A stretch of DNA of 64,000 nt from an uncultured Bacteroidota bacterium. GTDB taxonomy: Bacteria > Bacteroidota > Bacteroidia > Flavobacteriales > Flavobacteriaceae. A model generated the notes under the pieces. That model was not told the origin of the DNA. It saw only the letters and a program-made list of their open reading frames with translations, and searched no databases. Shown here piece after piece: positions 1 to 64,000 of this stretch (positions are counted from its first letter, which is position 1; every line of letters begins with the position of its first letter). The position numbers were made by a program, and so were the translations under genes. The DNA lies in assembly GCA_902512065.1 (NCBI GenBank), contig CABXHU010000002.1, positions 88,035-152,034 of the forward strand. The letters are read 5' to 3'.

Positions 1-149
1 AGATAAAAACGATAAAATGAGCCAACACTATTTCATCTTCTTACAATTATAAATATTAAGTTTTTCTGAAAACGAATAAGAAAGTTTAGATTTTCTTACA
101 AAGTATTACAGAATCTCCTTTAAACTTGTAGATTAGCAAAGAAAATAAT

Positions 150-167
150 AATTCGGAATTCCGAACT
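150..167. repeat. 18-bp palindromic motif copy 1 (AATTCGGAATTCCGAACT), abutting the start codon of ORF 169-1281
   Basis: Read directly. TTCGGAATTCCGAA is a perfect 14-bp palindrome. It shares 16/18 positions with the copy at 4486-4503 and the CCGAACT half-site with 3481-3498. Confidence 0.7.
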
Positions 168-168
168 T

Positions 169-1281
169 ATGAAGCAGATTAGAATTTTAGTAATTCCAAA
201 TATCACTAATAGTAGAGATATTGAATCAGATAGTTTTTTTGATGTATTATTTCAACAGATAAACCAATTGGGAAATGACTTCTTTTGGATTGTACCAACC
301 ATTAAACAAAGTAAAAGAATAGGAGGGTTTAACAATGTTTTACAGATACCAATTGATATGAGTGGTAATATGTTCCATATGAGAGTAAATATGCCCTTAG
401 AACTCATTAAAATACTTCAAACATCAACACTAAATAAGAACAGAACCAATGATAAATTCTATGTAGAGTATGATATTGTGTATTCTCACTTGATGGATTG
501 GAATATTAGAAGATATGTACCAACTAAAAAGAAGATAATCGGTTATGCTCATTGGTGGGAAGGTTCATATTGTAATGGGTTATCAAATTTTAATAATCAT
601 TTGAATTTTGAAAGAGAAATATTAGGAACATTACAAACGGAAATCTGTTTTGTAAATACATTGGCACAAAAGAAAAGGGTTATTGAAGAGGCAAAGAAAA
701 CCTTTAATGAATCTATAATATCTCAATTAGAAAACATTATACAAGTCTATCATTTATCCATACCAAAAGAATCGATTAAAGAACCATCAGATAGTAGATA
801 TCGAATGATAACATTCAATCACCGTACAACCACATATAAAGGGTTTCCGAAATTTATGAAATGGATGAATGAGTTTAGAGATATCCGTACGGATTTTGAG
901 TTGTGGATTCCCCTAGCTGATAAAAAATATGATGAACATTGGATTGATACATCTTCCTATAGTAAAATGAAATATTTGGATAGGTTATCTAAATCATTGG
1001 TTTGTGTAGTTCCAAAGGATAAACACTTTGGTTGGAGTATTAGTGGAACTGATTCAATGATGGTTGGTACGCCTACACTATTTGAGGAATCTGATAACTA
1101 TAGAGAGATATTTCCGAAGGGTTTATTTTATTCGAATAAGAGAGAGTTTTTCTCCATAATGAATAATCTATTAGATGATTCCAAATATGTTAAGGAATGG
1201 GGTTTAAAATCGATTAGAAGGGCAAAAGAATTGAGTAATAATAAGAGTATTCAGTTGTTAAGGGAAAATCTTTTGGTTTAA
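169..1281 (+). CDS. Hypothetical protein, possibly a GT-B (double Rossmann) glycosyltransferase-like fold; cargo of the mobile element
   Basis: 370-aa ORF. The N-terminus MKQIRILVIPN resembles the beta1 strand of GT-B enzymes. The C-terminal block HFGWSISGTDSMMVGTPTLFEESDNYREIF resembles the GT4/GT-B nucleotide-sugar binding region (E-FG-x-EAM-x-G-PV) but lacks the canonical glutamates. The fold call is weak. Confidence 0.55.
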   Translation: MKQIRILVIPNITNSRDIESDSFFDVLFQQINQLGNDFFWIVPTIKQSKRIGGFNNVLQIPIDMSGNMFHMRVNMPLELIKILQTSTLNKNRTNDKFYVEYDIVYSHLMDWNIRRYVPTKKKIIGYAHWWEGSYCNGLSNFNNHLNFEREILGTLQTEICFVNTLAQKKRVIEEAKKTFNESIISQLENIIQVYHLSIPKESIKEPSDSRYRMITFNHRTTTYKGFPKFMKWMNEFRDIRTDFELWIPLADKKYDEHWIDTSSYSKMKYLDRLSKSLVCVVPKDKHFGWSISGTDSMMVGTPTLFEESDNYREIFPKGLFYSNKREFFSIMNNLLDDSKYVKEWGLKSIRRAKELSNNKSIQLLRENLLV

Positions 1282-3467
1282 TCTTCGGTTTCCATAATTT
1301 GAAGGGATTTCCCTCTATTAGCTAACCAACTTCTCAAAGTTTGTTCATCCATCTCTTCGTACCAATAGAACTCATTATCTAACCTACCTTCTGACTTGAG
1401 TTTTTGATATCTCTTTATCGCTTTTGGTTTCCACCATTTTAATATCTTTTCAATCGATATATCTTTCTTTTCCAATTTACTTTCATCGATATTACCGTTA
1501 AGGAAATCTTTAGTATTCTTATACAATTCACAGAAATAAACACCTTTCTCATTCAGATGGAAATAATCGGATTTCTTTAATCCTAAATAATCAAAGATTT
1601 TCCCCATTAATTGTTGTTTAGGGCCCGTTTGAACACCTCCACTTGGTGAAAACATAGATTTGTTGTAATCCTCCATATTATTTTGTTTCAACCAATTCAA
1701 CCAATACGAATAAATGTTTGCTGTTGGGTTTAGTATTACTTTACCTTTTGTTCTACCTAATTTTTTCAAATTAGGTATTCCATTATATGTTGAATTAGTA
1801 CCAAATAGAGCTGTGGTAGTAATTCCTACTAACACATCACCATATCTTTCCTTCCAATCGTTTTGAATTCTATCGGTAAAAGATAGTGATGCTATCAATT
1901 TCGTGCCTAAGAAGTTATATCCTAAAACGGATGTGGAAACTAATGTTGGTGTGATAGCTGTGTGGTTAATCTTCTTTTCTGAAACCTTCATTGAATTACT
2001 CCATCCAATCTTTTTATCTCTAACATCGATATGCATAATATCAGAACCTACCACAATCATTCCTAATATCTTTTTTGTTGGTTTATCAACTACCAAATAT
2101 TTTAGATTACGGCCAGGATTTGGATTCCACTGCATCGAAGATGTATATATTCTTATGGCATTGAAAAAGGATTTATCTTTTGGTGGTTCTTCCAAATAAG
2201 GTTCTAATGATTCGATTTCTTTAATCGTTTGTTTCTCATTACTAATATCGGCTGGTTTCCATAATGATTTTAATGCCTTCTTTCTTACTTCTATAGGGAT
2301 ATTCGTTCCTTCAATCTCATCAAATTTCTCATATACTAATAATTCCCTCATTGTTAGAGACTTCTTAAAATCTAAATCTTTGATTAACTCACTTCTCTTT
2401 TTATCTAACTCATTTAACTTGGATTCATCAAATGAAATGGTTTTATATTTCCCTAATGTTATTTCGCTCATTAAACTGAAAGGATAGGTATTTTGAATCG
2501 TATCAATTAACTCATCAACTGATACTTTGGGAAGGTTTCGTTTGATTGGTACTGTATAATCATTATCGGTTTTTCCTTTTTGTTTTTTAGATTTGATTAC
2601 AGATGGTAAAGAGTTGTATGCCTTTTCAACACTTATCGTTCCCATTGGGTTCACCTTCAATAATTTTATCTCTTCAATCAATTTGGGATTCTCTTTATAA
2701 ACCTTATACCATTTCCAAGCTGTATCCTTATTGATTCCAAAATCTTTAGCAATTGTTTGAACTACATTGATACTATCAGTTTTACCTCTACCGCCTAACT
2801 TCTGATATAGGTTTTTATCTAATTCATCAAATTCTCTTTTGAATATACTTTTGTTTTTTTCCCTCTGTTTGTTGAAATGAATGATAGCAAGGATATCGTT
2901 ATCAAACTCAACAATTCTTATAGGTACAGATTCAATACCAACAGATTTACAGGCGAACCATCTCCTATGCCCACTAATAATTTGTTTAGTTGGATTTACA
3001 ACGATAGGTTCTAATATTCCATATTTCTTAATGGATTCAATAAAATCGTTTCTTAAATCTTTATCCTCCGATTCAAAAGGTTCATAAATTTCATAGTTGT
3101 AGGGGTGGGGTTTAATGCTATCAATAGGAACTTCCGTTATTTCGAAATTATCGAATGTAGGTTGAGAATCCTTTTCAATATTTGTAATAAGGTTAACTAC
3201 TGAAATTTTCTTTGGGTTCAATTTCTTTTCTATTTCTAAATTCTCGCCACCATCTACCCATCCATCACCTTTTAATTTAACGGATGTTACTTGATTCATT
3301 TTTCCTTTAGCTAATTTAATAGCTTCCTTTTCGGTAATCTTACCATCCTCAATACCTTTTAAAAGATTAGGATGTTTATCTAATAACTTTTTATTCATTT
3401 TAGATTCTAACTCCCTTTTCTTTTTTGAGAATTCTTTTCGCTTTCGTTTGTGTTTTTCGTAATCCAT
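1278..3467 (-). CDS. ParB/Srx-like N-terminal domain, HTH and DUF4338-like (DruA-type) C-terminal domain fusion protein
   Basis: 729-aa ORF. Residues 112-186 carry IDSIKPHPYN, YGILEPIVV and ISGHRRWFACKSVG, the last being the ParB GxxRxxA arginine patch. Residues 238-256 are HTH-like (TIAKDFGINKDTAWKWYKV). Residues ~436-580 carry GRNLKYLV, VRDKKIGWS, DWKERYG and GRTKGK, which match my recollection of the DUF4338 consensus blocks. Confidence 0.7.
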   Translation of the reverse strand: MDYEKHKRKRKEFSKKKRELESKMNKKLLDKHPNLLKGIEDGKITEKEAIKLAKGKMNQVTSVKLKGDGWVDGGENLEIEKKLNPKKISVVNLITNIEKDSQPTFDNFEITEVPIDSIKPHPYNYEIYEPFESEDKDLRNDFIESIKKYGILEPIVVNPTKQIISGHRRWFACKSVGIESVPIRIVEFDNDILAIIHFNKQREKNKSIFKREFDELDKNLYQKLGGRGKTDSINVVQTIAKDFGINKDTAWKWYKVYKENPKLIEEIKLLKVNPMGTISVEKAYNSLPSVIKSKKQKGKTDNDYTVPIKRNLPKVSVDELIDTIQNTYPFSLMSEITLGKYKTISFDESKLNELDKKRSELIKDLDFKKSLTMRELLVYEKFDEIEGTNIPIEVRKKALKSLWKPADISNEKQTIKEIESLEPYLEEPPKDKSFFNAIRIYTSSMQWNPNPGRNLKYLVVDKPTKKILGMIVVGSDIMHIDVRDKKIGWSNSMKVSEKKINHTAITPTLVSTSVLGYNFLGTKLIASLSFTDRIQNDWKERYGDVLVGITTTALFGTNSTYNGIPNLKKLGRTKGKVILNPTANIYSYWLNWLKQNNMEDYNKSMFSPSGGVQTGPKQQLMGKIFDYLGLKKSDYFHLNEKGVYFCELYKNTKDFLNGNIDESKLEKKDISIEKILKWWKPKAIKRYQKLKSEGRLDNEFYWYEEMDEQTLRSWLANRGKSLQIMETED

Positions 3468-3480
3468 ATTAAAAAAGAAT

Positions 3481-3498
3481 AGTTCGGTTTTCCGAACT
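3481..3498. repeat. 18-bp palindromic motif copy 2 (AGTTCGGTTTTCCGAACT), 14 nt upstream of the ParB-DUF4338 gene start
   Basis: Perfect 7-bp inverted arms AGTTCGG/CCGAACT separated by TTTT. The half-site is the same as in copies 1 and 3. Confidence 0.7.
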
Positions 3499-3850
3499 CT
3501 TCAAATTTAGTAAAAAGAATTAGTATGTTTTTTCTATACTGTAAAAATTTGTTTGCTATAAATTAACGATACCGAGCCAGATTTAAGAAAAAAACTTTTC
3601 CCTAGATGCAAGTAACCTCTTGGGGTATATATACGGATGCTTTTTCCCAATATAAGGTACTTAAAATTCCTGAGAAAATCAAGGAATAATCAATGTTTAT
3701 AGGGTATTAAGAGTTGATTTTTATACATTTTAGATGTATACCTTAAAGAGTGAGTTTGAAATTCAAAAAAACATCAAAATAACCCGAAAAATAGTTGCCT
3801 GATACACAAAATTGAAGTAACTTCACTATGAAATCAAAAAAGTGTAAAAA

Positions 3851-4486
3851 ATGAGAATATTAAGATACAATCGTTGTTCTACTTTAGAACAAAATTTAGA
3901 TTATCAGAAGAAATCTGAGGAATCTGTTAAATATGCATATGTTTTCGATGAATATGAGAGTGGGATGCAGAACTTGTTTAGCAGAAAAAAAGGTTCAATC
4001 GTAAAAGAATTGGTACTTGAAAAAAAAATTGATGAAATCAGCATCTATTCAGTAGATAGAATTAGTAGGAGTATAGCTGATTTGTGTAGTATTATAGATT
4101 TTCTTCATAGTAATGGAGTTTCTCTATCAATTGAAAATTTAGGTGTAAAATCGTTGGTAGAAGGTAAGGAAACACCTGCAATTATGTTTTTAATTCATCT
4201 TCAATCCGCATTTTCACAAATGAATTACTACGATAGGAGAGAAAAACAACTCGCTGGGATTGAGAGAGCAAAATTAAAAGGGGTATATAAAAACAGAAAA
4301 TTGAGAGGAAAAGAAACATTAGATAATTGGATTAAGAAACCGAAGATTAGAAAAGCAATAGAAATAATTAAGATGAATCCAAAGATGAGGAATTGTGATA
4401 TCGCTAAGGTATCAGAGTTACATTACAATACAATTAGAAAGATTAGAGAGAAAATGGAGATACCTAAAATGGAGGTGGCTGTATAA
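3851..4486 (+). CDS. Serine recombinase (resolvase/invertase family)
   Basis: The N-terminus MRILRYNRCSTLEQNLDYQ fits the resolvase catalytic motif Y-x-R-x-S-x-x-x-Q. It also has a DRISRS motif and a C-terminal HTH-like segment (NCDIAKVSELHYNTIRKI). Size is 211 aa. Confidence 0.8.
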   Translation: MRILRYNRCSTLEQNLDYQKKSEESVKYAYVFDEYESGMQNLFSRKKGSIVKELVLEKKIDEISIYSVDRISRSIADLCSIIDFLHSNGVSLSIENLGVKSLVEGKETPAIMFLIHLQSAFSQMNYYDRREKQLAGIERAKLKGVYKNRKLRGKETLDNWIKKPKIRKAIEIIKMNPKMRNCDIAKVSELHYNTIRKIREKMEIPKMEVAV

Positions 4487-4503
4487 AACCGGAATTCCGA
4501 ACT
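4486..4503. repeat. 18-bp motif copy 3 (AAACCGGAATTCCGAACT), between the convergent stops of the two recombinase genes
   Basis: CGGAATTCCGAACT is identical to copy 1. It begins on the last base of the resolvase stop codon and ends 3 nt before the integrase stop. Confidence 0.7.
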
Positions 4504-4505
4504 CT

Positions 4506-6254
4506 TTATTGTTCGATTCTATTTTTATTTAATATGGTTTTTAATCTATTAGTTAATAAGGTTTCTCTACCACTTTCAATATCCAATCTCTTATAATACA
4601 TCATCATTGTTTGCATCGTATGGCCAACAATTTCACATAATTCCATCGGTTCTACACCTTCTCTTCTTACCATATATGAAATAAAGTTTTTTCGAAGGTG
4701 GTGTGAGGAAGTTATATTTCTAAATTTCCAGCCTAATCCATTTTCTATTACTTCTGTATGTAAACCTTTTTTTCTTTTTCTTACCACTTTGGTAGTTCCT
4801 TTGTTTACCATCTTCAACTTGAATAGATTCAAATAATAGTTGGTTTGTAATGGTTGGTTTGGTTTCTTTTTGAAATTTGGTGAGGAAAACAAATAGTATG
4901 ATTTAGGCCATAGATACATACAAACATCGATAATATTCGTTTCATATCGAAAGTCCTTCTTACCATCCTTAGTTTCAAACTCAACCTTATATCCTAATCC
5001 CTTTGGAGGTTTATGATGGAAGCTCCAAATCGTTTCATCAATAGGAACTATTCTATTTTTATGTTTAGAGTTAAGGATATAGAATAGATAAAGGTTTTTA
5101 TCTTTTTTATCTTTTGTAAAATATGAACGCATATTTACATCTGTTACATTGGATTTTATCATATCCTCTTTACTTCTAAATGATTTTAGAATTTCCCCAA
5201 TCCTAAAACCATATCTTAATTGTAATAAAGAAATAAAATAAACTATATCAACACCTATTGGATAATCAGATGGTTGATTTCTGTGAGGTTTCTTTCCTAA
5301 TGTAGAATCTTCATCTACTTTCGGATTATAGGTTGTTCGTAGTTGTTCCGTTTCTCCTTTATGTTTACAAACAGATATCCATTTCTCTCTAACTATTTCA
5401 ACACATTCCTTAACACACTTCAAATAATCTTCTTTATAGAACAATACCATATCATTCTTATCTTCAGGCGGTACATAATCTTTGTAATATTTCTTTATTA
5501 GTTCTATTTGAAAATCTACTGTAAATGGGTGATAATCGAACAATTCCAATCCATCTAATGATTTTTTTCTTACTAACCAATCACAAAAAAATCTAACACT
5601 CCTCAAATAATTCTTTGCGGTAGGCCTCCTAATAGTTTCACCTTTTTCAGAATTTAGGTATCCTTTTTTCTTACCGAACTCTAATGTATATTCCAAATAA
5701 TCTTTCACAACAGTTGTTAACGATGAAGTAGGTACAACACTAATAGGGATTTTATTGGTTTTACAATATTCATAAAACCCTCTAATATGAATTAATCTAT
5801 TCTTAACTGTAGTTTTATTTCTCTTTATTACTTTGATATTCTTATCATCTATTAACTTGAATTTCTTTATATCAAAATAATACCCTCCATCTGAGGAATG
5901 TTTTGTTATATACTCTAAAATGAATTCAGATAACAGATGAGAATTTTTAGTTTTGATTCTATAACCGGATTGGATTTTTATTTTAAGTTTTTCAAAAGCA
6001 TACTGAAATGATGTTTGATTATATTCTATATCTTTTGGTTCAGTACTACATAGATATTTGAATCTACTTTTACCTTTTGATAAAACATAATACCAAAAGA
6101 ATTTACCATTAACCTTTTTTATTATAAACGAACCCATCTTTTCGGGCGTATCAAAAATATCTTGGTTGGTTCTTATTAGAGCTTCCTCCAAAGATTTACT
6201 CCATCCATTGAGAGTTCTTAATTTATCTTGTGCCCATTTTGGAGTAATTCCCAT
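4506..6254 (-). CDS. Tyrosine recombinase / phage-type integrase with a long N-terminal extension
   Basis: The C-terminal catalytic signature is present: RYGFRIGE (Arg I), HHLRKNF (H-x-x-R) and VGHTMQTMMMYYKRL (His/Tyr). At 582 aa it is well above the usual 350-420 aa. Confidence 0.8.
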   Translation of the reverse strand: MGITPKWAQDKLRTLNGWSKSLEEALIRTNQDIFDTPEKMGSFIIKKVNGKFFWYYVLSKGKSRFKYLCSTEPKDIEYNQTSFQYAFEKLKIKIQSGYRIKTKNSHLLSEFILEYITKHSSDGGYYFDIKKFKLIDDKNIKVIKRNKTTVKNRLIHIRGFYEYCKTNKIPISVVPTSSLTTVVKDYLEYTLEFGKKKGYLNSEKGETIRRPTAKNYLRSVRFFCDWLVRKKSLDGLELFDYHPFTVDFQIELIKKYYKDYVPPEDKNDMVLFYKEDYLKCVKECVEIVREKWISVCKHKGETEQLRTTYNPKVDEDSTLGKKPHRNQPSDYPIGVDIVYFISLLQLRYGFRIGEILKSFRSKEDMIKSNVTDVNMRSYFTKDKKDKNLYLFYILNSKHKNRIVPIDETIWSFHHKPPKGLGYKVEFETKDGKKDFRYETNIIDVCMYLWPKSYYLFSSPNFKKKPNQPLQTNYYLNLFKLKMVNKGTTKVVRKRKKGLHTEVIENGLGWKFRNITSSHHLRKNFISYMVRREGVEPMELCEIVGHTMQTMMMYYKRLDIESGRETLLTNRLKTILNKNRIEQ

Positions 6255-6265
6255 CTATTTTTGTT

Positions 6266-6348
6266 GTTGGTAAAAACTCTAATTTAATGAAATTATATCA
6301 AAATTTGATAAAATTCAAAAGAAATTTGTTGGTAAATCGTTGGTAAAT
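6266..6348 (+). repeat. Three direct copies of GTTGGTAAA (6266-6274, 6328-6336, 6339-6347) just upstream of the integrase start
   Basis: Read directly. Their position next to the int gene is compatible with arm-type integrase binding sites, but the motif is short. Confidence 0.3.
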
Positions 6349-6662
6349 GAAATATTCAGTTTTTTAGAAATCTTTGTTATCCTCTGTTAAATAAGGATTT
6401 TGGAGGTAATTAACAACGACCATAAGAGTTTATGTAAAGCGATTTTTCCACTTTTTTAGAACTATCTTGATTTTTTAAAATTGTAGACTCACCATTATAT
6501 AGGTATGGGTTTTTTTCTACTTTTTTTAAATCGTTACTCATTATCTATAATATAAATATAGTCTGCAAATATATTAAAAATACGCCAATTTGTCATGTTT
6601 TTTAGTATGATCTCATTAAATGCACGATTTTCATGTATTATATGGATATTAAAAAATTCTTC

Positions 6663-6670
6663 TACATTTG
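6663..6670 (+). promoter_or_regulatory. Bacteroidota -7 promoter box TAcaTTTG upstream of topA
   Basis: Matches the TAnnTTTG consensus. It ends 20 nt upstream of the ATG at 6690. Confidence 0.45.
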
Positions 6671-6689
6671 TACATCTTAATTAAAAAAA

Positions 6690-9140
6690 ATGGCAAAGAA
6701 TTTAGTAATAGTTGAGTCTCCAGCAAAAGCAAAAACAATAGAGAAATTTTTGGGAAATGATTTTAAGGTAGCTTCAAGTTTTGGTCACATATCTGATTTA
6801 CCTTCTAAAGATCTTGGTGTAGATGTAGAGGGGGATTTTAAACCTAAATATGAAGTATCAAAAGATAAAAAGAGTGTAGTTAAGAACCTTAAAGATTTAG
6901 CTAATAAATCTGAAACAATATGGTTAGCTAGTGATGAGGACCGTGAGGGAGAGGCAATTGCATGGCATTTATTTAGACTATTAAAGCTAGAGGAAAGTAA
7001 TACAAAACGTATTGTTTTTAATGAAATTACAAAATCTGCTATTCAAAAGGCAATTGATAATCCTAGATCAATAGATTACAATCTTGTTGATGCTCAACAG
7101 GCTAGAAGAGTTTTAGATAGAATTGTTGGATATGAATTATCACCAGTTTTATGGCGAAAAATTAAGAGCGGGCTGTCTGCAGGACGAGTTCAATCAGTAT
7201 CAGTTAGATTAATAGTTGAAAAGGAAAGAGAGATTAAAGGCTTTAATTCTGAAAGTAGTTATAGGGTTGATGCTGAATTTATAACAAAAAATGGAAAAAA
7301 TTTAAAGGCAAAACTTGAAAAAACATTTAATAATAAGGAGAGTGCTCAAAGTTTTTTAAAGAAAAATATAGATTCTAGTTTTTCAGTGGAAAGTTTAGAG
7401 AAAAAACCCTTAAAAAAATCTCCTTCTGCTCCATTTACTACTTCTACATTGCAACAGGAGGCATCTAGAAAATTGTATTTTTCTGTATCAAAGACAATGA
7501 CTGTAGCACAAAGGTTATATGAGTCAGGCCTAATAACATATATGAGAACTGATAGCGTAAATCTTTCGAATTTAGCTAAGGATTCTGCTAAAGATCATAT
7601 TGTAAAAAATTATGGAAATCAATATTCTAGCACAAAATCATATAAAACAAAGTCTAAAGGCGCACAGGATGCTCATGAAGCAATCAGACCAACAGACTTT
7701 TCAATGATAGGAGATAATATTGCAGATAATGATCAAAAAAGATTATATCAATTAATTTGGAAAAGAACTATTGCGTCTCAAATGACTGATGCTGCTTTAG
7801 AAAAAACAAATGTTAAAATAAAATCCTCTAATCATGAAATTTTATTTGCTTCAACGGGTCAAATAGTCAAATTTGACGGGTTTTTAAAAGTCTATTCTGA
7901 AGTAAAGGGCGATGAAGTCGAAGAAGATAATTCTATTTTACCTAAAGTTGATTTGAATGAAGATTTAAAGTTTACTTATATCAGGGCTAATCAGAGATTT
8001 TCTAGACCTCCATTTAGATATACGGAAGCATCATTAGTAAAAAAACTAGAAGATTTAGGAATTGGAAGGCCTTCAACTTACGCACCTACTATATCTACAA
8101 TTCAAAATAGAGGATATGTAGAAAAAGGAACTGTAGAAGGAGAAAAAAGAGATTATATACAATTAATTCTAGAAAATAATAAAATTATTGAAAACACGCT
8201 ACAGGAAAAAGTGGGTTCAGATAAGGGAAAATTAGTTCCAACAGATATAGGAATGATTGTAACGGACTTTTTAATAAATCATTTTGAAAACATTATGGAT
8301 TATAATTTTACGGCTAGTGTTGAAAAAGATTTTGATAATATAGCCGATGGTAAACAAGAATGGACATCAATGATGAAGGAATTTTACAAAAAATTTCATC
8401 CTGTAGTAGAAGATGTGAGTAAAAATGCTGAAAGGGAATCGGGAAAAAGGATATTGGGAGTTCATCCTGAAAATAAAAAAGAAATAAGTGTTAGATTAGG
8501 AAAATTTGGACCAATGATTCAAATTGGGACTGTTGAGGATGAGGAAAAACCTGTTTTTGCAAGTTTGCCCCCTGAAATGCAGATTGAGTCAGTGACATTA
8601 GAGCAGGCGCTTGATTTGTTTTCCTTGCCTAGGGAATTAGGAGAGTATAATAACGAAGTCATTTTAGCTAACAATGGAAGGTATGGACCATATGTAAAAT
8701 ATGGGAAAAAATTTGTTTCAATCCCAAAAGGGAAGTCTCCATTGTCCATTTCAATTGAAGAAGCCGTGGAGTTTATAAAGATTAAGGAAAAATCAGAAGC
8801 ACCAATATATAATTATGAGGGATTAGATGTACAAAAAGGTAAAGGGAAGTTTGGGCCATTTATTAAGTGGAATAATATGTTTATCAACGTTGGAAAAAAA
8901 TATGATTGGGATAACTTATCTGAAAATGACATTATTGAGCTTATTGAGGATAAAAAGAAAAAAGAAAAGGAGAAGCTTATTCATAACTGGTCAGATGAAA
9001 ATATAAGAGTTGAAAAGGGGAAATGGGGTAAAATATATATTATTAAGGGAAAAATTAGAAAAGAATTATCTAAATCGATTGATCCAAAAGAATTAACTCT
9101 TGATGATGCTATAAAAATACTAGATAATAAAAAAGAATAG
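6690..9140 (+). CDS. topA: DNA topoisomerase I
   Basis: N-terminal Toprim segment MAKNLVIVESPAKAKTIEKFLG. Contains DEDREGEAIAWH and the active-site region LITYMRTDS. The lysine-rich C-terminal repeats are typical of Bacteroidota TopA. Confidence 0.95.
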   Translation: MAKNLVIVESPAKAKTIEKFLGNDFKVASSFGHISDLPSKDLGVDVEGDFKPKYEVSKDKKSVVKNLKDLANKSETIWLASDEDREGEAIAWHLFRLLKLEESNTKRIVFNEITKSAIQKAIDNPRSIDYNLVDAQQARRVLDRIVGYELSPVLWRKIKSGLSAGRVQSVSVRLIVEKEREIKGFNSESSYRVDAEFITKNGKNLKAKLEKTFNNKESAQSFLKKNIDSSFSVESLEKKPLKKSPSAPFTTSTLQQEASRKLYFSVSKTMTVAQRLYESGLITYMRTDSVNLSNLAKDSAKDHIVKNYGNQYSSTKSYKTKSKGAQDAHEAIRPTDFSMIGDNIADNDQKRLYQLIWKRTIASQMTDAALEKTNVKIKSSNHEILFASTGQIVKFDGFLKVYSEVKGDEVEEDNSILPKVDLNEDLKFTYIRANQRFSRPPFRYTEASLVKKLEDLGIGRPSTYAPTISTIQNRGYVEKGTVEGEKRDYIQLILENNKIIENTLQEKVGSDKGKLVPTDIGMIVTDFLINHFENIMDYNFTASVEKDFDNIADGKQEWTSMMKEFYKKFHPVVEDVSKNAERESGKRILGVHPENKKEISVRLGKFGPMIQIGTVEDEEKPVFASLPPEMQIESVTLEQALDLFSLPRELGEYNNEVILANNGRYGPYVKYGKKFVSIPKGKSPLSISIEEAVEFIKIKEKSEAPIYNYEGLDVQKGKGKFGPFIKWNNMFINVGKKYDWDNLSENDIIELIEDKKKKEKEKLIHNWSDENIRVEKGKWGKIYIIKGKIRKELSKSIDPKELTLDDAIKILDNKKE

Positions 9141-9157
9141 ATTAATTTAGCCCTATA

Positions 9158-10348
9158 ATGGATCCCAACTTTTTAACCTCTGTTCAAGACAATATTTTAA
9201 CGCCTGTTGAGGATCATATACTTTCTCATAATAAGATAATTTCAGCATTAATTTTAGGTAATAAAATAAGTGTTCATACAAAAGAAAATGGCGTCCCCAA
9301 TATTGACAAAGTTGATATTGCTATTATTGGTGTTCCAGAGAATAGAAATGATATTAATTATATAGGAGAAGATATAAATCTTGGTGAAATAAGAAAATCT
9401 TTTTATTCATTATATCCAGGAAATTGGTCTATTAAAATTGCTGATTTTGGCGATATTAATCCAGGCGAAACCGTTGATGATACTTATGAGATCGTAAGAT
9501 CAATTATTTCATATTTTATCAAAAATGATGTTATTCCAGTTATTATTGGTGGAAGTCAGGATTTAACCTATGCAAACTACAGAGCTTATGATGATTTTAA
9601 GAAAACAATAAATATAGTTAATGTTGATTCTAACTTTGATTTAGGAGATTCGTCAAAACCCATAAAAAACAATAGTTACCTTGGAAAGATAATTTTGGAG
9701 GAGCCACATAATCTTTTTAACTATACTACATTAGGATATCAAACATATTATAATCCTCAAATTGAGATAGATTTGATGGAAAAACTATATTTTGAAGCCT
9801 ATAGATTAGGTGAGGTGTGTAATAATATCACTTCAGCTGAACCTGTAATGAGAGATGCGGATATAGTAACCATAGATCTTAGGTGTATTAAATCCTCTGA
9901 ACTAAGTTCAAGACAAAAATTATCTCCAAATGGTTTTGATGGTAAGGAAATTTGCTCAATAAGCAGATATGCAGGGATTAGTAATAAGGTTTCCTCATTT
10001 GGAATTTTTGAGTATAGATCATCTAATGAAGATGAAATTACTGAGATGTTAATAGCACAAATATTGTGGTATTTTATAGAAGGAGTTAACTGTAGAATTA
10101 TAGATAATGATTTTACAAACATTGCTAGTTTTCAAAAATTCATGGTGGAAGTTGATAAATATGAACTAATTTTTTACAAGAGCATAAAGACCGCTAGATG
10201 GTGGATTGAGATACCAAATTCTTCAAATAAAAATAATAAACTAAAAGAACATTCGTTATTATCCTGTACGCATGATGATTATCAGAATGCAAATGATGGA
10301 ATTATACCAGAGAGATGGTACAAAGCTCATAAAAAAAATATTATATAG
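9158..10348 (+). CDS. Arginase/formimidoylglutamase-family (ureohydrolase fold) protein with degenerate metal-binding motifs
   Basis: The layout is ureohydrolase-like, with IIGGSQDLTY in place of GGDHS, VNVDSNFDLGD in place of DAHxD, and VTIDLRCIKS in place of SxDxDxxDP. Confidence 0.6.
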   Translation: MDPNFLTSVQDNILTPVEDHILSHNKIISALILGNKISVHTKENGVPNIDKVDIAIIGVPENRNDINYIGEDINLGEIRKSFYSLYPGNWSIKIADFGDINPGETVDDTYEIVRSIISYFIKNDVIPVIIGGSQDLTYANYRAYDDFKKTINIVNVDSNFDLGDSSKPIKNNSYLGKIILEEPHNLFNYTTLGYQTYYNPQIEIDLMEKLYFEAYRLGEVCNNITSAEPVMRDADIVTIDLRCIKSSELSSRQKLSPNGFDGKEICSISRYAGISNKVSSFGIFEYRSSNEDEITEMLIAQILWYFIEGVNCRIIDNDFTNIASFQKFMVEVDKYELIFYKSIKTARWWIEIPNSSNKNNKLKEHSLLSCTHDDYQNANDGIIPERWYKAHKKNII

Positions 10349-10419
10349 CAGATTAAAACAAAAAAAGATAGAAATTACAATGTCTATTATTTAGGTATAT
10401 TTTATTTTTCTTATTCATA

Positions 10420-10427
10420 TAAATTTG
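10420..10427 (+). promoter_or_regulatory. Candidate -7 promoter box TAaaTTTG upstream of gldK
   Basis: TAnnTTTG match, 62 nt upstream of the gldK ATG. Confidence 0.35.
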
Positions 10428-10488
10428 TTTTTTTGCATAAATAGGGGTAAGTTTACCCACTTTTTTAACTGTTAAAACAAGTAGAAAA

Positions 10489-11997
10489 ATGAGGAAATTA
10501 TTAGCGATTTGTTTATTATTTGTGTTTGCTTTAAGTTGTGGATCCAAAGGAAATCAAGCTGTTACTGGCAAGAAGTCTAAAGGGGAGCTAGTTGGAGTAA
10601 AGGGTAAAAAATACTTTCCTGAAAAACCATTCGGAATGGTTTTAATTCCTGGAGGCGCCTATATTATGGGTAAATCTGATGATGATCTTCCTGCACTGGA
10701 GGATGCCCCTACAAAAACTGTTACTGTTAGATCTTTCTATATGGATGAAACAGAGGTCACAAATGCTGAATATAGGCAATTTGTTTACTGGGTAAGAGAT
10801 TCAGTGATTAGAACAGCTCTTGCTAACAGAGCTGAAGATGTAACTAGTGGAGAACCTATAGAGGGTGGTGGTGATGGAATTACCCAATTTGCATATATTG
10901 ATGCAGACACTTCTGGTTTAAGTGTATATGATAAATATATGAAGGATGTATATGAAAAAAGAAAGCTGAATTGGGATGTTGATTTAATTTTTGAAAGAAG
11001 TGAATATCCAGACGAAGATTATTTAGAAGTAATGGAGAATTTTTTCATTCCTGAGGATGAAGTTTTTAACGATGTAAGGACATGGGATGTTACAAATTTT
11101 AAGTTTGCCTATTTAGACAGCAGGGTTCAGGAGTATTTAGACGAAAAACGAATATTAATTGAAGCACTTGCAAATGATGAGATAGCTCCAATATATAATC
11201 CATCGGACAAGCAACTAGAAGAAGAATTTCCTGGCTTTAAAAGATCTAATTTTATAACTAGAGAAACACTTGAAATTTACCCTGACACAACAGTTTGGAT
11301 TACTGATTTTAAATATTCTTATAATGAGCCAATGCATAATGATTATTTTTGGCATGATGCATACAGTACTTATCCTGTGGTTGGTATTACTTGGAAACAG
11401 GCAAATGCATTTTGTCAATGGAGAACAAACACTAAAAATGCTTATCAAAGAACAAAAAAGAAAAAAAGTTTAGTCCCAGAATTTAGATTGCCAACTGAGG
11501 CAGAATGGGAATACGCTGCAAGAGGAGGTCTTCAAAGCGCTATGTATCCATGGGGAGGTCCTTATACGAAGAATGATAGGGGTTGCTTTATGGCAAACTT
11601 TAAGCCTATGAGAGGTGACTATGCAGTAGATCAGGCATTATACACCGTAGAAGCTAATGCATATGATCCAAATGGATATAATTTGTTTAATATGGCAGGT
11701 AATGTGGCTGAATGGGTTGCTTCGTCATATGAACAAGATGCTTATGAATTTTCAGCCTCTATGAATCCAAATGTAAATAATCTTTATAATGAAAAGAAAG
11801 TCATTAGAGGTGGTTCTTGGAAAGATGTAAAATATTTTTTACAAGTAAGTTCAAGAGATTATGAATATGAAAATCAACCAAGAAGTTATATTGGCTTTAG
11901 GACAGTTCATGATTATTTAGGAGCGGATATGACTGCTAATGCAATGACCAATAGCACTACAAAAAAAAGAAACAATAAAAGAAGTACATTAAAATAA
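10489..11997 (+). CDS. gldK: Gliding motility / T9SS lipoprotein GldK (FGE-sulfatase/SUMF1 fold)
   Basis: Lipobox FALSCGS. SUMF1-type blocks are present (VTVRSFYMDETEVTNAEYRQF, RLPTEAEWEYAARGG, GNVAEWV, RGGSW). It is followed by gldL, gldM and gldN. Confidence 0.9.
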   Translation: MRKLLAICLLFVFALSCGSKGNQAVTGKKSKGELVGVKGKKYFPEKPFGMVLIPGGAYIMGKSDDDLPALEDAPTKTVTVRSFYMDETEVTNAEYRQFVYWVRDSVIRTALANRAEDVTSGEPIEGGGDGITQFAYIDADTSGLSVYDKYMKDVYEKRKLNWDVDLIFERSEYPDEDYLEVMENFFIPEDEVFNDVRTWDVTNFKFAYLDSRVQEYLDEKRILIEALANDEIAPIYNPSDKQLEEEFPGFKRSNFITRETLEIYPDTTVWITDFKYSYNEPMHNDYFWHDAYSTYPVVGITWKQANAFCQWRTNTKNAYQRTKKKKSLVPEFRLPTEAEWEYAARGGLQSAMYPWGGPYTKNDRGCFMANFKPMRGDYAVDQALYTVEANAYDPNGYNLFNMAGNVAEWVASSYEQDAYEFSASMNPNVNNLYNEKKVIRGGSWKDVKYFLQVSSRDYEYENQPRSYIGFRTVHDYLGADMTANAMTNSTTKKRNNKRSTLK

Positions 11998-12034
11998 TAA
12001 ATTAAACATAACAACAAATTAAAAATTAGAAATT

Positions 12035-12565
12035 ATGGCATTAAAATTAAGTAAAAACGCAATGAATATGGCTTACGGCCTTGGAGCATCAGTAGTAATT
12101 ATTGGGGCTTTGATGAAAATTATTCACCAAGATTTAGGACCAATTACTGGAAATACTATGTTGACAATAGGTCTTGTAACAGAGGCATTAATATTTGCTA
12201 TGTCAGCATTTGACCCACCAGCAGAAGATTATGCTTGGGAAGAAGTTTATCCTGAGCTAGCTGGAGGTAAATCTGGTTCTGGTGACAAAAAGAGCCCAAA
12301 GGCTATGATGAGCGAACATATTGCAGATATGATTAAAAAAGCTGAGCTAGACCAGAGTGTTGTAAATGGTTTAACTCAAAGTATTAAAGATTTTGAAGCA
12401 TCTGCAAAAGCGGGAGCAAATAATGCAGGAGAATTAGCAAGAATCAACAAAGAATTCGCTGAAAATGCAAATAAGCTAACATCTCAAATGGAATCACTGG
12501 CTAACAATCTAGAATCTTTAAACAGTGTATATGGAGGAGTCCTTAGCGCTATGAACAAAAAGTAA
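12035..12565 (+). CDS. gldL: Gliding motility / T9SS motor protein GldL
   Basis: Two N-terminal TM helices (MNMAYGLGASVVIIGALMKIIH and TIGLVTEALIFAMSAF) followed by a coiled-coil tail. The position between gldK and gldM supports the call. Confidence 0.85.
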   Translation: MALKLSKNAMNMAYGLGASVVIIGALMKIIHQDLGPITGNTMLTIGLVTEALIFAMSAFDPPAEDYAWEEVYPELAGGKSGSGDKKSPKAMMSEHIADMIKKAELDQSVVNGLTQSIKDFEASAKAGANNAGELARINKEFAENANKLTSQMESLANNLESLNSVYGGVLSAMNKK

Positions 12566-12612
12566 CAAAAGAAAACTTTGTTAAATAATATTAATTTTTA
12601 AAAAATAAAATT

Positions 12613-14259
12613 ATGGCAAGTGGTAAAGAAACTCCAAGGCAGAAGATGATTAACCTTATGTATTTAGTATTTATAGCAATGCTTGCTTTAAATATGTCAA
12701 AAGAAGTATTAACAACTTTTGGAGAAATAGATGCAAAGGTTAGTAAGTCTACTACCAATATTAAAGCTAAAAACTCTTCTGATCTAGAAGATCTAGCAAA
12801 AGATGCACAAACTGATGCATCAAATTGGGCTGAAGCATATGAGATGGTAGATCAAATATCATCTTTAGCAAATGAATTGGATTCATATATTAATAGTGAG
12901 GTTAAATTTCCTATTGTAATGAAGGAAGATAAATATGACAAAAACAGAGACGGAAACACAAAGGATTTAATACCTGATTATGAACAAATGGATAATGCAA
13001 AAGAATACGATGAACTATTTTTTGATGGCGATAAATTCACCGCTACTGGAGATAGTTTACTAATGTATATTGATAGATTTAGAGAAGGATCTATTACTGC
13101 ATTAGACAGTCTAAAGGAAGGAATACAACCAGAGAGTGTAAAAGATGAAATTAAAGCATTAATTACTGAAAAATTCTCAAGTAATAATGTAATTGATGGT
13201 AAAGGAATAGAAAAATCCTGGTTAGAATACAATTATATGCATTTCCCTCAGATAGCATCTACTACAAAATTAACATTGATGCAAGAAAATGCACAGAATA
13301 TTGTTGCTAGATTAATTGCTGCAATAAGGGGAGAGACATTAACTGAAATAACTAAAGCAAATAAACAAACAGCATTTGCACAAGGAGTAGATGTATTTTT
13401 TACAGGACAAAAATTAGATGGGAAAGTTGTTTTAGGAAAGTATGATGATAATTTATTTGCTAATAGAGTAACTATTAATGGAAAAGAATATATGGGACCT
13501 GATGTAATGGAAGGCGGACAAGTTGATCTTGAGAAAGTAGGCATTAATGTTGGAGGAACACCAGGTGAGAAATCATTAAAGGTAAAATTTGAATTTGACA
13601 GATTTGAAAACAAAAAAGATACTACCTATGTTGTTGAAATGGATCACAAATATGCTGTTGTTCCATCATTAGCAAATATTAGTAATCCTGACATGTATGT
13701 AGTATACAAGGATTTAGAAAACACTTTAAATATATCTATGGCAGGTGTTGCAGATAATAAACTGCAAATATTACAGCCTAAATCACTTAAAAAGAAATCT
13801 GATGGTGTTTATGTAATGAAGGGAGAAAAAGGTAAAAAGAATAAATCTGGAGATAATGTAGTTGATATACTTGTTGGAGTTAAAGGAACTAATGTTACAA
13901 GTAAGGTTACATTTGAAGTTCTAAATATTCCTGATCCAGTTGCTTCATTTAATGGAAAGCCAAGAGTGACTAAGTCTTCTAGAAAGCGTATAGCAACTAG
14001 TAAAATTCAGGCATCATTTGCTGATCCAAAATTAGCAAAGGCATTAAAACTTGATATTGAAAGTTTTGTAGTTAAAATAGGTACTGCTCAGAAAAAAGTA
14101 ACTGGTAGCTCCTCTTTTCCTAAATCTATTAGAGATGCAATAGTAAAAAATGCAAGAAAAAATTCAGTAATAACTATTAAAGATATTGTTTGTACTTCAA
14201 AAAAGTATCCGAAGAAAAACTTTCTTCCTTTACCAATATCTATGGAGGTTGTTGATTAA
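12613..14259 (+). CDS. gldM: Gliding motility / T9SS protein GldM
   Basis: The N-terminus ETPRQKMINLMYLVFIAMLALNMSKEVL is the conserved GldM TM segment. A long periplasmic region follows, and synteny supports the call. Confidence 0.9.
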   Translation: MASGKETPRQKMINLMYLVFIAMLALNMSKEVLTTFGEIDAKVSKSTTNIKAKNSSDLEDLAKDAQTDASNWAEAYEMVDQISSLANELDSYINSEVKFPIVMKEDKYDKNRDGNTKDLIPDYEQMDNAKEYDELFFDGDKFTATGDSLLMYIDRFREGSITALDSLKEGIQPESVKDEIKALITEKFSSNNVIDGKGIEKSWLEYNYMHFPQIASTTKLTLMQENAQNIVARLIAAIRGETLTEITKANKQTAFAQGVDVFFTGQKLDGKVVLGKYDDNLFANRVTINGKEYMGPDVMEGGQVDLEKVGINVGGTPGEKSLKVKFEFDRFENKKDTTYVVEMDHKYAVVPSLANISNPDMYVVYKDLENTLNISMAGVADNKLQILQPKSLKKKSDGVYVMKGEKGKKNKSGDNVVDILVGVKGTNVTSKVTFEVLNIPDPVASFNGKPRVTKSSRKRIATSKIQASFADPKLAKALKLDIESFVVKIGTAQKKVTGSSSFPKSIRDAIVKNARKNSVITIKDIVCTSKKYPKKNFLPLPISMEVVD

Positions 14260-14268
14260 TTATATGAT

Positions 14269-15753
14269 ATGAAAATTAATAACATTGTCTACATATTTGT
14301 TTTTCTATTTTGCTCAAATGCAGTCTATTCTCAGTATAGATCTGGAATAAGTAACTTGTTGAATGCAAAAGATCCTAAGGATGTTGGGATAAGAACTGCT
14401 CAGCAGATTATTGCAGATGAACAGAATCCATTAGAATATGGAATAGTTGAAGACAAGGATATTCTTTGGTCTACAATGATTTGGGAAGTGATAGACCTTG
14501 ATGAAAGAATTAATTTCCCATTATTATATCCAGTGGATACTACTGTAGTAGGTCCAGAGAGAAGACCAATGATTTGGTGGTTAAAGCAAGAGATTACTAA
14601 AGGAAAGTTGGATGTATATGATCCCGAATCAGAAGATGGGGAATTTCGTAGAAAATTAACAGATCCGATGGAACTAGAAAACATTTGGAGAAAACAATCA
14701 GTTTTAGAAGCAGGAAAAGTTACTATTGAAGATTTTCAATCTTTTATTGATGAAGATGTTTTGACAAAAGAATTTGATAGGTTTGGATTTGTTCCTTATG
14801 AGTATTATGATGTTGAAAGAGAAGAGCTTGTTGTTCTTTCAGAAGAACAGAAAGCTGAAATTGCAGCTGATTCAATAGGAACAGTTTTCCCTTATACAAT
14901 TAAAAATCCACAAGATCTAAATTTTAATGTTTATGCGGATTCAGTTATATCTTTTGAACTATACAATGGATTCAGACAGGATATTCCTGTTAGAAAGGTA
15001 ATGCCTGGTTATGAAAAATCAGATCTTGAACCTGAAGAAATCACAGATATTAGAAGAATTTGTTTACAGCTAATTAGAGATTTTTGGATAGAGGACACAC
15101 ATTTTATCTGGGAAGATCTTAAATTTAGTCAAGTTAAAAAGTGGCTAGTTAAGGGATTATGGTATTTTGATAAAAAATATAGTGAATTAATATATAGACC
15201 CATAGGTCTTGCTCCAGTAGCAACAGAGATTAAAACCTTTGAAGAAATTGAAGCAGAACAAGTAGCTGGTGGTGGAGATGATTTTGGTGGTGGAGACGAT
15301 TCTGATCCATTTGCTAGCGGATCAGATGATTCTGACCCATTTGCTAGTAATACTACTGATGACACTGTTGCCGACACAACTGATGACACAGACACTGATG
15401 ATTCTTTTGACGACCCATTTGGTGGAGATGATGCATTTGGAGATGATAGTTTTGGAGGTTCTACACAAGATATTGAGGAAGCAATTCCTTTATTTTGGGT
15501 ATACTATCCTCATGCAAGGAGTATTCTAAAGAAAGGAAAAATATTTAATGATAAAAATACTTCTGCTAGTAAATCGTTTGATGATATTATTAATTCAAGA
15601 AGGTATAATGCAGTAATATACAAGGAAGAAAATGTATATGAAAATAGATATATTAGAGACTACATTCCTAATAATGCATTTATGAGATTACTTGAATCAG
15701 AGAGAATTAAAGAAAAAGTAAGAAATTTTGAACATGACATGTGGAGTTGGTAA
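14269..15753 (+). CDS. gldN: Gliding motility / T9SS protein GldN with a large acidic low-complexity insertion
   Basis: Has a signal peptide, sits after gldM, and ends in a conserved-looking C-terminal region (RNFEHDMWSW). At 494 aa it is clearly longer than the roughly 330-350 aa I recall for GldN. Confidence 0.8.
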   Translation: MKINNIVYIFVFLFCSNAVYSQYRSGISNLLNAKDPKDVGIRTAQQIIADEQNPLEYGIVEDKDILWSTMIWEVIDLDERINFPLLYPVDTTVVGPERRPMIWWLKQEITKGKLDVYDPESEDGEFRRKLTDPMELENIWRKQSVLEAGKVTIEDFQSFIDEDVLTKEFDRFGFVPYEYYDVEREELVVLSEEQKAEIAADSIGTVFPYTIKNPQDLNFNVYADSVISFELYNGFRQDIPVRKVMPGYEKSDLEPEEITDIRRICLQLIRDFWIEDTHFIWEDLKFSQVKKWLVKGLWYFDKKYSELIYRPIGLAPVATEIKTFEEIEAEQVAGGGDDFGGGDDSDPFASGSDDSDPFASNTTDDTVADTTDDTDTDDSFDDPFGGDDAFGDDSFGGSTQDIEEAIPLFWVYYPHARSILKKGKIFNDKNTSASKSFDDIINSRRYNAVIYKEENVYENRYIRDYIPNNAFMRLLESERIKEKVRNFEHDMWSW

Positions 15754-15780
15754 TTTCATAAAATGTAAAAATATACTAAA

Positions 15781-15809
15781 GCGTTTAATCTAGGTTAGAC
15801 GCTTTTTTT
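15781..15809 (+). terminator. Rho-independent terminator after gldN
   Basis: GCGTTTAA-TCTAGG-TTAGACGC hairpin (8 bp including one G-U pair) followed by a T7 run. Confidence 0.6.
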
Positions 15810-15852
15810 ATTCATTAAATTGTAAAACCATTGTAGAAATTAAAAAGGGTTG

Positions 15853-15860
15853 TATATTTG
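15853..15860 (+). promoter_or_regulatory. -7 promoter box TAtaTTTG for tRNA-fMet
   Basis: TAnnTTTG match ending 12 nt before the mature tRNA 5' end. Confidence 0.5.
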
Positions 15861-15871
15861 TAGACTCACAT

Positions 15872-15941
<70 letters not shown>

Positions 15942-15944
<3 letters not shown>

Positions 15945-15990
15945 CTAAAACAATAAAACGGTTATACTTTTATAAAGTGTAACCGTTTTT
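15942..15990 (+). repeat. 49-bp direct repeat copy 1, starting in the last 3 nt of the tRNA; contains a bidirectional terminator hairpin (15958-15986)
   Basis: CTACTAAAACAATAAAACGGTTATACTTTTATAAAGTGTAACCGTTTTT matches 16734-16782 at 47/49 positions. The hairpin is ACGGTTATAC/GTGTAACCGT, flanked by A and T runs. Confidence 0.8.
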
Positions 15991-16599
15991 ACTTTTTATT
16001 TCATTAGCACAAAAGATTATCCACAAGACAAAAACCAATTCTATCATTCTTTGATATAGTCCAATATATTCAGAAGTCAAGTCTGAACTTATCACACATA
16101 CTAAAAGAAAACTGACTATTCCAAGTAAAATCGATTGCATAGAGAAACTATAATAGGTTGATTTTTTCAATCCTAATCCAATTAAAATCATTAAAAAAGG
16201 AACAAATAGATACGTTAATAATCCTGTAAAATTATGAATTAGTTGCGAAAAACTTGGATCAATTAACGCCTTATTACATCCACTATCACATGGAAATATT
16301 CCAACAACTAATGTGGCTAGCCCATAAAATATTCCGATTCCGTAAAATCCTATTTTGATTAATATGGAAGGTTGAAAATATTTAACTCCAAGAAAGCAAA
16401 ATAAGGTAATCAGAATACCGCTTGGGATGTAACCAAATATTCTTAAAATTATTCCATATTCAGTGTCAATTGCATATGATTCACTTATTAATTGACTTGC
16501 CATATTATAATTTTCAATTAAAATACCACCTAAAACAGAGGAAACAACAAAAAGACTAACTCCTATGATTCCAATTAAAAAAGTTGTTTTATTGTTCAT
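15970..16599 (-). CDS. Polytopic membrane protein (about 6 TM, DUF998-like)
   Basis: 209 aa and very hydrophobic, with about 6 predicted helices. The ISESYA segment resembles the DUF998 N-terminal motif. The last 6-7 codons (KNGYTL) are encoded inside the 49-bp repeat. Confidence 0.6.
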   Translation of the reverse strand: MNNKTTFLIGIIGVSLFVVSSVLGGILIENYNMASQLISESYAIDTEYGIILRIFGYIPSGILITLFCFLGVKYFQPSILIKIGFYGIGIFYGLATLVVGIFPCDSGCNKALIDPSFSQLIHNFTGLLTYLFVPFLMILIGLGLKKSTYYSFSMQSILLGIVSFLLVCVISSDLTSEYIGLYQRMIELVFVLWIIFCANEIKSKNGYTL

Positions 16600-16733
16600 T
16601 GATTTTTTTAAATTAATTCTATCAAAAATAGTGTTTTAAAAATAATCTTTGGACACAAGTTTTCCGATTAAATAGTTTGTTAATTCAAAATCTCTTGGCG
16701 TAAAATAAATGTTCGATATTTGGATAGAGTTAT

Positions 16734-16782
16734 CTACTAAAACAATAAAATGGTTATACTTTTATAAAGTGTAGCCGTTTTT
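16734..16782 (+). repeat. 49-bp direct repeat copy 2 (terminator hairpin copy), 8 nt before the stop of the YHYH gene
   Basis: CTACTAAAACAATAAAATGGTTATACTTTTATAAAGTGTAGCCGTTTTT, with two substitutions relative to copy 1, both in the hairpin stem. Confidence 0.8.
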
Positions 16783-16789
16783 TAATTCC

Positions 16790-17758
16790 TTAAATATCAC
16801 CCTTCAAACATCTTGTGAAAAAAGGAAAATCATCTGTAACTACGTAGTAATAGATACCTTCAGGAAATTCTGGTGTTACACCATAGCGTCCATTACATTG
16901 ATCTAAATCACCTAGTCCGTCAACATATTCATAATCTTGTGTGAATGCTCCCATTTGAATAGGTATATTTGGATTAGTTGTCCCTTGACCAGGACCTCCA
17001 ACTAAAGCGGTCAATGTACTTGGTCGATTGGGGTCAGGTTGACTTTTCAATCTATAGCTCGGTTGTAACGTTTTAACTTGACTAGTAGAATCATCAGCAT
17101 TTGAATAACCATATCTTGCATACACAGGAAAACCATCTGATGCCCACCCTACGATGGTCATACCCTGATTATCTCCCAAAAAATCAATAAGTAATTCAGG
17201 GATACCATGGTAATGATATTCCCCATTAGGTTGAACATGAGCATGGTTCATATCATCTCCAAAATTAAAAGTGTCGTGCCCTAATGCTTCAATATTCCAA
17301 TTCCCTTGACATTGTGCTAAACAACACTCACCCTCATCATTACATTTCCCTGCAGTTGCAGGATCAAATTTGACACTATTTAAAGCATAAGCAATAGCCG
17401 AACCAGGACCACCTACTTCTAATCCACTTTCAGAAACTATTATAGGGCAAAGTGTAAAACTCTCATTTACAGTTTGTTCACTTATAGTGTTTGGATTACC
17501 GTTGTTTGGAAATGTTCCAACCTCATGATTTGGAATTCCATTTCCATTTAGAATTCTGTCATACCCATCAGATGACCAGGAATATCTGCTATAATTGTTA
17601 ATTGATTCATCATCATTGTAGATTTCTTCATTAATATCAACTAATATACCAGCAGTCGAATAATCTCCTGAACAATCAATATTATTTTGTTCTTGGGAAT
17701 CTTCTTTTGTACTGCACGAAAAAGAAATAATTAGAATTAGTAAAATGATTTTTTTCAT
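16790..17758 (-). CDS. YHYH-domain lipoprotein
   Basis: Lipobox ISFSCS. Contains the HAHVQPNGEYHYHG signature of the YHYH protein family. Confidence 0.7.
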   Translation of the reverse strand: MKKIILLILIISFSCSTKEDSQEQNNIDCSGDYSTAGILVDINEEIYNDDESINNYSRYSWSSDGYDRILNGNGIPNHEVGTFPNNGNPNTISEQTVNESFTLCPIIVSESGLEVGGPGSAIAYALNSVKFDPATAGKCNDEGECCLAQCQGNWNIEALGHDTFNFGDDMNHAHVQPNGEYHYHGIPELLIDFLGDNQGMTIVGWASDGFPVYARYGYSNADDSTSQVKTLQPSYRLKSQPDPNRPSTLTALVGGPGQGTTNPNIPIQMGAFTQDYEYVDGLGDLDQCNGRYGVTPEFPEGIYYYVVTDDFPFFTRCLKGDI

Positions 17759-20700
17759 TATTCATTTATAAACTCCTCAAAGGATTTTAAACTTAAGCCC
17801 TCTATTTTAACTTTCTTCTTAAGTTTATTAAACTTTGTTTTAGCCATGTTAAATTCACTTTCAATTAAGCTTAAATTATCAAGTTCATTATCTGAAGGCT
17901 TATCATAACTTGATGCTATTTTACTATATAAATCTGCCATTTTCTCTCTAAGTTGTTTTTTAGCCGTTCCTACATAATTATCCCCAGTTGTTATTACAAG
18001 AGTTTCTTTTAAGTCGTTTAATTTGGAAACAGTCTTTTTATTAGTGTTTTCATCTTCTACAATAGCATCTAACTTATAAACTAAGTATGCTAATCCTTGA
18101 ACCATATTGTACATTTTCATGACAACTTCATATTGCATCTTTCTTTCATTAGGATTTAGACCAGTTTTTTTATCATACTCTACATTGAATACTTTCTCAT
18201 AAGTATCTCTACCTTTCTTAATCACTGCTTTATAAGTTCCAGCGGCAACTCTTGGAGATGTAAATCCTCCAAAACTAAATGTTTTCCCTTTTGCAATTTT
18301 TGGTTGCTTGATGGTATAATTCCAGTTTACTATATTTATTCCTTTTGATTTCCCAGCACCAAGTTTAGCAAGTAAATTACCATCCATGTCTTGAATTTCA
18401 AAAGTCATTTTACCAAACGTATGTCTTTTGGGAAGAAGATATTTTATTTCACAATCAAAAGAAGGGTTTTCTCCAACAAATTGTGTTTCCCTGCCAAAAT
18501 TATCTGCAAATCCACTGTAATCATTCATAGTGTAGGTGTCTTCACTGAAAAAATGCAACTTACTAGAAAGTGTCTCAGGTTTTATTTCTCTTAGAGGTGA
18601 TATGTCATCAATTATAATTACACCTCTTCCATGAGTTCCCATCACAAGATCATTTGTCTGTTTTTGTAGATCAATAAAATGAACTGCTACGGATGGCATA
18701 TTTTTAGTAAATTTTGCCCAATTTTCACCTCCATCTACAGTTATATATAAACCAAATTCAGTTCCTAAAAAAAGTAAATCAGAATTAACATAATCTTCCT
18801 GAATATTTCTTACAAATCCATAAACATCTTGAGATGGAATTATGTTTTTCCAAGTCTTACCAAGATCTGTAGTTTTATAGGCATATGGAGTCATGTCACC
18901 AGATGTATGTCCATCAAAAACTACATATGCTGTATTTGAATCATGTGAGCTTGCCTCAATATGATAAACCCATGTATTTTTTGGAACTCCTTGAACATTA
19001 GAAATAGTATTTTCCCATGTTTTACCTCCATCGGTTGTCACTTGTATATTACCATCATCTGTTCCTACCCATATAATATTTTCATTCAGTGGAGATTCTG
19101 CAATTGTAAAAATAGTGGTATGGTTTTCAGCTCCAGAATTATCCATTGATAAACCGCCAGAATCTTCTTGATTCTGTTTTTCAGAATTATTAGTTGTTAA
19201 ATCAGGAGATATAATTTCCCAGTCGTCTCCCATATCTTCTGATTTATGTAAATATTGACTACCAATATAAAGTCTATTAGGCTTATTAGAACTAGTTGCA
19301 ATAGGAGCATTCCAATTAAATCTATAATCTTCATAACCACTTACAGCAAGAGGCTGTATAGTCTTTACTAGATTATTATCAGCATCATATCTCCAAACAT
19401 TTTCAGCTCCTTGCATTTCAGAATAAATAATATTTTTTGCTGGATGTCTAAGCACTCTAAAACCATCACCTTGCCCTACGGGATTCCACTCTTTAGCAGT
19501 TATTCCCCCTGGTGCAAATGATGGCCCATACCATGATCCATTATCTTGTAGTCCGCCATAAACATTATAGGGAGTCTCATTGTCAATACTAATATGATAA
19601 AATTGAGATAGAGGCAGGTTTTCAACTATTTCCATTGTTGTCCCCTTATTCCAAGATCTGTATACACCTCCATCAGTTCCTACATATAAAACATCTGAAT
19701 TATTAATATCAAAAACTGCATCATGAATATCACTATGCATGAATCCTAAATCTTTAAAAGTTTCTCCTCCATCTTTTGAGATAGATCCAGATAGTCCTCC
19801 TTTAATAATAATGTTTTCATCCCTAGGGTCTACAACTATTCTGGAGAAATAAAAAGGCCTTACCGTGATTCCAAAATCATTATTCATTTGTTTCCAGCTA
19901 TCACCTGCATCAACACTCTTGTATATTCCTTTCTTTTCATTTTTTTCTGCTTCTATTACAGTATATATTACTTCTGGATTTGAATTAGCAACTGCAATTG
20001 CAAGTCTTCCTAAATTCCCTTCAGGAAATCCATTATGAATTTTTTTCCAGTTTACTCCTCCATCAATTGATTTGTATAAAGCACTATTCTCTCCTCCAGA
20101 ATTAAACGACCAGCCTGTTCTTCTAAATTCCCACATGGAGGCATATATAATATTTGGATCATTAGGATTGATTGCTAGATCTGCACATCCTGTTGATTGA
20201 TTCACATATAGTATTTGCTTCCATGTTAATCCACCATCAGTTGATTTATAGACTCCTCTATCCTGACTATCAGACCAGAGAGCACCTAATACACCAACAA
20301 TAATTTCTTTTGAATTATTTGGGTTAACAATAATATTTGCAATTCTCTCAGATTTTTCAAATCCAATTTTTTTCCAATTATTTCCACCATCAACCGACTT
20401 GTATAATCCATCCCCTACTGAAACACTATTTCTAGGCCATGTTTCTCCCGTTCCAACATATATAGTGTTGTCAGGATCATTAGGATCAATTTCTATAGCT
20501 CCAATTGATTGACAAAATTCATCAAATATTGGATTAAATGTAGTTCCTGCATCATTTGATTTCCAAACACCTCCACCTGCAGCTCCAGCATAAATTATTT
20601 TTGGATCTGTTGGATGATTTTCCAGATCATTAATTCTACCACTCATCACTGCTGGACCAATATGTCTAGCTCTTAGATCACCAAATAAGTTTTCTAATTT

Positions 20701-20772
20701 AATGTTTGATTGACTGTATGATGTATTTTGAAATAAAAAAATAGCTATGCAAACTAAAAATATCTTTTTCAT
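17758..20772 (-). CDS. BNR/Asp-box repeat protein, sortilin/VPS10-like double beta-propeller (secreted)
   Basis: Has a signal peptide and many S-x-D-x-G-x-T-W Asp-box motifs (SNDAGTTF, SVDGGNNW, STDGGLTW, SIDGGVNW, SVDAGDSW, TTDGGKTW, TTDLGKTW, TVDGGENW). Confidence 0.8.
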   Translation of the reverse strand: MKKIFLVCIAIFLFQNTSYSQSNIKLENLFGDLRARHIGPAVMSGRINDLENHPTDPKIIYAGAAGGGVWKSNDAGTTFNPIFDEFCQSIGAIEIDPNDPDNTIYVGTGETWPRNSVSVGDGLYKSVDGGNNWKKIGFEKSERIANIIVNPNNSKEIIVGVLGALWSDSQDRGVYKSTDGGLTWKQILYVNQSTGCADLAINPNDPNIIYASMWEFRRTGWSFNSGGENSALYKSIDGGVNWKKIHNGFPEGNLGRLAIAVANSNPEVIYTVIEAEKNEKKGIYKSVDAGDSWKQMNNDFGITVRPFYFSRIVVDPRDENIIIKGGLSGSISKDGGETFKDLGFMHSDIHDAVFDINNSDVLYVGTDGGVYRSWNKGTTMEIVENLPLSQFYHISIDNETPYNVYGGLQDNGSWYGPSFAPGGITAKEWNPVGQGDGFRVLRHPAKNIIYSEMQGAENVWRYDADNNLVKTIQPLAVSGYEDYRFNWNAPIATSSNKPNRLYIGSQYLHKSEDMGDDWEIISPDLTTNNSEKQNQEDSGGLSMDNSGAENHTTIFTIAESPLNENIIWVGTDDGNIQVTTDGGKTWENTISNVQGVPKNTWVYHIEASSHDSNTAYVVFDGHTSGDMTPYAYKTTDLGKTWKNIIPSQDVYGFVRNIQEDYVNSDLLFLGTEFGLYITVDGGENWAKFTKNMPSVAVHFIDLQKQTNDLVMGTHGRGVIIIDDISPLREIKPETLSSKLHFFSEDTYTMNDYSGFADNFGRETQFVGENPSFDCEIKYLLPKRHTFGKMTFEIQDMDGNLLAKLGAGKSKGINIVNWNYTIKQPKIAKGKTFSFGGFTSPRVAAGTYKAVIKKGRDTYEKVFNVEYDKKTGLNPNERKMQYEVVMKMYNMVQGLAYLVYKLDAIVEDENTNKKTVSKLNDLKETLVITTGDNYVGTAKKQLREKMADLYSKIASSYDKPSDNELDNLSLIESEFNMAKTKFNKLKKKVKIEGLSLKSFEEFINE

Positions 20773-20807
20773 AGTTTATTGAATTGAATGAGAATGTATT
20801 TGTTTAA

Positions 20808-21575
20808 TTAGTTTTCTTCTGGAGTTTCTTCTTCAGGAAATGCGAATTCACTATCATCTACTGTTGGATTAATCTCAATACTGTCCATTGTTATTGGAGC
20901 GCCTGGTTGACCTTTTACTCCCTGTGTCATTGAATAAGGCATGTATACATCACCTGCTTCTTGATAATCACTCATTTTAACTTCAGAAACCATTCCTTTT
21001 CCAGGTCCTTCCATAATTTCTTCTTGAACTTGAATAGGAACAAAATTTTCATTGTCAAAAAAGTAGTATGATACACTAGGAACTTCCTTGCCTTCAATAA
21101 TATTTGGTGTAGTAGTTAGTTTAATTTTAAATGTTTCTGCACCATCAACAGTTTCAGTCCCCATTAGTTCAGCTGTATATCCTTTTTCTTTATAGTTTAA
21201 AAATGGATCAGGAAATTGATTCATTTCATTTTTAAGCATATTTATTGCCTCTTCATCACTTTTTTCAGCTTTCTGAGTCATGAAATTTGTGCTCCAAAGA
21301 ACCTCTCCATCAAACACTCCTTGTTTGATTGACTGACCTTGAAAATTAATCGTTGTCATCATTTTACCACTCTTTAACTGAACGATTTCAATAGGAATTT
21401 CCATTCCACCTTGGTTAACTTTAGCACTCATCTTAACACCTTCAATTTTCTCCCAATTTTCCACTCCTCCAGTATTTTCAAAATAGTTACTAATTATTTC
21501 ATCAACTGTTTGCGCGTTTATTGAGTAAGAACAAACTAAGGCGATTAAAACTAATATTCTTTTAAGCATTTTCAT
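20808..21575 (-). CDS. Outer-membrane lipoprotein-sorting (LolA-like) family protein
   Basis: Has a signal peptide. The sequence pattern (NYFENTGGVENWEKIEGVKM, MEIPIEIVQLKSGKM) matches proteins I recall being annotated this way next to BNR proteins in flavobacteria. Confidence 0.55.
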   Translation of the reverse strand: MKMLKRILVLIALVCSYSINAQTVDEIISNYFENTGGVENWEKIEGVKMSAKVNQGGMEIPIEIVQLKSGKMMTTINFQGQSIKQGVFDGEVLWSTNFMTQKAEKSDEEAINMLKNEMNQFPDPFLNYKEKGYTAELMGTETVDGAETFKIKLTTTPNIIEGKEVPSVSYYFFDNENFVPIQVQEEIMEGPGKGMVSEVKMSDYQEAGDVYMPYSMTQGVKGQPGAPITMDSIEINPTVDDSEFAFPEEETPEEN

Positions 21576-21646
21576 TTTCTTTTATTTTAAATAATTTATA
21601 GGTCCCAATTTACAGATTCCATTATAATATATAAAGAATTAAAAGT

Positions 21647-21654
21647 TAAATTTG
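21647..21654 (+). promoter_or_regulatory. -7 promoter box TAaaTTTG upstream of thrB
   Basis: TAnnTTTG match, 26 nt upstream of the ATG at 21680. Confidence 0.45.
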
Positions 21655-21679
21655 TTATAAATAAAATAAGCAATTCATT

Positions 21680-22603
21680 ATGAAAAGTGAAGTCAGAGTT
21701 TTTTCACCAGGAACAGTTTCTAATGTTGCTTGTGGGTTTGATATTCTTGGATTCCCTTTGGAGTCTATTGGAGATGAAATGATTGTTAGAAAAACAACTG
21801 AAAAGGGTATAAAAATTAAGAACTTTTCTGATTATAAACTTCCTTTAGATATTTCTAAAAATGCGGCATCAGTTTCTGCATTGGCGCTAATTGATAGTTT
21901 AAACCCAGATTTTGGTTTTGAAATTGAAATAATAAAAAAAATAAAACCTGGTAGTGGAATTGGTAGTAGTGGTGCAAGCGCATCGGGTTGTGTATTTGCT
22001 ATAAATAAATTAATGGGAGACCCGTTTACCATTGCAGATCTAATAAAGTTTGCAATGAAGGATATGGAGAATGATGGTATGTTTGAGCATCCAGACAATA
22101 TTGCTCCCGCATTATTGGGAGGGTTTGTTTTAGTTAAAAGTCTTTCTCCTTTAGAAATAATAAAAATACCAACTCCAGATGATTTATACTGCACCGTAAT
22201 TCACCCTCACATTGAAATAAAAACTGCTTACTCAAGAAGTATATTGCCAAAGGATGTAAGTTTAGTAAATGCTACAAAGCAGATAGCAAATTTTGGGAGT
22301 CTTATACACAGTTTGCATGTTAGTGATTATGATTTAATCAAAACATCTCTGAATGATCATTTAATTGAAAAACACCGCAGTAAGCTCATACCTAATTTTT
22401 ATGAGGTTAAATCAGCAGCTTTAGAGGCAGGAGCTTTAGGGTGTTCAATCTCAGGATCAGGTCCTTCAATTTTTGCTTTGAGTCAAGGAATTGATAGATC
22501 TATGGAAGTTGAACAAGCTATGAATAAAGTATATTCAGGAACTTCAATAGAATTTTCAACACATGTTTCAAAAATAGGGGATCAAGGAGTTAAGCTAATT
22601 TAA
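21680..22603 (+). CDS. thrB: Homoserine kinase (GHMP kinase)
   Basis: SPGTVSNVACGFDILGF is equivalent to the ThrB N-terminal ATSANLGPGFD motif. The GHMP motif KPGSGIGSSGASASG is present. Size is 307 aa. Confidence 0.8.
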   Translation: MKSEVRVFSPGTVSNVACGFDILGFPLESIGDEMIVRKTTEKGIKIKNFSDYKLPLDISKNAASVSALALIDSLNPDFGFEIEIIKKIKPGSGIGSSGASASGCVFAINKLMGDPFTIADLIKFAMKDMENDGMFEHPDNIAPALLGGFVLVKSLSPLEIIKIPTPDDLYCTVIHPHIEIKTAYSRSILPKDVSLVNATKQIANFGSLIHSLHVSDYDLIKTSLNDHLIEKHRSKLIPNFYEVKSAALEAGALGCSISGSGPSIFALSQGIDRSMEVEQAMNKVYSGTSIEFSTHVSKIGDQGVKLI

Positions 22604-22624
22604 AATATTCATGAACAATAAACT

Positions 22625-24190
22625 CTAAAATTTCAATTCCATTCTTTCAGACCTATATAAAACATCTGATTGTCCCCAACCAGGCTTGTTTAAATCTCTA
22701 TTGACATTTTTAAAAAATATGGTTGCTTCAAAAACTTCTTTATTATTCTCAGTTGAGACTTCAACAACTTTAGCTCTATGAACATTTCTAGGGCTTATAA
22801 AACCTGAAGTAACTAATATATTTTTTGCTTCAGGAAGTAAATCTACATCACTAACAATTCCTGAGAAAAAATCAAAGCCTCTTGCTTTCCCATATTCCCA
22901 TACTTGTTTAAAAGTTTTATTTTTTTCATTCACTTGGTACTCTACAGCTCTAGAATACTTATTGTCATTACCGTAATTTCTATAAGGGCCATTATCAAAG
23001 ACAATAATATTCCCGTTAGGCATAAGATAAGGCGCATGAGGCCCCCATGGAAAATCAAAATCTTCAGCACTTTTTATGCCATTTTGAATATCCTTATTAT
23101 ATGGTTTTCCTTCTTGATTAATGGCAGTAAGTAAATAAGGTTTTGTATCATAGCCCTTTCCTTTTCTACCTGATTTACCCCAATTTTTTTTAGGAGACAT
23201 AATCCACTTTAATTTATCATCCCATGTTACTTTAATTAATCCTTGGTTTCTTCCAGAAACAATAATTGTACTATCTCTTTCATCAAACTCTAAAGAATTC
23301 ATATGCAGCCAATCTCCATTTGTAAAAACATTTTGAGCTTGATTTATGCTCACACGTCTATCAACATCTAAATGCTTTGCTAAATCCCATTCCTTTATGA
23401 CTTTAGACTGTTTTCTATCAAAATGTATCATGAAATCACTGTCAGACAATATAATTTCACCACCACTTTCTATATACGCATCCCTTGTTCCAACGCATAG
23501 TAATAAATCACCATTAGGTAATTCTAGCACATCATGGTGGATACCATAGTTGCTATTTATTTCTGTTATATTAAGTAATTTACCAATCATATCTAACTCA
23601 TATATAGTATTCCTTCCTGCAACTAAAATATTACCATTTTTAACTTTTTGAAATGGTCCAGCCATAGCTTTATGAAAACTTAAATCTAAATACCATCTTA
23701 TTTGACCATTATCATCAAAAATTATTGGAACTGATCGAAATTTACCAAAGTTTGCAAAATGAATATCCAGTGCATGCATACCTGGCTCCATTTTTTCTTT
23801 TTCAATTTTATTTATTCCAATTTCTGGGAAAAAACTTGGCACTTCTGAAGTCTGAATTTCAATCATTTCTACTTGTTTACCACCATCATAATTAAGAGTT
23901 ACTTCAACTTTGTTAAGTTTATTAGGATAAAGTCCTAAAACAGGTATATTTAAACTTGTATTTGATTCTTCAAAAGATTGTTCTACTGGAATGTCACCTA
24001 AAACCTTTATCGATGCTTGGACGGGCACTTCAGAGGTAATATTTAACATTGCTGTTAGTGGCGCAATTTGATTAGGATTTAAAGTAGTTTCTATAGTATA
24101 ATCTAACTTCGAATTACAGCCAGTCAGAAAAAACGAAAGACAAACTAAATAAAGTAGTGCGCTTTTAATTTGGTATATTTTAGTGTGCAT
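22625..24190 (-). CDS. Arylsulfotransferase (ASST)-family beta-propeller lipoprotein
   Basis: Lipobox LTGCNS. An Ig-like N-domain is followed by GIHHDVLELPNGDLLL and WGPHAPYLMPNGNIIVFDNG blocks typical of ASST-like proteins. Confidence 0.55.
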   Translation of the reverse strand: MHTKIYQIKSALLYLVCLSFFLTGCNSKLDYTIETTLNPNQIAPLTAMLNITSEVPVQASIKVLGDIPVEQSFEESNTSLNIPVLGLYPNKLNKVEVTLNYDGGKQVEMIEIQTSEVPSFFPEIGINKIEKEKMEPGMHALDIHFANFGKFRSVPIIFDDNGQIRWYLDLSFHKAMAGPFQKVKNGNILVAGRNTIYELDMIGKLLNITEINSNYGIHHDVLELPNGDLLLCVGTRDAYIESGGEIILSDSDFMIHFDRKQSKVIKEWDLAKHLDVDRRVSINQAQNVFTNGDWLHMNSLEFDERDSTIIVSGRNQGLIKVTWDDKLKWIMSPKKNWGKSGRKGKGYDTKPYLLTAINQEGKPYNKDIQNGIKSAEDFDFPWGPHAPYLMPNGNIIVFDNGPYRNYGNDNKYSRAVEYQVNEKNKTFKQVWEYGKARGFDFFSGIVSDVDLLPEAKNILVTSGFISPRNVHRAKVVEVSTENNKEVFEATIFFKNVNRDLNKPGWGQSDVLYRSERMELKF

Positions 24191-24282
24191 ATTTGATGTA
24201 TTTTATATATACAATACACATTTATTTTCTCTCTCATTTCTGTTATTATTTAGATTAAAAAGATAATTAATACTTTTACCTG

Positions 24283-25158
24283 ATGCATAAGTCTGGATTT
24301 GTAAATATTATTGGTAACCCTAATGTTGGAAAATCAACATTAATGAATTCTTTAATTGGCGAAAAACTTTCAATTATTACTTCAAAAGCTCAAACAACTA
24401 GGCATAGAATTTTAGGCTTAGTCAATGGTGATGATTTTCAAATAGTTTTATCTGACACGCCTGGAGTGATAAAGCCTAGTTATGATCTCCAATCTTCAAT
24501 GATGGATTTTGTAAAAACTGCTATTAATGATGCTGATATTATTATTTATATGATAGAAGTTGGAGAATCAGGTTTAAAAGATGAAGATTTATATAATAAG
24601 ATTAAATCTTCAACTCTTCCTTTGCTATTAGTTATTAATAAAATTGACTTGTCTAATCAAAATGAGTTAGAAGATCAAGTTGAAAAATGGAAAAACAAGC
24701 TTCCAAATGCTGAAATATTTCCGATTTCAGCTCTGGAAAAATTTCAGGTTGAAAGTCTTCTTAAAAGAATAATAGAAATATTGCCAGAGTCACCACCTTA
24801 TTTTCCAAAAGATCAATTAACAGATAAGCCAGAAAGATTTTTTGTTAATGAAATTATTCGTGAGAAAATTCTATTAAATTATAAGAAAGAAATCCCTTAT
24901 TCTGTTGAAATACTTACTGAAGAATTTAAAGAAGATGATAAAATAATTCGAATTAGATCTATAATAATGGTTGAGAGAAACAGTCAGAAAGGGATTATAA
25001 TTGGACATAAGGGTAGTGCACTAAAGAAAATTGGAATTCAGGCACGAAAGGATTTAGAAGCTTTCTTTGGCAAACAAATTCATATAGAGCTATTTGTAAA
25101 GGTCAATAAAAACTGGAGAAGCAATCAAAATCAACTTAAGAGATTCGGTTATAAATAA
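24283..25158 (+). CDS. era: GTPase Era
   Basis: G1 motif GNPNVGKST and G3 motif DTPG, NKID, and a C-terminal KH domain (IIGHKGSALKKIG). Confidence 0.95.
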   Translation: MHKSGFVNIIGNPNVGKSTLMNSLIGEKLSIITSKAQTTRHRILGLVNGDDFQIVLSDTPGVIKPSYDLQSSMMDFVKTAINDADIIIYMIEVGESGLKDEDLYNKIKSSTLPLLLVINKIDLSNQNELEDQVEKWKNKLPNAEIFPISALEKFQVESLLKRIIEILPESPPYFPKDQLTDKPERFFVNEIIREKILLNYKKEIPYSVEILTEEFKEDDKIIRIRSIIMVERNSQKGIIIGHKGSALKKIGIQARKDLEAFFGKQIHIELFVKVNKNWRSNQNQLKRFGYK

Positions 25159-25280
25159 CATTAGTCATTTAAAATTCTTTTTTAGTAAAATCACGTACAT
25201 AAAAATTTTGTATATTGATAATTAAGAACTATTTACTAATAATTCTTAATTATCAAATTGTTTAATTAAAAAAATGAAGA

Positions 25281-26027
25281 ATGAAAAAAATATTTTTATT
25301 ATTATGTCTAGTTGCATTTACTTTTAATGCGGTTGGTCAACAAATTTGGATGTCTGCTTATAAAGTAGATCCATCAAATACAAAACAGGCAAGAGAAGCA
25401 ATAGCTGAAAAGACAAAAACATTCAATACTCTTGAAAGTGAACGATTAATATACACTTATGAAATTGTAGCTGGTGAAAGAGCTAATTATTTAGTTAGAG
25501 TAGGATTTGGCGAATCTTTAGCTCAACTTGATTCATGGGACAATGCAGGATATGATTATTGGATTGAAAATGTTTCGCCTTTAATATCAAATGTTGGGGG
25601 AACAGAATACATGCAATATTCAACTAATGCAAGTTTCGATGATGCTGTGGCTGGATCGAATAGAATTTCTAAGGTTTTGCACTATAATGTAAGCAGGAAC
25701 GGTGGTCCAGATTTTTGGCAATTTAGAAGAAGAGTTGCAAAGGCTGCAGAAAAAGTTGGCAATGTGAGTTTAAATGTTTGGGCTGGATCATTGGGCGGGC
25801 CTAATGGTCATGTAATAGTGGGTTATGGCAGTAAAGATATGTCTGGAATTGACAATGAAACTGAAACATGGCCTAAGGTAATTCAGGCATACAAAGAGCT
25901 ATATGGTGAAGAATCTTTTGAGACTGACCAAAAAGCTTTCAATGAGAGTCTAAATCCTTGGGGAAATTATTCTGAAATATGGAGATGGTTACCTGAATTA
26001 AGTTCGCCAGCAGTATCAATTAATTAA
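25281..26027 (+). CDS. Secreted hypothetical protein (paralog A)
   Basis: Has a signal peptide. It shares blocks with the next ORF: K-T-x-x-F-N, a RV-G segment, and YW[IV]xNV[SM]P. Confidence 0.7.
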   Translation: MKKIFLLLCLVAFTFNAVGQQIWMSAYKVDPSNTKQAREAIAEKTKTFNTLESERLIYTYEIVAGERANYLVRVGFGESLAQLDSWDNAGYDYWIENVSPLISNVGGTEYMQYSTNASFDDAVAGSNRISKVLHYNVSRNGGPDFWQFRRRVAKAAEKVGNVSLNVWAGSLGGPNGHVIVGYGSKDMSGIDNETETWPKVIQAYKELYGEESFETDQKAFNESLNPWGNYSEIWRWLPELSSPAVSIN

Positions 26028-26046
26028 TAACTTAAAAAAATAGAAA

Positions 26047-26808
26047 ATGAAAAAAATAATTTTATTAGTTTTTGTTTTACCATTATTTGTTTTTTCTCAG
26101 AATAATCCAAATGCGGAATATTGGCAATTAAACAGATGGGAAGCAAAAGAAGGAATGGCAAAAGAATTTGAATCAGCTGTTTCTAAAAAAACTCAGAAAT
26201 TTAATAACTCTGAAGAAACTGCAATTTTAACCTTTCAAATATCTACTGGACAAGATTCAGGAAAATACATGAGAGTAGTTGGACCAAAAACTGCAGATTT
26301 TTTTAATCAAAGTTTATCTGATTCAGATGAATATGCATATTGGGTGAAAAATGTTATGCCTTATGTAAAAGATCAAATGGGTAATGTAAGAACTGCAAGA
26401 CTTGGAGATTTATCATATAATTGGGACAGTTCTGAAGCACCAAAAAAGTATGTCAAATTTACAACTGTCAGATTAAAATCTGAAGATTCACGTGATTGGT
26501 TTGATTTTATGAGAAGGGATGCAAAACTTAAGAGAGACAATGGTTATACTGGAATAAGAGGTGTATTTTATGTTGTTTCTGGTAGTCAATGGGAAATTCA
26601 TGTAGTTGAACCTTATGATTCACATGGAACTAGATTGGGGACATTTGAGAATGACTCATTTGATTATGAAGATAAATATAATGAAATGTTTGGTTGGAGA
26701 GCATTAGAATATGATAGAAGAAAAAGAAATGAGGCTATACGAGATTACGCAGGTGATGTTGTAGAAACATTAGAATTTAGACCTGAAATGTCTACTTCAA
26801 ATCAATAA
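26047..26808 (+). CDS. Secreted hypothetical protein (paralog B)
   Basis: Has a signal peptide. Its length and block order match 25281-26027. Confidence 0.7.
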   Translation: MKKIILLVFVLPLFVFSQNNPNAEYWQLNRWEAKEGMAKEFESAVSKKTQKFNNSEETAILTFQISTGQDSGKYMRVVGPKTADFFNQSLSDSDEYAYWVKNVMPYVKDQMGNVRTARLGDLSYNWDSSEAPKKYVKFTTVRLKSEDSRDWFDFMRRDAKLKRDNGYTGIRGVFYVVSGSQWEIHVVEPYDSHGTRLGTFENDSFDYEDKYNEMFGWRALEYDRRKRNEAIRDYAGDVVETLEFRPEMSTSNQ

Positions 26809-26827
26809 TTTTATTCTTATATGATTT

Positions 26828-26866
26828 TAAAAGAGCAGCTTAATTTTAAGCTGCTCTTTTTTTTTA
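26828..26866 (+). terminator. Rho-independent terminator
   Basis: AAAAGAGCAGCTTAA-TT-TTAAGCTGCTCTTTT is a near-perfect hairpin followed by a T run. Confidence 0.8.
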
Positions 26867-26881
26867 ATATAATTTTACCAT

Positions 26882-26889
26882 TACATTTG
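26882..26889 (+). promoter_or_regulatory. -7 promoter box TAcaTTTG upstream of der
   Basis: TAnnTTTG match, 17 nt upstream of the ATG at 26906. Confidence 0.5.
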
Positions 26890-26905
26890 CACACATTTTA
26901 ATATT

Positions 26906-28207
26906 ATGAGCAATATAATAGCAATAGTAGGAAGGCCTAATGTTGGGAAGTCAACATTGTTTAACAGAATTGTAAAGCAAAGGGAAGCTATTGTTGATTC
27001 AGTTAGTGGAGTTACTAGAGATAGACATTATGGCAAAGGTGATTGGAATGGAAAGGAATTTTCATTAATTGACACGGGAGGCTATGTTGTAGGGAGTGAA
27101 GATATATTTGAAGTGGAAATAGATAAACAAGTAGAATTAGCAATCGATGAATCTGATGTTATCATATTTATGGTTGATGTGGAAACTGGAGTAACATCTA
27201 TGGATACAGACATTGCTAATATGCTTAGAAAAATTGATAAACCAGTTTATTTAGTAATTAATAAAGTAGATAATTCTGGCAGAATTAATGATGCTAGTGA
27301 ATTTTTTGAATTAGGATTTGATAAATATTATCCTATTGCCAGTATTAATGGTTTTGGAACAGGCGATTTACTTGATGCTGTTGTTAAAGATTTTTCTGAT
27401 GATGTTGATCTTTCTGATAATTTACCAAAATTTGCTGTTGTTGGCAGACCCAATGCTGGAAAATCATCATTTATTAATGCTTTGATAGGTGAAGAAAGAA
27501 ATATTGTAACTGAAATTCCTGGAACCACTAGAGATTCAATTCATACAAGATATAACAGATTTGGATTTGAGTTTAATTTGATTGATACAGCAGGTATTAG
27601 AAGGAAATCTAAGGTAAAAGAAAATCTTGAATTTTACTCTGTAATGCGGAGTGTTAGAGCAATAGAATATTCTGATGTTTGTTTGATAATTTATGATGTA
27701 AGTAGAGGATTTGATTCACAAGTAAAAAATATTTTTTGGCTTTGCGAAAGAAATAAAAAAGGAATTGTTATTATCGTCAATAAATGGGATTTAGTTGAAA
27801 AAGATGACAAATCAACTAAGAATTATGAATCTCAAATAAGAAAGGAAATTGAACCATTTGTTGATGTTCCAATTATTTTCACTTCCATAATTAACAAGCA
27901 GAGAATATTTAAGGCAATTGAGGCAGCTGTGACAGTATATAATAATAGATCAAAAAAAATAAAGACTAAGGAACTAAATGATGTTCTATTGCCAATAATC
28001 GCAAAATACCCACCTCCATCTAATAAAGGAAAATATGTTAAAATAAAGTACATTACTCAATTACCAACTTCACATCCTCAATTTGCATTTTTTTGCAATC
28101 TACCCCAATATATAAAAGAGCCCTATAAAAGATTTTTAGAAAACAAGATAAGAGAAAACTTTGATTTGAATGGAGCTCAAATTGATATATATATGAGAAA
28201 GAAATAG
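26906..28207 (+). CDS. der: Ribosome-biogenesis GTPase Der (EngA)
   Basis: Two tandem GTPase domains (GRPNVGKST and GRPNAGKSS) plus a KH-like C-terminus. Confidence 0.95.
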
Positions 28208-28208
28208 A

Positions 28209-28538
28209 CTATAATTGCTCTTTTATCTTAATTAATCTAGATCGGATTTCTTTTAATTTATTTATAATTCCTAATGTGTCTAAAGACTTTTTTTTGTGCT
28301 CCTTTATATAAGTCTTTGCACCTTCAATAGTATACCCTCTTTCTTTAACTAAAAAATAGACATGTTTTAAATTTTCAATGTCTTGTATTGTAAATTTTCT
28401 ATTACCCTTTGAATTTTTTTTTGGATTTAAAATGGAAAATTCTGTTTCCCAGAATCTAATTAATGAAGGGTTCACCTCAAATGCATCTGCAACTTCTCCA
28501 ATCGAGTAATATCTTTTTTCAGGCAGATCAACTTTCAT
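28209..28538 (-). CDS. MerR-family transcriptional regulator
   Basis: YSIGEVADAFEVNPSLIRFWETEF is a MerR-type HTH. Size is 109 aa. Confidence 0.8.
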   Translation of the reverse strand: MKVDLPEKRYYSIGEVADAFEVNPSLIRFWETEFSILNPKKNSKGNRKFTIQDIENLKHVYFLVKERGYTIEGAKTYIKEHKKKSLDTLGIINKLKEIRSRLIKIKEQL

Positions 28539-29509
28539 TAGTCAAGAGATTGATTTACAACAGAAGTTTGTTTTAACAGCTCATCAAATTCTCTAGCAGT
28601 TAAATTACCATAATAGAAATTAACAGGATTAATTCTTACTTTATCTTTAAAAATTTCATAATGAAGATGAGGAGCATTAGATCTTCCTGTGCTTCCAACA
28701 TATCCTATTAAATCACCTCTTTTAACTTTTTGATATCTTTTTACATTGTATTTATAAAGATGGGCATATAAACTGGTATATCCATAACCGTGATCAATTC
28801 TAATATGTTTACCATATCCAGAAGACCTACTATCAACCCTTCTAACAATCCCATCGCCAGTTGCATAAACGGGTGTTCCTCTAGGAGCTGTAAAATCCAT
28901 TCCAAAATGCATCTTTAGAACTTTTGTAAATGGATCAGTTCTTTTTCCATATCCTGATGCAATTCTAGTTAAATCATTATTATTAATAGGCTGTATTGCT
29001 GGAATTGACTTTAATAATTTTTCCTTTTTAGACGCAAGTTTGGTTATTTCATCCAGGGATTTAGACTGGATAATCATTCTTTTTTGAAGAATATCTATTC
29101 TTTTAGAACTTTCTTTGATTAAATAAGAGTAATCATACCCATCAAATTTATTATACCTATTCACACCACCTATACCGGCTTTTCTTTTATCTTCACTAAT
29201 TGGGTTAGCTTCAAAATATATTCTGTAGATATTATTATCCCTTTCTTCAATATTTGATAATACATTTTCTGCATTTTCCATTGTTTTATTTAATACTTCA
29301 AATTGCATTTGTAAATTTTGAAGCTCTCTTGCTAAAGATTTTTCTCTTGGAGATTCAAAATATGTACTTCCAATTAGGATAAATAAAAACCCAAACAATG
29401 CAGATCCCAAAAGGTATACTGAAACGTATTTTAAAACAGTTGTTTTTGTTGTTTTAATTTTTTTATACGAAAGTGTTTCAGAATCGTAATAATATTTAAC
29501 TTTAGGCAT
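28538..29509 (-). CDS. M23 family metallopeptidase (membrane anchored)
   Basis: N-terminal TM segment and a coiled coil. M23 motifs are present (HFGMDF, GYGKHIRIDHG and GSTGRSNAPHLHYEI). Confidence 0.85.
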   Translation of the reverse strand: MPKVKYYYDSETLSYKKIKTTKTTVLKYVSVYLLGSALFGFLFILIGSTYFESPREKSLARELQNLQMQFEVLNKTMENAENVLSNIEERDNNIYRIYFEANPISEDKRKAGIGGVNRYNKFDGYDYSYLIKESSKRIDILQKRMIIQSKSLDEITKLASKKEKLLKSIPAIQPINNNDLTRIASGYGKRTDPFTKVLKMHFGMDFTAPRGTPVYATGDGIVRRVDSRSSGYGKHIRIDHGYGYTSLYAHLYKYNVKRYQKVKRGDLIGYVGSTGRSNAPHLHYEIFKDKVRINPVNFYYGNLTAREFDELLKQTSVVNQSLD

Positions 29510-29615
29510 AATTTAAAATTGTACTTTTGTATACCCTTATGATTACAAAAATATTTAATGCAAATATAATAATAGTTTTAATTATGTGTAATTTAATCTA
29601 ATTTATATCTGAAAA

Positions 29616-32234
29616 ATGAATTCTCAAACTATAAGAAATAAGTTTTTAGATTTTTTTATTAGTAAAAATCACAAAATACACCCTTCTGCTCCTATTATTT
29701 CAAAGAATGACCCTAGTTTAATGTTTATTAATTCAGGGATGGCTCCGTTTAAGGAATTCTTTTTAGGTGAATCTGTCTCTAAAAATAGTAGAATTGCTAA
29801 TAGTCAAAAATGTCTAAGAGTATCAGGTAAGCATAATGATTTAGAAGAAGTAGGAATAGACACATATCATCATACATTTTTTGAGATGCTAGGCAATTGG
29901 AGTTTTGGAGACTATTTTAAGCAAGAAGCAATTGAGTGGTCTTGGGAACTCTTAACAAAAGTATATAAGATTGATGCTGAAAATCTATATGTAACAATCT
30001 TTGCTGGATCCAATAAAGATGATGTTCCATTAGATACTGAAGCATTTGAAATATGGAAAAAAATAATACCAGTAGAGAGAATATTAAATTTTGGAAAGAA
30101 AGATAATTTTTGGGAAATGGGAGAACAAGGTCCTTGTGGTCCATGTAGTGAAATTCATATTGACTTAAGGAGTGAAGAAGAAAAGAAAAAAGTACCTGGA
30201 AGAAGTTTAGTTAATAAGGATCATCCCATGGTTGTTGAGCTTTGGAATTTAGTCTTTATTCAATACAACAGAAAGGCTAATGGTAAATTAGTGGATTTGC
30301 CTAAAAAACATATAGATACAGGAATGGGATTCGAGAGATTATGTATGGTTGTGCAAGGGGTGGATTCAAATTATTCAACTGATGTTTTTACTCCTATAAT
30401 AAGAGAAATTGAGACAATTACTGGATTTGATTATGGAGAAGATAAAAATATAGATATAGCTATGAGAGTAATATCTGACCATTTAAGGGCAGTCACTTTC
30501 TCAATTTCTGATGGTCAGCTTCCAAGTAATACTGGAGCTGGTTATGTTATAAGACGTATTTTAAGAAGAGCTATTAGATATGCCTTTACTTTTTTAGAGA
30601 AAAAAGAACCTTTTATATACAGATTAGTTGGAGTTTTAGTTAAAAAAATGGGAGATTCATATCTAGAAATTAAATCTCAAAGGAAATTAATAGAGAATGT
30701 AATTAAAGAGGAGGAGAGTTCGTTTTTAAAGACATTAGACCAAGGATTGGTGCTTTTAGATGAAATAATTAATTCAAGTAAGAAAAAGATGATTTCTGGT
30801 GAAAAAGCATTTGAATTATATGACACATTTGGATTCCCTGTTGACTTGACTTCTTTAATATTAAATGAAAAAGGATTTAAACTGGATATAAAAGGATTTG
30901 AGAAGGAATTAGAAAACCAAAAAAATAGATCAAGAGCTGCTAGTGAAAAATCTGTTGATGATTGGGTAGTTTTAATTGATGATCCAGTTCAAGAATTTGT
31001 AGGATATGATTCATTAGATTCTAAAGTTAAATTAGTAAAATATAGAAAAGTAGTTTCTTCAAAGGATGGAGAATTGTATCAATTAGTTTTTAATTTAACA
31101 CCTTTCTATGCTGAATCTGGAGGTCAAATTGGGGACAAAGGCTATTTAGAATCTCCTAATGGCGATATTATATACATAACTGATACTATCAAAGAAGGAA
31201 ATTTATCTGTACATATTGTAAAAAACCTTCCAAAAAACATGTCAGAGACATTTAATGCTGTAGTTGATAAAAAGCAAAGATTTAGAACACAATGCAACCA
31301 TACTGCAACCCACCTACTTCATCAAGCTTTAAGAGAAGTCCTTGGTGAACATGTACAACAAAAGGGTAGTAGGGTAAGCTCTGATCATTTGCGTTTTGAT
31401 TTTTCACATTTTTCTAAAGTTAACATAGATCAATTAAGTGAGATTGAAAATTTTGTGAATTCAAGAATTGATGGTAAACTTGATTTGGAAGAACAGAGAA
31501 ATGTCCCAATTGACAAAGCTATTTCTAATGGAGCTATTGCCTTATTTGATGAAAAATATGGTGATACCGTAAGAACTGTTAAATTTGGAAACTCTTATGA
31601 ACTTTGTGGCGGAACACATGTAAGAAACACTTCAGATATATGGCAATTTAAAATAAAATCTGAGGGAGCAATTGCTTCAGGTATAAGAAGAATTGAAGCT
31701 ATTACATTTGATTCAGTTAAAGAATATTATGCTGATAAAGAAACTGATTATAATAAGACTAAAAAATTATTAAATAATTCAGGAGATATTGTTAAATCTA
31801 TTTCAGATTTAATTGATGAAAATAATAGATTAAGAAAAGAAAGAGATAAGTTTATAAAAGAGAAAACAAATTTTATAAAAGATGAAATTAAATCTGAGAT
31901 AAAGGAAAAAAAGAGAATTAAATTTATTTCAAAAAATATTTCTTTAGATCCTTCTGCAATGAAAGATTTAATTTTTAGTCTAGGCAATGAATTAGATAAT
32001 TTATTTGCTATTCTAATTTCTGAGTATAATTCTAAAGTATACATAAGTTGTTATATTTCAAAAGAACTTTCAGAAAGCAAAAACTATGATGCTCGTGAAG
32101 TAATCAATGAGTTATCAAAACATGTAAAGGCAAATGGTGGGGGACAAGCATTTTATGCTACTGCTGGAGGAGATTACTTAAAAGGAGTCGATAAGCTTTC
32201 TAAAGCATCCTCAAATTATCATAAAAATATTTAA
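29616..32234 (+). CDS. alaS: Alanine--tRNA ligase
   Basis: [15 protein letters not shown], the editing-domain motif HTATHLL, and a C-terminal DHHA1-like domain. Size is 872 aa. Confidence 0.95.
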
Positions 32235-32245
32235 TAATTAATTTT

Positions 32246-33187
32246 ATGGAATTTTCTAAGGATTTACTGTTAGAAATTCACAATAATATTAAACCCTTTA
32301 TTAATAAAACTCCTGTATTGGAATATGATTTTATTAATGAGCTATGTGATTGTAATGTCTATTTTAAATGTGAAAATTTTCAAAAGACAGGATCTTTTAA
32401 AATTAGAGCAGCTTCAAATGCATTAAGATGTTTACCTAAAGAGTCTAAAGAAAAGGGAGTTATAACTCATTCATCAGGAAATTTTGCTCAAGGATTAGCA
32501 TGCGCATCTAATCTTCAGGATATAAATGCTTATATAGTTATGCCAGAAAATGCTCCTGAATTTAAAAAACATTCTGTACTAAAATATGATATAAATTTGA
32601 TTGAATGTGAATCAACTATTGAAGCTAGAGAAAAAACTACTTCAAAAATTTTAATAGAAAATGACTTACATTTTATACATCCGTCAAATGATCTTAATGT
32701 AATTTTAGGAAATTCAACAATAGGCACTGAATTGTTAGAAGAAATTCCAGATTTAGATTTTATTTTCTCTCCAATTGGAGGTGGAGGACTAATTTCAGGA
32801 ATTGCTATTGCTTCAAATGTTTTTTCTAATAAATGTAAGGTAGTGGGTGTTGAGCCGAAACAAGTAGATGACGCTTACAGGTCTTTAAAGTCGGGTATCA
32901 TTGAATACAACACAAACACAGACACCATTGCAGATGGATTAAGAACTAATTTAGGAGATATTAATTTCCCAATAATTAAGAAATTAATAAAAGATATTAT
33001 CTGTGTCAGTGAAGATGAGATTATAAGTGCATTGAAAATTTTTATTGAAAGATTAGATGTTATTATTGAGCCTTCAAGTGCTGTAGCATTAGCTGGATTG
33101 ATTAGAAAAAAAAAATATTATAAAAATAAAAAAATAGGTGTAGTTATTTCTGGCGGAAATGTAGATTTAAACGCTCTAAATATTTAA
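32246..33187 (+). CDS. PLP-dependent threonine/serine dehydratase-family enzyme (Trp-synthase beta superfamily)
   Basis: KCENFQKTGSFKIRAA is the PLP-lysine motif. HSSGNFAQG and the glycine loop IGGGGLISG are also present. Confidence 0.8.
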   Translation: MEFSKDLLLEIHNNIKPFINKTPVLEYDFINELCDCNVYFKCENFQKTGSFKIRAASNALRCLPKESKEKGVITHSSGNFAQGLACASNLQDINAYIVMPENAPEFKKHSVLKYDINLIECESTIEAREKTTSKILIENDLHFIHPSNDLNVILGNSTIGTELLEEIPDLDFIFSPIGGGGLISGIAIASNVFSNKCKVVGVEPKQVDDAYRSLKSGIIEYNTNTDTIADGLRTNLGDINFPIIKKLIKDIICVSEDEIISALKIFIERLDVIIEPSSAVALAGLIRKKKYYKNKKIGVVISGGNVDLNALNI

Positions 33188-34030
33188 CAGATTAGAGAAA
33201 GCCTTTTGCCATCTATGTTTTCTAATAAACCGACCTTGTTCTTTAGTAACAATTCTTTCTTTTCTTTTAATAATTGCATTAATATATCCAAAAAAAGCAA
33301 AAAATATCATTAGGAGTCTTCCAGTATTGATTGAAGTTTTTAATACAGAAACTATGCTTAAAAGCAAGCCAAATCTCATTTTATATAATGCTTCTCCTTG
33401 AAGAAATTTAGAATGATAACTATAGTTTGCTCCTGTGGGTTTTAGATGTTTAACTGCCAGTGACTTATCTGTTTTTATTTTCCAGTCATGATATTGCGCA
33501 ATTAACACATCTACTGTGTCCCAGCCTATCGATTTTCTTAATCCTTGAATATCTTCAAAACATTTTTTTCTATAGGATTTGATTGGCCCTCTAACATGAT
33601 TTTTTGATGAGATTTTTTCATATACCCATTTGTTTTTTTTCTTTATATATAGATTTCCTCCAGCTATTCCGACTTTTGGGTCAGTATTGAATATATTTAT
33701 AATTGATTCAAGATAATTTTCAGGCAATATAATATCAGCATCAAATTTGCATATTATATCATAATTTGAATCAATTTTTTCTAAGCCTTTATAAAAAGTT
33801 CTAATTATTTTCTCTCCAGGAATATGCGCTTGATTTGATTTTATATTTATGTATTCAATCCATAAAAATTCTTTAGCATATTTTTTTAAAATAGTTTCTG
33901 AGTTATCACTTGAATTATCATTTACTAGTAAAAGTTTAGTTGGAAGCAAAGTCTGTTCTATTATGGATTCTATACATCTGTCAAGATGTTTTTCTTCGTT
34001 AAATACGGGAATTATAATGGTAATATTCAT
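33176..34030 (-). CDS. Family 2 glycosyltransferase with C-terminal TM helices
   Basis: The N-terminus is a standard GT2 start (NITIIIPVFNEEKHLDRCIESI), with VNDNSSDNS and FDADI (DxD). The tail is hydrophobic. Confidence 0.8.
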   Translation of the reverse strand: MNITIIIPVFNEEKHLDRCIESIIEQTLLPTKLLLVNDNSSDNSETILKKYAKEFLWIEYINIKSNQAHIPGEKIIRTFYKGLEKIDSNYDIICKFDADIILPENYLESIINIFNTDPKVGIAGGNLYIKKKNKWVYEKISSKNHVRGPIKSYRKKCFEDIQGLRKSIGWDTVDVLIAQYHDWKIKTDKSLAVKHLKPTGANYSYHSKFLQGEALYKMRFGLLLSIVSVLKTSINTGRLLMIFFAFFGYINAIIKRKERIVTKEQGRFIRKHRWQKAFSNLLNI

Positions 34031-34038
34031 AGATTCAA

Positions 34039-34560
34039 TCAGATTTTTTCTGCGTAGACTAAATAGTATCTATCAGTAAATAGTCTAAGCATTGGCCTTA
34101 AACCTATCTTTTTAACAGGATTTGTAAACTTTTTATAATCTACGATTTTCCAACCCGTATTATTTAGTAACCAATCAAATTGCCAATCTTCAAATTCATG
34201 AAAATGCCTATCTCTGTCATCATTACTGTTTTTATAAGCACCTGCAAACCATAATCTTAGAGGAATACTTGCTACAAGTTTTTTTGCTTTAATATCTTTC
34301 AGCACACTATAAGGATTTAGTAGGTGTTCAAAAATCTCAAATGCAGTGATGACCTCAGCATTTGAATTTTTTATAGTAGATCTGTCAATATCAAGATTTT
34401 CTCCAGAAGTATTATTTATATTATACCCATTTTTTTTTATTAATGATGAGAGTGGATTTTCAACTCCAAGATCTAAAATTAATTCGTCTTTTTCTATATG
34501 TTTTTGTAAAAACTCAAGTGTTATTTTAAATCTTTTATATGGAAAATTATCATTATACAT
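34039..34560 (-). CDS. Small class I SAM-dependent methyltransferase-like protein
   Basis: ILDLGVENP resembles motif I and AFEIFEHLLNPYSVLKDI resembles the post-II motif of Methyltransf_11/23-type proteins. Confidence 0.5.
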   Translation of the reverse strand: MYNDNFPYKRFKITLEFLQKHIEKDELILDLGVENPLSSLIKKNGYNINNTSGENLDIDRSTIKNSNAEVITAFEIFEHLLNPYSVLKDIKAKKLVASIPLRLWFAGAYKNSNDDRDRHFHEFEDWQFDWLLNNTGWKIVDYKKFTNPVKKIGLRPMLRLFTDRYYLVYAEKI

Positions 34561-34569
34561 TTATCAATT

Positions 34570-35625
34570 TTAATATTGATAAACCATTGCATTAATATGC
34601 ATTCCAGCTCCAACACTAGCAAAAATTATAATATCACCAGAATTAAAAACATGATTATCTAATTTTTTTCTTCTAATTAAATCAAACATTGTGGGAATGG
34701 TTGCAACAGAGCTATTTCCAAAATATTTAACAGTTAATGGCATAATATCTTCATCAAATTCCATGTCATATAATTTATATAATCTTTTACCCATAGCTGT
34801 ATCCATTTTTGCATTGGCTTGATGAAGTAATATTTTTTTAACATCTGATATTTTCACTCCAGCTTCATCAATACACATTTTTATTGCTTTTGGAACATTT
34901 GTTAGGGCAAATTCGTAGACTTTTCTACCATTCATTTTTATATATCTGGTATTATTTGATATTTCTTTATTTGATTTTCCATAAAATAAATAATATAGCT
35001 GATCTTCTGTATATGATTCAGTTTTATGAGATAAAATTCCACCTTCTTTATCAGAATTCTCAATAATAGTCGCTCCAGCACCATCTGCAAAAATCATTGA
35101 ATCTCTGTCATATTCATCAACAACTCGTGATAGCGTATCTGCACCAATGGCTAAACAACGTTTTGCCATTCCTGATTTTATAAAACTCTTTGCTTGAATA
35201 ACTGCTTCTAGCCAACCTGGACATCCAAATAGAATATCATACGCTACGCATTGTGGATTTTTAATTTTTAATAAATTTTTAATTCTTACAGCTATTCCTG
35301 GAAAAACATCAATTTCATCTGTATTATATTTAACGTTTCCAAAATTGTGAGCAACAATAATGTAATCAATAGTTTCAGGATCAATACAAGCATTTTCAAT
35401 TGCATTCTTTGCAGCTATATATCCAAGATCAGAAGTATTTAAATCATTTTCCGCATATCTTCTTTCCTTAATTCCAGTGATTTTCTCAAATTTTTCAATG
35501 ATTTCAGTATTAGGTGTATCAATTTCACTTCCATCAGAGTTGTAAAATGAATTATTAATAAATTTAGAATTTTCTTGAATAGCTTCTGGAATACAACTTC
35601 CGCTCCCTATAATTTTTATTCCCAT
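34570..35625 (-). CDS. 3-oxoacyl-ACP synthase III (FabH-like KAS III)
   Basis: The Cys-His-Asn triad context is present: FGCPGWLEA, LHQANAKM and GNSSVATIP. Confidence 0.8.
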   Translation of the reverse strand: MGIKIIGSGSCIPEAIQENSKFINNSFYNSDGSEIDTPNTEIIEKFEKITGIKERRYAENDLNTSDLGYIAAKNAIENACIDPETIDYIIVAHNFGNVKYNTDEIDVFPGIAVRIKNLLKIKNPQCVAYDILFGCPGWLEAVIQAKSFIKSGMAKRCLAIGADTLSRVVDEYDRDSMIFADGAGATIIENSDKEGGILSHKTESYTEDQLYYLFYGKSNKEISNNTRYIKMNGRKVYEFALTNVPKAIKMCIDEAGVKISDVKKILLHQANAKMDTAMGKRLYKLYDMEFDEDIMPLTVKYFGNSSVATIPTMFDLIRRKKLDNHVFNSGDIIIFASVGAGMHINAMVYQY

Positions 35626-35684
35626 TTTATTTTTATAATACTTTCTATGTTAAACTTATTAAATATTAATAATTAATTAAAACA

Positions 35685-38528
35685 TTAACTACTATATTCT
35701 TCGATTGAAATACAATTACATATTAAATTTCTATCCCCATGAGCATCATCTACTCTTCTAACTGACGGCCAAAACTTGTTCTTTCTTAAGTATTCAATAG
35801 GGAACGCAGCTTTTTCTCTAGAATAATTATGACTCCATTTATCAGATGTAACCATTGAAAGAGTATGAGGTGCATTTTTTAGAATATTATTTTTATCATT
35901 TTCTGAACACTTTGATATTTCTTCCCAGATTGATAACATAGCATCACAGAATCTATCTAATTCTTTTTTACTTTCACTTTCTGTTGGTTCAATCATAAGA
36001 GTACCTGCTACTGGGAAGGAAACAGTAGGCGCATGAAATCCATAGTCAATTAATCTTTTAGCAATATCACTAACCTCTATTCCATTATCTTTAAATGGTC
36101 TACAGTCAATTATCATTTCATGTGCAGCTCTTCCAAATTCTCCAGAGTATAAAATTTTATATTTTTTTGATAATCTTTCTTTTATATAATTGGCATTTAA
36201 AATAGCGACTTTTGTTGCTGTAGTAAGTCCTTTTGTACCTAGCATAGATATATATCCATATGATATTAAACAAGCTAATGCTGAACCATATGGAGCTGAT
36301 GATATAGCATTAATTGCATTAGATCCACCTACATTAATTATTGGATTTGAGGGCAAGAATGGAGATAAGTGTTCAGCTACACAAATTGGCCCAACTCCAG
36401 GCCCACCTCCACCATGTGGAATTGCAAAAGTTTTATGAAGATTAAGATGGCATACATCAGCACCAATTATTTTGGGATTTGTTATACCAACTTGAGCATT
36501 CATATTTGCTCCATCCATGTATACTTGACCACCATTATTGTGAATAAGATTTGTTATTTCAATTATGTTTGACTCAAAAACCCCATGAGTAGATGGGTAC
36601 GTTATCATTAGTGCTGCTAAATTTTCTTTATGTTCAATAGTCTTTGCGCATAAATCATCAATATCAATACTCCCTTTTTCATTTGCTTTTACTACTACAA
36701 CTTTCATTCCTGCCATTACTGCACTTGCTGGGTTAGTTCCATGAGCTGAAGAAGGAATTAAACATATATTTCTATTAAAATCACCACTGCTTTCGTGAAA
36801 TGCTTTAATCACCATAAGACCTGCGTATTCACCTTGTGCACCAGAATTGGGCTGTAATGATGTTGCTGAAAATCCGGTAATCTCTTTAAGTTGATTTTCA
36901 AGTCTTTTTAAGACATAATCATAGCCTTTAGTTTGAGAATTTGGAGCAAATGGATGTATGTTTCCCCATCTATTCCAGCTAAGAGGAAGCATCTCTGCAG
37001 CAGCATTTAATTTCATAGTACATGATCCTAATGAAATCATAGACCTATTAAGAGCTAAATCTTTGTTTTCTAGAGATTTTATATATCTCATTAATTCAGT
37101 TTCTGAATGATAGGAATTAAATACAGAATTTGTTAAAAATTCAGTTTTTCTATGAAACAATTTATCATCTATATTCTCTTCTATCTTATCTAATTTTGTA
37201 AATGGTTTATTTGTGATTATAGAAAAAACTGATATAATATCATTTAGATCATCAATAGTGGTGGTTTCATTAATAGTAATGGAAACAATATTTTCTGATG
37301 GATAATGAAAATTTATCTCTTTTTTTACGGCTTCTTTTTTTATTTTACCTCTATTTGCTTCGATTCTTATGGTATCAAAAAAAGATGAATTTAACTGCTT
37401 TAGTCCAAATAATTTCAGGTTTTTTGACAATGTTCTAGCAGTATGATGAACTTTATTAGCAATTTCTCTTAAACCTTCAGGCCCATGGTACACTGCATAC
37501 ATTCCAGCCATAACTGCCAGTAAAACTTGTGCTGTGCAAATATTTGATGTAGCTCTGTCTCTTTTAATATGCTGTTCTCTTGTCTGTAGAGCCATTCTAA
37601 GAGCCTTATCACCATCACAATCAATTGATACACCAATAATTCTACCAGGTATATTCCTTTTATATGCTTTTTTGGTTGCAAAATAGCCAGCATGCGGCCC
37701 ACCATATCCCAATGGTATTCCAAATCTCTGAGTTGTTCCAACTACAACATCTACCCCTAGTTTACCAGGAGATTCTAATAATACTAAGCTTAAAATATCA
37801 GCAGCAACAGCAGTTTTAATATTATTTGAAATACATTTTGAAATAAACGAATCGATATTCTTTATTTCTCCAGATGCACCAGGGTATTGAATTAGTGCAC
37901 CAAAAAATGTAGAATCAAATTTAAAATCTTCAATACTCCCAACTACTAACTCAATTCCAATTGGCTTAGATCTTGTATTTAAAACTGATAAAGTTTGAGG
38001 GAAAATATCTTTAGAAACAAAAAACCTTGATACATTGTTTTTTTTCTGATCTCTATCTCTTATTGCATAAAGCAGAGTCATAGCTTCAGCGGCAGCAGTG
38101 CTTTCATCCAAAAGAGATGCATTAGAGATTTCCATTCCCGTTAAATCAGTAATCATTGTTTGGAAGTTAAGTAGTGCTTCCATTCTGCCTTGTGATATTT
38201 CTGCTTGGTATGGAGTATATGCTGTATACCATCCAGGATTTTCTAAAATATTTCTTTGTATAACTGCTGGTAAATATGATCTGTTATAACCAAGTCCTAT
38301 ATATGATTTAAAAACCTTGTTTAATGCAGATATTTTTTTTAAATGCGTTAAATATTCTGATTCGCTTAATGGTTTATCAAGCTTTATATTTTCTTTTAAT
38401 TTAATATCATTAGGAAGGGTCTGATCAATAAGTTCGTCAAGTGATTTAGCCTTGATAACTTTAAGCATATTTTTGATATCTTCATCTCGTGGACCAATAT
38501 GTCTTATTAGAAAAGATTCAGTATTCAT
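35685..38528 (-). CDS. gcvP: Glycine dehydrogenase (decarboxylating), single-chain P protein
   Basis: 947 aa. Contains FIRHIGP, YTPYQAEISQGRMEALLNFQ and the PLP site LNLHKTFAIPHGGGGPG. Confidence 0.95.
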   Translation of the reverse strand: MNTESFLIRHIGPRDEDIKNMLKVIKAKSLDELIDQTLPNDIKLKENIKLDKPLSESEYLTHLKKISALNKVFKSYIGLGYNRSYLPAVIQRNILENPGWYTAYTPYQAEISQGRMEALLNFQTMITDLTGMEISNASLLDESTAAAEAMTLLYAIRDRDQKKNNVSRFFVSKDIFPQTLSVLNTRSKPIGIELVVGSIEDFKFDSTFFGALIQYPGASGEIKNIDSFISKCISNNIKTAVAADILSLVLLESPGKLGVDVVVGTTQRFGIPLGYGGPHAGYFATKKAYKRNIPGRIIGVSIDCDGDKALRMALQTREQHIKRDRATSNICTAQVLLAVMAGMYAVYHGPEGLREIANKVHHTARTLSKNLKLFGLKQLNSSFFDTIRIEANRGKIKKEAVKKEINFHYPSENIVSITINETTTIDDLNDIISVFSIITNKPFTKLDKIEENIDDKLFHRKTEFLTNSVFNSYHSETELMRYIKSLENKDLALNRSMISLGSCTMKLNAAAEMLPLSWNRWGNIHPFAPNSQTKGYDYVLKRLENQLKEITGFSATSLQPNSGAQGEYAGLMVIKAFHESSGDFNRNICLIPSSAHGTNPASAVMAGMKVVVVKANEKGSIDIDDLCAKTIEHKENLAALMITYPSTHGVFESNIIEITNLIHNNGGQVYMDGANMNAQVGITNPKIIGADVCHLNLHKTFAIPHGGGGPGVGPICVAEHLSPFLPSNPIINVGGSNAINAISSAPYGSALACLISYGYISMLGTKGLTTATKVAILNANYIKERLSKKYKILYSGEFGRAAHEMIIDCRPFKDNGIEVSDIAKRLIDYGFHAPTVSFPVAGTLMIEPTESESKKELDRFCDAMLSIWEEISKCSENDKNNILKNAPHTLSMVTSDKWSHNYSREKAAFPIEYLRKNKFWPSVRRVDDAHGDRNLICNCISIEEYSS

Positions 38529-38668
38529 TTAATGATGAATTAGTGGATGTAAAAATACTTAAATAATCATATTATTATAATAATATCTATTATTAATTTT
38601 AAACAAGATTATAAGTTTATTAACAAACAAATATTAGATGAAAAAATTAAAAGAATTTTTTAATTATT

Positions 38669-39154
38669 TTATTGATTTAGGTCTTTGTTTGAAGATATTA
38701 CTTTGCTTTTAAGCTCTTTTTTATATTCCTCGATTTTCTGACTTAATTTATCATTAGTTGTAGCGATTATTTGTGCAGCAAGTATGCCTGCATTTTTCGA
38801 TCCATTAAGCGCTACAGTGCCTACAGGGACTCCATCTGGCATTTGTAAAATTGATAGTATAGAATCCCACCCATCTATTGAATTCCGTGATTTAATTGGG
38901 ACTCCTATAACTGGAAGTGTTGTTATTGAAGCAATCATCCCAGGTAAATGTGCTGCCCCGCCAGCTCCAGCTATAATTACCTTAATTCCTTTTTTCTTAG
39001 CATTCTGAGCATAGTTAAACATTTTTTCAGGTGTTCTATGTGCAGAAACAATTTCTACTTCAGAATTTACTTCAAATTCATTTAATATATCTATTGCATT
39101 TTGCATAACTGGAAGATCACTTTTGCTCCCCATTATAATTCCAACTTCTAGCAT
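38669..39154 (-). CDS. purE: 5-(carboxyamino)imidazole ribonucleotide mutase
   Basis: IIMGSKSDLPVM, VSAHRTP and AGGAAHLPGM motifs. Confidence 0.95.
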   Translation of the reverse strand: MLEVGIIMGSKSDLPVMQNAIDILNEFEVNSEVEIVSAHRTPEKMFNYAQNAKKKGIKVIIAGAGGAAHLPGMIASITTLPVIGVPIKSRNSIDGWDSILSILQMPDGVPVGTVALNGSKNAGILAAQIIATTNDKLSQKIEEYKKELKSKVISSNKDLNQ

Positions 39155-39155
39155 T

Positions 39156-40310
39156 CTATTTTGATGTTACTTTTATTATTTTTCTAATTTCCTTAGATAT
39201 TTCAATTGCATCATTAATATTTTTATTTACAACTGTAATATGCCCCATTTTCCTGTTCAATCTTGATTTTCTTTTACCATATATATGAGGGGTAACCCCT
39301 GAAATCTTCATTATCATATCAATATTTTCATACAATACTTCTCCTTCATTTTTGTTTTCACCTACCAAATTTAACATAATTCCTGGAATTTTAATAGATG
39401 TATCACCAAGTGGTAAATTAAGCACGCTTCTTAAATGTTGCTCAAACTGTGAGGTAAAGCAGCATTCTATTGTGTGATGTCCAGAATTATGTGGTCTTGG
39501 AGCAATTTCATTAATAAGTATTTTATCATCATGAGTTAAAAACATTTCTATAGCTAACAGACCAATATGATCAAGAGACTTGGATAGATTTTTTGCAATA
39601 CGAATTGCATTTTCTTCAATTGACATTGAAATATTAGCAGGACAAATTACTCTTTCAACTAAATTTGATTTAGGATTAAAATCCATTTCAACGACCGGAA
39701 AGCTTGATTCTTGATTTGATTCATTTCTTGAAACAATTACAGAAAGTTCTTTTTTGATCTTTATTTTTTCTTCAACTATGCACTCTACATCTGAAAGGTC
39801 ACTTAGTTCATCTTTATTTTCTACAATTTTAACTCCTTTTCCATCATATCCAAATTGAGTACTTTTCCAAACAAAAGGAAAGGTTAGATTATTTGATGCT
39901 ACATCCTGTTCAATAGATTTTATATTGGAATGAATTTTAAAATTTGAGGTAGGAAGATTATTTTCTTTGTAAAATAGTTTTTGCAGACCCTTGTTTTGAA
40001 TAGTCTTTATATTTTTTGAAGAAGGATAAACTTTTTTCCCTAAACTCTCTAATTTTTCCAATGCATCAGCATTAACATTTTCAATTTCAATTGTTATAAC
40101 ATCTACTTTTTTTCCAAATTCTAATACTGTATCATAGTTCATTAAATCACCTACGAAAAATTCTGATGCAAGCTTGCTGCATGGAGCTTCTTTGCTGGGG
40201 TCAAGTACTATTGCATAGATGTCAAATTTCGCACACTCTGATAGAAGCATTTTACCTAATTGACCTCCACCTAGAATGCCAAGTTTAAAATTAGTAGAGA
40301 AGTACTGCAT
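39156..40310 (-). CDS. purK: 5-(carboxyamino)imidazole ribonucleotide synthase (ATP-grasp)
   Basis: LGILGGGQLGKML and the ATP-grasp core. EIAPRPHNSGH is present, and the gene lies immediately upstream of purE. Confidence 0.9.
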   Translation of the reverse strand: MQYFSTNFKLGILGGGQLGKMLLSECAKFDIYAIVLDPSKEAPCSKLASEFFVGDLMNYDTVLEFGKKVDVITIEIENVNADALEKLESLGKKVYPSSKNIKTIQNKGLQKLFYKENNLPTSNFKIHSNIKSIEQDVASNNLTFPFVWKSTQFGYDGKGVKIVENKDELSDLSDVECIVEEKIKIKKELSVIVSRNESNQESSFPVVEMDFNPKSNLVERVICPANISMSIEENAIRIAKNLSKSLDHIGLLAIEMFLTHDDKILINEIAPRPHNSGHHTIECCFTSQFEQHLRSVLNLPLGDTSIKIPGIMLNLVGENKNEGEVLYENIDMIMKISGVTPHIYGKRKSRLNRKMGHITVVNKNINDAIEISKEIRKIIKVTSK

Positions 40311-40332
40311 TTGTGATTAAATTTAACTAGAG

Positions 40333-40340
40333 CAAAAATA
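40333..40340 (-). promoter_or_regulatory. -7 promoter box (CAAAaaTA on the + strand, TAttTTTG on the - strand) for purK-purE
   Basis: Reverse-complement match to TAnnTTTG, 23 nt upstream of the purK start. Confidence 0.4.
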
Positions 40341-40384
40341 CATTTTAATATTTAATCAATTAGAAATTAACCTATTGATTTGAT

Positions 40385-40392
40385 TATATTTG
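40385..40392 (+). promoter_or_regulatory. -7 promoter box TAtaTTTG upstream of adk
   Basis: TAnnTTTG match, 39 nt upstream of the ATG at 40431. Confidence 0.45.
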
Positions 40393-40430
40393 TCTAATAA
40401 ATCATCTTCATAACAATAAACAGATTATTA

Positions 40431-41003
40431 ATGAAAAATATAGTTTTATTTGGACCTCCAGGAGCTGGTAAAGGAACGCAGGCAGAGATTATTAAAAATT
40501 CTTATAATTTATTTCATATTTCTACTGGTGATGTTTTTAGAAACAACATTAAAAACAACACCCCATTAGGAATACTTGCCAAAGGCTATATGGATAAAGG
40601 GGAATTAGTTCCAGATGATGTAACAATAGAAATGCTTAATAATGAAGTTGTATGTAATTTAGATTCCAATGGATTTATATTTGATGGATTCCCAAGAACT
40701 ACCAGTCAAGCAATAGCTCTAGATAAGTTAATGGATTTAAATAACACAATTATATCTGCAATGATAGCCCTTGAGGTTGAAGATGAAACCCTTATCTCCA
40801 GATTAGTAAAAAGAGGAAAAACTAGCGGTAGATCTGACGATTCTGATGAATCAATTATAAAAAACAGAATAAGTGAGTATTATAAAAAGACATCAATCTT
40901 AAAAGAATATTATCAGCAGAAGGATAGATACTATGGAATTAATGGAGAAGGCCAGGTAAATGATATCAGTTTTAGACTGAAAGAATTAATAGATTCCTTA
41001 TAA
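40431..41003 (+). CDS. adk: Adenylate kinase (short-lid type)
   Basis: P-loop GPPGAGKGTQ, plus ISTGDVFR and DGFPRT. Confidence 0.95.
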   Translation: MKNIVLFGPPGAGKGTQAEIIKNSYNLFHISTGDVFRNNIKNNTPLGILAKGYMDKGELVPDDVTIEMLNNEVVCNLDSNGFIFDGFPRTTSQAIALDKLMDLNNTIISAMIALEVEDETLISRLVKRGKTSGRSDDSDESIIKNRISEYYKKTSILKEYYQQKDRYYGINGEGQVNDISFRLKELIDSL

Positions 41004-41030
41004 TTAATTTAAACATAAAATAATATTGCT

Positions 41031-42029
41031 ATGACAGAAGGTAATTTTGTCGATTATGTAAAAATAAATGTTACTTCTGGAAAAGGAGGAAAGGGCTCGG
41101 TTCATTTAAGAAGAGAAAAATATGTTGCTAAAGGTGGTCCAGACGGTGGAGATGGTGGTAGGGGAGGCCATATAATCATTAGAGCGAATCCAAATTATTG
41201 GACATTATATCACTTAAAGTTTAAAAGGCATTTTAAGGCTGAACAAGGATATGATGGAGGAAAAAGCACAAGTACTGGAGCTGATGGTGCTGATGTATAT
41301 ATTGATGTCCCATTAGGGACTGTTGTTAAAGAGTCAAAAACTCAGAAGAAATTATTTGAAATCACTAATGATGGTGATGAGAAAATTGTATGTCATGGAG
41401 GAAAAGGAGGAAGAGGTAACTGGCATTTTAAATCTTCAACAAATCAAACCCCTAGATATGCCCAATCTGGAATGCCAAATGAAGAAAATCAAATAATATT
41501 AGAATTAAAGGTGCTTGCAGATGTTGGTTTAGTTGGATTTCCGAATGCAGGTAAATCAACATTATTATCTGTAATTACGGATGCTAAGCCAAAAATTGGA
41601 GATTATGAATTTACCACCCTTAAGCCAAATTTAGGAATTGTTAAATACAAAGATTATCAAACATTTGTAATGGCTGATATTCCAGGAATTATTGAAGGTG
41701 CAGCTGAAGGAAAAGGATTAGGTCATTATTTTTTAAGGCATATTGAAAGAAATTCAATTTTACTTTTTTTAATTCCTGCTGATTCAGATGATATTAATTC
41801 CAGCTATAAAATTCTTTTAAATGAACTAAGAAAATATAATCCAGAAATGCTAGACAAAGATAGGCTAATAGCTGTTACTAAATCTGATTTATTAGATGAA
41901 GAGTTAAGACGTGATATTTCTTTAGAATTAGACAAGGATCTGGATATTGATTATATTTTTATATCGTCTGTAGCTAATAATGGAATTTCTGAGTTAAAGG
42001 ATAGGCTATGGAATTTGCTAAATGATTAG
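41031..42029 (+). CDS. obg: GTPase Obg/CgtA
   Basis: Obg fold with the GGDGGRGG glycine-rich region. G-domain motifs GFPNAGKST and DIPG are present. Confidence 0.95.
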
Positions 42030-42044
42030 TTGAACATTATTAAT

Positions 42045-42941
42045 ATGAGCTTGTACAAGATTTTACTATTTTTTTTGCTAATAATTAATCTTCATTTTCA
42101 AGAATATGAAATAGATTCTTTAATTGAAAACAAGCATTACATAGCTGCTGAAAAAGCTATTATAAATTCTATACAACAAAATGAAAATGATGAATTGCTA
42201 ATAAAAAAACTAGGAGATTGTTATGGTTATATGAGAGATTGGGATAAAGCAATTATACAATATGAAAAGTTGGTAGAAATAGACAATAATAATGCCACAT
42301 ACAACTATAAGCTTGGAGGAACTTTAGCTGCTAAGGCGAATGACACTAACAAATTTAAATCTCTAGCTTTAATTAATAAGGCAAAAAAATATTTAATCAA
42401 ATCTGTTGAGATAGATAAGAAAAATAAGCCAGCAAGATGGGCATTAATTCAAATATTTACAGAATTACCTCAGTTTTTAGGAGGTAGTAAATCAATTGCT
42501 TTGCAATATGCTAATGAATTAGAAGAGATGTCTCTAATAGATGGATTATTTGCTAAGAAATATATTTATGATTTTAAAGATGATAATAAGATGTCAAAAA
42601 TATTCAACACGCAAATATTGGAAAAGCTAGAAAGCTTCAATGCACAATATGATTACAATTATTTAAACTATAGTATTGGAAGTTTTTGTGAAGCAAATAA
42701 ATCTAATTTAGATAAGGGGATATTATATTTAAAATATTATATAGAAAATTTTACCTCAAGAGACAGGTCTACACCTGACCAAGCATTTTATTTGCTTGCA
42801 AAAATATATTATTACAATAATGATTTTTCTAATGCAAAAGCGCAGCTAGATAATGCAATTTCTTATTATAATTCTAATCAAATTGACAATCAAAGTGTGT
42901 ACAGAGAAATGATAATGTTAAAAAAAAATCTTGATAAATGA
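42045..42941 (+). CDS. TPR-like repeat protein with N-terminal signal/anchor
   Basis: The ORF track starts at TTG 42030. I prefer ATG 42045 (MSLYKILLFFLLI). The body has TPR-like helical repeats (GDCYGYMRDWDKAIIQYEKLVEID). The stop overlaps the mpl start (ATGA). Confidence 0.65.
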   Translation: MSLYKILLFFLLIINLHFQEYEIDSLIENKHYIAAEKAIINSIQQNENDELLIKKLGDCYGYMRDWDKAIIQYEKLVEIDNNNATYNYKLGGTLAAKANDTNKFKSLALINKAKKYLIKSVEIDKKNKPARWALIQIFTELPQFLGGSKSIALQYANELEEMSLIDGLFAKKYIYDFKDDNKMSKIFNTQILEKLESFNAQYDYNYLNYSIGSFCEANKSNLDKGILYLKYYIENFTSRDRSTPDQAFYLLAKIYYYNNDFSNAKAQLDNAISYYNSNQIDNQSVYREMIMLKKNLDK

Positions 42942-44293
42942 GAGTTCATTTTATAGCAATAGGCGGCGCTGCTATGCATAACTTGGCTATAGCATTAAAA
43001 AACAAAAACTATAATGTATCAGGAAGTGATGATGTAATTAATGATCCTTCAAAATCAAGATTAGACAAGCATGGTTTATTGCCTGAAAAATTTGGATGGA
43101 ACACAAAAAATATTTCTAAGGATTTAGATGCTGTTATTCTAGGAATGCATGCTAAATCTGATAACCCTGAGTTATTAAAAGCCAAGGAATTAGGAATTAA
43201 AATATTTTCATATCCTGAGTTTATATATAACCAGTCAACTGAAAAATTTAGAGTAGTAATAGGAGGGAGCCATGGTAAAACTACTATTACATCTATGATT
43301 CTTCATGTGATGAACTTTAGTAATATTGATGTGGATTACATGGTTGGAGCTCAATTAAAAGGCTTTGAAGTAATGGTTAAAATAACTGAAAAGAATAAAT
43401 TTATTGTATTAGAAGGAGACGAATATCTAACCTCTCCTTTAGATTTAAGACCAAAATTTCATTTATATAAACCTGACTTAGCTTTAATAAGCGGTATAGC
43501 GTGGGATCATATTAACGTTTTTCCAACTTATGATGTTTACTTAGATCAGTTTAGGATTTTTATTGATTCAATTAATGACAACGGCACATTGGTTTATAAT
43601 ACAGATGATGTTGATTTAGTCAATATGGTAAATGAATCCACTAACCAAATTTCTATCATTCCATATAGTATTCCAGATTATTCAGTAAAAAATAATGTTA
43701 CATATCTTCATTTAGGTGATAAAAAAATTCCTTTAATGATTTTTGGAGAACATAATCTTAGCAATTTAATGGGAGCTAAGTTTATTTGTGGACAAATGGG
43801 AGTTTCTGAAGAGAAATTCTATAATGCAATAAAATCATTTGATGGAGCAAGTAATAGATTAGAATTAATATGCAAAAACTCTAATTCAGTCGCATATAAA
43901 GATTTTGCACACTCACCAAGTAAGGTTCAGGCAACTACATCTGCTGTAAAAAGTCAAAATTCTGACAAGAAAATAATAGCGTGCTTTGAATTGCATACCT
44001 ATAGCAGTTTAAATATTGATTTCATTAAACAATATGAAAATGCATTAGATTCTGCAGATGAAGCTATAATTTTTTATTCAAAAAAGGCGCTTAAATTAAA
44101 AAAAATGAAACCTCTTGTTAATGATGAAATTTCTGCGGCTTTTAAGCATAAGAATTTAAAAATTATAAGTAATTCAGATGATTTAGTTGCTTATTTGTCA
44201 TCAATGAAATTTTATAATTTAGCTTTACTATTGATGAGTTCAGGAAAATTTGAAGGTATTGATTTTGAATTCATAAAGGAACGTATTAAATAA
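42938..44293 (+). CDS. mpl: Mur ligase family, UDP-N-acetylmuramate:tripeptide ligase (Mpl)-like
   Basis: The MurC/Mpl-type N-terminus HFIAIGGAAMHNLAIAL and the ATP site GGSHGKTTITSM are present. Size is 451 aa. Confidence 0.7.
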   Translation: MRVHFIAIGGAAMHNLAIALKNKNYNVSGSDDVINDPSKSRLDKHGLLPEKFGWNTKNISKDLDAVILGMHAKSDNPELLKAKELGIKIFSYPEFIYNQSTEKFRVVIGGSHGKTTITSMILHVMNFSNIDVDYMVGAQLKGFEVMVKITEKNKFIVLEGDEYLTSPLDLRPKFHLYKPDLALISGIAWDHINVFPTYDVYLDQFRIFIDSINDNGTLVYNTDDVDLVNMVNESTNQISIIPYSIPDYSVKNNVTYLHLGDKKIPLMIFGEHNLSNLMGAKFICGQMGVSEEKFYNAIKSFDGASNRLELICKNSNSVAYKDFAHSPSKVQATTSAVKSQNSDKKIIACFELHTYSSLNIDFIKQYENALDSADEAIIFYSKKALKLKKMKPLVNDEISAAFKHKNLKIISNSDDLVAYLSSMKFYNLALLLMSSGKFEGIDFEFIKERIK

Positions 44294-44299
44294 GATTAT

Positions 44300-44989
44300 A
44301 TGGATATAAGTAAAATATCAGATATATTTTTTGATTTAGATCATACTCTTTGGGATTTTGACAAGAATTCTAATTTAACTTTTATAAAGATCTTTCAACT
44401 CAATAAATTAAATATTAGCATTGAGAATTTTCTTAAAGCATATCATCCTATAAATAATAATTATTGGAGTCTTTATAGAGAAAACAAAATTTCAAAAGAA
44501 AAATTAAGGTTTTATCGTTTGTCGGATACATTCAATAAGCTTAGCATTAAGGTTGATGATAAGATGGTCAACAAGCTTTCTGTCGACTATATAGATCATC
44601 TGTCTACTTTCAACCATATGATTCCTGGAACAATTGATCTCTTAGAATATTTAAGTAATAGATATCAAATGCATATTATTACTAATGGTTTTAAAGAAGT
44701 TCAGAAGAAGAAATTAGAGAAATCAAAAATCATTAAATATTTTAATACTATTACAATTTCAGAAGAGGTGGGATATAAGAAGCCAAATCCAATAATTTTT
44801 AATTACGCCTTGAAAAAGGCAGCTACAACAAGCAATAGTTCTCTTATGATAGGCGATAGTTACCAGGCTGATATATTAGGAGCGATTAATGTAGGGTTAA
44901 ATGCAATTTTATTTAATTATCATAATATTACTCCAGGAAAAGGCATTATATCAGTTAATTGCTTGTCTGAGCTAAAATCCTATATATGA
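44300..44989 (+). CDS. HAD-superfamily hydrolase (YjjG-like nucleotidase family)
   Basis: HAD motif I FFDLDHTLWDF, motif II ITNG and motif IV MIGDSYQADILGA. Confidence 0.75.
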   Translation: MDISKISDIFFDLDHTLWDFDKNSNLTFIKIFQLNKLNISIENFLKAYHPINNNYWSLYRENKISKEKLRFYRLSDTFNKLSIKVDDKMVNKLSVDYIDHLSTFNHMIPGTIDLLEYLSNRYQMHIITNGFKEVQKKKLEKSKIIKYFNTITISEEVGYKKPNPIIFNYALKKAATTSNSSLMIGDSYQADILGAINVGLNAILFNYHNITPGKGIISVNCLSELKSYI

Positions 44990-44997
44990 TAGTTGGT

Positions 44998-45732
44998 TTA
45001 TATTCTCTGTCTTACAACTTCGTATAGCAAAATACCACACGCAACAGAGACATTCAATGATTCAATTTTACCAAACATAGGAAGTTTAACCTGCTCATCT
45101 GATAATTTAAGTATAGATGAGGCAATACCTCTTTCTTCTGATCCCATAATCAATGCAATAGATTTTTTTAATGCTACATCATATATAGTCTTATCAGACC
45201 TCTCATTAGCAGCAACAACCATTATTTCAGAAGACTTTAGATGGTAAATAGCATCTTTTATGTGACTTACTTTACATATTGGGACATTAAATACAGCGCC
45301 TGCACTTGTTTTTACCGTATCTGCAGTAATTGGAGCAGATGATTGATTTTGAATTATAATTGCATCTACTCCTGAAACTTCAGCAGTCCTTATAATTGCT
45401 CCAAAATTTCTTACATCACTAATTTGATCAAGAATTAGTACTAATGCATCCTTTTTCCCTTCTATTTTTTCCATAATTTCATTAAGCTCATAAAACTTAA
45501 TTGGCGAAATTCTTGCAATTACTCCTTGATGATTCTTTTTTGAAAGCTTATTTAGTTTTTGTGATGGAACATAAGAAGATTTTAGTTTGTTTTGTCTTAT
45601 TAGTGCTTCTAGCTCATTAATTAGACCTCCTTTTAGCCCAATTTGAATAAAAATTTTATCTATTGTTTTCTCTCCTGATTTTATTGCTTCAATAACTGTT
45701 CTAATTCCGTAAATATCTAATGTTTTATCCAT
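44998..45732 (-). CDS. rlmB: 23S rRNA 2'-O-ribose methyltransferase, SpoU/TrmH family (RlmB-like)
   Basis: SpoU substrate-binding N-domain plus NFGAIIRTAE, IMGSEERG and ESLNVSVA motifs. Confidence 0.8.
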   Translation of the reverse strand: MDKTLDIYGIRTVIEAIKSGEKTIDKIFIQIGLKGGLINELEALIRQNKLKSSYVPSQKLNKLSKKNHQGVIARISPIKFYELNEIMEKIEGKKDALVLILDQISDVRNFGAIIRTAEVSGVDAIIIQNQSSAPITADTVKTSAGAVFNVPICKVSHIKDAIYHLKSSEIMVVAANERSDKTIYDVALKKSIALIMGSEERGIASSILKLSDEQVKLPMFGKIESLNVSVACGILLYEVVRQRI

Positions 45733-45799
45733 TTATTTTTAACTTTTATCCGTTATACACTGTACTATTAAATATATTATAGATTATAGTATAGAGTAA

Positions 45800-48700
45800 T
45801 TATTTATTATCATTTATTCTAAAAACTTCAGAATTACCATTATTATTTGCAATTATAAGCATAGGATTTTTCTTTCCTACTATTTTAATTGATTTTGTAT
45901 TACCATTTGTATATAATCCTGTCTTTTCTGGCCCTATCGCTTTATAATTGTTTGTTTTATTTGAGAGCAGTACAATTGCAAATTGATTGTCTAGTCTAGG
46001 CGTTTCAACTTCAGTATTATATATGTTTCCTCCGATAATTATATCTTCGTAACCATCTTTGTTAATATCATATGTTTGACTTGATAGAATAGGTATAGTT
46101 TGTGCAAGTTCTGGAAGTTTATTTACTTGGAATGTCATATCTCCATTATTTACTAGTAGAATTGAAGAAAATTCGGTTACTTTTTTCTGATATGCTGTTG
46201 TTACTACTTCTCCATATATATCTTCAATACTTGCTGTCGCAAATTCATCAAATGTTGGTATTTTCTCACCTATAAATGGCATTTGTTGAGTTGAGCACTC
46301 TTTGCCTCTCAATGGTACATATTCATTTTTATACTCATAACTTAATACCAGATCATGTGTTCCATTTTCATCAAAATCATCTGCAAATACTTTTAATGGT
46401 TTTGATTGATTTGTTTTATATTTTGAGTTTGTACCAATATTCCCAACTATATAGTCTTTATATCCATCATTATTTACATCTGTTTCTTGTATGTTATACC
46501 ACCATCCATAGATTTTATCTAGTCCATTTTCTATTGAAATATTTTTAAATTTTCCCTTATTATTTATAAATACACCAATATTGGTCCATTCACCAACACA
46601 TATAAAATCTTCCCATCCATCATTGTTTATATCTGTTGTAATCACTTTATTGACAATACCAAAATTTTCAAACTCAGCAGCTATTTTATAGGTTACATTT
46701 TTGAATACTCCATTAACATTCTCATATATTATTGATGGCTCATATAATGGATATTTTTGAGGTATTATTCTATTACCCACAATTAAATCAATATCTCCAT
46801 CTTTATCATAATCAATTTTAGAGACTGACTTTCCACTGATAGTATAATCTGATAACTCAGGCTGTTTGTCTTTGGTGAAATTGCCATTTCCATCATTTAA
46901 ATAAATTCTGTCTTGAAGTAAATTAGATCTATTATTAAATTCATTTCCTCCACTTACCACATATAAATCTAGGTCATTATCATTATCTATATCAATAAAA
47001 ATAGATTCCATGTCTTCATATTTTCTGTCTTCAACAAAGGAGCTAATAATTTTATTTTCAAACCTGTTATTTCTCTGAATAAATAATTGTCCTGGCTGCC
47101 CAGAAGATCCTCCAATGAAAATATCATCTAAATCATCGTTATTTACATCACCTGATGAAATTGATGGTCCTAATGTAGATTGTTTGTAGGGTAGAAGTAT
47201 TTCCTTTTTAAAATCGTCAAAATCATTTTCAATATTCTTGTAGTTTATCCCTGTTGAATTAGTTTTGTTGAACCAGTAATTGGTTTGTTGAGCTGTATAG
47301 ACTTCTTTAGATGCATTTTTTTCAAACACATTAATTGTTTGATTTACTCCTACATTAGAGATTTTTTCTTTTTTACCAGAAGTCCATTCAACTATAATTG
47401 AATCTATATTTTTGTTATTTCCAATACCAAAATGCACGTCATTATCTACTGCTGACAGGTATCCTCTAACTCTTTTGGATTCTTTTGTTTTTACAATATC
47501 ATTGTATTTTATAGTTATTTTAGCAAAATTTTCTGATACATTTCCTTTAGGAATTATTTTTATATAGTTTCCTAAATTTTTCTCTATAGACGTATTTTTA
47601 TAGATAAAGGCCTCTTGATCAATATTATTAATTATAAGATCTTGATCTCCATCATTATCTAGATCAGAATATACTGCTCCATTAGAGAAGGTAGGCTCAT
47701 TTAGATCTGAGTATTTTGATATGTTTTTAAAATTTAAGTTCCCAGAGTTTTTATAAAGAATATTTGGTAGTTTTTCTGAAGGAAGCTTTTCGTATAATTG
47801 TTCTTTGATTTCAAGTGGTACTTTTCCATTATATAATCTTTTTGTCTGATTTATTTTAATTCTTGAATCATTATCAGAACCATACCTTCTATATCCATTG
47901 GTAACTAAAATATCCTCATATCCATCATTATCATGATCAAATATAAGTCCAGCCCAGCTCCAATCAGTTTTAGCTAGTTTTGAATGCTGTGCAATATTAT
48001 GATAATTATTATTACCTAGATTAAGCTGAAGAGAATTAAACATGTATTGATAGTGTAAACCTAATTTATTAGTTATTAGCTCAAAGTTAGATGTACTCAT
48101 TGAGGCCATAAGTGTTTTTGACCTAACATGATCACTTGACGCCATATCTAGCACATATATATCCTTTAGGTTATCATTGTTGATATCTGCAATATCTACA
48201 CCCATCCCATAAAATGATATTTGTTTTGTAGCGCTCTTTATCTTATCTGTAAATGTGCCATCACCATTATTAATATACATTGCATCAGGGACATAGTAAT
48301 CATTAGCTATATATACATCTAACCAGTTATCATTATTTAAATCACTAACACATAGTCCAAGACCAAAACTTGGCTTCAGCAGGCCTGCTTTTTCAGTTAT
48401 GTCAATAAATTTCCCATCAATTTGTTCATATAGGTGAGAAGAATTTTCTTTTAAAAGCTCTTTATTTTGAAATAATTTGTAAAATCTTGCAGGATCTAGG
48501 CCATAATAATCATTTTCATTCATTACAATACAATCTAGGTCTCCATCTTTATCATAGTCAAAGAATGCTGACTGAGTACTTATACCAGTATCAGCTAGCC
48601 CATATTCTGTAGCTTTTTCCTTAAAAGTTAGATCTCCCTGATTTATTAGAAGTAAATTTTTTCGTTTCCCTTTTTGATAAGGACCTCCTTGTGAAACATA

Positions 48701-49114
48701 TATATCTATCCAGCCATCTTGATTTATGTCTGCAAATGTAACCCCGCTTGACCAGGCTTTATTTGTATTTATATTACTTGTTTGGGTGATATCTTCAAAA
48801 GTTAGGTTGCCTTTATTCAAATAAAGCCTATTATTAGCTTGATTTGCGCACAAAAAGACGTCTTTTAAGCCATCATTGTTAATATCTGCTATTCCGACAC
48901 CAGAACCATTATAAAAGTAGTCATAATCGAATAAATTTGATTTTGAAGCTAAATTATGTTCAATTCTATTGATAAAACTGATTCCACTAGAAGAACTGGG
49001 AACTTTCTCGTAGTTATTATATTTTTCAAATGTACTATCAGTACTACCTGTATTGTTTTCACAGGTATAAAGAAGAATGATTAGTATAAATAGTATCCCG
49101 TTTTTAGTTCTCAT
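45800..49114 (-). CDS. FG-GAP/VCBS repeat lipoprotein with ASPIC/UnbV-like domain (CRTAC1 family)
   Basis: Lipobox LLYTCEN. Many D-x-[DN]-x-D-G-x-x-D calcium-type FG-GAP repeats are present (DINNDGLKD, DINQDGWID, DYDKDGDLD, DLDNDGDQD and others). The central block GRVRGYLSAVDNDVHFGIG resembles ASPIC/UnbV. Confidence 0.8.
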   Translation of the reverse strand: MRTKNGILFILIILLYTCENNTGSTDSTFEKYNNYEKVPSSSSGISFINRIEHNLASKSNLFDYDYFYNGSGVGIADINNDGLKDVFLCANQANNRLYLNKGNLTFEDITQTSNINTNKAWSSGVTFADINQDGWIDIYVSQGGPYQKGKRKNLLLINQGDLTFKEKATEYGLADTGISTQSAFFDYDKDGDLDCIVMNENDYYGLDPARFYKLFQNKELLKENSSHLYEQIDGKFIDITEKAGLLKPSFGLGLCVSDLNNDNWLDVYIANDYYVPDAMYINNGDGTFTDKIKSATKQISFYGMGVDIADINNDNLKDIYVLDMASSDHVRSKTLMASMSTSNFELITNKLGLHYQYMFNSLQLNLGNNNYHNIAQHSKLAKTDWSWAGLIFDHDNDGYEDILVTNGYRRYGSDNDSRIKINQTKRLYNGKVPLEIKEQLYEKLPSEKLPNILYKNSGNLNFKNISKYSDLNEPTFSNGAVYSDLDNDGDQDLIINNIDQEAFIYKNTSIEKNLGNYIKIIPKGNVSENFAKITIKYNDIVKTKESKRVRGYLSAVDNDVHFGIGNNKNIDSIIVEWTSGKKEKISNVGVNQTINVFEKNASKEVYTAQQTNYWFNKTNSTGINYKNIENDFDDFKKEILLPYKQSTLGPSISSGDVNNDDLDDIFIGGSSGQPGQLFIQRNNRFENKIISSFVEDRKYEDMESIFIDIDNDNDLDLYVVSGGNEFNNRSNLLQDRIYLNDGNGNFTKDKQPELSDYTISGKSVSKIDYDKDGDIDLIVGNRIIPQKYPLYEPSIIYENVNGVFKNVTYKIAAEFENFGIVNKVITTDINNDGWEDFICVGEWTNIGVFINNKGKFKNISIENGLDKIYGWWYNIQETDVNNDGYKDYIVGNIGTNSKYKTNQSKPLKVFADDFDENGTHDLVLSYEYKNEYVPLRGKECSTQQMPFIGEKIPTFDEFATASIEDIYGEVVTTAYQKKVTEFSSILLVNNGDMTFQVNKLPELAQTIPILSSQTYDINKDGYEDIIIGGNIYNTEVETPRLDNQFAIVLLSNKTNNYKAIGPEKTGLYTNGNTKSIKIVGKKNPMLIIANNNGNSEVFRINDNK

Positions 49115-49140
49115 TATCTGATTTTATTAGGGATAAAGAT

Positions 49141-49179
49141 AAAAAAAAGAGCCTTATTAAAAATAAAGCTCTTTTTTTT
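49141..49179 (-). terminator. Rho-independent terminator ending the SusC-SusD-lipoprotein transcription unit
   Basis: AAGAGCcTTAT-loop-ATAAaGCTCTT hairpin flanked by A8/T8 runs, 22 nt past the stop at 49201. Confidence 0.6.
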
Positions 49180-49200
49180 ATTTAATCAGTTACTCTATAA

Positions 49201-50115
49201 TTACAGAGCACAAACTGCAATTGGTAATAGTCCAGAACCACCTGCTCCTTGAGCATGATTGTAAATCAGTGATCCGTCTGGCGCATATATTTGGAATGAT
49301 ACCTCACTTGGCCATGCATCACCAGTATATGTCCATATTGCTGATTCTGCTAGAGGAGGAATATTTATAGTCACTGATCCTGATACTCCAGCTGCATTAA
49401 ATGGAACAGCTTGGCAACCAGTAGGAGTAAAATCACCCCAGTAGCCACAAAGCGAAGCAACTTGCTCTACACCATCAACATTTACTACAATCCCATTACT
49501 TTGCCATCCATCACCGTAACTGTCTTGCATATCAACAACATAGCCACCATCTGCTGGAGAACAAGTTAATAATGCATTGTATTTGAATGGTGAAGAGAAG
49601 AATCCACCAGTAATAATACCAGCAGCTGATGTCCAATCATATAATCTTCCATCAGTTAATTCAACTTCTAGTCCAACTACAAATACATCACCAGGAACAT
49701 AATCAGTTCCATTTGCCATTAATCCCATAGCAGCAGTAGCATCACCAAAAGTAAGCTCAACTGTTCCTCTAGGAAGTCCAACAGGTCCTGTAGTAAATTC
49801 ACTTGCAGTCATTGACCTTACATATATAAAGTCAGTACTGCTATCACCGTTATCGGGACTAAGGTCCTTCATTTGTACATAAACGTTAACTTGAGCAAAT
49901 AAGGCACCATCTGCTTCATCTTGTTCCTCTACTTCCACACTAAATGTGCTCATAGGATCACTAGAATTCAAGACAGCGTTATTCACTGAAATTGTTCTTA
50001 GTATTGCTCCAGTCTCGTAGTCCAGAACTGTGTCAATAGTGTTTTCACTATCTACACAAGAAACTACTAAAAGAGAAGCAAATAAAAATTTAAATATATT
50101 TCTCATAGTTTTCAT
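49201..50115 (-). CDS. PUL-associated surface lipoprotein of unknown function (SusE/F positional analog) with a Cys-rich C-terminal module
   Basis: Lipobox LVVSCVD. It lies immediately downstream of susD. The C-terminal 120 aa carry DSYGDGW and GDAWPSEVSF motifs and 5 Cys. Confidence 0.65.
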   Translation of the reverse strand: MKTMRNIFKFLFASLLVVSCVDSENTIDTVLDYETGAILRTISVNNAVLNSSDPMSTFSVEVEEQDEADGALFAQVNVYVQMKDLSPDNGDSSTDFIYVRSMTASEFTTGPVGLPRGTVELTFGDATAAMGLMANGTDYVPGDVFVVGLEVELTDGRLYDWTSAAGIITGGFFSSPFKYNALLTCSPADGGYVVDMQDSYGDGWQSNGIVVNVDGVEQVASLCGYWGDFTPTGCQAVPFNAAGVSGSVTINIPPLAESAIWTYTGDAWPSEVSFQIYAPDGSLIYNHAQGAGGSGLLPIAVCAL

Positions 50116-50120
50116 TTTTT

Positions 50121-51995
50121 TTAATTAGAAGGATTAGTTACTCCCGAATCCCAAAAGACAGTCGTTGAATTATCTTGTCTTTGTAAGATATTAGGATTAG
50201 CACTTATTTCGCTAGAAGGATAAGTACCAGTTCTAGGGAATGGTCCTGATTCAGTGTTATCCATAAGTCCTCTAGACAACGTTCTCGGGTGTCCAGTTCT
50301 TCTTATGAAGTTCCACGCATCATTCGCACCTCCATACATAGCAACAAAATATTGTTCTCCTAGTATATCCATTTTATCTTTTTCAACAGGCCATCCTAAT
50401 CCATCTAAACCAGATGTTGTAGGAGCAGCGTTGAATTGTGCCATTACATCAGCAACAAAAGCAGATACCATACCAGAAGTAGGGAACATACTTGCATCAG
50501 CCTCAGCATCAACAGCTGAAAAGCTCATTACTTTCGTAATTGATTCGTTCATTCCAGCTTCCATGTATGTTGCAGCCATTGCAGCATCACCTGAAGCTAA
50601 AGCAGCTTCAGCTTTCATAAACTTAACATATGATGATAAGTATACTGGCCACATACCTTGTCCACCACCACCATTTCCTTGCCATACTTGACCTGGGTTA
50701 AATTCTACCGAAGCTCCCTGCCAGGCAACACCGTCAGTTCCCCCAATATCAGGCATATTATCATAACTACCAGCAGAAGGATAAACCCCTGTAGCAGTTC
50801 TAGTAAATCCATCAGGAGGTGTTCCTTCATCATTACCATGATGTCTACCCCAGTATCCCAGGAAGTTTGAACACCATCTTCCATCACCATACATAGTACT
50901 TCCATCAGCAGTAAACTCTAAATGGAATGGTTGATCTTGTAATGAACACTGAAGTGTTTCTCCATTAGCTGTATAATCAGGAACATTCCAATCATATGGA
51001 TACATCTCGATTGTTGGATTCAGTACACCATCATCAGTTCTATCATAATAAAGCATACTTGAATTCCCAGGAGTATTCCATGTTTGTCTATAGAAGTAAT
51101 ATCTTCTTCTAGGGTCATTCACTGGATGATTTCCAGCTAAGTGATCAGCTTCAGTAACATCGTGCCAATCATCAGTTTCACCATCCATAAGGTCCATTAA
51201 CCAAGATGATTGATAAATATTAGCACCAGATGTAGTATAGTCACTTTGATACCAAGGGTGACGTGTATCTGGTTGTAATTCTTGCGTACCATAATTAAAC
51301 TGCATATCATCAGCAGCAGTCTCAATAACATTTGTTTGAGCTAATACAGCTGAATAATTACCTTGTGTAAGTGCTGAACGCATTTTTAAAGTGTTAATAT
51401 ATTTTGTCCATGAAGAAGTTGATCCTCCAAAAAACATATCACTTCCACCACCTGAGGCATCAAGATAACCTTGAGCTTCATCAAGCATTGCCATTGCAGC
51501 AGCATAAACTTCTGCATCATCAGAAACGCTTGGGCTAGGATACTCATTAGGGTTATTTGCTTCAGCCCATGGAATATCTCCCACAGAATCAACAATACCC
51601 ATCATAATGTGAGCAGCCATTGCTTTTGAAATACCTACGTGGAAAGCCAATAAATTGTCTTCACCGTTTAATCCTTCAATAGCGGCAATATCAGGCATAA
51701 TGCTAGCATATAATTGATACCAAGCACTGCTTATAGTTCCACTACCAAAATTGTTATAGTATACTCTACCACCCATATAACTTATTCTTCCTAATGATGC
51801 ACCGTTATACTGCATATCTTGCATAGCGCCTAGGAATGCTATTTGGATGTTGTTTAATAACAGATCAGCATCCGCTAGATCTGGAGATAGTGAGTTAGGA
51901 CTCGCTAGATCTTCTAATTCCATGGTTTCACATGAGTAGAACATCGTAGCCGAAGCTAACACCATCATCATTAAATATTTAAATATTCTTTTCAT
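50121..51995 (-). CDS. susD: SusD/RagB-family nutrient-binding outer-membrane lipoprotein
   Basis: Lipobox FYSCET. It lies directly downstream of a SusC-type TBDT. It has a TPR-like helical N-region, and its 624 aa are on the long side for the family. Confidence 0.8.
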   Translation of the reverse strand: MKRIFKYLMMMVLASATMFYSCETMELEDLASPNSLSPDLADADLLLNNIQIAFLGAMQDMQYNGASLGRISYMGGRVYYNNFGSGTISSAWYQLYASIMPDIAAIEGLNGEDNLLAFHVGISKAMAAHIMMGIVDSVGDIPWAEANNPNEYPSPSVSDDAEVYAAAMAMLDEAQGYLDASGGGSDMFFGGSTSSWTKYINTLKMRSALTQGNYSAVLAQTNVIETAADDMQFNYGTQELQPDTRHPWYQSDYTTSGANIYQSSWLMDLMDGETDDWHDVTEADHLAGNHPVNDPRRRYYFYRQTWNTPGNSSMLYYDRTDDGVLNPTIEMYPYDWNVPDYTANGETLQCSLQDQPFHLEFTADGSTMYGDGRWCSNFLGYWGRHHGNDEGTPPDGFTRTATGVYPSAGSYDNMPDIGGTDGVAWQGASVEFNPGQVWQGNGGGGQGMWPVYLSSYVKFMKAEAALASGDAAMAATYMEAGMNESITKVMSFSAVDAEADASMFPTSGMVSAFVADVMAQFNAAPTTSGLDGLGWPVEKDKMDILGEQYFVAMYGGANDAWNFIRRTGHPRTLSRGLMDNTESGPFPRTGTYPSSEISANPNILQRQDNSTTVFWDSGVTNPSN

Positions 51996-52015
51996 AATTA
52001 ATTGATTTTACGTTA

Positions 52016-55000
52016 TTAAAATGATGCTTTAAGACTAACACCCCACCTTTTTGAACTAGGTCCATTAAGGAAGTCCCAACCTCTTGCATTACCGACACCG
52101 GTACCTGCAACATTAGGATCGTAATTAGTAGCATCTGGAACATTATAAGCGTCATACCATAGGTTAAATCCAGTAGCTGTTAATGATAATGCACCAAATG
52201 GTGTGTTATCTAACATCTTTTGTGGAACTGACCATGATAATGATACTTCTTGAAGTCTTACAACAGAACCGTCATAAACAGACATTTCAAGTGGGCCAAA
52301 CAACACATTATTGAAATAATAAGATGAGTTGTTTACCTGTAGGTTGTTAGGAGTACCGTCAGCTAAAACACCAGGAAGAATAAATGTATTCTTTCTGTCA
52401 GTAACGATTCCACCACGACCTAATAATGTAGCAACTGTTTTAGCTACTATATCTCCACCAGCTGTATGGCTTAATTGCCATCCAAGTGTAAAGTCTTTAT
52501 ACTTTAATGTATTTATAACATTCATAACGTAATCTGGTTCAGGATCACCAATAATAGGTGTAATAGTTCTTGAACCTTCTGTTCCTAGAGGAACTTCATT
52601 TCCGTTAGCATCGATTGCCATAACTCCTTCTGAACCGTAGTTACCAGAAGCATTAACAACCATATTCCCGTTATCATCTCTTTCGATTCTCGTACCAACG
52701 ATAACCCCTAAAGGCTCTCCTTGGATAGCAGCATTACCACCTAACCAAGTAGCAGTAGAACCACCAAATATAATTTGATCATCTGATTGCTCTGTTACAA
52801 CATTAGAACCTGTAGTAAAGTTAACTCTTGCATTCCAGCTAAGACCATCAACATTCACAGGAATGATATCAAACATTTCTAAATCAACATCAACTTCTAT
52901 ACCATCACCTTCAATCTTACCAATGTTATCTTGTGTTTGAGTAGAACCAGTAGATGTTGGAAGAGGCTTGTATACAATTAAGTCATTACTTGTTCTTTCA
53001 AAGTAAGAAGCATTAATTCCAATCCTGTTCCCCCAAACTCTTGCATCAACTCCAACTTCAAGTTCAGCAAGTAATTCTGGTTTAAGATCTGGGTTAGCCT
53101 GGAAGTCACTTACAGAGTTAGTTGTAACACCACCATTTAAACCACCATTTTGGTTTGTTGATTGTGATACACTATTAACTGTAGGATAACCACCTGGGAA
53201 ACCAGCTGATGTTCCATATCCAGCTCTTACTTTCAAGTAAGTTAAGTCATCAGACTTGATGCTTTCATCCATTGATGTAGGCAAGAATGATACACTAGCA
53301 CTTGGATAGAACATGCTATTATTCTCTGTTGGTAGGTTAGAAACCCAGTCATTTCTAGCAGAAACTTGTACGAATAAGAAATCTCTATAATCGATATCTG
53401 CACTACCAAATACACCTAAAGTATTTTGGTGACCATGGTATGACATTGGTGTTTGATTCTCATAGTTAAAGTGTTGAATCACACCATATACGATCTGTCC
53501 GCTACTTGAAACACCTTCACGATCGTAGTTTCTCATTTTTGATTCAGCTCCAACTGTCCACGTAAGACCAACGTCATCACTTAAATCAGCACTACCATTT
53601 AATCCAACATAATGGTTCCAGATAGTTACGTTGTTATCCCAAGTATCAAGATAACCGTAAATTGCCTGGCTAAAGTTTACACCATTTTTGTTAGAGTATG
53701 CTTTGTTTCTTTCATTATACCAGTCAATACCAGCACGATATGTAAGAGACAGATTATCATTGATATCATAAGTTAAAGTAGCAGTACCAAATACTCTATT
53801 AGTGGTTTGACCACCTTGAGAGTTAGCTACTGACCAATTTGGATTAATGATATCGTTACCATTTCTATAGTAAATACTACCACCATTTTCAGGTATAGTA
53901 TATGGTAATCCCATTAAGTCAACGTTTCTTGGCGTAAAGAATACATTACCAAATGTTGACCATCCCATTGTTCCGTTACCTCTAGAAGAAGCAACCGGAG
54001 GAGATACCATCTGAGTGTTACTGTAGTTCATAGAACCACTAACAGTAAACTTATTACTTAGCTCAGCACGTCCACCAATAGAAATTGTATTTCTTTTAAG
54101 TGCATTACCAGGTGTAAATCCTTTTTCATCAAGGTTACCCCAGTTTACGTTATAAGAAACTTTACCATCGTCTGAAGCACCTCTTATATTAACAGATGTG
54201 TTAGAAACACCACCTGATCTAAAGAAGTTCTCAACACTTTCGTAAGGTTGCCATACATAACGCTGACCAGTGTACTCTTGATTTAATACGTTATTACCAC
54301 CTAAAAATGCATTTAGGAATGCACCTGATCCATATGGATGCTCTACAGTCCCTACACCATCAGTATCAACAATAGTTCCAGCTGGGTCATTTGCCCATCC
54401 GTCAACACCGTCTCTTGCGAAAGCAGGCCCCCAGTTACTGAAGAACCATCCGAATGATTGGTCGAAACCACCACCGTATTGATTTTGATACTCTGGCATT
54501 GATGCAATCTCATTAACAAAATAAGATTGATTAACAGTTATTTCTGTTTTCTTAGGTCCTTTAGGTCCTAAAGATCCAGATTTTGTTGTGATTACAATTA
54601 CACCATTCTTACCAGCTGTTCCATATAGTGTAGCAGCTGCTAAACCTTTAAGAACGTTAACACTAGCAATGTTGTTTGGGTCAAGATCTAAAAATCTTGA
54701 AGATCCGATGTTACCACCGATATACCCACCTTGTGCATTTGTATCACTACTGAAAGGTACTCCGTCAACTACGAATAATGCCTGGTTATTACCATTAATA
54801 GAAGTATAACCTCTAATAACAACATTTGTTGCAGAACCAGATGTACCACCTTGAGAGGTAATATTTACACCTGATGCCTTACCAGATAATACTCTAGCAA
54901 CATCACCTTCAGTTCTTTGTTCCATTTCTTCGCCAGCTACTTCACTAACGGCATATCCAAGAGCTTTCTTTTCTCTTTTAATACCAAGTGCCGTAACGAC

Positions 55001-55315
55001 TACTTCTTCAAGTTGAGCAACGTCTTCGCTCATAGTAACATTTACTGTATTGGATGAACCTACTGTTACAGTAACAGAAGTATAACCAACATATGTAAAT
55101 GATAATACAGCTCCCTCGTCAACCATGATGCTATAATTACCATCAAAATCTGACTGAGTTCCCGTTGTTGTTCCTTGAACTACAATATTTACACCGGCTA
55201 CAGGCATTCCTGAATCATCAGAAACATTACCTGAGACAGCTTGTCCCTGCGCAAACGTTAGTTGCGCGACTAACGCCAATATAAGCGTCAAAATTCCACT
55301 AAACTTTGTTTTCAT
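52016..55315 (-). CDS. susC: SusC/RagA-family TonB-dependent outer-membrane transporter
   Basis: N-terminal CarboxypepD_reg-like domain (VSGNVSDDSGMPVAGVNIVVQGTTTGTQSDFDGNYSI). The SusC plug signature is present (EEVVVTALGIKREKKALGYAV, and later DGVP). The protein ends in a terminal Phe. Confidence 0.9.
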   Translation of the reverse strand: MKTKFSGILTLILALVAQLTFAQGQAVSGNVSDDSGMPVAGVNIVVQGTTTGTQSDFDGNYSIMVDEGAVLSFTYVGYTSVTVTVGSSNTVNVTMSEDVAQLEEVVVTALGIKREKKALGYAVSEVAGEEMEQRTEGDVARVLSGKASGVNITSQGGTSGSATNVVIRGYTSINGNNQALFVVDGVPFSSDTNAQGGYIGGNIGSSRFLDLDPNNIASVNVLKGLAAATLYGTAGKNGVIVITTKSGSLGPKGPKKTEITVNQSYFVNEIASMPEYQNQYGGGFDQSFGWFFSNWGPAFARDGVDGWANDPAGTIVDTDGVGTVEHPYGSGAFLNAFLGGNNVLNQEYTGQRYVWQPYESVENFFRSGGVSNTSVNIRGASDDGKVSYNVNWGNLDEKGFTPGNALKRNTISIGGRAELSNKFTVSGSMNYSNTQMVSPPVASSRGNGTMGWSTFGNVFFTPRNVDLMGLPYTIPENGGSIYYRNGNDIINPNWSVANSQGGQTTNRVFGTATLTYDINDNLSLTYRAGIDWYNERNKAYSNKNGVNFSQAIYGYLDTWDNNVTIWNHYVGLNGSADLSDDVGLTWTVGAESKMRNYDREGVSSSGQIVYGVIQHFNYENQTPMSYHGHQNTLGVFGSADIDYRDFLFVQVSARNDWVSNLPTENNSMFYPSASVSFLPTSMDESIKSDDLTYLKVRAGYGTSAGFPGGYPTVNSVSQSTNQNGGLNGGVTTNSVSDFQANPDLKPELLAELEVGVDARVWGNRIGINASYFERTSNDLIVYKPLPTSTGSTQTQDNIGKIEGDGIEVDVDLEMFDIIPVNVDGLSWNARVNFTTGSNVVTEQSDDQIIFGGSTATWLGGNAAIQGEPLGVIVGTRIERDDNGNMVVNASGNYGSEGVMAIDANGNEVPLGTEGSRTITPIIGDPEPDYVMNVINTLKYKDFTLGWQLSHTAGGDIVAKTVATLLGRGGIVTDRKNTFILPGVLADGTPNNLQVNNSSYYFNNVLFGPLEMSVYDGSVVRLQEVSLSWSVPQKMLDNTPFGALSLTATGFNLWYDAYNVPDATNYDPNVAGTGVGNARGWDFLNGPSSKRWGVSLKASF

Positions 55316-55425
55316 TTTTTAATTTATTTGAATTAGTCCAACTGCAAAAATCATAATAAAATGTTAATAAAACAAAACAATTATGTAAAAATTTACGTTT
55401 TTTTATCAGCTAACAGGTTAGATGA

Positions 55426-57108
55426 TCAGAAAAAAGATCTAAAATTAATGTGTATTCTAGCATTTTTAGTGTTTATTTTTTCTTTTAAATCAGAACCTAC
55501 AGCATAGTTTATAGAGAATAAACCTCCCTTAGTAAGTAATCCAACCCCAATTCCTACACCATATATATTACTATAGGAATTAATTAGCTTATTTTCATAA
55601 TTTCCAATATCAAATATGCTATTAATATATATGGAGTTGCTTAATTCGTATCTATACTCTGTTATTAAAAGAAAATATTTATTTGAGAATAAACTATTCT
55701 CATCAAAGCCTCTTATTGATTTGGCACCTCCAAATCTAGATAATTCATTAGATAAGTATGTGTCAGATTCTAGGATTTCAGATTTGAAATTTATGTAAAG
55801 ACTGTTTTTAAAATCAAAATCAAAGATTTTAATAAAATTCATATTGGCATACACCTGTTTGTTTTCTTGATCATCAGAGATTCTATTTCCTTGAGAAATT
55901 TTAAATAAATAACTCTGTCTAACTGGAAATAATAGGCTTTCCAGATTAAATTCCATGAATTCATATTGAAAATCTTTAAATACAGTTTTAAAATCTTGAA
56001 AATTATTATTTGGTACTTCTAATTGTTCGTCTGAATTTATTGAACGTAGTCCTAATGAAAATTTATGATTATTAGAATTTTTGTAGAAGAAATTAGTAAA
56101 CTGCTCATTAGATACGAAGGATGAGTCCTTTTTTGTTAGCTTAAGACCAAGGTTTATTCCTATTGGACTTTTAAATATGTAGGGTAGATCAATGTTGGTT
56201 TCTAATATTCTATCTGTATTTTTTTCACTTTTGTATAAAAACTCAATTTTTTCACCAAAATTAAAATTATTTACAAGTTCAAAATCTAAATATCCTTGTA
56301 ATTGAATATTATTTTCTGATTCATCATTTGAAAAACCAATAAATCCATCAAAACTATTCTTTTTCAGCTTTTCAATGTATAAATAAATGCTTGTTGAATC
56401 CGCAGTAAACAGAATTTCTGGTTTTTTAGTCTGTTTTATGAAGACAAGCTGATTTAATAACTTACTGCTTTGTTGTACTTGCTCCATGTTAAATTTCTTT
56501 CCAACCTTATATTTTGTAAGATGTTTAAGATAGGATTTGGGGAATTTTTCATAACCTTTAACTACTATTTTGTCAATTTCTCTTTGTTTTTCATAATTAA
56601 TTTGAATTTCGGCTTGTAAATTATTAAGCTCAAATGTCTTAATATTTACAAACTTTGCTGAATTAAAAGGAAAGCCATTTTGTGATGCATATTGGTTTAA
56701 TTTTTTAAAAAAATCTTGAATATTTTCAATAGGTAATTTAACAGTCTTTTTACCATCAATTATTTTATAATTTTCATACCCTTTTAAGCTTATTGAATCT
56801 ACCCCTAAAACATAGATATATTTAATTTTATTTTTTAATGTAATTTCAGCTAAATATTCATTATTTTTAATCTGTTGAATTTGATTTATAGATGCATTTA
56901 AAAATCCAGTTTTTTGAAGATTTTTAATTGTATTATCAACCTCATTTTTTAACTCCTCAAAAGTATCAAAAGTTTTGTTATAATTAATGCCTGAAATTAT
57001 GTCATTTTCTTGACCAATATTGGAATATATTTCAAGCTTTAAGTTTTGTGAAAAACTTATGCTGAAAATCAGCACAAATAGTAAAAATAATTTGTTTTTA
57101 ATTTTCAT
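55426..57108 (-). CDS. Omp85/BamA-superfamily-like outer-membrane beta-barrel protein
   Basis: Has a signal peptide and a POTRA-like N-region. The C-terminal half shows an alternating beta-strand pattern and ends in HINFRSFF, an OMP C-terminal Phe signature. Confidence 0.5.
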   Translation of the reverse strand: MKIKNKLFLLFVLIFSISFSQNLKLEIYSNIGQENDIISGINYNKTFDTFEELKNEVDNTIKNLQKTGFLNASINQIQQIKNNEYLAEITLKNKIKYIYVLGVDSISLKGYENYKIIDGKKTVKLPIENIQDFFKKLNQYASQNGFPFNSAKFVNIKTFELNNLQAEIQINYEKQREIDKIVVKGYEKFPKSYLKHLTKYKVGKKFNMEQVQQSSKLLNQLVFIKQTKKPEILFTADSTSIYLYIEKLKKNSFDGFIGFSNDESENNIQLQGYLDFELVNNFNFGEKIEFLYKSEKNTDRILETNIDLPYIFKSPIGINLGLKLTKKDSSFVSNEQFTNFFYKNSNNHKFSLGLRSINSDEQLEVPNNNFQDFKTVFKDFQYEFMEFNLESLLFPVRQSYLFKISQGNRISDDQENKQVYANMNFIKIFDFDFKNSLYINFKSEILESDTYLSNELSRFGGAKSIRGFDENSLFSNKYFLLITEYRYELSNSIYINSIFDIGNYENKLINSYSNIYGVGIGVGLLTKGGLFSINYAVGSDLKEKINTKNARIHINFRSFF

Positions 57109-57223
57109 AGATTATTCTCTTATCAACTAACGATAATTTTATCATTTTAATATAATTTACAGGAATAATTAAAAAAACATTTAAAATATATCTGTTAACA
57201 TTTGAATAATTGATTTTAATTTT

Positions 57224-57231
57224 TACCTTTG
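57224..57231 (+). promoter_or_regulatory. -7 promoter box TAccTTTG upstream of rpsL (str operon)
   Basis: TAnnTTTG match, 45 nt upstream of the ATG at 57276. Confidence 0.5.
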
Positions 57232-57275
57232 CACGCCTTCTCGAGAAATACGAGGGGGAAATAAATATAGAATAT

Positions 57276-57650
57276 ATGCCAACTATATCGCAATTAGTAA
57301 GGAAGGGAAGAGCCAAATCAACTAAGAAAAGTAAATCGGCTGCTTTGAATTCATGTCCTCAGAAGAGAGGCGTTTGTACTCGTGTATACACTACTACTCC
57401 AAAGAAACCTAATTCAGCTATGAGGAAGGTTGCTAGAGTTAGGCTTACCAATGGTAATGAAGTGAATGCTTATATACCTGGTGAAGGACATAATTTACAA
57501 GAACACTCAATAGTATTAGTTAGAGGTGGAAGAGTTAAAGATTTACCAGGGGTTAGATATCATATAATTCGTGGAGCTCTTGATACTGCTGGTGTAGAAG
57601 GTAGAACACAAAGAAGATCTAAATACGGCGCAAAAAAGCCAAAAAAATAA
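57276..57650 (+). CDS. rpsL: 30S ribosomal protein S12
   Basis: [12 protein letters not shown] is the canonical S12 start. The ORF-track start at 57210 adds 22 non-conserved residues and was trimmed. Confidence 0.95.
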
Positions 57651-57667
57651 TCAAAGTAATTATATAG

Positions 57668-58153
57668 ATGAGAAAAAAACAGGCAAAGAAACGACCTTTA
57701 TTACCAGATCCTAGATTTAATGATCAGCTTGTTACTAGGTTTGTTAATATGATGATGTGGAGTGGTAAGAAATCTACTGCCTTTAAAGTTTTTTATGACG
57801 CTATTGATGCTGTTGAATCAAAAAATACTGGTGAAGGAGAGGATAAAAAGGAAGCTATAGAGCTATGGAAGGATGCTTTATCAAATGTGATGCCTCATGT
57901 AGAAGTAAGAAGTAGAAGAGTTGGAGGAGCAACATTTCAAATTCCATCACCAATTAGAGCAGATAGAAAAATTTCAATTGCTATGAAATGGTTAATTAAT
58001 TATTCTAGAAAAAGAAATGAAAAATCTATGGCCTTAAAGCTTGCAGCAGAAATTTTAGCTGCATCAAAAGAAGAAGGTGCTGCTGTAAAGAAAAAGGTTG
58101 ATACTCATAAGATGGCAGAAGCCAATAAAGCATTTTCACATTTTAGATTTTAA
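57668..58153 (+). CDS. rpsG: 30S ribosomal protein S7
   Basis: [15 protein letters not shown] and [16 protein letters not shown] motifs. Confidence 0.95.
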
Positions 58154-58155
58154 TT

Positions 58156-60285
58156 ATGGCTAGAGATTTAAGATATACTAGAAATATAGGTATTGCTGCA
58201 CATATTGATGCAGGAAAAACTACTACTACCGAAAGGATCTTATATTATACAGGTGTTTCCCATAAAATTGGAGAAGTTCATGATGGAGCTGCTACAATGG
58301 ATTGGATGGAACAGGAACAGGAAAGAGGTATAACAATTACTTCTGCTGCTACAACTTGTAACTGGAATTTTCCAAGTGAAAATGGAGAACCAACTGAAGA
58401 TTCTAATTCATATCATATGAATATTATAGATACTCCAGGTCACGTAGATTTTACAGTGGAAGTAAACAGGTCATTAAGAGTTCTTGATGGTCTTGTTTTT
58501 TTATTTAGCGCTGTAGATGGTGTAGAGCCTCAGTCTGAGACAAACTGGAGACTTGCAGATAATTATAAAGTTCCAAGAATGGGATTTGTAAATAAAATGG
58601 ATAGACAAGGGTCTAATTTCCAGATGGTTTGTAAGCAAGTTAAAGAAATGCTTGGTTCTAATGCAGTTCCTATTGTCTTGCCTATTGGTGATGAATCAGA
58701 TTTCAAAGGCATTGTTGATCTTATAAAAAATAGAGCAATTGTATGGCATGAAGAATCTATGGGAGCTACATTTGATGTTATAGAGATTCCTGATAATCTT
58801 AAGGAAGAAGCAAAGAAATACAGAGGATTATTAATTGAAGAAGTTGCTACTTATGATGAAAATCTTCTTGAAAAGTATATGGAGGATGAAGATTCAATAA
58901 CTGAAGATGAAATTCACAATGCTCTTAGAGCAGCTGTTATGGATATGTCTATTATTCCAATGATTTGTGGTTCAGCCTTTAAAAATAAAGGAGTTCAGTT
59001 TTTATTAGATGCAGTATGTAGGTATTTACCTTCACCTGTAGATAAAGATGCTATTGTTGGAACAAATCCTAAAAATGATGAAGAAATTTCAAGAAAACCT
59101 TCAGTTGAAGAGCCTTTTTCTGCCTTAGCCTTTAAAATTGCTACTGATCCTTTTGTTGGAAGATTGGCATTTTTCAGAGTCTATTCAGGTAAATTAAATG
59201 CAGGATCATATGTGTTAAATAATAGATCTGACAAAAAAGAAAGAATTTCAAGAATATATCAGATGCATTCAAATAAACAAAACGCTATTGATTGTATTGA
59301 GGCAGGAGATATTGGTGCTGCAGTAGGTTTTAAAGACATTAAAACTGGTGATAGCTTATCTTCAGAAAATTCTCCAATAGTTCTTGAAAGCATGAACTTT
59401 CCAGATCCTGTAATAGGTATTGCAGTCGAGGCAAAAACTAAAGCTGATATTGATAAACTAGGAATGGCATTAGCTAAATTATCTGAAGAAGATCCTACAT
59501 TCACTGTAAGAACTGATGAAGCATCAGGACAAACGATTATTTCTGGAATGGGAGAACTTCACTTAGATATTATTGTAGATAGATTAAGAAGAGAGTTTAA
59601 AGTAGAGGTTAGCCAAGGGGAACCAATGGTTGAATATAAAGAAGCAATTACACAGTTGGCTGATCATAGAGAGGTTTATAAAAAACAATCTGGTGGTAGA
59701 GGTAAATTTGCTGATATAGTATTTACTATAGAACCAGCTGAAGAGGGAAAACCAGGATTAGAATTTATTTCCACTATAAAAGGTGGTAATGTTCCAAGAG
59801 AATTTATTCCTTCTGTTGAAAAAGGATTTAAAGCTGCAATGACTAATGGTCCTTTAGCTGGATATGAAGTTGATTCTATGAAGGTTACCTTAAAAGACGG
59901 ATCTTATCATGATGTTGATTCTGATCAATTATCATTTGAGCTTGCAGCAAAAATTGGATTTAGAGAAGCTGCAAAATCGGCGAGGTTCGTTATCATGGAG
60001 CCAATAATGAAATTAGAAGCTATTACTCCTGAAGAGAATATGGGAGATATAGTTGGAGATTTAAATAGAAGAAGAGGTCAAGTAAATGATATGGGAGATA
60101 GAGCTGGATCAAAGGTTGTTAAAGCTGATGTTCCATTATCTGAAATGTTTGGATATGTAACCTCATTGAGAACATTATCATCTGGTAGAGCTACTTCTAC
60201 TATGGAATTTTCTCATTATGCTGAAACTCCTTCTAGTATTGCAGAACAAGTAATTAAAAATGCAACAGGAACTATTGAAGTTTAA
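58156..60285 (+). CDS. fusA: Elongation factor G
   Basis: [24 protein letters not shown] and DTPGHVDF motifs. Size is 709 aa. Confidence 0.97.
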
Positions 60286-60293
60286 AATAAATT

Positions 60294-60599
60294 ATGAGTC
60301 AAAAAATTAGAATAAAACTTAAATCATATGATCATAATCTAGTAGATAATTCTGCTGAGAAGATTGTAAAGACTGTTAAAAGTACAGGAGCTATAGTTAA
60401 TGGACCAATTCCATTACCTACTCACAAGAAACTATTTACAGTGTTAAGATCACCTCATGTGAATAAAAAATCTAGAGAACAATTTCAGTTGAGCTCATAT
60501 AAAAGATTGCTTGATATATATAGCACATCTTCAAAAACTATTGATGCATTGATGAAGTTGGAATTGCCGAGCGGTGTTGAAGTTGAGATTAAAGTATAA
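60294..60599 (+). CDS. rpsJ: 30S ribosomal protein S10
   Basis: [15 protein letters not shown] and [14 protein letters not shown] motifs. Confidence 0.95.
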
Positions 60600-60733
60600 T
60601 AATAAAATCAGAACTTGTTCTGATGACATGTCCGGAGCGTTTCGCAAAGGAAAGATGGTAAAAAAATAATTTAAGGGTTGAATTATTTTTGACCCTAAAT
60701 TTTTAAAATAAAGTTGAATATAAATAAAATATT

Positions 60734-61351
60734 ATGTCTGGGTTAATAGGAAAAAAAATAGGAATGACCAGCATTTTTGATGACAGTGGAAAGAATTTTC
60801 CATGCACTGTTATTGAGGCTGGCCCTTGTATTGTTACCCAAGTCAGAACTGAGGAAGTTGACGGTTATAAAGCTCTTCAATTAGGTTTCGATGACAAGAC
60901 AGAGAAAAATGCTGTAAAAGCAGAACAAGGTCATTTTAAAAAGGCTGGATCTACTGTTAAGAAAAAAGTCGTTGAATTTCAAGGTTATGATAAGGAATAC
61001 AAAATTGGTGACAGTATTAAAGTAGACCATTTTGAAGAAGGTGAATTTGTTGATGTTTCTGGAATTTCAAAAGGTAAAGGATTTCAGGGTGTTGTAAAAA
61101 GACATGGCTTTGCTGGTGTTGGACAAGCAACACATGGTCAACACAATAGATTAAGAGCCCCTGGATCAATTGGAGCGGCCTCTTATCCAGCTAGAGTATT
61201 TAAAGGAATGAAGATGGCTGGAAGAATGGGTGGAGAAAAGGTAAAAGTTATGAATTTAAGAGTTTTAAAGGTTATCCCTGAAAAGAATTTGTTAGTGCTT
61301 AAAGGATGTGTTCCTGGACATAAAAACTCTTATTTAACTATAGAGAAATAA
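60734..61351 (+). CDS. rplC: 50S ribosomal protein L3
   Basis: [13 protein letters not shown] and [13 protein letters not shown] motifs. Confidence 0.95.
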
Positions 61352-61980
61352 TGAAAGTAGCAGTATTAGATTATAAAGGCAAGGACACTGGAAGAAAGGT
61401 AGAGCTTTCAAAGGATATTTTTGAAATAGACCCTAATGATCATGCATTATATTTAGACGTTAAACAATATCTTGCAAATCAGCGTCAAGGTACTCATAAA
61501 TCAAAGCAAAGGGCTGAGATTACTGGTAGTACAAGAAAGATTAAGAAACAAAAAGGTACAGGTACTGCTAGAGCTGGTAGTATAAAATCAGGTGTTTTTA
61601 GAGGTGGTGGAAGAATTTTTGGACCTCAACCTAGAGATTATGATTCAAAATTGAATAAAAAACTTAAAAGATTAGCTAGAAAATCTGCTTTAACAATTAA
61701 GGCAAAAGATAAAGCGATAACAGTTGTTGAAGATTTTGAATTTGATTCTATAAAAACAAAAAGTTTTATATCTGTTATTAAAGCACTTAAACTAGAAGAT
61801 AAAAAATCTTTGTTTGTGTTTGGAGCACCAAATAATAATGTATATTTGTCCTCGCGAAATTTAAAGGGCTCAGATGTTGTAATATACTCAGAATTAAGCA
61901 CTTACAATATTTTAAATGCAAATCAATTAGTGCTTTTAGAGAGTTCGTTAAATGAGATAAAGACTAATTTAAGTAAATAA
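61351..61980 (+). CDS. rplD: 50S ribosomal protein L4
   Basis: [13 protein letters not shown] motif, plus position in the S10 operon. Confidence 0.93.
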
Positions 61981-61987
61981 GAAGGAA

Positions 61988-62278
61988 ATGAGTATTTTGA
62001 TTAAACCAATAATAACAGAGAAAGCTAATAACGATAGTGAATTAAACAATCGTTATACCTTTCAAGTTGAAAAAAATGCTAACAAAGTTCAAATTAAAGA
62101 GGCTGTTGAGTCTGCATATGGAGTTAAGGTTCTTAAAGTAAGAACTATTAATGTCCGTTCAGATAGAAGAATGAGATATACAAAGGCAGGAATTCAATTT
62201 GGTAAATCAAATGCAATAAAAAAGGCAATTATTCAATTGGCTGAAGGTGAATCGATTGATTTATATGCAAATGCTTAA
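61988..62278 (+). CDS. rplW: 50S ribosomal protein L23
   Basis: IKPIITEKA start, 96 aa, and operon position. Confidence 0.92.
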   Translation: MSILIKPIITEKANNDSELNNRYTFQVEKNANKVQIKEAVESAYGVKVLKVRTINVRSDRRMRYTKAGIQFGKSNAIKKAIIQLAEGESIDLYANA

Positions 62279-62290
62279 AAATAAATAGTA

Positions 62291-63115
62291 ATGTCAGTAA
62301 GAAAATTAAAACCAATAACACCAGGACAACGCTTTAGAGTAGTAAATGAGTATGATGCTATTACTACTTCTAAGCCAGAGAAGTCATTGTTAGTTCCCTT
62401 AAAAAGAACTGGGGGACGAAACAATCAGGGTAGGATGACAATGCGTTACAAAGGTGGTGGTCATAAGAAAAGATATAGAGTTATTGACTTTAAAAGAGAC
62501 AAACATGGTATTTCAGCTGAAGTAATGTCTATAGAATATGATCCTAATAGATCGGCTTTTATAGCATTATTGAAATATGATGATAATGAGAAAAGATATA
62601 TAATTGCTCAAAAGGGATTAAAAATTGGTCAAAAGATAATCTCTGGAGAAGATGCATCTCCAGTAGTTGGGAATGCAATGCCTCTTTCTAAAATTCCTTT
62701 AGGTACAATCATTTCTTGTATTGAATTAAGACCTGATAAAGGTGCTTCAATGGCTAGAAGTGCAGGTTCTTTTGCTCAGTTAATGGCTAGAGAAGGAAAA
62801 TTCGCAACAATTAAATTACCATCAGGAGAAACAAGAATGGTTTTATCTAATTGTTACGCTACAATTGGTGTAGTATCAAATTCTGATCATCAGCTTGTAG
62901 TTTCTGGTAAAGCTGGAAGAAAAAGATGGCTAGGAATTAGGCCCAGAACTAGACCTGTAGCAATGAATCCAGTTGATCATCCAATGGGTGGTGGTGAAGG
63001 AAGAGCTTCTGGTGGTCATCCTAGATCTAGAAAAGGAATTCCTGCAAAAGGATATAGAACAAGATCTAAATCTAAGGAGAGTAATAAGTATATTATTGAA
63101 AGAAGAAATAAATAA
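62291..63115 (+). CDS. rplB: 50S ribosomal protein L2
   Basis: [15 protein letters not shown] and [13 protein letters not shown] motifs. Confidence 0.96.
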
Positions 63116-63120
63116 AAATT

Positions 63121-63399
63121 ATGTCTAGATCATTAAAAAAAGGACCATATGTTCATTATAAACTGAACAGAAAAGTGGAAAAAAACATTGAGGGAAACAA
63201 GAAAAGTGTAATCAAAACATGGTCAAGGGCTAGCATGATTACACCAGACTTTGTAGGTCAGACAATAGCTGTTCATAATGGGAAACAGTTTATTCCTGTG
63301 TATATAACTGAAAATATGGTAGGACATAAATTAGGTGAATTTTCTCCGACAAGATCTTTTAGAGGTCATGCTGGAGCAAGAAATAAAGGTAATAAGTAA
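63121..63399 (+). CDS. rpsS: 30S ribosomal protein S19
   Basis: [10 protein letters not shown] and [24 protein letters not shown] motifs. Confidence 0.96.
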
Positions 63400-63402
63400 A
63401 CT

Positions 63403-63816
63403 ATGGGAAGTCGTAAAACTAAAATGGCGGAAAATATTAAAGAAAGCAAGAAAAATTTGGTTGTTGCCAAATTAAAAAATTGCCCTACATCTCCTAGAAA
63501 AATGCGTGTAGTTGCGGATTTAGTTAGAGGTAAAGAAGTAGATAAAGCACTTAATATTTTTAGATTTAGTGAAAAGGAAGCTTCAAGAAGATTAGAAAAA
63601 TTATTATTATCTGCAATTTCAAATTGGCAGAATAAAAATGAAGATTCTAATGTAGAAGATGCTGGATTGTTTATTTCTGAGATAAAGGTTGATAGCGGCT
63701 CTATGCTAAAGAGATTAAGAACTGCTCCTCAGGGGAGAGCGCATAGAATAAGAAAGAGATCTAATCATGTTACGATAGTATTAGATTCAAAAAATAATGA
63801 TGTTCAAACTAATTAA
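63403..63816 (+). CDS. rplV: 50S ribosomal protein L22
   Basis: [15 protein letters not shown] and [17 protein letters not shown] motifs. Confidence 0.94.
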
Positions 63817-63820
63817 TTAA

Positions 63821-64000
63821 ATGGGACAAAAGACAAATCCAATAGGGAACAGATTAGGAATAATTAGAGGATGGGAATCTAACTGGTATGGTGGAAATGA
63901 TTATGGAGATAAGCTAGCTGAAGATGAAAAAGTCAGAAAATATATTTATGCTCGTTTAGCCAAGGCTAGTATCTCTAGAGTTATTATTGAAAGAACACTA
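63821..64000 (+). CDS. rpsC: 30S ribosomal protein S3 (5' part, truncated by the window end)
   Basis: [25 protein letters not shown] is the canonical S3 N-terminus. It runs off the window after 60 codons. Confidence 0.93.

What the first reader, a model, noticed from the sequence alone, without database searches (positions are those of the whole stretch)
150..4503. Three copies of an 18-bp palindromic motif (AGTTCGG-N4-CCGAACT) punctuate the element at gene boundaries
The three copies are 150-167 AATTCGGAATTCCGAACT (ending 1 nt before the ORF1 ATG), 3481-3498 AGTTCGGTTTTCCGAACT (14 nt upstream of the ParB-DUF4338 start) and 4486-4503 AAACCGGAATTCCGAACT (between the convergent recombinase stops). 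Copies 1 and 3 share 16/18 positions, and all three share TTCCGAACT. This GC-rich 9-mer is unlikely to recur three times in 4.4 kb of ~28% GC DNA, and I did not notice it elsewhere in the window. There are two non-exclusive readings. One is that these are parS-like loading or operator sites for the ParB-like protein, since canonical parS is a 16-bp palindrome. The other is that they are crossover sites for the 211-aa serine recombinase. Copies 1 and 3 lie in direct orientation judged by the asymmetric flanks, which would excise a ~4.3-kb circle carrying both cargo genes and the resolvase. The stems have too little loop to act as terminators.
Basis: partly seen in the sequence, partly recalled or inferred. 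Interest (0 to 1): 0.68.

Follow-up and report, generated by a model that had tools for sequence, protein, structure and literature searches.

The report
Binding sites for a ParB-like protein
The three palindromes are real and are most likely the private DNA-binding sites (operators) of a ParB-like protein fused to a DruA domain, carried on a small integrative element of a Bacteroidota genome; they are probably not recombination sites.

Summary
TTCCGAACT occurs three times in 64 kb, against 0.16 expected. All three copies lie in the first 4.5 kb, in intergenic DNA, inside 18-bp near-palindromes.

About 22 related elements from metagenomes carry their own palindrome at the same places. One copy always lies just upstream of the ParB-DruA gene, next to a Bacteroidetes -7 promoter box. 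A second copy usually lies in the gap between the resolvase operon and the tyrosine recombinase gene.

Five palindrome types were found, and each goes with a different recognition helix in the ParB-DruA helix-turn-helix. Seventeen relatives share one helix and one palindrome. The window differs from its closest relative (65% identical) mainly in that helix, and all three of its palindromes are replaced.

The resolvase helix does not track the motif. The central bases differ between copies of one element. The integrase att site lies elsewhere, at about 6420. So crossover sites and a 4.3-kb excision circle are not supported.

Best reading: KorB/parS-like operator or loading sites for ParB-DruA (confidence about 0.6). 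This is a new variant of a known kind.

The parts
150..167 (.). Palindrome copy 1 (AATTCGGAATTCCGAACT). It abuts the start codon of ORF1, a glycosyltransferase-like gene, and is a putative operator in the ORF1 leader.
   Evidence: The orthologous position in L001 (6746-6770) holds a different palindrome.
3481..3498 (.). Palindrome copy 2 (AGTTCGGTTTTCCGAACT), with perfect 7-nt arms, 13 nt upstream of the ParB-DruA start. This position is conserved in all relatives of the clade.
3502..3509 (-). Perfect Bacteroidetes-type -7 promoter box TAAATTTG (read on the minus strand). It ends 3 nt before copy 2, so the predicted transcription start falls at the edge of the palindrome.
   Evidence: 15 of 17 elements scanned (16 relatives plus the window) have a TAnnTTTG-like box (0-1 mismatch) starting 10-14 nt before the palindrome core. 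The consensus itself comes from prior knowledge of Bacteroidetes promoters.
4486..4503 (.). Palindrome copy 3 (AAACCGGAATTCCGAACT). The left arm is degenerate and the right half-site is perfect. It lies in the 19-nt gap between the convergent resolvase and tyrosine-recombinase stop codons.
   Evidence: The same position is occupied in L001, L006/7, L015, L017-23, L026, L027 and L034.
1278..3467 (-). ParB-DruA gene (729 aa): an N-terminal helical extension, a ParB N-terminal (CTPase-fold) domain, an HTH, and a C-terminal DruA/DUF4338 (GNAT-like) domain. This is the proposed binder of the palindromes.
   Evidence: Pfam ParB_N 3e-11 and DruA 2e-20. PDB phmmer hits ParB 6T1F, Noc and Spo0J. Foldseek hits Noc, ParB and KorB, with weak GNAT hits.
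2691..2777 (-). Region encoding the helix-turn-helix (residues 231-259). The recognition helix is KDTAWKWYKVYKE.
   Evidence: AF2 secondary structure: H231-243, turn, H247-259. This region has the lowest identity to L001 (0.20-0.25) where relatives are 0.89 conserved. It is unique among 138 family sequences.
169..1281 (+). ORF1 (370 aa), a glycosyltransferase-like partner gene. It is convergent with ParB-DruA, and the two stop codons overlap by 4 nt.
   Evidence: (weak Glycos_transf_1 in the L001 orthologue).
3851..4486 (+). Small serine recombinase (resolvase/invertase type, 211 aa).
   Evidence: Pfam Resolvase 2.8e-16. PHROG DNA invertase.
4506..6254 (-). Tyrosine recombinase (582 aa), the integrase of the element.
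   Evidence: Weak Phage_integrase hit. 65% identical to the L034 576-aa protein. Homologues sit at the junction of integrated copies.
6410..6426 (+). Probable att core and right boundary of the integrated element (TTAACAACGACCATAAG). It resembles the attP of the circular relative L021 (AACAACCATAACATTC) at the same distance upstream of the integrase gene.
   Evidence: The boundary is inferred by similarity and position. The left end of the element is off-window.

Best explanation
The three palindromes are the cognate DNA-binding sites of the element's own ParB-DruA protein. A dimer would bind the two 7-nt half-sites through the helix-turn-helix that follows its ParB N-terminal domain.

The site at 3481-3498 lies immediately downstream of the -7 box of the ParB-DruA promoter, so binding there would autorepress the gene. 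The site abutting the ORF1 start would control the glycosyltransferase-like partner gene. The site in the resolvase/integrase gap would be a third binding, loading or roadblock site.

By analogy with KorB, Noc and ParB, nucleotide binding by the N-terminal domain may turn the bound dimer into a clamp. That clamp could spread from these sites and carry the GNAT-like DruA domain over the element's DNA.

Shown here: the sites are real, positionally conserved, element-specific, and change together with the HTH recognition helix. Inferred: binding, repression, and clamp behaviour.
For: 1. Positional conservation with sequence replacement. L001 has the same gene order as the window (ParB-DruA 65%, ORF1 63%, resolvase 80% identical). 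It carries CATAAGAACAAATTTGTTC(C/T)TATG at exactly the three orthologous positions. The flanks still align (-7 box, ATGGATTACGAA start, about 110 nt upstream of the resolvase gene).
2. All 17 relatives in the clade with visible upstream DNA have GAACAA-WW-TTGTTC directly upstream of ParB-DruA. In the 17 elements scanned (16 relatives plus the window), 15 have a TAnnTTTG-like box starting 10-14 nt before the core.
3. Helix and motif change together in five classes: SRGSATKLYKI with GAACAA..TTGTTC (17 elements, both invariant); NKDTAWKWYKV with AGTTCGG-N4-CCGAACT (window); SRTSASYLLQI with AGTTCAA-N3-TTGAACT (L034, 2 copies); SRTNSVILFRI with TGGACAGAATCTGTCCA (L035, 2 identical copies); SRTSASILLMI with AGTTCGGAATTCGTACG (L028).
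4. In a sliding window against L001, identity is lowest (0.20-0.25) at residues 231-260, the HTH. This is among the most conserved stretches in the relatives (0.89).
5. The segment is an HTH equivalent to the ParB DNA-binding domain. The phmmer alignment to Caulobacter ParB 6T1F runs into the first HTH helix. AF2 gives helix-turn-helix at 231-259. Foldseek aligns about 200-230 columns to Noc, ParB and KorB structures that include the DNA-binding domain.
6. SG(H)RR, N199 and R202 are invariant across 17 diverse family members. From memory of the ParB literature, these correspond to ParB boxes II and III.
7. Window copy 3 keeps a perfect half-site but a poor stem. The arms are invariant across lineages with 46-55% protein identity while the central W bases vary. 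That is the pattern of a dimeric protein site rather than a mere hairpin.
Against: No binding data exist.

The loci were found by ParB-DruA homology, so its constant presence is partly ascertainment.

Helix-to-motif mapping is not one-to-one. The window and L028 share the half-site AGTTCGG but have very different helices.

The window's tyrosine recombinase is closest (65%) to that of L034, whose half-site AGTTCAA resembles the window's. A link to that protein is therefore not fully excluded.

A small HTH_17 (Xis-like) protein present in relatives would lie off the left edge of the window and could not be compared.

The structure model is poor overall (pLDDT 55).

More distant family members in a prophage-like element and a phage (L029, L032) show no clear palindrome upstream.

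Why one copy so consistently sits at the 3' end of the integrase/resolvase genes is not explained.
Confidence: 0.6

Rival explanations
1. The palindromes are crossover sites for the 211-aa serine recombinase (or core sites for the tyrosine recombinase). They would allow inversion or deletion of the modules they flank, for example excision of 150-4503 or inversion of the ORF1/ParB-DruA pair.
For: One copy is almost always next to the resolvase-operon and integrase stop codons. PHROGs calls the resolvase a DNA invertase. The ParB-DruA/ORF1 pair is inverted relative to the resolvase/integrase pair in the window, L001 and L003 compared with L018-L026, and in the window and L001 that pair is flanked by two copies. 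In L019, L021 and L026 the two copies are exact reverse complements at the centre (AAAATT / AATTTT).
Against: The resolvase recognition helix does not track the motif. The window, L001 and L035 share (L)HYN(T/S)IRK with three different palindromes. L003 and L034 share NKNTITKIKKH with two different palindromes.

L003/L014 and L005 have the resolvase but only one copy.

Central bases differ between copies in the window (TT versus AT), L006, L020, L022 and L034. Both recombinase families need identical overlap regions.

The type-1 palindrome occurs with unrelated integrases: L001 is 21% identical, and L022, L023 and L027 have no homologue of the window's tyrosine recombinase.

The true att core is elsewhere.

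Seven-nt arms with a 0-4 nt spacer are short for either recombinase family.
Confidence: 0.08
2. The palindromes act as nucleic-acid hairpins without a dedicated protein. Copy 3 would be a bidirectional terminator between convergent genes. Copies 1 and 2 would be 5'-leader stem-loops or attenuators.
For: The consensus scan flags copies 1 and 2 on the minus strand as hairpin plus T-run, and finds a terminator-like hairpin at 4498-4515 that overlaps copy 3. Predicted stems are -6 to -12 kcal/mol with z-scores of -1.6 to -4.5. Palindromes in relatives often extend to 24-32 nt.
Against: Copies 1 and 2 lie at the 5' ends of divergent genes, not at 3' ends.

The predicted transcription start falls inside the palindrome, so in most relatives the RNA would lack a full left arm (inference).

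There is no reason for three hairpins in one element to share one sequence and be replaced together.

The arms are invariant across distant lineages, with no compensatory changes.

Window copy 3 has lost pairing but keeps a perfect half-site.

L006 has a separate GC-rich hairpin next to its copy.
Confidence: 0.12
3. The palindromes are operators for a different element-encoded DNA-binding protein, such as the small HTH_17/Xis-like protein seen in relatives. ParB-DruA would only be a regulated target.
For: Relatives encode a 64-68-aa HTH_17 protein (L021 529-723, L003 10880-11086). In the window its gene would lie beyond the left edge, so covariation could not be tested.
Against: The sharp, localised divergence of the ParB-DruA HTH, coinciding with replacement of all three sites, would then be coincidence. 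The site is tied to the ParB-DruA start in every arrangement, whatever the neighbouring genes are.
Confidence: 0.12

Closest known systems
KorB and its OB operators on plasmid RK2 (ParB-CTPase family repressor and sliding clamp; PMC11790492, PDB 8QA8/8QA9)
   Same: Both have a ParB N-terminal domain followed by an HTH. Both have several copies of a short palindrome on a mobile element, some at promoters and some distal. Autoregulation is the likely role. KorB structures are among the Foldseek hits.
   Different: The C-terminus here is a DruA/DUF4338 GNAT-like domain instead of a dimerisation domain. No KorA, IncC or ParA partner is present. The host is Bacteroidota. There are only 1-3 sites per element. 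Nucleotide binding and sliding are untested.
Chromosomal ParB/parS and Noc/NBS
   Same: The sites are 14-18-bp palindromes with 7-8-nt half-sites, recognised by an HTH next to a CTPase-fold domain. The best PDB sequence and fold matches belong to these proteins. SG(H)RR, N199 and R202 are invariant in the family.
   Different: There is no ParA and no sign of a segregation role. Box II is GHRRWFA rather than GERRxRA, and the box III glutamate is replaced (FNKQRE). An enzymatic-type domain is fused.
DndB-type ParB-like repressors and R-M controller (C) proteins with C-box operators
   Same: A regulator encoded next to DNA-modification or restriction cargo binds a palindrome at its own promoter. 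The partner genes here are a glycosyltransferase-like gene, or N6_N4 methylase plus MvaI/BcnI-like or MmeI-like R-M genes. DndB is described as a ParB-like repressor in PMC12704722.
   Different: C proteins are small Xre-type HTH proteins. DndB has no DruA domain. Homology to either was not tested here.
DruA of type I Druantia
   Same: The C-terminal 300 residues match Pfam DruA and PADLOC DruA models.
   Different: No DruB-E genes are nearby. Here DruA is fused to ParB_N plus an HTH and paired with a glycosyltransferase-like gene on an integrative element.
hix/gix/res sites of small serine recombinases
   Same: They are imperfect palindromes with an A/T-rich centre near a resolvase/invertase gene.
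   Different: Covariation with the recombinase HTH, identical central dinucleotides and the two-site requirement were all tested and not met.

Membership tests
ParB-CTPase-fold DNA-binding proteins with palindromic sites (ParB/parS, KorB/OB, Noc/NBS) | ParB N-terminal (sulfiredoxin-like) domain with a box II GxRR motif and box III | tested here: met
   Pfam ParB_N 3e-11. phmmer hits 6T1F, 7OL9 and 6SDK. S165, G166, R168, R169, N199 and R202 are invariant in 17 family members. Foldseek hits Noc, ParB and KorB. Box II is GHRRWFA and box III is FNKQRE, so they are not canonical at every position.
ParB-CTPase-fold DNA-binding proteins with palindromic sites (ParB/parS, KorB/OB, Noc/NBS) | Helix-turn-helix DNA-binding domain directly after the N-terminal domain | tested here: met
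   AF2 gives H231-243, turn, H247-259 with pLDDT 63-80. The alignment to 6T1F reaches the first HTH helix. Foldseek alignments of 200-230 columns cover the N-terminal and DNA-binding domains of the targets. Model quality is moderate only.
ParB-CTPase-fold DNA-binding proteins with palindromic sites (ParB/parS, KorB/OB, Noc/NBS) | Cognate short palindromic site(s) near its own gene or on its own replicon | tested here: met
   Element-specific palindromes occur in 1-3 copies, one always upstream of the gene.
ParB-CTPase-fold DNA-binding proteins with palindromic sites (ParB/parS, KorB/OB, Noc/NBS) | Sequence-specific binding of the protein to the site; NTP-dependent clamping or spreading | not testable with these tools
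   Only covariation of the recognition helix with the motif is available.
ParABS partition systems | Partner ParA ATPase and a C-terminal ParB dimerisation domain | tested here: not met
   No ParA-like gene appears in the window element or in complete circular relatives. The C-terminus is DruA.
Serine-recombinase crossover sites (res site I, hix, gix) | At least two sites per element with an identical central 2-bp overlap | tested here: not met
   The window has TT (copy 2) versus AT (copies 1 and 3). L006, L020, L022 and L034 also differ. L003/L014 and L005 have a single copy.
Serine-recombinase crossover sites (res site I, hix, gix) | Half-site sequence matched to the recombinase's C-terminal HTH | tested here: not met
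   The same start of the recognition helix (LHYNTIRK) is found in the window and L001 with unrelated palindromes. Different helices go with the same palindrome.
Tyrosine-integrase att sites | Site lies at the junction between element and chromosome and is duplicated at both ends | tested here: not met
   Comparing circular L021 with integrated L026 places the core CCATAAC(A/T)TTCAATAT about 150 nt upstream of the integrase gene. The palindromes are internal.
Intrinsic (rho-independent) terminators | Stable stem-loop followed by a U-run at the 3' end of a transcription unit | tested here: inconclusive
   The copy 3 region has a terminator-like hairpin at 4498-4515. Copies 1 and 2 are flagged only on the strand opposite to, or upstream of, the adjacent genes.
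REP-like dispersed genomic repeats | Similar density throughout the genome | tested here: not met
   No copy occurs in the other 59 kb of the window. The rest of the genome was not available.
Type I Druantia | DruA together with DruB-DruE (large DUF1998 helicase) | tested here: not met
   Only the DruA domain matches. The neighbours are a glycosyltransferase-like gene, a resolvase and an integrase.

The most novel reading that the evidence does not exclude
ParB-DruA is a nucleotide-gated DNA clamp that loads only at its element's private palindromes and spreads over the element. It would carry a GNAT-like DruA enzyme domain that works with the conserved glycosyltransferase-like (or methylase) partner to mark or protect 'self' DNA. 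The palindromes would be identity tags that diversify together with the recognition helix so that co-resident elements do not cross-talk. If true, this would give the first mechanistic handle on the DruA domain of Druantia and add an enzyme-delivering class to the ParB-CTPase family.
Probability: 0.15. Interest if true: 0.8.

Novelty: new variant of a known kind. Interest (0 to 1): 0.55.

Why it matters
ParB-family proteins that bind short palindromes and act as CTP-gated clamps or repressors are a current topic. The DruA domain has no known function. Here a ParB-HTH-DruA fusion is abundant in aquatic metagenomes (over 1,100 sequences at E below 1e-20). It comes with easily recognisable, element-specific candidate binding sites and with a natural specificity switch: the window against L001.

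That gives a cheap, direct experiment: EMSA or ChIP plus a helix swap. It also suggests how small integrative elements of Bacteroidota control their modification or defence cargo.

For annotation, these palindromes should not be read as recombination sites or as element ends.

Tried and rejected
- Exact look-up of the window's ParB-DruA protein found nothing on record, so the left flank of the element could not be recovered.
- A single-protein scan of genome contigs found nothing. The viral contig scan found nothing.
- Plasmid and phage collections hold only distant DruA-only or ParB-only relatives, for example in Pelagibacter and Synechococcus phages.
- Rfam at E up to 1 over 1-7000 gave no match, so there is no known RNA family in the 350-nt gap upstream of the resolvase gene.
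- Only one tRNA was found in the window, far from the element.
- PADLOC matched only DruA and methylase-associated ParB models.
- Alignment of the window's first 180 nt with the regions beyond ORF1 in relatives was too poor to use.
- The AF2 model of the full protein is low confidence (pLDDT 55). I used only its secondary structure for the N-terminal half and the fold matches.
- Rarity of the 9-mer on its own is not a valid argument, because other rare 9-mers also recur.
- A partition (centromere) role was considered and set aside because no ParA is present.
- A target site for the associated R-M enzymes was considered and set aside because the palindrome is kept across elements with different or no R-M genes.
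- Literature searches for DUF4338, DruA and ParB+DruA found no description of this fusion or its sites.
Full report
**Observation**

TTCCGAACT occurs three times in the 64-kb window, all on the + strand at 159, 3490 and 4495. The expectation is 0.16, and no shuffle of 100 reaches three. A scan with the 18-mer allowing up to five mismatches finds no further convincing copy.

The count alone is not decisive, because other rare 9-mers also recur in this window. The three copies, however, lie within 4.4 kb, all in the 9% of the region that is intergenic, each inside a near-palindrome at a gene boundary.

**Genes**

- ORF1 (169-1281, +, 370 aa) has no Pfam hit. Its L001 orthologue has weak glycosyltransferase hits.
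- The 729-aa protein (1278-3467, -) has ParB_N and DruA/DUF4338 domains.
- 3851-4486 (+) encodes a small serine recombinase.
- 4506-6254 (-) encodes a 582-aa tyrosine recombinase.

The host is a member of Bacteroidota, because SusC/SusD-type genes lie further along the window.

**The family of elements**

Homologues of the ParB-DruA protein led to about 30 loci from marine and freshwater metagenomes and MAGs.

- L006 and L007 are exact rotations of one 8,033-bp sequence from two samples.
- L021, L022, L023 and L027 have 123-127-nt terminal overlaps. The family therefore includes 8.0-9.7-kb circular molecules.
- L026, L002 and L028 are copies integrated in long chromosomal contigs.

Comparing circular L021 with integrated L026 puts the att core, CCATAAC(A/T)TTCAATAT, about 150 nt upstream of the tyrosine recombinase gene. 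The window has a matching TTAACAACGACCATAAG at 6410-6426. The window therefore holds the right-hand 6.4 kb of an integrated element whose left end is off-window.

Relatives also encode a Xis-like HTH_17 protein. Depending on the element, they carry N6_N4 methylase plus MvaI/BcnI-like or MmeI-like restriction-modification genes.

**Palindromes in relatives**

L001 is the closest relative (ParB-DruA 65%, ORF1 63%, resolvase 80% identical) and has the same gene order. It has no TTCCGAACT. Instead it carries CATAAGAACAAATTTGTTC(C/T)TATG at the three orthologous positions: at the integrase stop, upstream of ParB-DruA, and abutting the ORF1 start.

The flanks are still alignable. These include the -7 box, the ATGGATTACGAA start, and about 110 nt upstream of the resolvase gene. 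All three sites have therefore been replaced in place.

All 17 relatives of this clade with visible upstream DNA have GAACAA-WW-TTGTTC ending 6-35 nt before the ParB-DruA start. Of the 17 elements scanned (16 relatives plus the window), 15 have a TAnnTTTG-like box (0-1 mismatch) beginning 10-14 nt before the core. The window has a perfect TAAATTTG. That TAnnTTTG is the Bacteroidetes -7 consensus is prior knowledge.

A second copy lies in the gap between the resolvase operon and the tyrosine recombinase in most elements, but is absent from L003/L014 and L005. A copy upstream of ORF1 occurs only in the window and L001.

In an outgroup clade (44% identity):

- L034 has AGTTCAATGTTTGAACT 15 nt before the gene and AGTTCAAAGTTTGAACT 12 nt after the stop of a tyrosine recombinase that is 65% identical to the window's.
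- L035 has two identical TGGACAGAATCTGTCCA copies.
- L028 has AGTTCGGAATTCGTACG.

All of these sit within conserved AAAAAATAA...TAATTAAAAA flanks. Two more distant members, in a prophage-like element and a phage, show no clear palindrome.

**Which protein reads the sites?**

The ParB-DruA protein matches solved ParB, Noc and Spo0J structures by sequence, and the alignment to 6T1F runs into the first helix of the ParB HTH. The AF2 model is poor overall (pLDDT 55) but gives helix 231-243, a turn, and helix 247-259. Its best structural matches are Noc, ParB-CDP/CTPgS and KorB over 200-230 columns, with weak GNAT matches for the C-terminus. The GNAT matches agree with the published GNAT assignment of DUF4338 (PMC10853773).

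The recognition helix is SRGSATK(L/I)Y(K/R) in every element with the GAACAA palindrome. It is NKDTAWKWYKV in the window, SRTSASYLLQI in L034, SRTSASILLMI in L028 and SRTNSVILFRI in L035.

Against L001, identity is lowest (0.20-0.25) exactly at residues 231-260, where the relatives are 0.89 conserved. The window's helix is unique among 138 family sequences.

The resolvase helix does not track the motif. The window, L001 and L035 share (L)HYN(T/S)IRK with three different palindromes. L003 and L034 share NKNTITKIKKH with two. The GAACAA palindrome also occurs with unrelated integrases.

**Other readings**

*Recombination.* Central bases differ between copies of one element in the window, L006, L020, L022 and L034. 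Some elements have a single copy. The att site is elsewhere. I therefore reject a conserved recombination role, including the 4.3-kb circle. The inverted orientation of the ParB-DruA/ORF1 pair in some lineages leaves a small residual chance of occasional inversion.

*Hairpins.* Stems are moderately stable and copies 1 and 2 look terminator-like on the minus strand. But they lie at the 5' ends of genes. The three sites of one element share a sequence and were replaced together. The arms are invariant across distant lineages. Copy 3 keeps a perfect half-site with a poor stem.

*Another binder.* A small DNA-binding protein encoded off-window cannot be excluded.

**Mechanism proposed**

A ParB-DruA dimer binds the 7-nt half-sites through its HTH. 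At 3481-3498 it overlaps the start of its own transcript and represses it. At 150-167 it controls ORF1. At 4486-4503 it provides a third binding, loading or roadblock site.

SG(H)RR, N199 and R202 are invariant in the family. NTP binding, and a KorB-like switch between sliding and repression (PMC11790492), is therefore plausible. This is inference only.

**Novelty**

A survey of ParB-CTPase fusions (PMC12704722) lists acetyltransferase and methyltransferase fusions but not DUF4338. Searches for DUF4338, DruA and ParB+DruA found no description of this protein or its sites. The family is large. I rate it a new variant of a known kind, of moderate interest.

Noticed in passing
L006 and L007 (whole loci); L021, L022, L023, L027: Two 8,033-bp contigs from different samples are exact rotations of each other. 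Four other contigs have 123-127-nt terminal overlaps. The ParB-DruA elements therefore also exist as 8.0-9.7-kb circles (plasmid-like or excised forms).
   Followed up: partly
window 6410-6426; L021 143-166; L026 about 8465-8490 and 17520-17545: The att core CCATAAC(A/T)TTCAATAT lies about 150 nt upstream of the tyrosine recombinase gene. The window has a matching TTAACAACGACCATAAG, which places the right end of the integrated element just before topA.
   Followed up: partly
window 1278-1281; L001 5612-5615; L021 3857-3860; L007 3661-3664: ParB-DruA and its partner gene (glycosyltransferase-like, or an N6_N4 methylase in L006/7) are convergent with stop codons overlapping by 4 nt in all close relatives. 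In the outgroup (L034, L028) a 27%-identical ORF1 homologue follows co-directionally. The two genes look like a conserved functional pair.
   Followed up: partly
window 169-3467 compared with L018-L026: The ORF1/ParB-DruA pair is inverted relative to the resolvase/integrase pair in the window, L001 and L003 compared with L018-L026. In the window and L001 the pair is flanked by two palindrome copies.
   Followed up: partly
window 3740-3850 and L001 3015-3125: About 110 nt upstream of the resolvase gene is well conserved between the window and L001, although the palindromes differ. It is a candidate for the resolvase promoter or the real res site.
   Followed up: no
L001 349-423 and 3190-3265: Two tRNA-Val(GAC) genes, 90% identical, bracket the integrase-resolvase module of L001. 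This suggests that the module was acquired separately, or tandem insertion at a tRNA gene.
   Followed up: no
window 5671-5682: An extra half-site, TTACCGAACTCT, lies inside the tyrosine recombinase gene. It shares CCGAACTCT with copies 2 and 3. This could be chance.
   Followed up: no
window 4498-4515: An alternative hairpin, CGAAC-N8-GTTCG followed by a T-run, reuses the right arm of copy 3. It is a possible terminator of the resolvase gene that would compete with the palindrome.
   Followed up: no
L018 3863, L019 4558, L020 4318, L021 4331, L022 3632, L026 12676, L027 4897: A palindrome-like GAACAATATTGTTC lies inside the glycosyltransferase-like gene of one sub-lineage, conserved among these close relatives.
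   Followed up: no
L021 1038-1466 (-): A 142-aa ORF next to the ParB-DruA promoter contains HIHILI and YITK motifs reminiscent of HUH rolling-circle Rep or relaxase proteins. It has no Pfam or PHROG hit.
   Followed up: partly
L002/L003 and L028: Elements from two ParB-DruA clades are integrated next to the same chromosomal neighbourhood (MiaB-like radical SAM, sigma-54 activator, LptE, SecG, GroES/EL). This points to a shared integration hotspot.
   Followed up: no
phage records MT647606, KC465899, S-PRM1, S-CAM9; L032/L033: Homologues of the DruA region (27-34% identical over query residues about 346-712) are encoded by Pelagibacter and Synechococcus phages. ParB-DruA fusions occur in a phage contig with gp32 and DNA ligase.
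   Followed up: no

What the first reader, a model, noticed from the sequence alone, without database searches (positions are those of the whole stretch)
1278..3467. ParB/Srx-like domain fused to a DUF4338 (Druantia DruA-type) domain on a mobile element: an architecture I do not recognise
The sequence shows three parts. Residues 112-186 (nt ~2910-3134) carry ParB-N hallmarks, including ISG166-H-R-R-W-F-A, which is the GxxRxxA arginine patch. Residues 238-256 are HTH-like. Residues ~436-580 (nt ~1728-2162) carry the blocks GRNLKYLV, VRDKKIGWS, DWKERYG and GRTKGK, in the same order as the DUF4338 consensus as I remember it (G-x-x-LRY-x-V, RD-x-x-IGW, DW-x-x-YG, G-x-TKG). From established knowledge, the ParB arginine patch binds CTP and turns ParB into a DNA-sliding clamp loaded at palindromic parS sites. 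DUF4338 is the signature domain of DruA in the Druantia anti-phage system, and its mechanism is unknown. No other Druantia genes (druB-E, the DUF1998 helicase) are present here. My inference is a self-contained, site-loaded DNA sensor or effector, acting as a defence, exclusion or element-maintenance module. It is carried with its own recombinases and has candidate loading sites nearby (see the 18-bp motif finding).
Basis: partly seen in the sequence, partly recalled or inferred. Interest (0 to 1): 0.82.

Follow-up and report, generated by a model that had tools for sequence, protein, structure and literature searches.

The report
ParB-fused DruA enzyme with glycosyltransferase partner
A small mobile element carries a protein that joins a ParB-type DNA-loading module to a DruA-type enzyme domain and is always paired with a sugar-transferase gene; relatives of the pair sit among phage DNA-replication genes, so it is most likely a targeted DNA-modification module rather than a Druantia defence system.

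Summary
ORF 1278-3467(-) encodes a 729-aa protein. It has a ParB N-terminal domain (Pfam E 3e-11), a weak HTH and a DruA/DUF4338 domain (E 2e-20). No other Druantia gene was found.

Three findings are new.
1. It is not self-contained. The 370-aa convergent neighbour, which shares a TTAA stop overlap, is a divergent GT-B glycosyltransferase. The pair recurs on all nine related element loci, with a serine resolvase wherever the contig extends far enough.
2. The DruA-like domain is closest to a large clade of standalone phage proteins (T4-like marine phages, uncultured PolB phages). In phages the same glycosyltransferase lies near a DruA-like gene in 28 of 31 full-length loci, beside DNA polymerase, clamp loader and Mom genes. 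ParB fusions turned up only in resolvase/integrase contexts and never in viral contigs.
3. A confident model of the domain has a GNAT-like fold.

An element-specific palindrome occurs three times, just upstream of both genes and between the recombinase genes. Its sequence tracks the HTH of the fusion protein, not that of the resolvase.

Best reading (about 0.45): a site-loaded, ParB-gated DNA-modifying transferase plus glycosyltransferase. The substrate is inferred, not shown. It is a new variant of the ParB-fused DNA-modification enzymes.

The parts
1278..3467 (-). 729-aa fusion protein: basic N-terminal tail, ParB-N domain, HTH, helical linker, DruA/DUF4338 (GNAT-like) domain
   Evidence: ORF; Pfam, PADLOC and NCBIfam; homologs
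2892..3140 (-). ParB N-terminal (NTP-binding) domain, residues 110-192. Box II is ISGHRRWFA; a Box III-like FNKQREK follows just downstream, at residues 198-204
   Evidence: Pfam E 3e-11; alignment to ParB 6t1f / Spo0J 6sdk; invariant S165 G166 R168 R169 N199 R202 K204 across 15 fusions
2691..2777 (-). Helix-turn-helix, residues ~231-259. The recognition helix INKDTAWKWYKV differs from the ISRGSATKLYKI of the close homologs
   Evidence: weak Pfam HTH_23 E 0.07; two helices in the low-confidence model; alignment; covariation with the palindrome type
1350..2411 (-). DruA-like transferase module, residues ~353-706 (Pfam DruA match 408-658). Predicted GNAT-like fold
   Evidence: Pfam E 2.1e-20; span of standalone homologs; model pLDDT 87.4, pTM 0.84; Foldseek
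169..1281 (+). 370-aa partner: divergent GT-B (GT4-like) glycosyltransferase. It is convergent with the fusion gene, and the two stop codons share TTAA at 1278-1281
   Evidence: 52 homologs; 25 of 30 hit PF00534 and 10 hit PF13439; conserved pairing
151..166 (.). Palindrome copy 1 (ATTCGGAATTCCGAAC), ending 2 nt before the glycosyltransferase ATG
   Evidence: chance expectation 0.07 matches per window
3482..3497 (.). Palindrome copy 2 (GTTCGGTTTTCCGAAC), 15 nt upstream of the fusion-gene ATG and 4 nt downstream of a TAAATTTG (Bacteroidota -7-like) box
4487..4502 (.). Palindrome copy 3 (AACCGGAATTCCGAAC), between the convergent stop codons of the resolvase and the tyrosine recombinase
   Evidence: the same position is occupied in L094 and L004
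3851..4486 (+). 211-aa small serine recombinase (resolvase/invertase type) with a C-terminal HTH
   Evidence: Pfam Resolvase E 2.8e-16; present in seven of the nine related element loci (the other two contigs are cut off on that side) and in 10 of 13 full-flank loci of the distant fusion clade
4506..6254 (-). 582-aa tyrosine recombinase/integrase, bordering housekeeping topA (6690-9140)
   Evidence: Phage_integrase E 1.9e-5, below cut-off; weak GmtZ hit; homologs at the same position in L002, L004, L005 and L096

Best explanation
The 729-aa protein and the convergent 370-aa glycosyltransferase form a two-gene DNA-modification module. It is carried by a small integrative element that also encodes a serine resolvase and a tyrosine integrase, with optional restriction-modification cargo in relatives.

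Proposed mechanism:
1. The HTH recognises the element-specific 16-18-bp palindromes. There are three copies. Two overlap the 5' ends of the two genes, so binding probably also autoregulates the pair.
2. The ParB-type N-domain binds a nucleoside triphosphate and gates engagement with DNA, or sliding along it, from those sites.
3. The fused DruA-type, GNAT-like transferase installs an acyl-type group on DNA in cis.
4. The GT-B enzyme adds a sugar to that group.

Shown by tool results: the domain architecture, the conserved gene pairing, the phage replication-module context of the standalone pair, the GNAT-like fold, and the position and covariation of the palindromes. Inferred: that DNA is the substrate, the order of the two enzymatic steps, NTP-gated loading or sliding, and the biological pay-off (self-marking, or protection from restriction).
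For: Architecture.

Obligate pairing: all nine close loci (L001-L005, L094-L097) carry the fusion gene and the glycosyltransferase gene (only a remnant in L095). The same 4-nt stop overlap is annotated in L001-L005 and L094. In a more distant ~600-aa fusion clade, 8 of 13 loci with at least 1.5 kb on both sides of the fusion gene keep the glycosyltransferase adjacent. It occurs in divergent and in both co-directional orders.

Phage counterpart: 259 relatives of the glycosyltransferase are found in IMG/VR. 28 of 31 full-flank loci have a standalone DruA-like gene within 6 kb on the same strand, often overlapping. Conserved neighbours are family-B DNA polymerase (62 loci), two Mom-family genes (56 loci), clamp loader, RNR, dUTPase and a PD-(D/E)XK nuclease.

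Asymmetry: only 15 of 34 full-flank DruA-selected loci have the glycosyltransferase. This fits the sugar step being downstream of the DruA step.

Other DNA-directed fusions of the domain: UDG-superfamily-DruA, and LAGLIDADG intein-interrupted DruA.

Standalone homologs in cultured T4-like pelagiphages and cyanophages lie among gp46/47, UvsW/Y and gp44/45 genes.

Fold: the model has pLDDT 87.4. About 47 of the top 50 PDB matches are GNAT-fold enzymes. The first named viral match is Mom, E 5.2e-4. An independent statement that DUF4338 is a GNAT domain is in PMC10853773.

Precedent for ParB-like proteins driving DNA base modification: PMC13229309. Precedent for ParB-fold fusions to methyltransferases and acetyltransferases: 10.1101/2025.10.10.680097.

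Sites: the palindrome occurs only within the element. It occupies the same three positions in L094 with a different sequence. The resolvase HTH is nearly identical in the window and L094, whereas the fusion protein's HTH differs. The palindrome type follows the HTH class in four classes covering 12 loci.
Against: - No tool result shows the substrate. DNA is inferred from fusions and neighbourhoods only.
- Foldseek matches to solved GNATs are weak (best E 7.8e-3, no hit at or below 1e-3).
- Profile-profile comparison with Mom finds nothing.
- The window's own glycosyltransferase copy has no Pfam hit even at E 1. Its family has no sequence relative in the PDB. Its EX7E-type motif is altered, on my reading.
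- The catalytic Glu of ParB Box II is His here (GHRR). No ParB C-terminal dimerisation domain or ParA was detected, so clamp-type sliding is unproven. ParB NTP-site mutants were dispensable in the one tested ParB-dependent modification system.
- DruA is by definition a defence-system component, and relatives of this element carry restriction-modification cargo, which equally fits a defence role.
- The covariation rests on few independent lineages and is confounded by relatedness.
- The full-length model was poor (pLDDT 55).
Confidence: 0.45

Rival explanations
1. It is a minimal Druantia-like anti-phage or anti-plasmid defence module. The ParB/HTH part marks or monitors self DNA, while the DruA domain and the glycosyltransferase act on invading DNA or nucleotides. 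The element is a small defence island.
For: PADLOC DruA1 hit, E 2.5e-20. Homology to DruA of a bona fide Druantia I operon on Nitrosococcus pNWAT01. Related elements carry MmeI-like or MvaI/BcnI restriction-modification cargo next to the pair. The carrier is an integrative element with recombinases.
Against: No DruB-E or any helicase or nuclease effector in the window or in any of the nine related loci. The closest relatives of both genes are phage genes inside replication and Mom modules. Only 25-28% identity to Druantia DruA, against 33-41% to phage proteins. No nuclease or toxic effector domain was detected in either protein.
Confidence: 0.2
2. It is an element-maintenance or regulatory protein. 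Like KorB or ParB, it binds the element's palindromes to repress its genes or to stabilise or partition the excised circle. The GNAT-like domain acetylates a protein such as a nucleoid protein or a recombinase. The glycosyltransferase is merely co-regulated cargo.
For: ParB-N plus HTH architecture and three palindromes. Two overlap the 5' ends of genes, and one lies just downstream of a -7-like box. The module is constantly associated with the resolvase and integrase. A ParB-fold fusion to an acetyltransferase is known.
Against: It does not explain why the glycosyltransferase follows DruA-like genes in phages that have no ParB, resolvase or palindromes (28 of 31 loci). It also does not explain the UDG fusion. 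No ParA was found. The DruA-domain residues are conserved like those of an enzyme, from phages to elements.
Confidence: 0.13
3. It is a glycan or small-molecule pathway: a GNAT N-acetyltransferase plus a GT4 enzyme that modifies a sugar-nucleotide, a cell-envelope glycan or a metabolite (lysogenic-conversion type). The ParB/HTH part acts only as a transcription factor.
For: GT4-type glycosyltransferases and GNAT enzymes commonly work together in envelope-sugar pathways (established knowledge). Homologs of the partner are labelled 'glycosyltransferase involved in cell wall biosynthesis' by JGI.
Against: The phage copies lie between DNA polymerase, clamp loader, Mom, dUTPase and RNR genes, not in envelope or lysis modules. 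The domain is fused to ParB-N and UDG. The four-gene elements contain no other sugar-pathway gene, flippase or membrane protein.
Confidence: 0.08

Closest known systems
DruA (PF14236/DUF4338) of type I Druantia
   Same: Homologous C-terminal domain: Pfam 73.5 bits, PADLOC DruA1 E 2.5e-20, and 25-28% identity to annotated DruA, including one in a DruA-helicase operon.
   Different: No DruB-E. An N-terminal ParB/HTH module is added. The obligate partner is a glycosyltransferase. The carrier is a resolvase/integrase element. In sequence it is closer to standalone phage proteins than to Druantia DruA.
ParB / KorB / Noc CTP-dependent DNA clamps
   Same: The N-domain carries Box I, II and III-type motifs and aligns to 6t1f, 6sdk and 7ol9. 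An HTH follows it. Several short palindromic sites are clustered on the element, some at promoters, as for KorB.
   Different: GERR is replaced by GHRR. No ParA, and no recognisable C-terminal dimerisation domain. The C-terminal half is an enzyme domain. Nucleotide specificity is unknown.
ParB-fold proteins coupled to DNA-modifying enzymes (ParB-N6/N4 methyltransferase fusions; ParB-dependent phage thymine dioxygenases; DndB, DpdB)
   Same: A ParB-type module is joined to, or required by, a DNA base- or backbone-modifying enzyme on phages and mobile elements.
   Different: The enzyme here is a DruA-type GNAT-like domain. It is not mentioned in the main text of the 2025 survey of ParB-fold fusions. 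It has a dedicated glycosyltransferase partner.
Phage Mu Mom (GNAT-like adenine-modifying enzyme)
   Same: GNAT-like fold. It is the best named structural match among viral models (E 5.2e-4, TMt 0.56). Mom-family genes co-occur with the DruA-like/glycosyltransferase pair in 56 of 80 phage loci.
   Different: No sequence-profile similarity. The DruA module is about twice as long, with extra helical parts.
Phage DNA glycosyltransferases (T4 alpha/beta-glucosyltransferases, GT-B fold)
   Same: A GT-B-type enzyme encoded next to DNA-metabolism genes in phages. By analogy it decorates a group already installed on DNA (established knowledge for T4).
   Different: No detectable sequence relation. The partner resembles the GT4/Glycos_transf_1 families only weakly. 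Its acceptor and donor are unknown.

Membership tests
ParB/Srx superfamily (PF02195) | Profile match above the curated threshold | tested here: met
   ParB_N E 3e-11, 43.7 bits against a 26.3 cut-off, residues 110-192
ParB/Srx superfamily (PF02195) | Box II arginine patch GxxRxxA and Box III N/R | tested here: met
   ISGHRRWFA and FNKQREK. S165, G166, R168, R169, N199 and R202 are invariant in 15 fusions. They align to the GERRxRA of 6t1f and 6sdk.
Canonical CTPase ParB clamp (partition type) | Catalytic Glu in GERR, a C-terminal dimerisation domain and a ParA partner | tested here: not met
   The Glu is His (GHRR). No ParB C-terminal or ParA family hit in the protein or among the neighbours.
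Canonical CTPase ParB clamp (partition type) | NTP binding or hydrolysis, and loading at palindromic sites | not testable with these tools
   Only indirect evidence: three element-specific palindromes that co-vary with the HTH
DruA / DUF4338 (PF14236) | Profile match above the curated threshold | tested here: met
   E 2.1e-20, 73.5 bits against a 27 cut-off; PADLOC DruA1 E 2.5e-20
Type I Druantia system | druA together with druB, druC, druD and the DUF1998 helicase druE | tested here: not met
   No PADLOC hit for the other large ORFs of the window, and no ORF of DruE size. None in the nine related loci. By contrast, the pNWAT01 operon has the helicase.
GNAT acyltransferase fold | Structural similarity to solved GNAT enzymes | tested here: inconclusive
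   In a confident model (pLDDT 87.4), about 47 of the top 50 PDB matches are GNAT-fold. But the best E is 7.8e-3 and TMt is 0.45-0.6. A literature statement is in PMC10853773.
GNAT acyltransferase fold | Acyl-CoA (or other donor) binding and transfer | not testable with these tools
   A motif-A-like QPxGYNxLGGKL follows the predicted beta4 strand. This is my reading only.
Mom family (PF25680) | Sequence-profile membership | tested here: not met
   No Pfam Mom hit. hhalign probability is 2.7% or less. There is only fold-level similarity, E 5.2e-4.
GT-B glycosyltransferase, GT4/Glycos_transf_1 (partner gene) | Profile match to PF00534 / PF13439 | tested here: inconclusive
   The window copy has no hit at E 1. 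However, 25 of 30 homologs at 41-89% identity hit PF00534 (best 3.8e-8) and 10 hit PF13439.

The most novel reading that the evidence does not exclude
The fusion protein is an NTP-gated ParB clamp that loads at element-specific palindromes and carries a base-modifying DruA enzyme along the DNA. It writes a previously unknown acyl-plus-sugar DNA hypermodification that spreads in cis from its loading sites. By extension, DruA of type I Druantia and the standalone proteins of T4-like marine phages would be DNA-modifying enzymes of the same chemistry.
Probability: 0.15. Interest if true: 0.9.

Novelty: new variant of a known kind. Interest (0 to 1): 0.62.

Why it matters
DruA is the signature protein of type I Druantia, and the paper library searched here holds no account of its mechanism. 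This architecture works as a Rosetta stone. The same domain is fused to a DNA-loading ParB/HTH module, elsewhere to a UDG-type domain, and is coupled to a glycosyltransferase inside phage replication and Mom modules. That gives a concrete, testable hypothesis: DruA-type domains modify DNA.

It also adds a new enzymatic partner to the recently recognised class of ParB-fold proteins that control DNA modification. It suggests a way to confine a modification to DNA that carries loading sites. Finally, it flags an abundant uncharacterised gene in cultured pelagiphages and cyanophages as a candidate DNA-hypermodification enzyme.

Tried and rejected
- Full-length structure prediction with the 7-sequence alignment gave pLDDT 55 and was not used for fold search.
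- Profile-profile comparison of the DruA domain with Mom, as a single sequence and as a 74-sequence alignment, gave no signal. A Mom-like YxxxNWxxxGxTxG motif that I saw by eye is therefore not claimed.
- The glycosyltransferase profile against PDB sequences gave no hit even at E 10. The glycosyltransferase against GenBank phages by tblastn gave no match.
- The search for related loci with the broad alignments A6 and A2 failed, because no stretch was conserved enough.
- Looking up the window's own contig to extend it leftwards failed. The left end of the element is therefore not defined. In relatives, two or three small ORFs, one of them HTH_17 or excisionase-like, lie beyond the pair.
- No tRNA or Rfam family was found in window 1-7000.
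I rejected this because its HTH is almost identical in the window and L094 although their palindromes differ.
- I considered Druantia membership. I rejected it because the partners are absent.
- The literature gave nothing on DruA function. DUF4338 appears in only four papers, and only five papers hold DruA as a whole word together with DruB or DruC.
- In the distant fusion clade, palindromes were found upstream of only about a third of the genes. For one HTH class (GLSTTQLKKIKSI) they were inconsistent and are probably partly chance.


Full report

Yes. The ORF 1278..3467 on the minus strand encodes 729 aa.
- Pfam finds ParB_N at residues 110-192 (E 3e-11, 43.7 bits, cut-off 26.3).
- Pfam finds DruA/PF14236 at residues 408-658 (E 2.1e-20, 73.5 bits, cut-off 27).
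- The HTH at residues 236-257 is only a weak hit (E 0.07).
- PADLOC's DruA1 model agrees (E 2.5e-20). NCBIfam gives sub-threshold ParB-family hits.
- The N-domain aligns to solved CTP-binding ParB, Spo0J and Noc proteins (6t1f E 1.6e-7, 6sdk, 7ol9). IISGHRRWFA lies opposite the Box II sequence GERRWRAA, so the arginine patch is kept but the catalytic Glu is His.
- In an alignment of 15 fusion proteins down to 26% identity, S165, G166, R168, R169, N199, R202 and K204 are invariant. The ParB nucleotide pocket is therefore under selection.
- No other Druantia gene is present. All other ORFs of at least 600 aa except topA give no PADLOC hit, and nothing approaches DruE in size.

**2. The protein is not self-contained**

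The 370-aa ORF 169..1281(+) converges on the fusion gene, and the two stop codons share the tetranucleotide TTAA at 1278-1281.
- This ORF has no Pfam hit of its own. It has 52 homologs. Of 30 aligned members, 25 match Glycos_transf_1 and 10 match Glyco_transf_4. It is therefore a divergent GT-B glycosyltransferase.
- All nine close loci from metagenomes and MAGs (L001-L005, L094-L097; 48-65% identity) carry the pair. The same 4-nt stop overlap is annotated in L001-L005 and L094. The small serine resolvase is present in seven of them. A homolog of the window's tyrosine integrase is present in four, and L094 has a different integrase.
- Between the resolvase and the pair, relatives carry variable cargo. 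This is an MmeI-like restriction-modification enzyme in L002, and an MvaI/BcnI endonuclease plus an N6/N4 methylase in L004 and L005. The window and L094 have none.
- L095 is a decayed copy, split by an IS66 element.
- The insertion sites differ: next to topA in the window, and next to a MiaB/RimO-like gene in L001 and L004. This confirms mobility.
- The family is rare. Only two of 185,579 species-representative genomes have it, both freshwater MAGs.
- A more distant clade of ~600-aa ParB-DruA fusions exists in marine metagenomes (33-50% identity to P0064, the first sequence of query A7; 26-44% to the window protein). Among the 13 loci with at least 1.5 kb on both sides, 8 have the glycosyltransferase adjacent, 10 have a resolvase, and all 13 have at least one of the two. 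The glycosyltransferase occurs in a divergent order and in both co-directional orders.
- A gene pair that survives such rearrangement is functionally coupled.

**3. Where the DruA-like domain comes from**

- An exhaustive HMMER search found 5448 relatives, 113 of them at E 1e-30 or better. Most are standalone proteins of 360-420 aa that match residues ~353-706.
- A profile search found at least 1553 such proteins, mostly from marine samples.
- Their contigs are T4-like myophages, with gp23, UvsY/W, gp46/47, gp44/45 and gp25.
- Cultured examples include pelagiphages Mosig (annotated 'DUF4338 domain-containing protein') and HTVC008M, and 25 Synechococcus phage records.
- The window domain is 33% identical to the Mosig protein (176 bits) and about 41% identical to uncultured phage versions.
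- It is only 25-28% identical (74-87 bits) to plasmid genes annotated as Druantia DruA. One of these sits in a genuine operon with an 1849-aa helicase.
- Other fusions of the domain are UDG-superfamily-DruA, DUF3102-DruA, and DruA interrupted by LAGLIDADG inteins.

**4. The pair also exists in phages, in DNA-metabolism modules**

- Scanning IMG/VR with the glycosyltransferase profile gave 259 relatives.
- Of the best 80 loci, 58 have a DruA-like ORF on the same strand within 6 kb, often overlapping. Among loci with full flanks the figure is 28 of 31.
- Conserved neighbours are family-B DNA polymerase (62 loci), two Mom-family genes (56 loci; PF25680 E 2.4e-46), clamp-loader subunits, ribonucleotide reductase, dUTPase and a PD-(D/E)XK nuclease.
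- The dependence is asymmetric. Of viral loci selected by the DruA-like gene, only 15 of 34 with full flanks have the glycosyltransferase. This suggests that DruA acts first and the sugar transfer is an optional second step.
- None of those 80 viral loci has a ParB fusion. Fusions occur with resolvases and integrases instead.

**5. Fold**

- The full-length model was poor (pLDDT 55).
- With a 126-sequence alignment, the DruA module (residues 350-729) gave pLDDT 87.4 and pTM 0.84.
- Against the PDB no match reaches E 1e-3. Even so, about 47 of the top 50 are GNAT-fold enzymes (best 6erd, E 7.8e-3, TMt about 0.5).
- Against viral models, the top matches are uncharacterised giant-virus and phage proteins. 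The first named match is Mom (E 5.2e-4, TMt 0.56).
- Sequence profiles do not link DruA to Mom.
- A published comparative analysis independently calls DUF4338 a GNAT domain (PMC10853773).

**6. Palindromes**

- A 16-18-bp palindrome of the type GTTCGG-NN-TTCCGAAC occurs three times in the window and nowhere else in 64 kb. With up to three mismatches there are 6 strand-matches, against 1.05 expected.
  - Copy 1 (151-166) ends 2 nt before the glycosyltransferase ATG.
  - Copy 2 (3482-3497) lies 15 nt before the fusion-gene ATG, just after a TAAATTTG box that fits the Bacteroidota -7 consensus (my reading).
  - Copy 3 (4487-4502) lies between the stop codons of the resolvase and the integrase.
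- L094, the closest relative, has a different palindrome (CATAAGAACAAATTTGTTCTTATG) at the same three positions.
- L002, L004, L005, L096 and L097 have TGAACAA-NN-TTGTTCA-type sites upstream of the fusion gene. L004 and L005 also have one between the integrase and the resolvase.
- The resolvase HTH is nearly identical in the window and L094, at 80% overall identity. The HTH of the fusion protein differs: INKDTAWKWYKV against SRGSATKIYKI.
- Across the wider set, the palindrome type follows the HTH class in four classes covering 12 loci.
- The fusion protein, not the resolvase, is therefore the likely reader.

**7. Interpretation**

The best-supported reading is a two-enzyme DNA-modification module. 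A DruA-type GNAT-like transferase is tethered by a ParB/HTH module to DNA that carries the element's palindromes. A glycosyltransferase then extends the primary modification.

There is precedent. ParB-like proteins activate phage thymine dioxygenases (PMC13229309). ParB-fold fusions to methyltransferases and acetyltransferases are widespread on mobile elements and bind various NTPs (10.1101/2025.10.10.680097). That survey does not mention DruA in its main text.

What is shown is the architecture, the gene coupling, the genomic contexts, the fold class and the site covariation. What is inferred is that DNA is the substrate, the chemistry, the NTP-gated loading or sliding, and the benefit to the element.

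The rivals are a defence effector, a KorB-like regulator with a protein acetyltransferase, and a glycan pathway. None is excluded. I give them about 0.20, 0.13 and 0.08, against 0.45 for DNA modification.

**8. Comparison, novelty and verdict**

- The protein is a member of the ParB/Srx and DruA Pfam families.
- It is not a canonical partition ParB: the catalytic Glu, ParA and a C-terminal dimerisation domain are all missing.
- It is not part of a Druantia system.
- It belongs to the known kind 'ParB-fold module coupled to a DNA-modifying enzyme', with a new enzyme domain and a new obligate partner. I therefore rate it a new variant of a known kind.
- Its main value is that it makes the function of DruA-type domains experimentally approachable, in Druantia and in abundant marine phages.
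- Interest score: 0.62.

Noticed in passing
window 151-166, 3482-3497, 4487-4502; L094 2212-2257, 3393-3424, 6739-6776: An element-specific palindrome occurs in three copies at conserved positions: before each gene of the pair, and between the convergent recombinase genes. The third position is not a promoter, and its role is unexplained (loading site, roadblock or terminator, or recombination site).
   Followed up: partly
L004/L005/L096/L097 versus window/L094/L002: The glycosyltransferase/ParB-DruA pair is inverted relative to the resolvase and integrase genes in some elements. In L001-L002 and L004-L005 both kinds of element are inserted next to the same MiaB/RimO-like gene. This raises the possibility of recombinase-mediated inversion of the pair.
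   Followed up: no
L094 349-423 and 3190-3265: Two tRNA-Val(GAC) genes bracket the integrase and resolvase genes. The second lies about 160 nt upstream of the ParB-DruA gene. It could be an att duplication or a cargo tRNA. The integrase of this element is unrelated to the window's (Arm-DNA-bind_5 type).
   Followed up: no
L008 4327-13716 (phage contig): One phage segment encodes two Mom-family proteins, a standalone DruA-like protein, the glycosyltransferase, a GmrSD_N/HNH-type protein, dCMP deaminase, ligase and clamp loader. This is an unusually dense set of DNA-modification-related genes in an uncultured phage lineage with no GenBank relative for the glycosyltransferase.
   Followed up: partly
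P0090 (L261 1283-3205); P0197, P0198; P0088: The DruA domain is also found fused to a UDG-superfamily domain and to DUF3102, and interrupted by LAGLIDADG inteins.
   Followed up: partly
L095 10001-14430: A relative of the fusion gene is split by an IS66-family insertion, and the glycosyltransferase is reduced to a ~32-codon remnant. This is a decaying copy of the module. A large serine recombinase lies next to the small resolvase.
   Followed up: no
GenBank phage records: PQ898602 S-SCSM2R, OP535465 S-CREM1: Standalone DruA-like genes of cyanophages are annotated inconsistently: 'methylcarbamoylase mom', 'iron-binding protein', 'putative cytoplasmic protein'. At least some annotators have already transferred Mom-like labels, presumably from structure-based tools.
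   Followed up: no
window 4506-6254 (-): The 582-aa tyrosine recombinase is below Pfam's Phage_integrase threshold. It gives a weak hit to the gamma-mobile-trio integrase GmtZ model (E 5.9e-5). Its family assignment is open.
   Followed up: no
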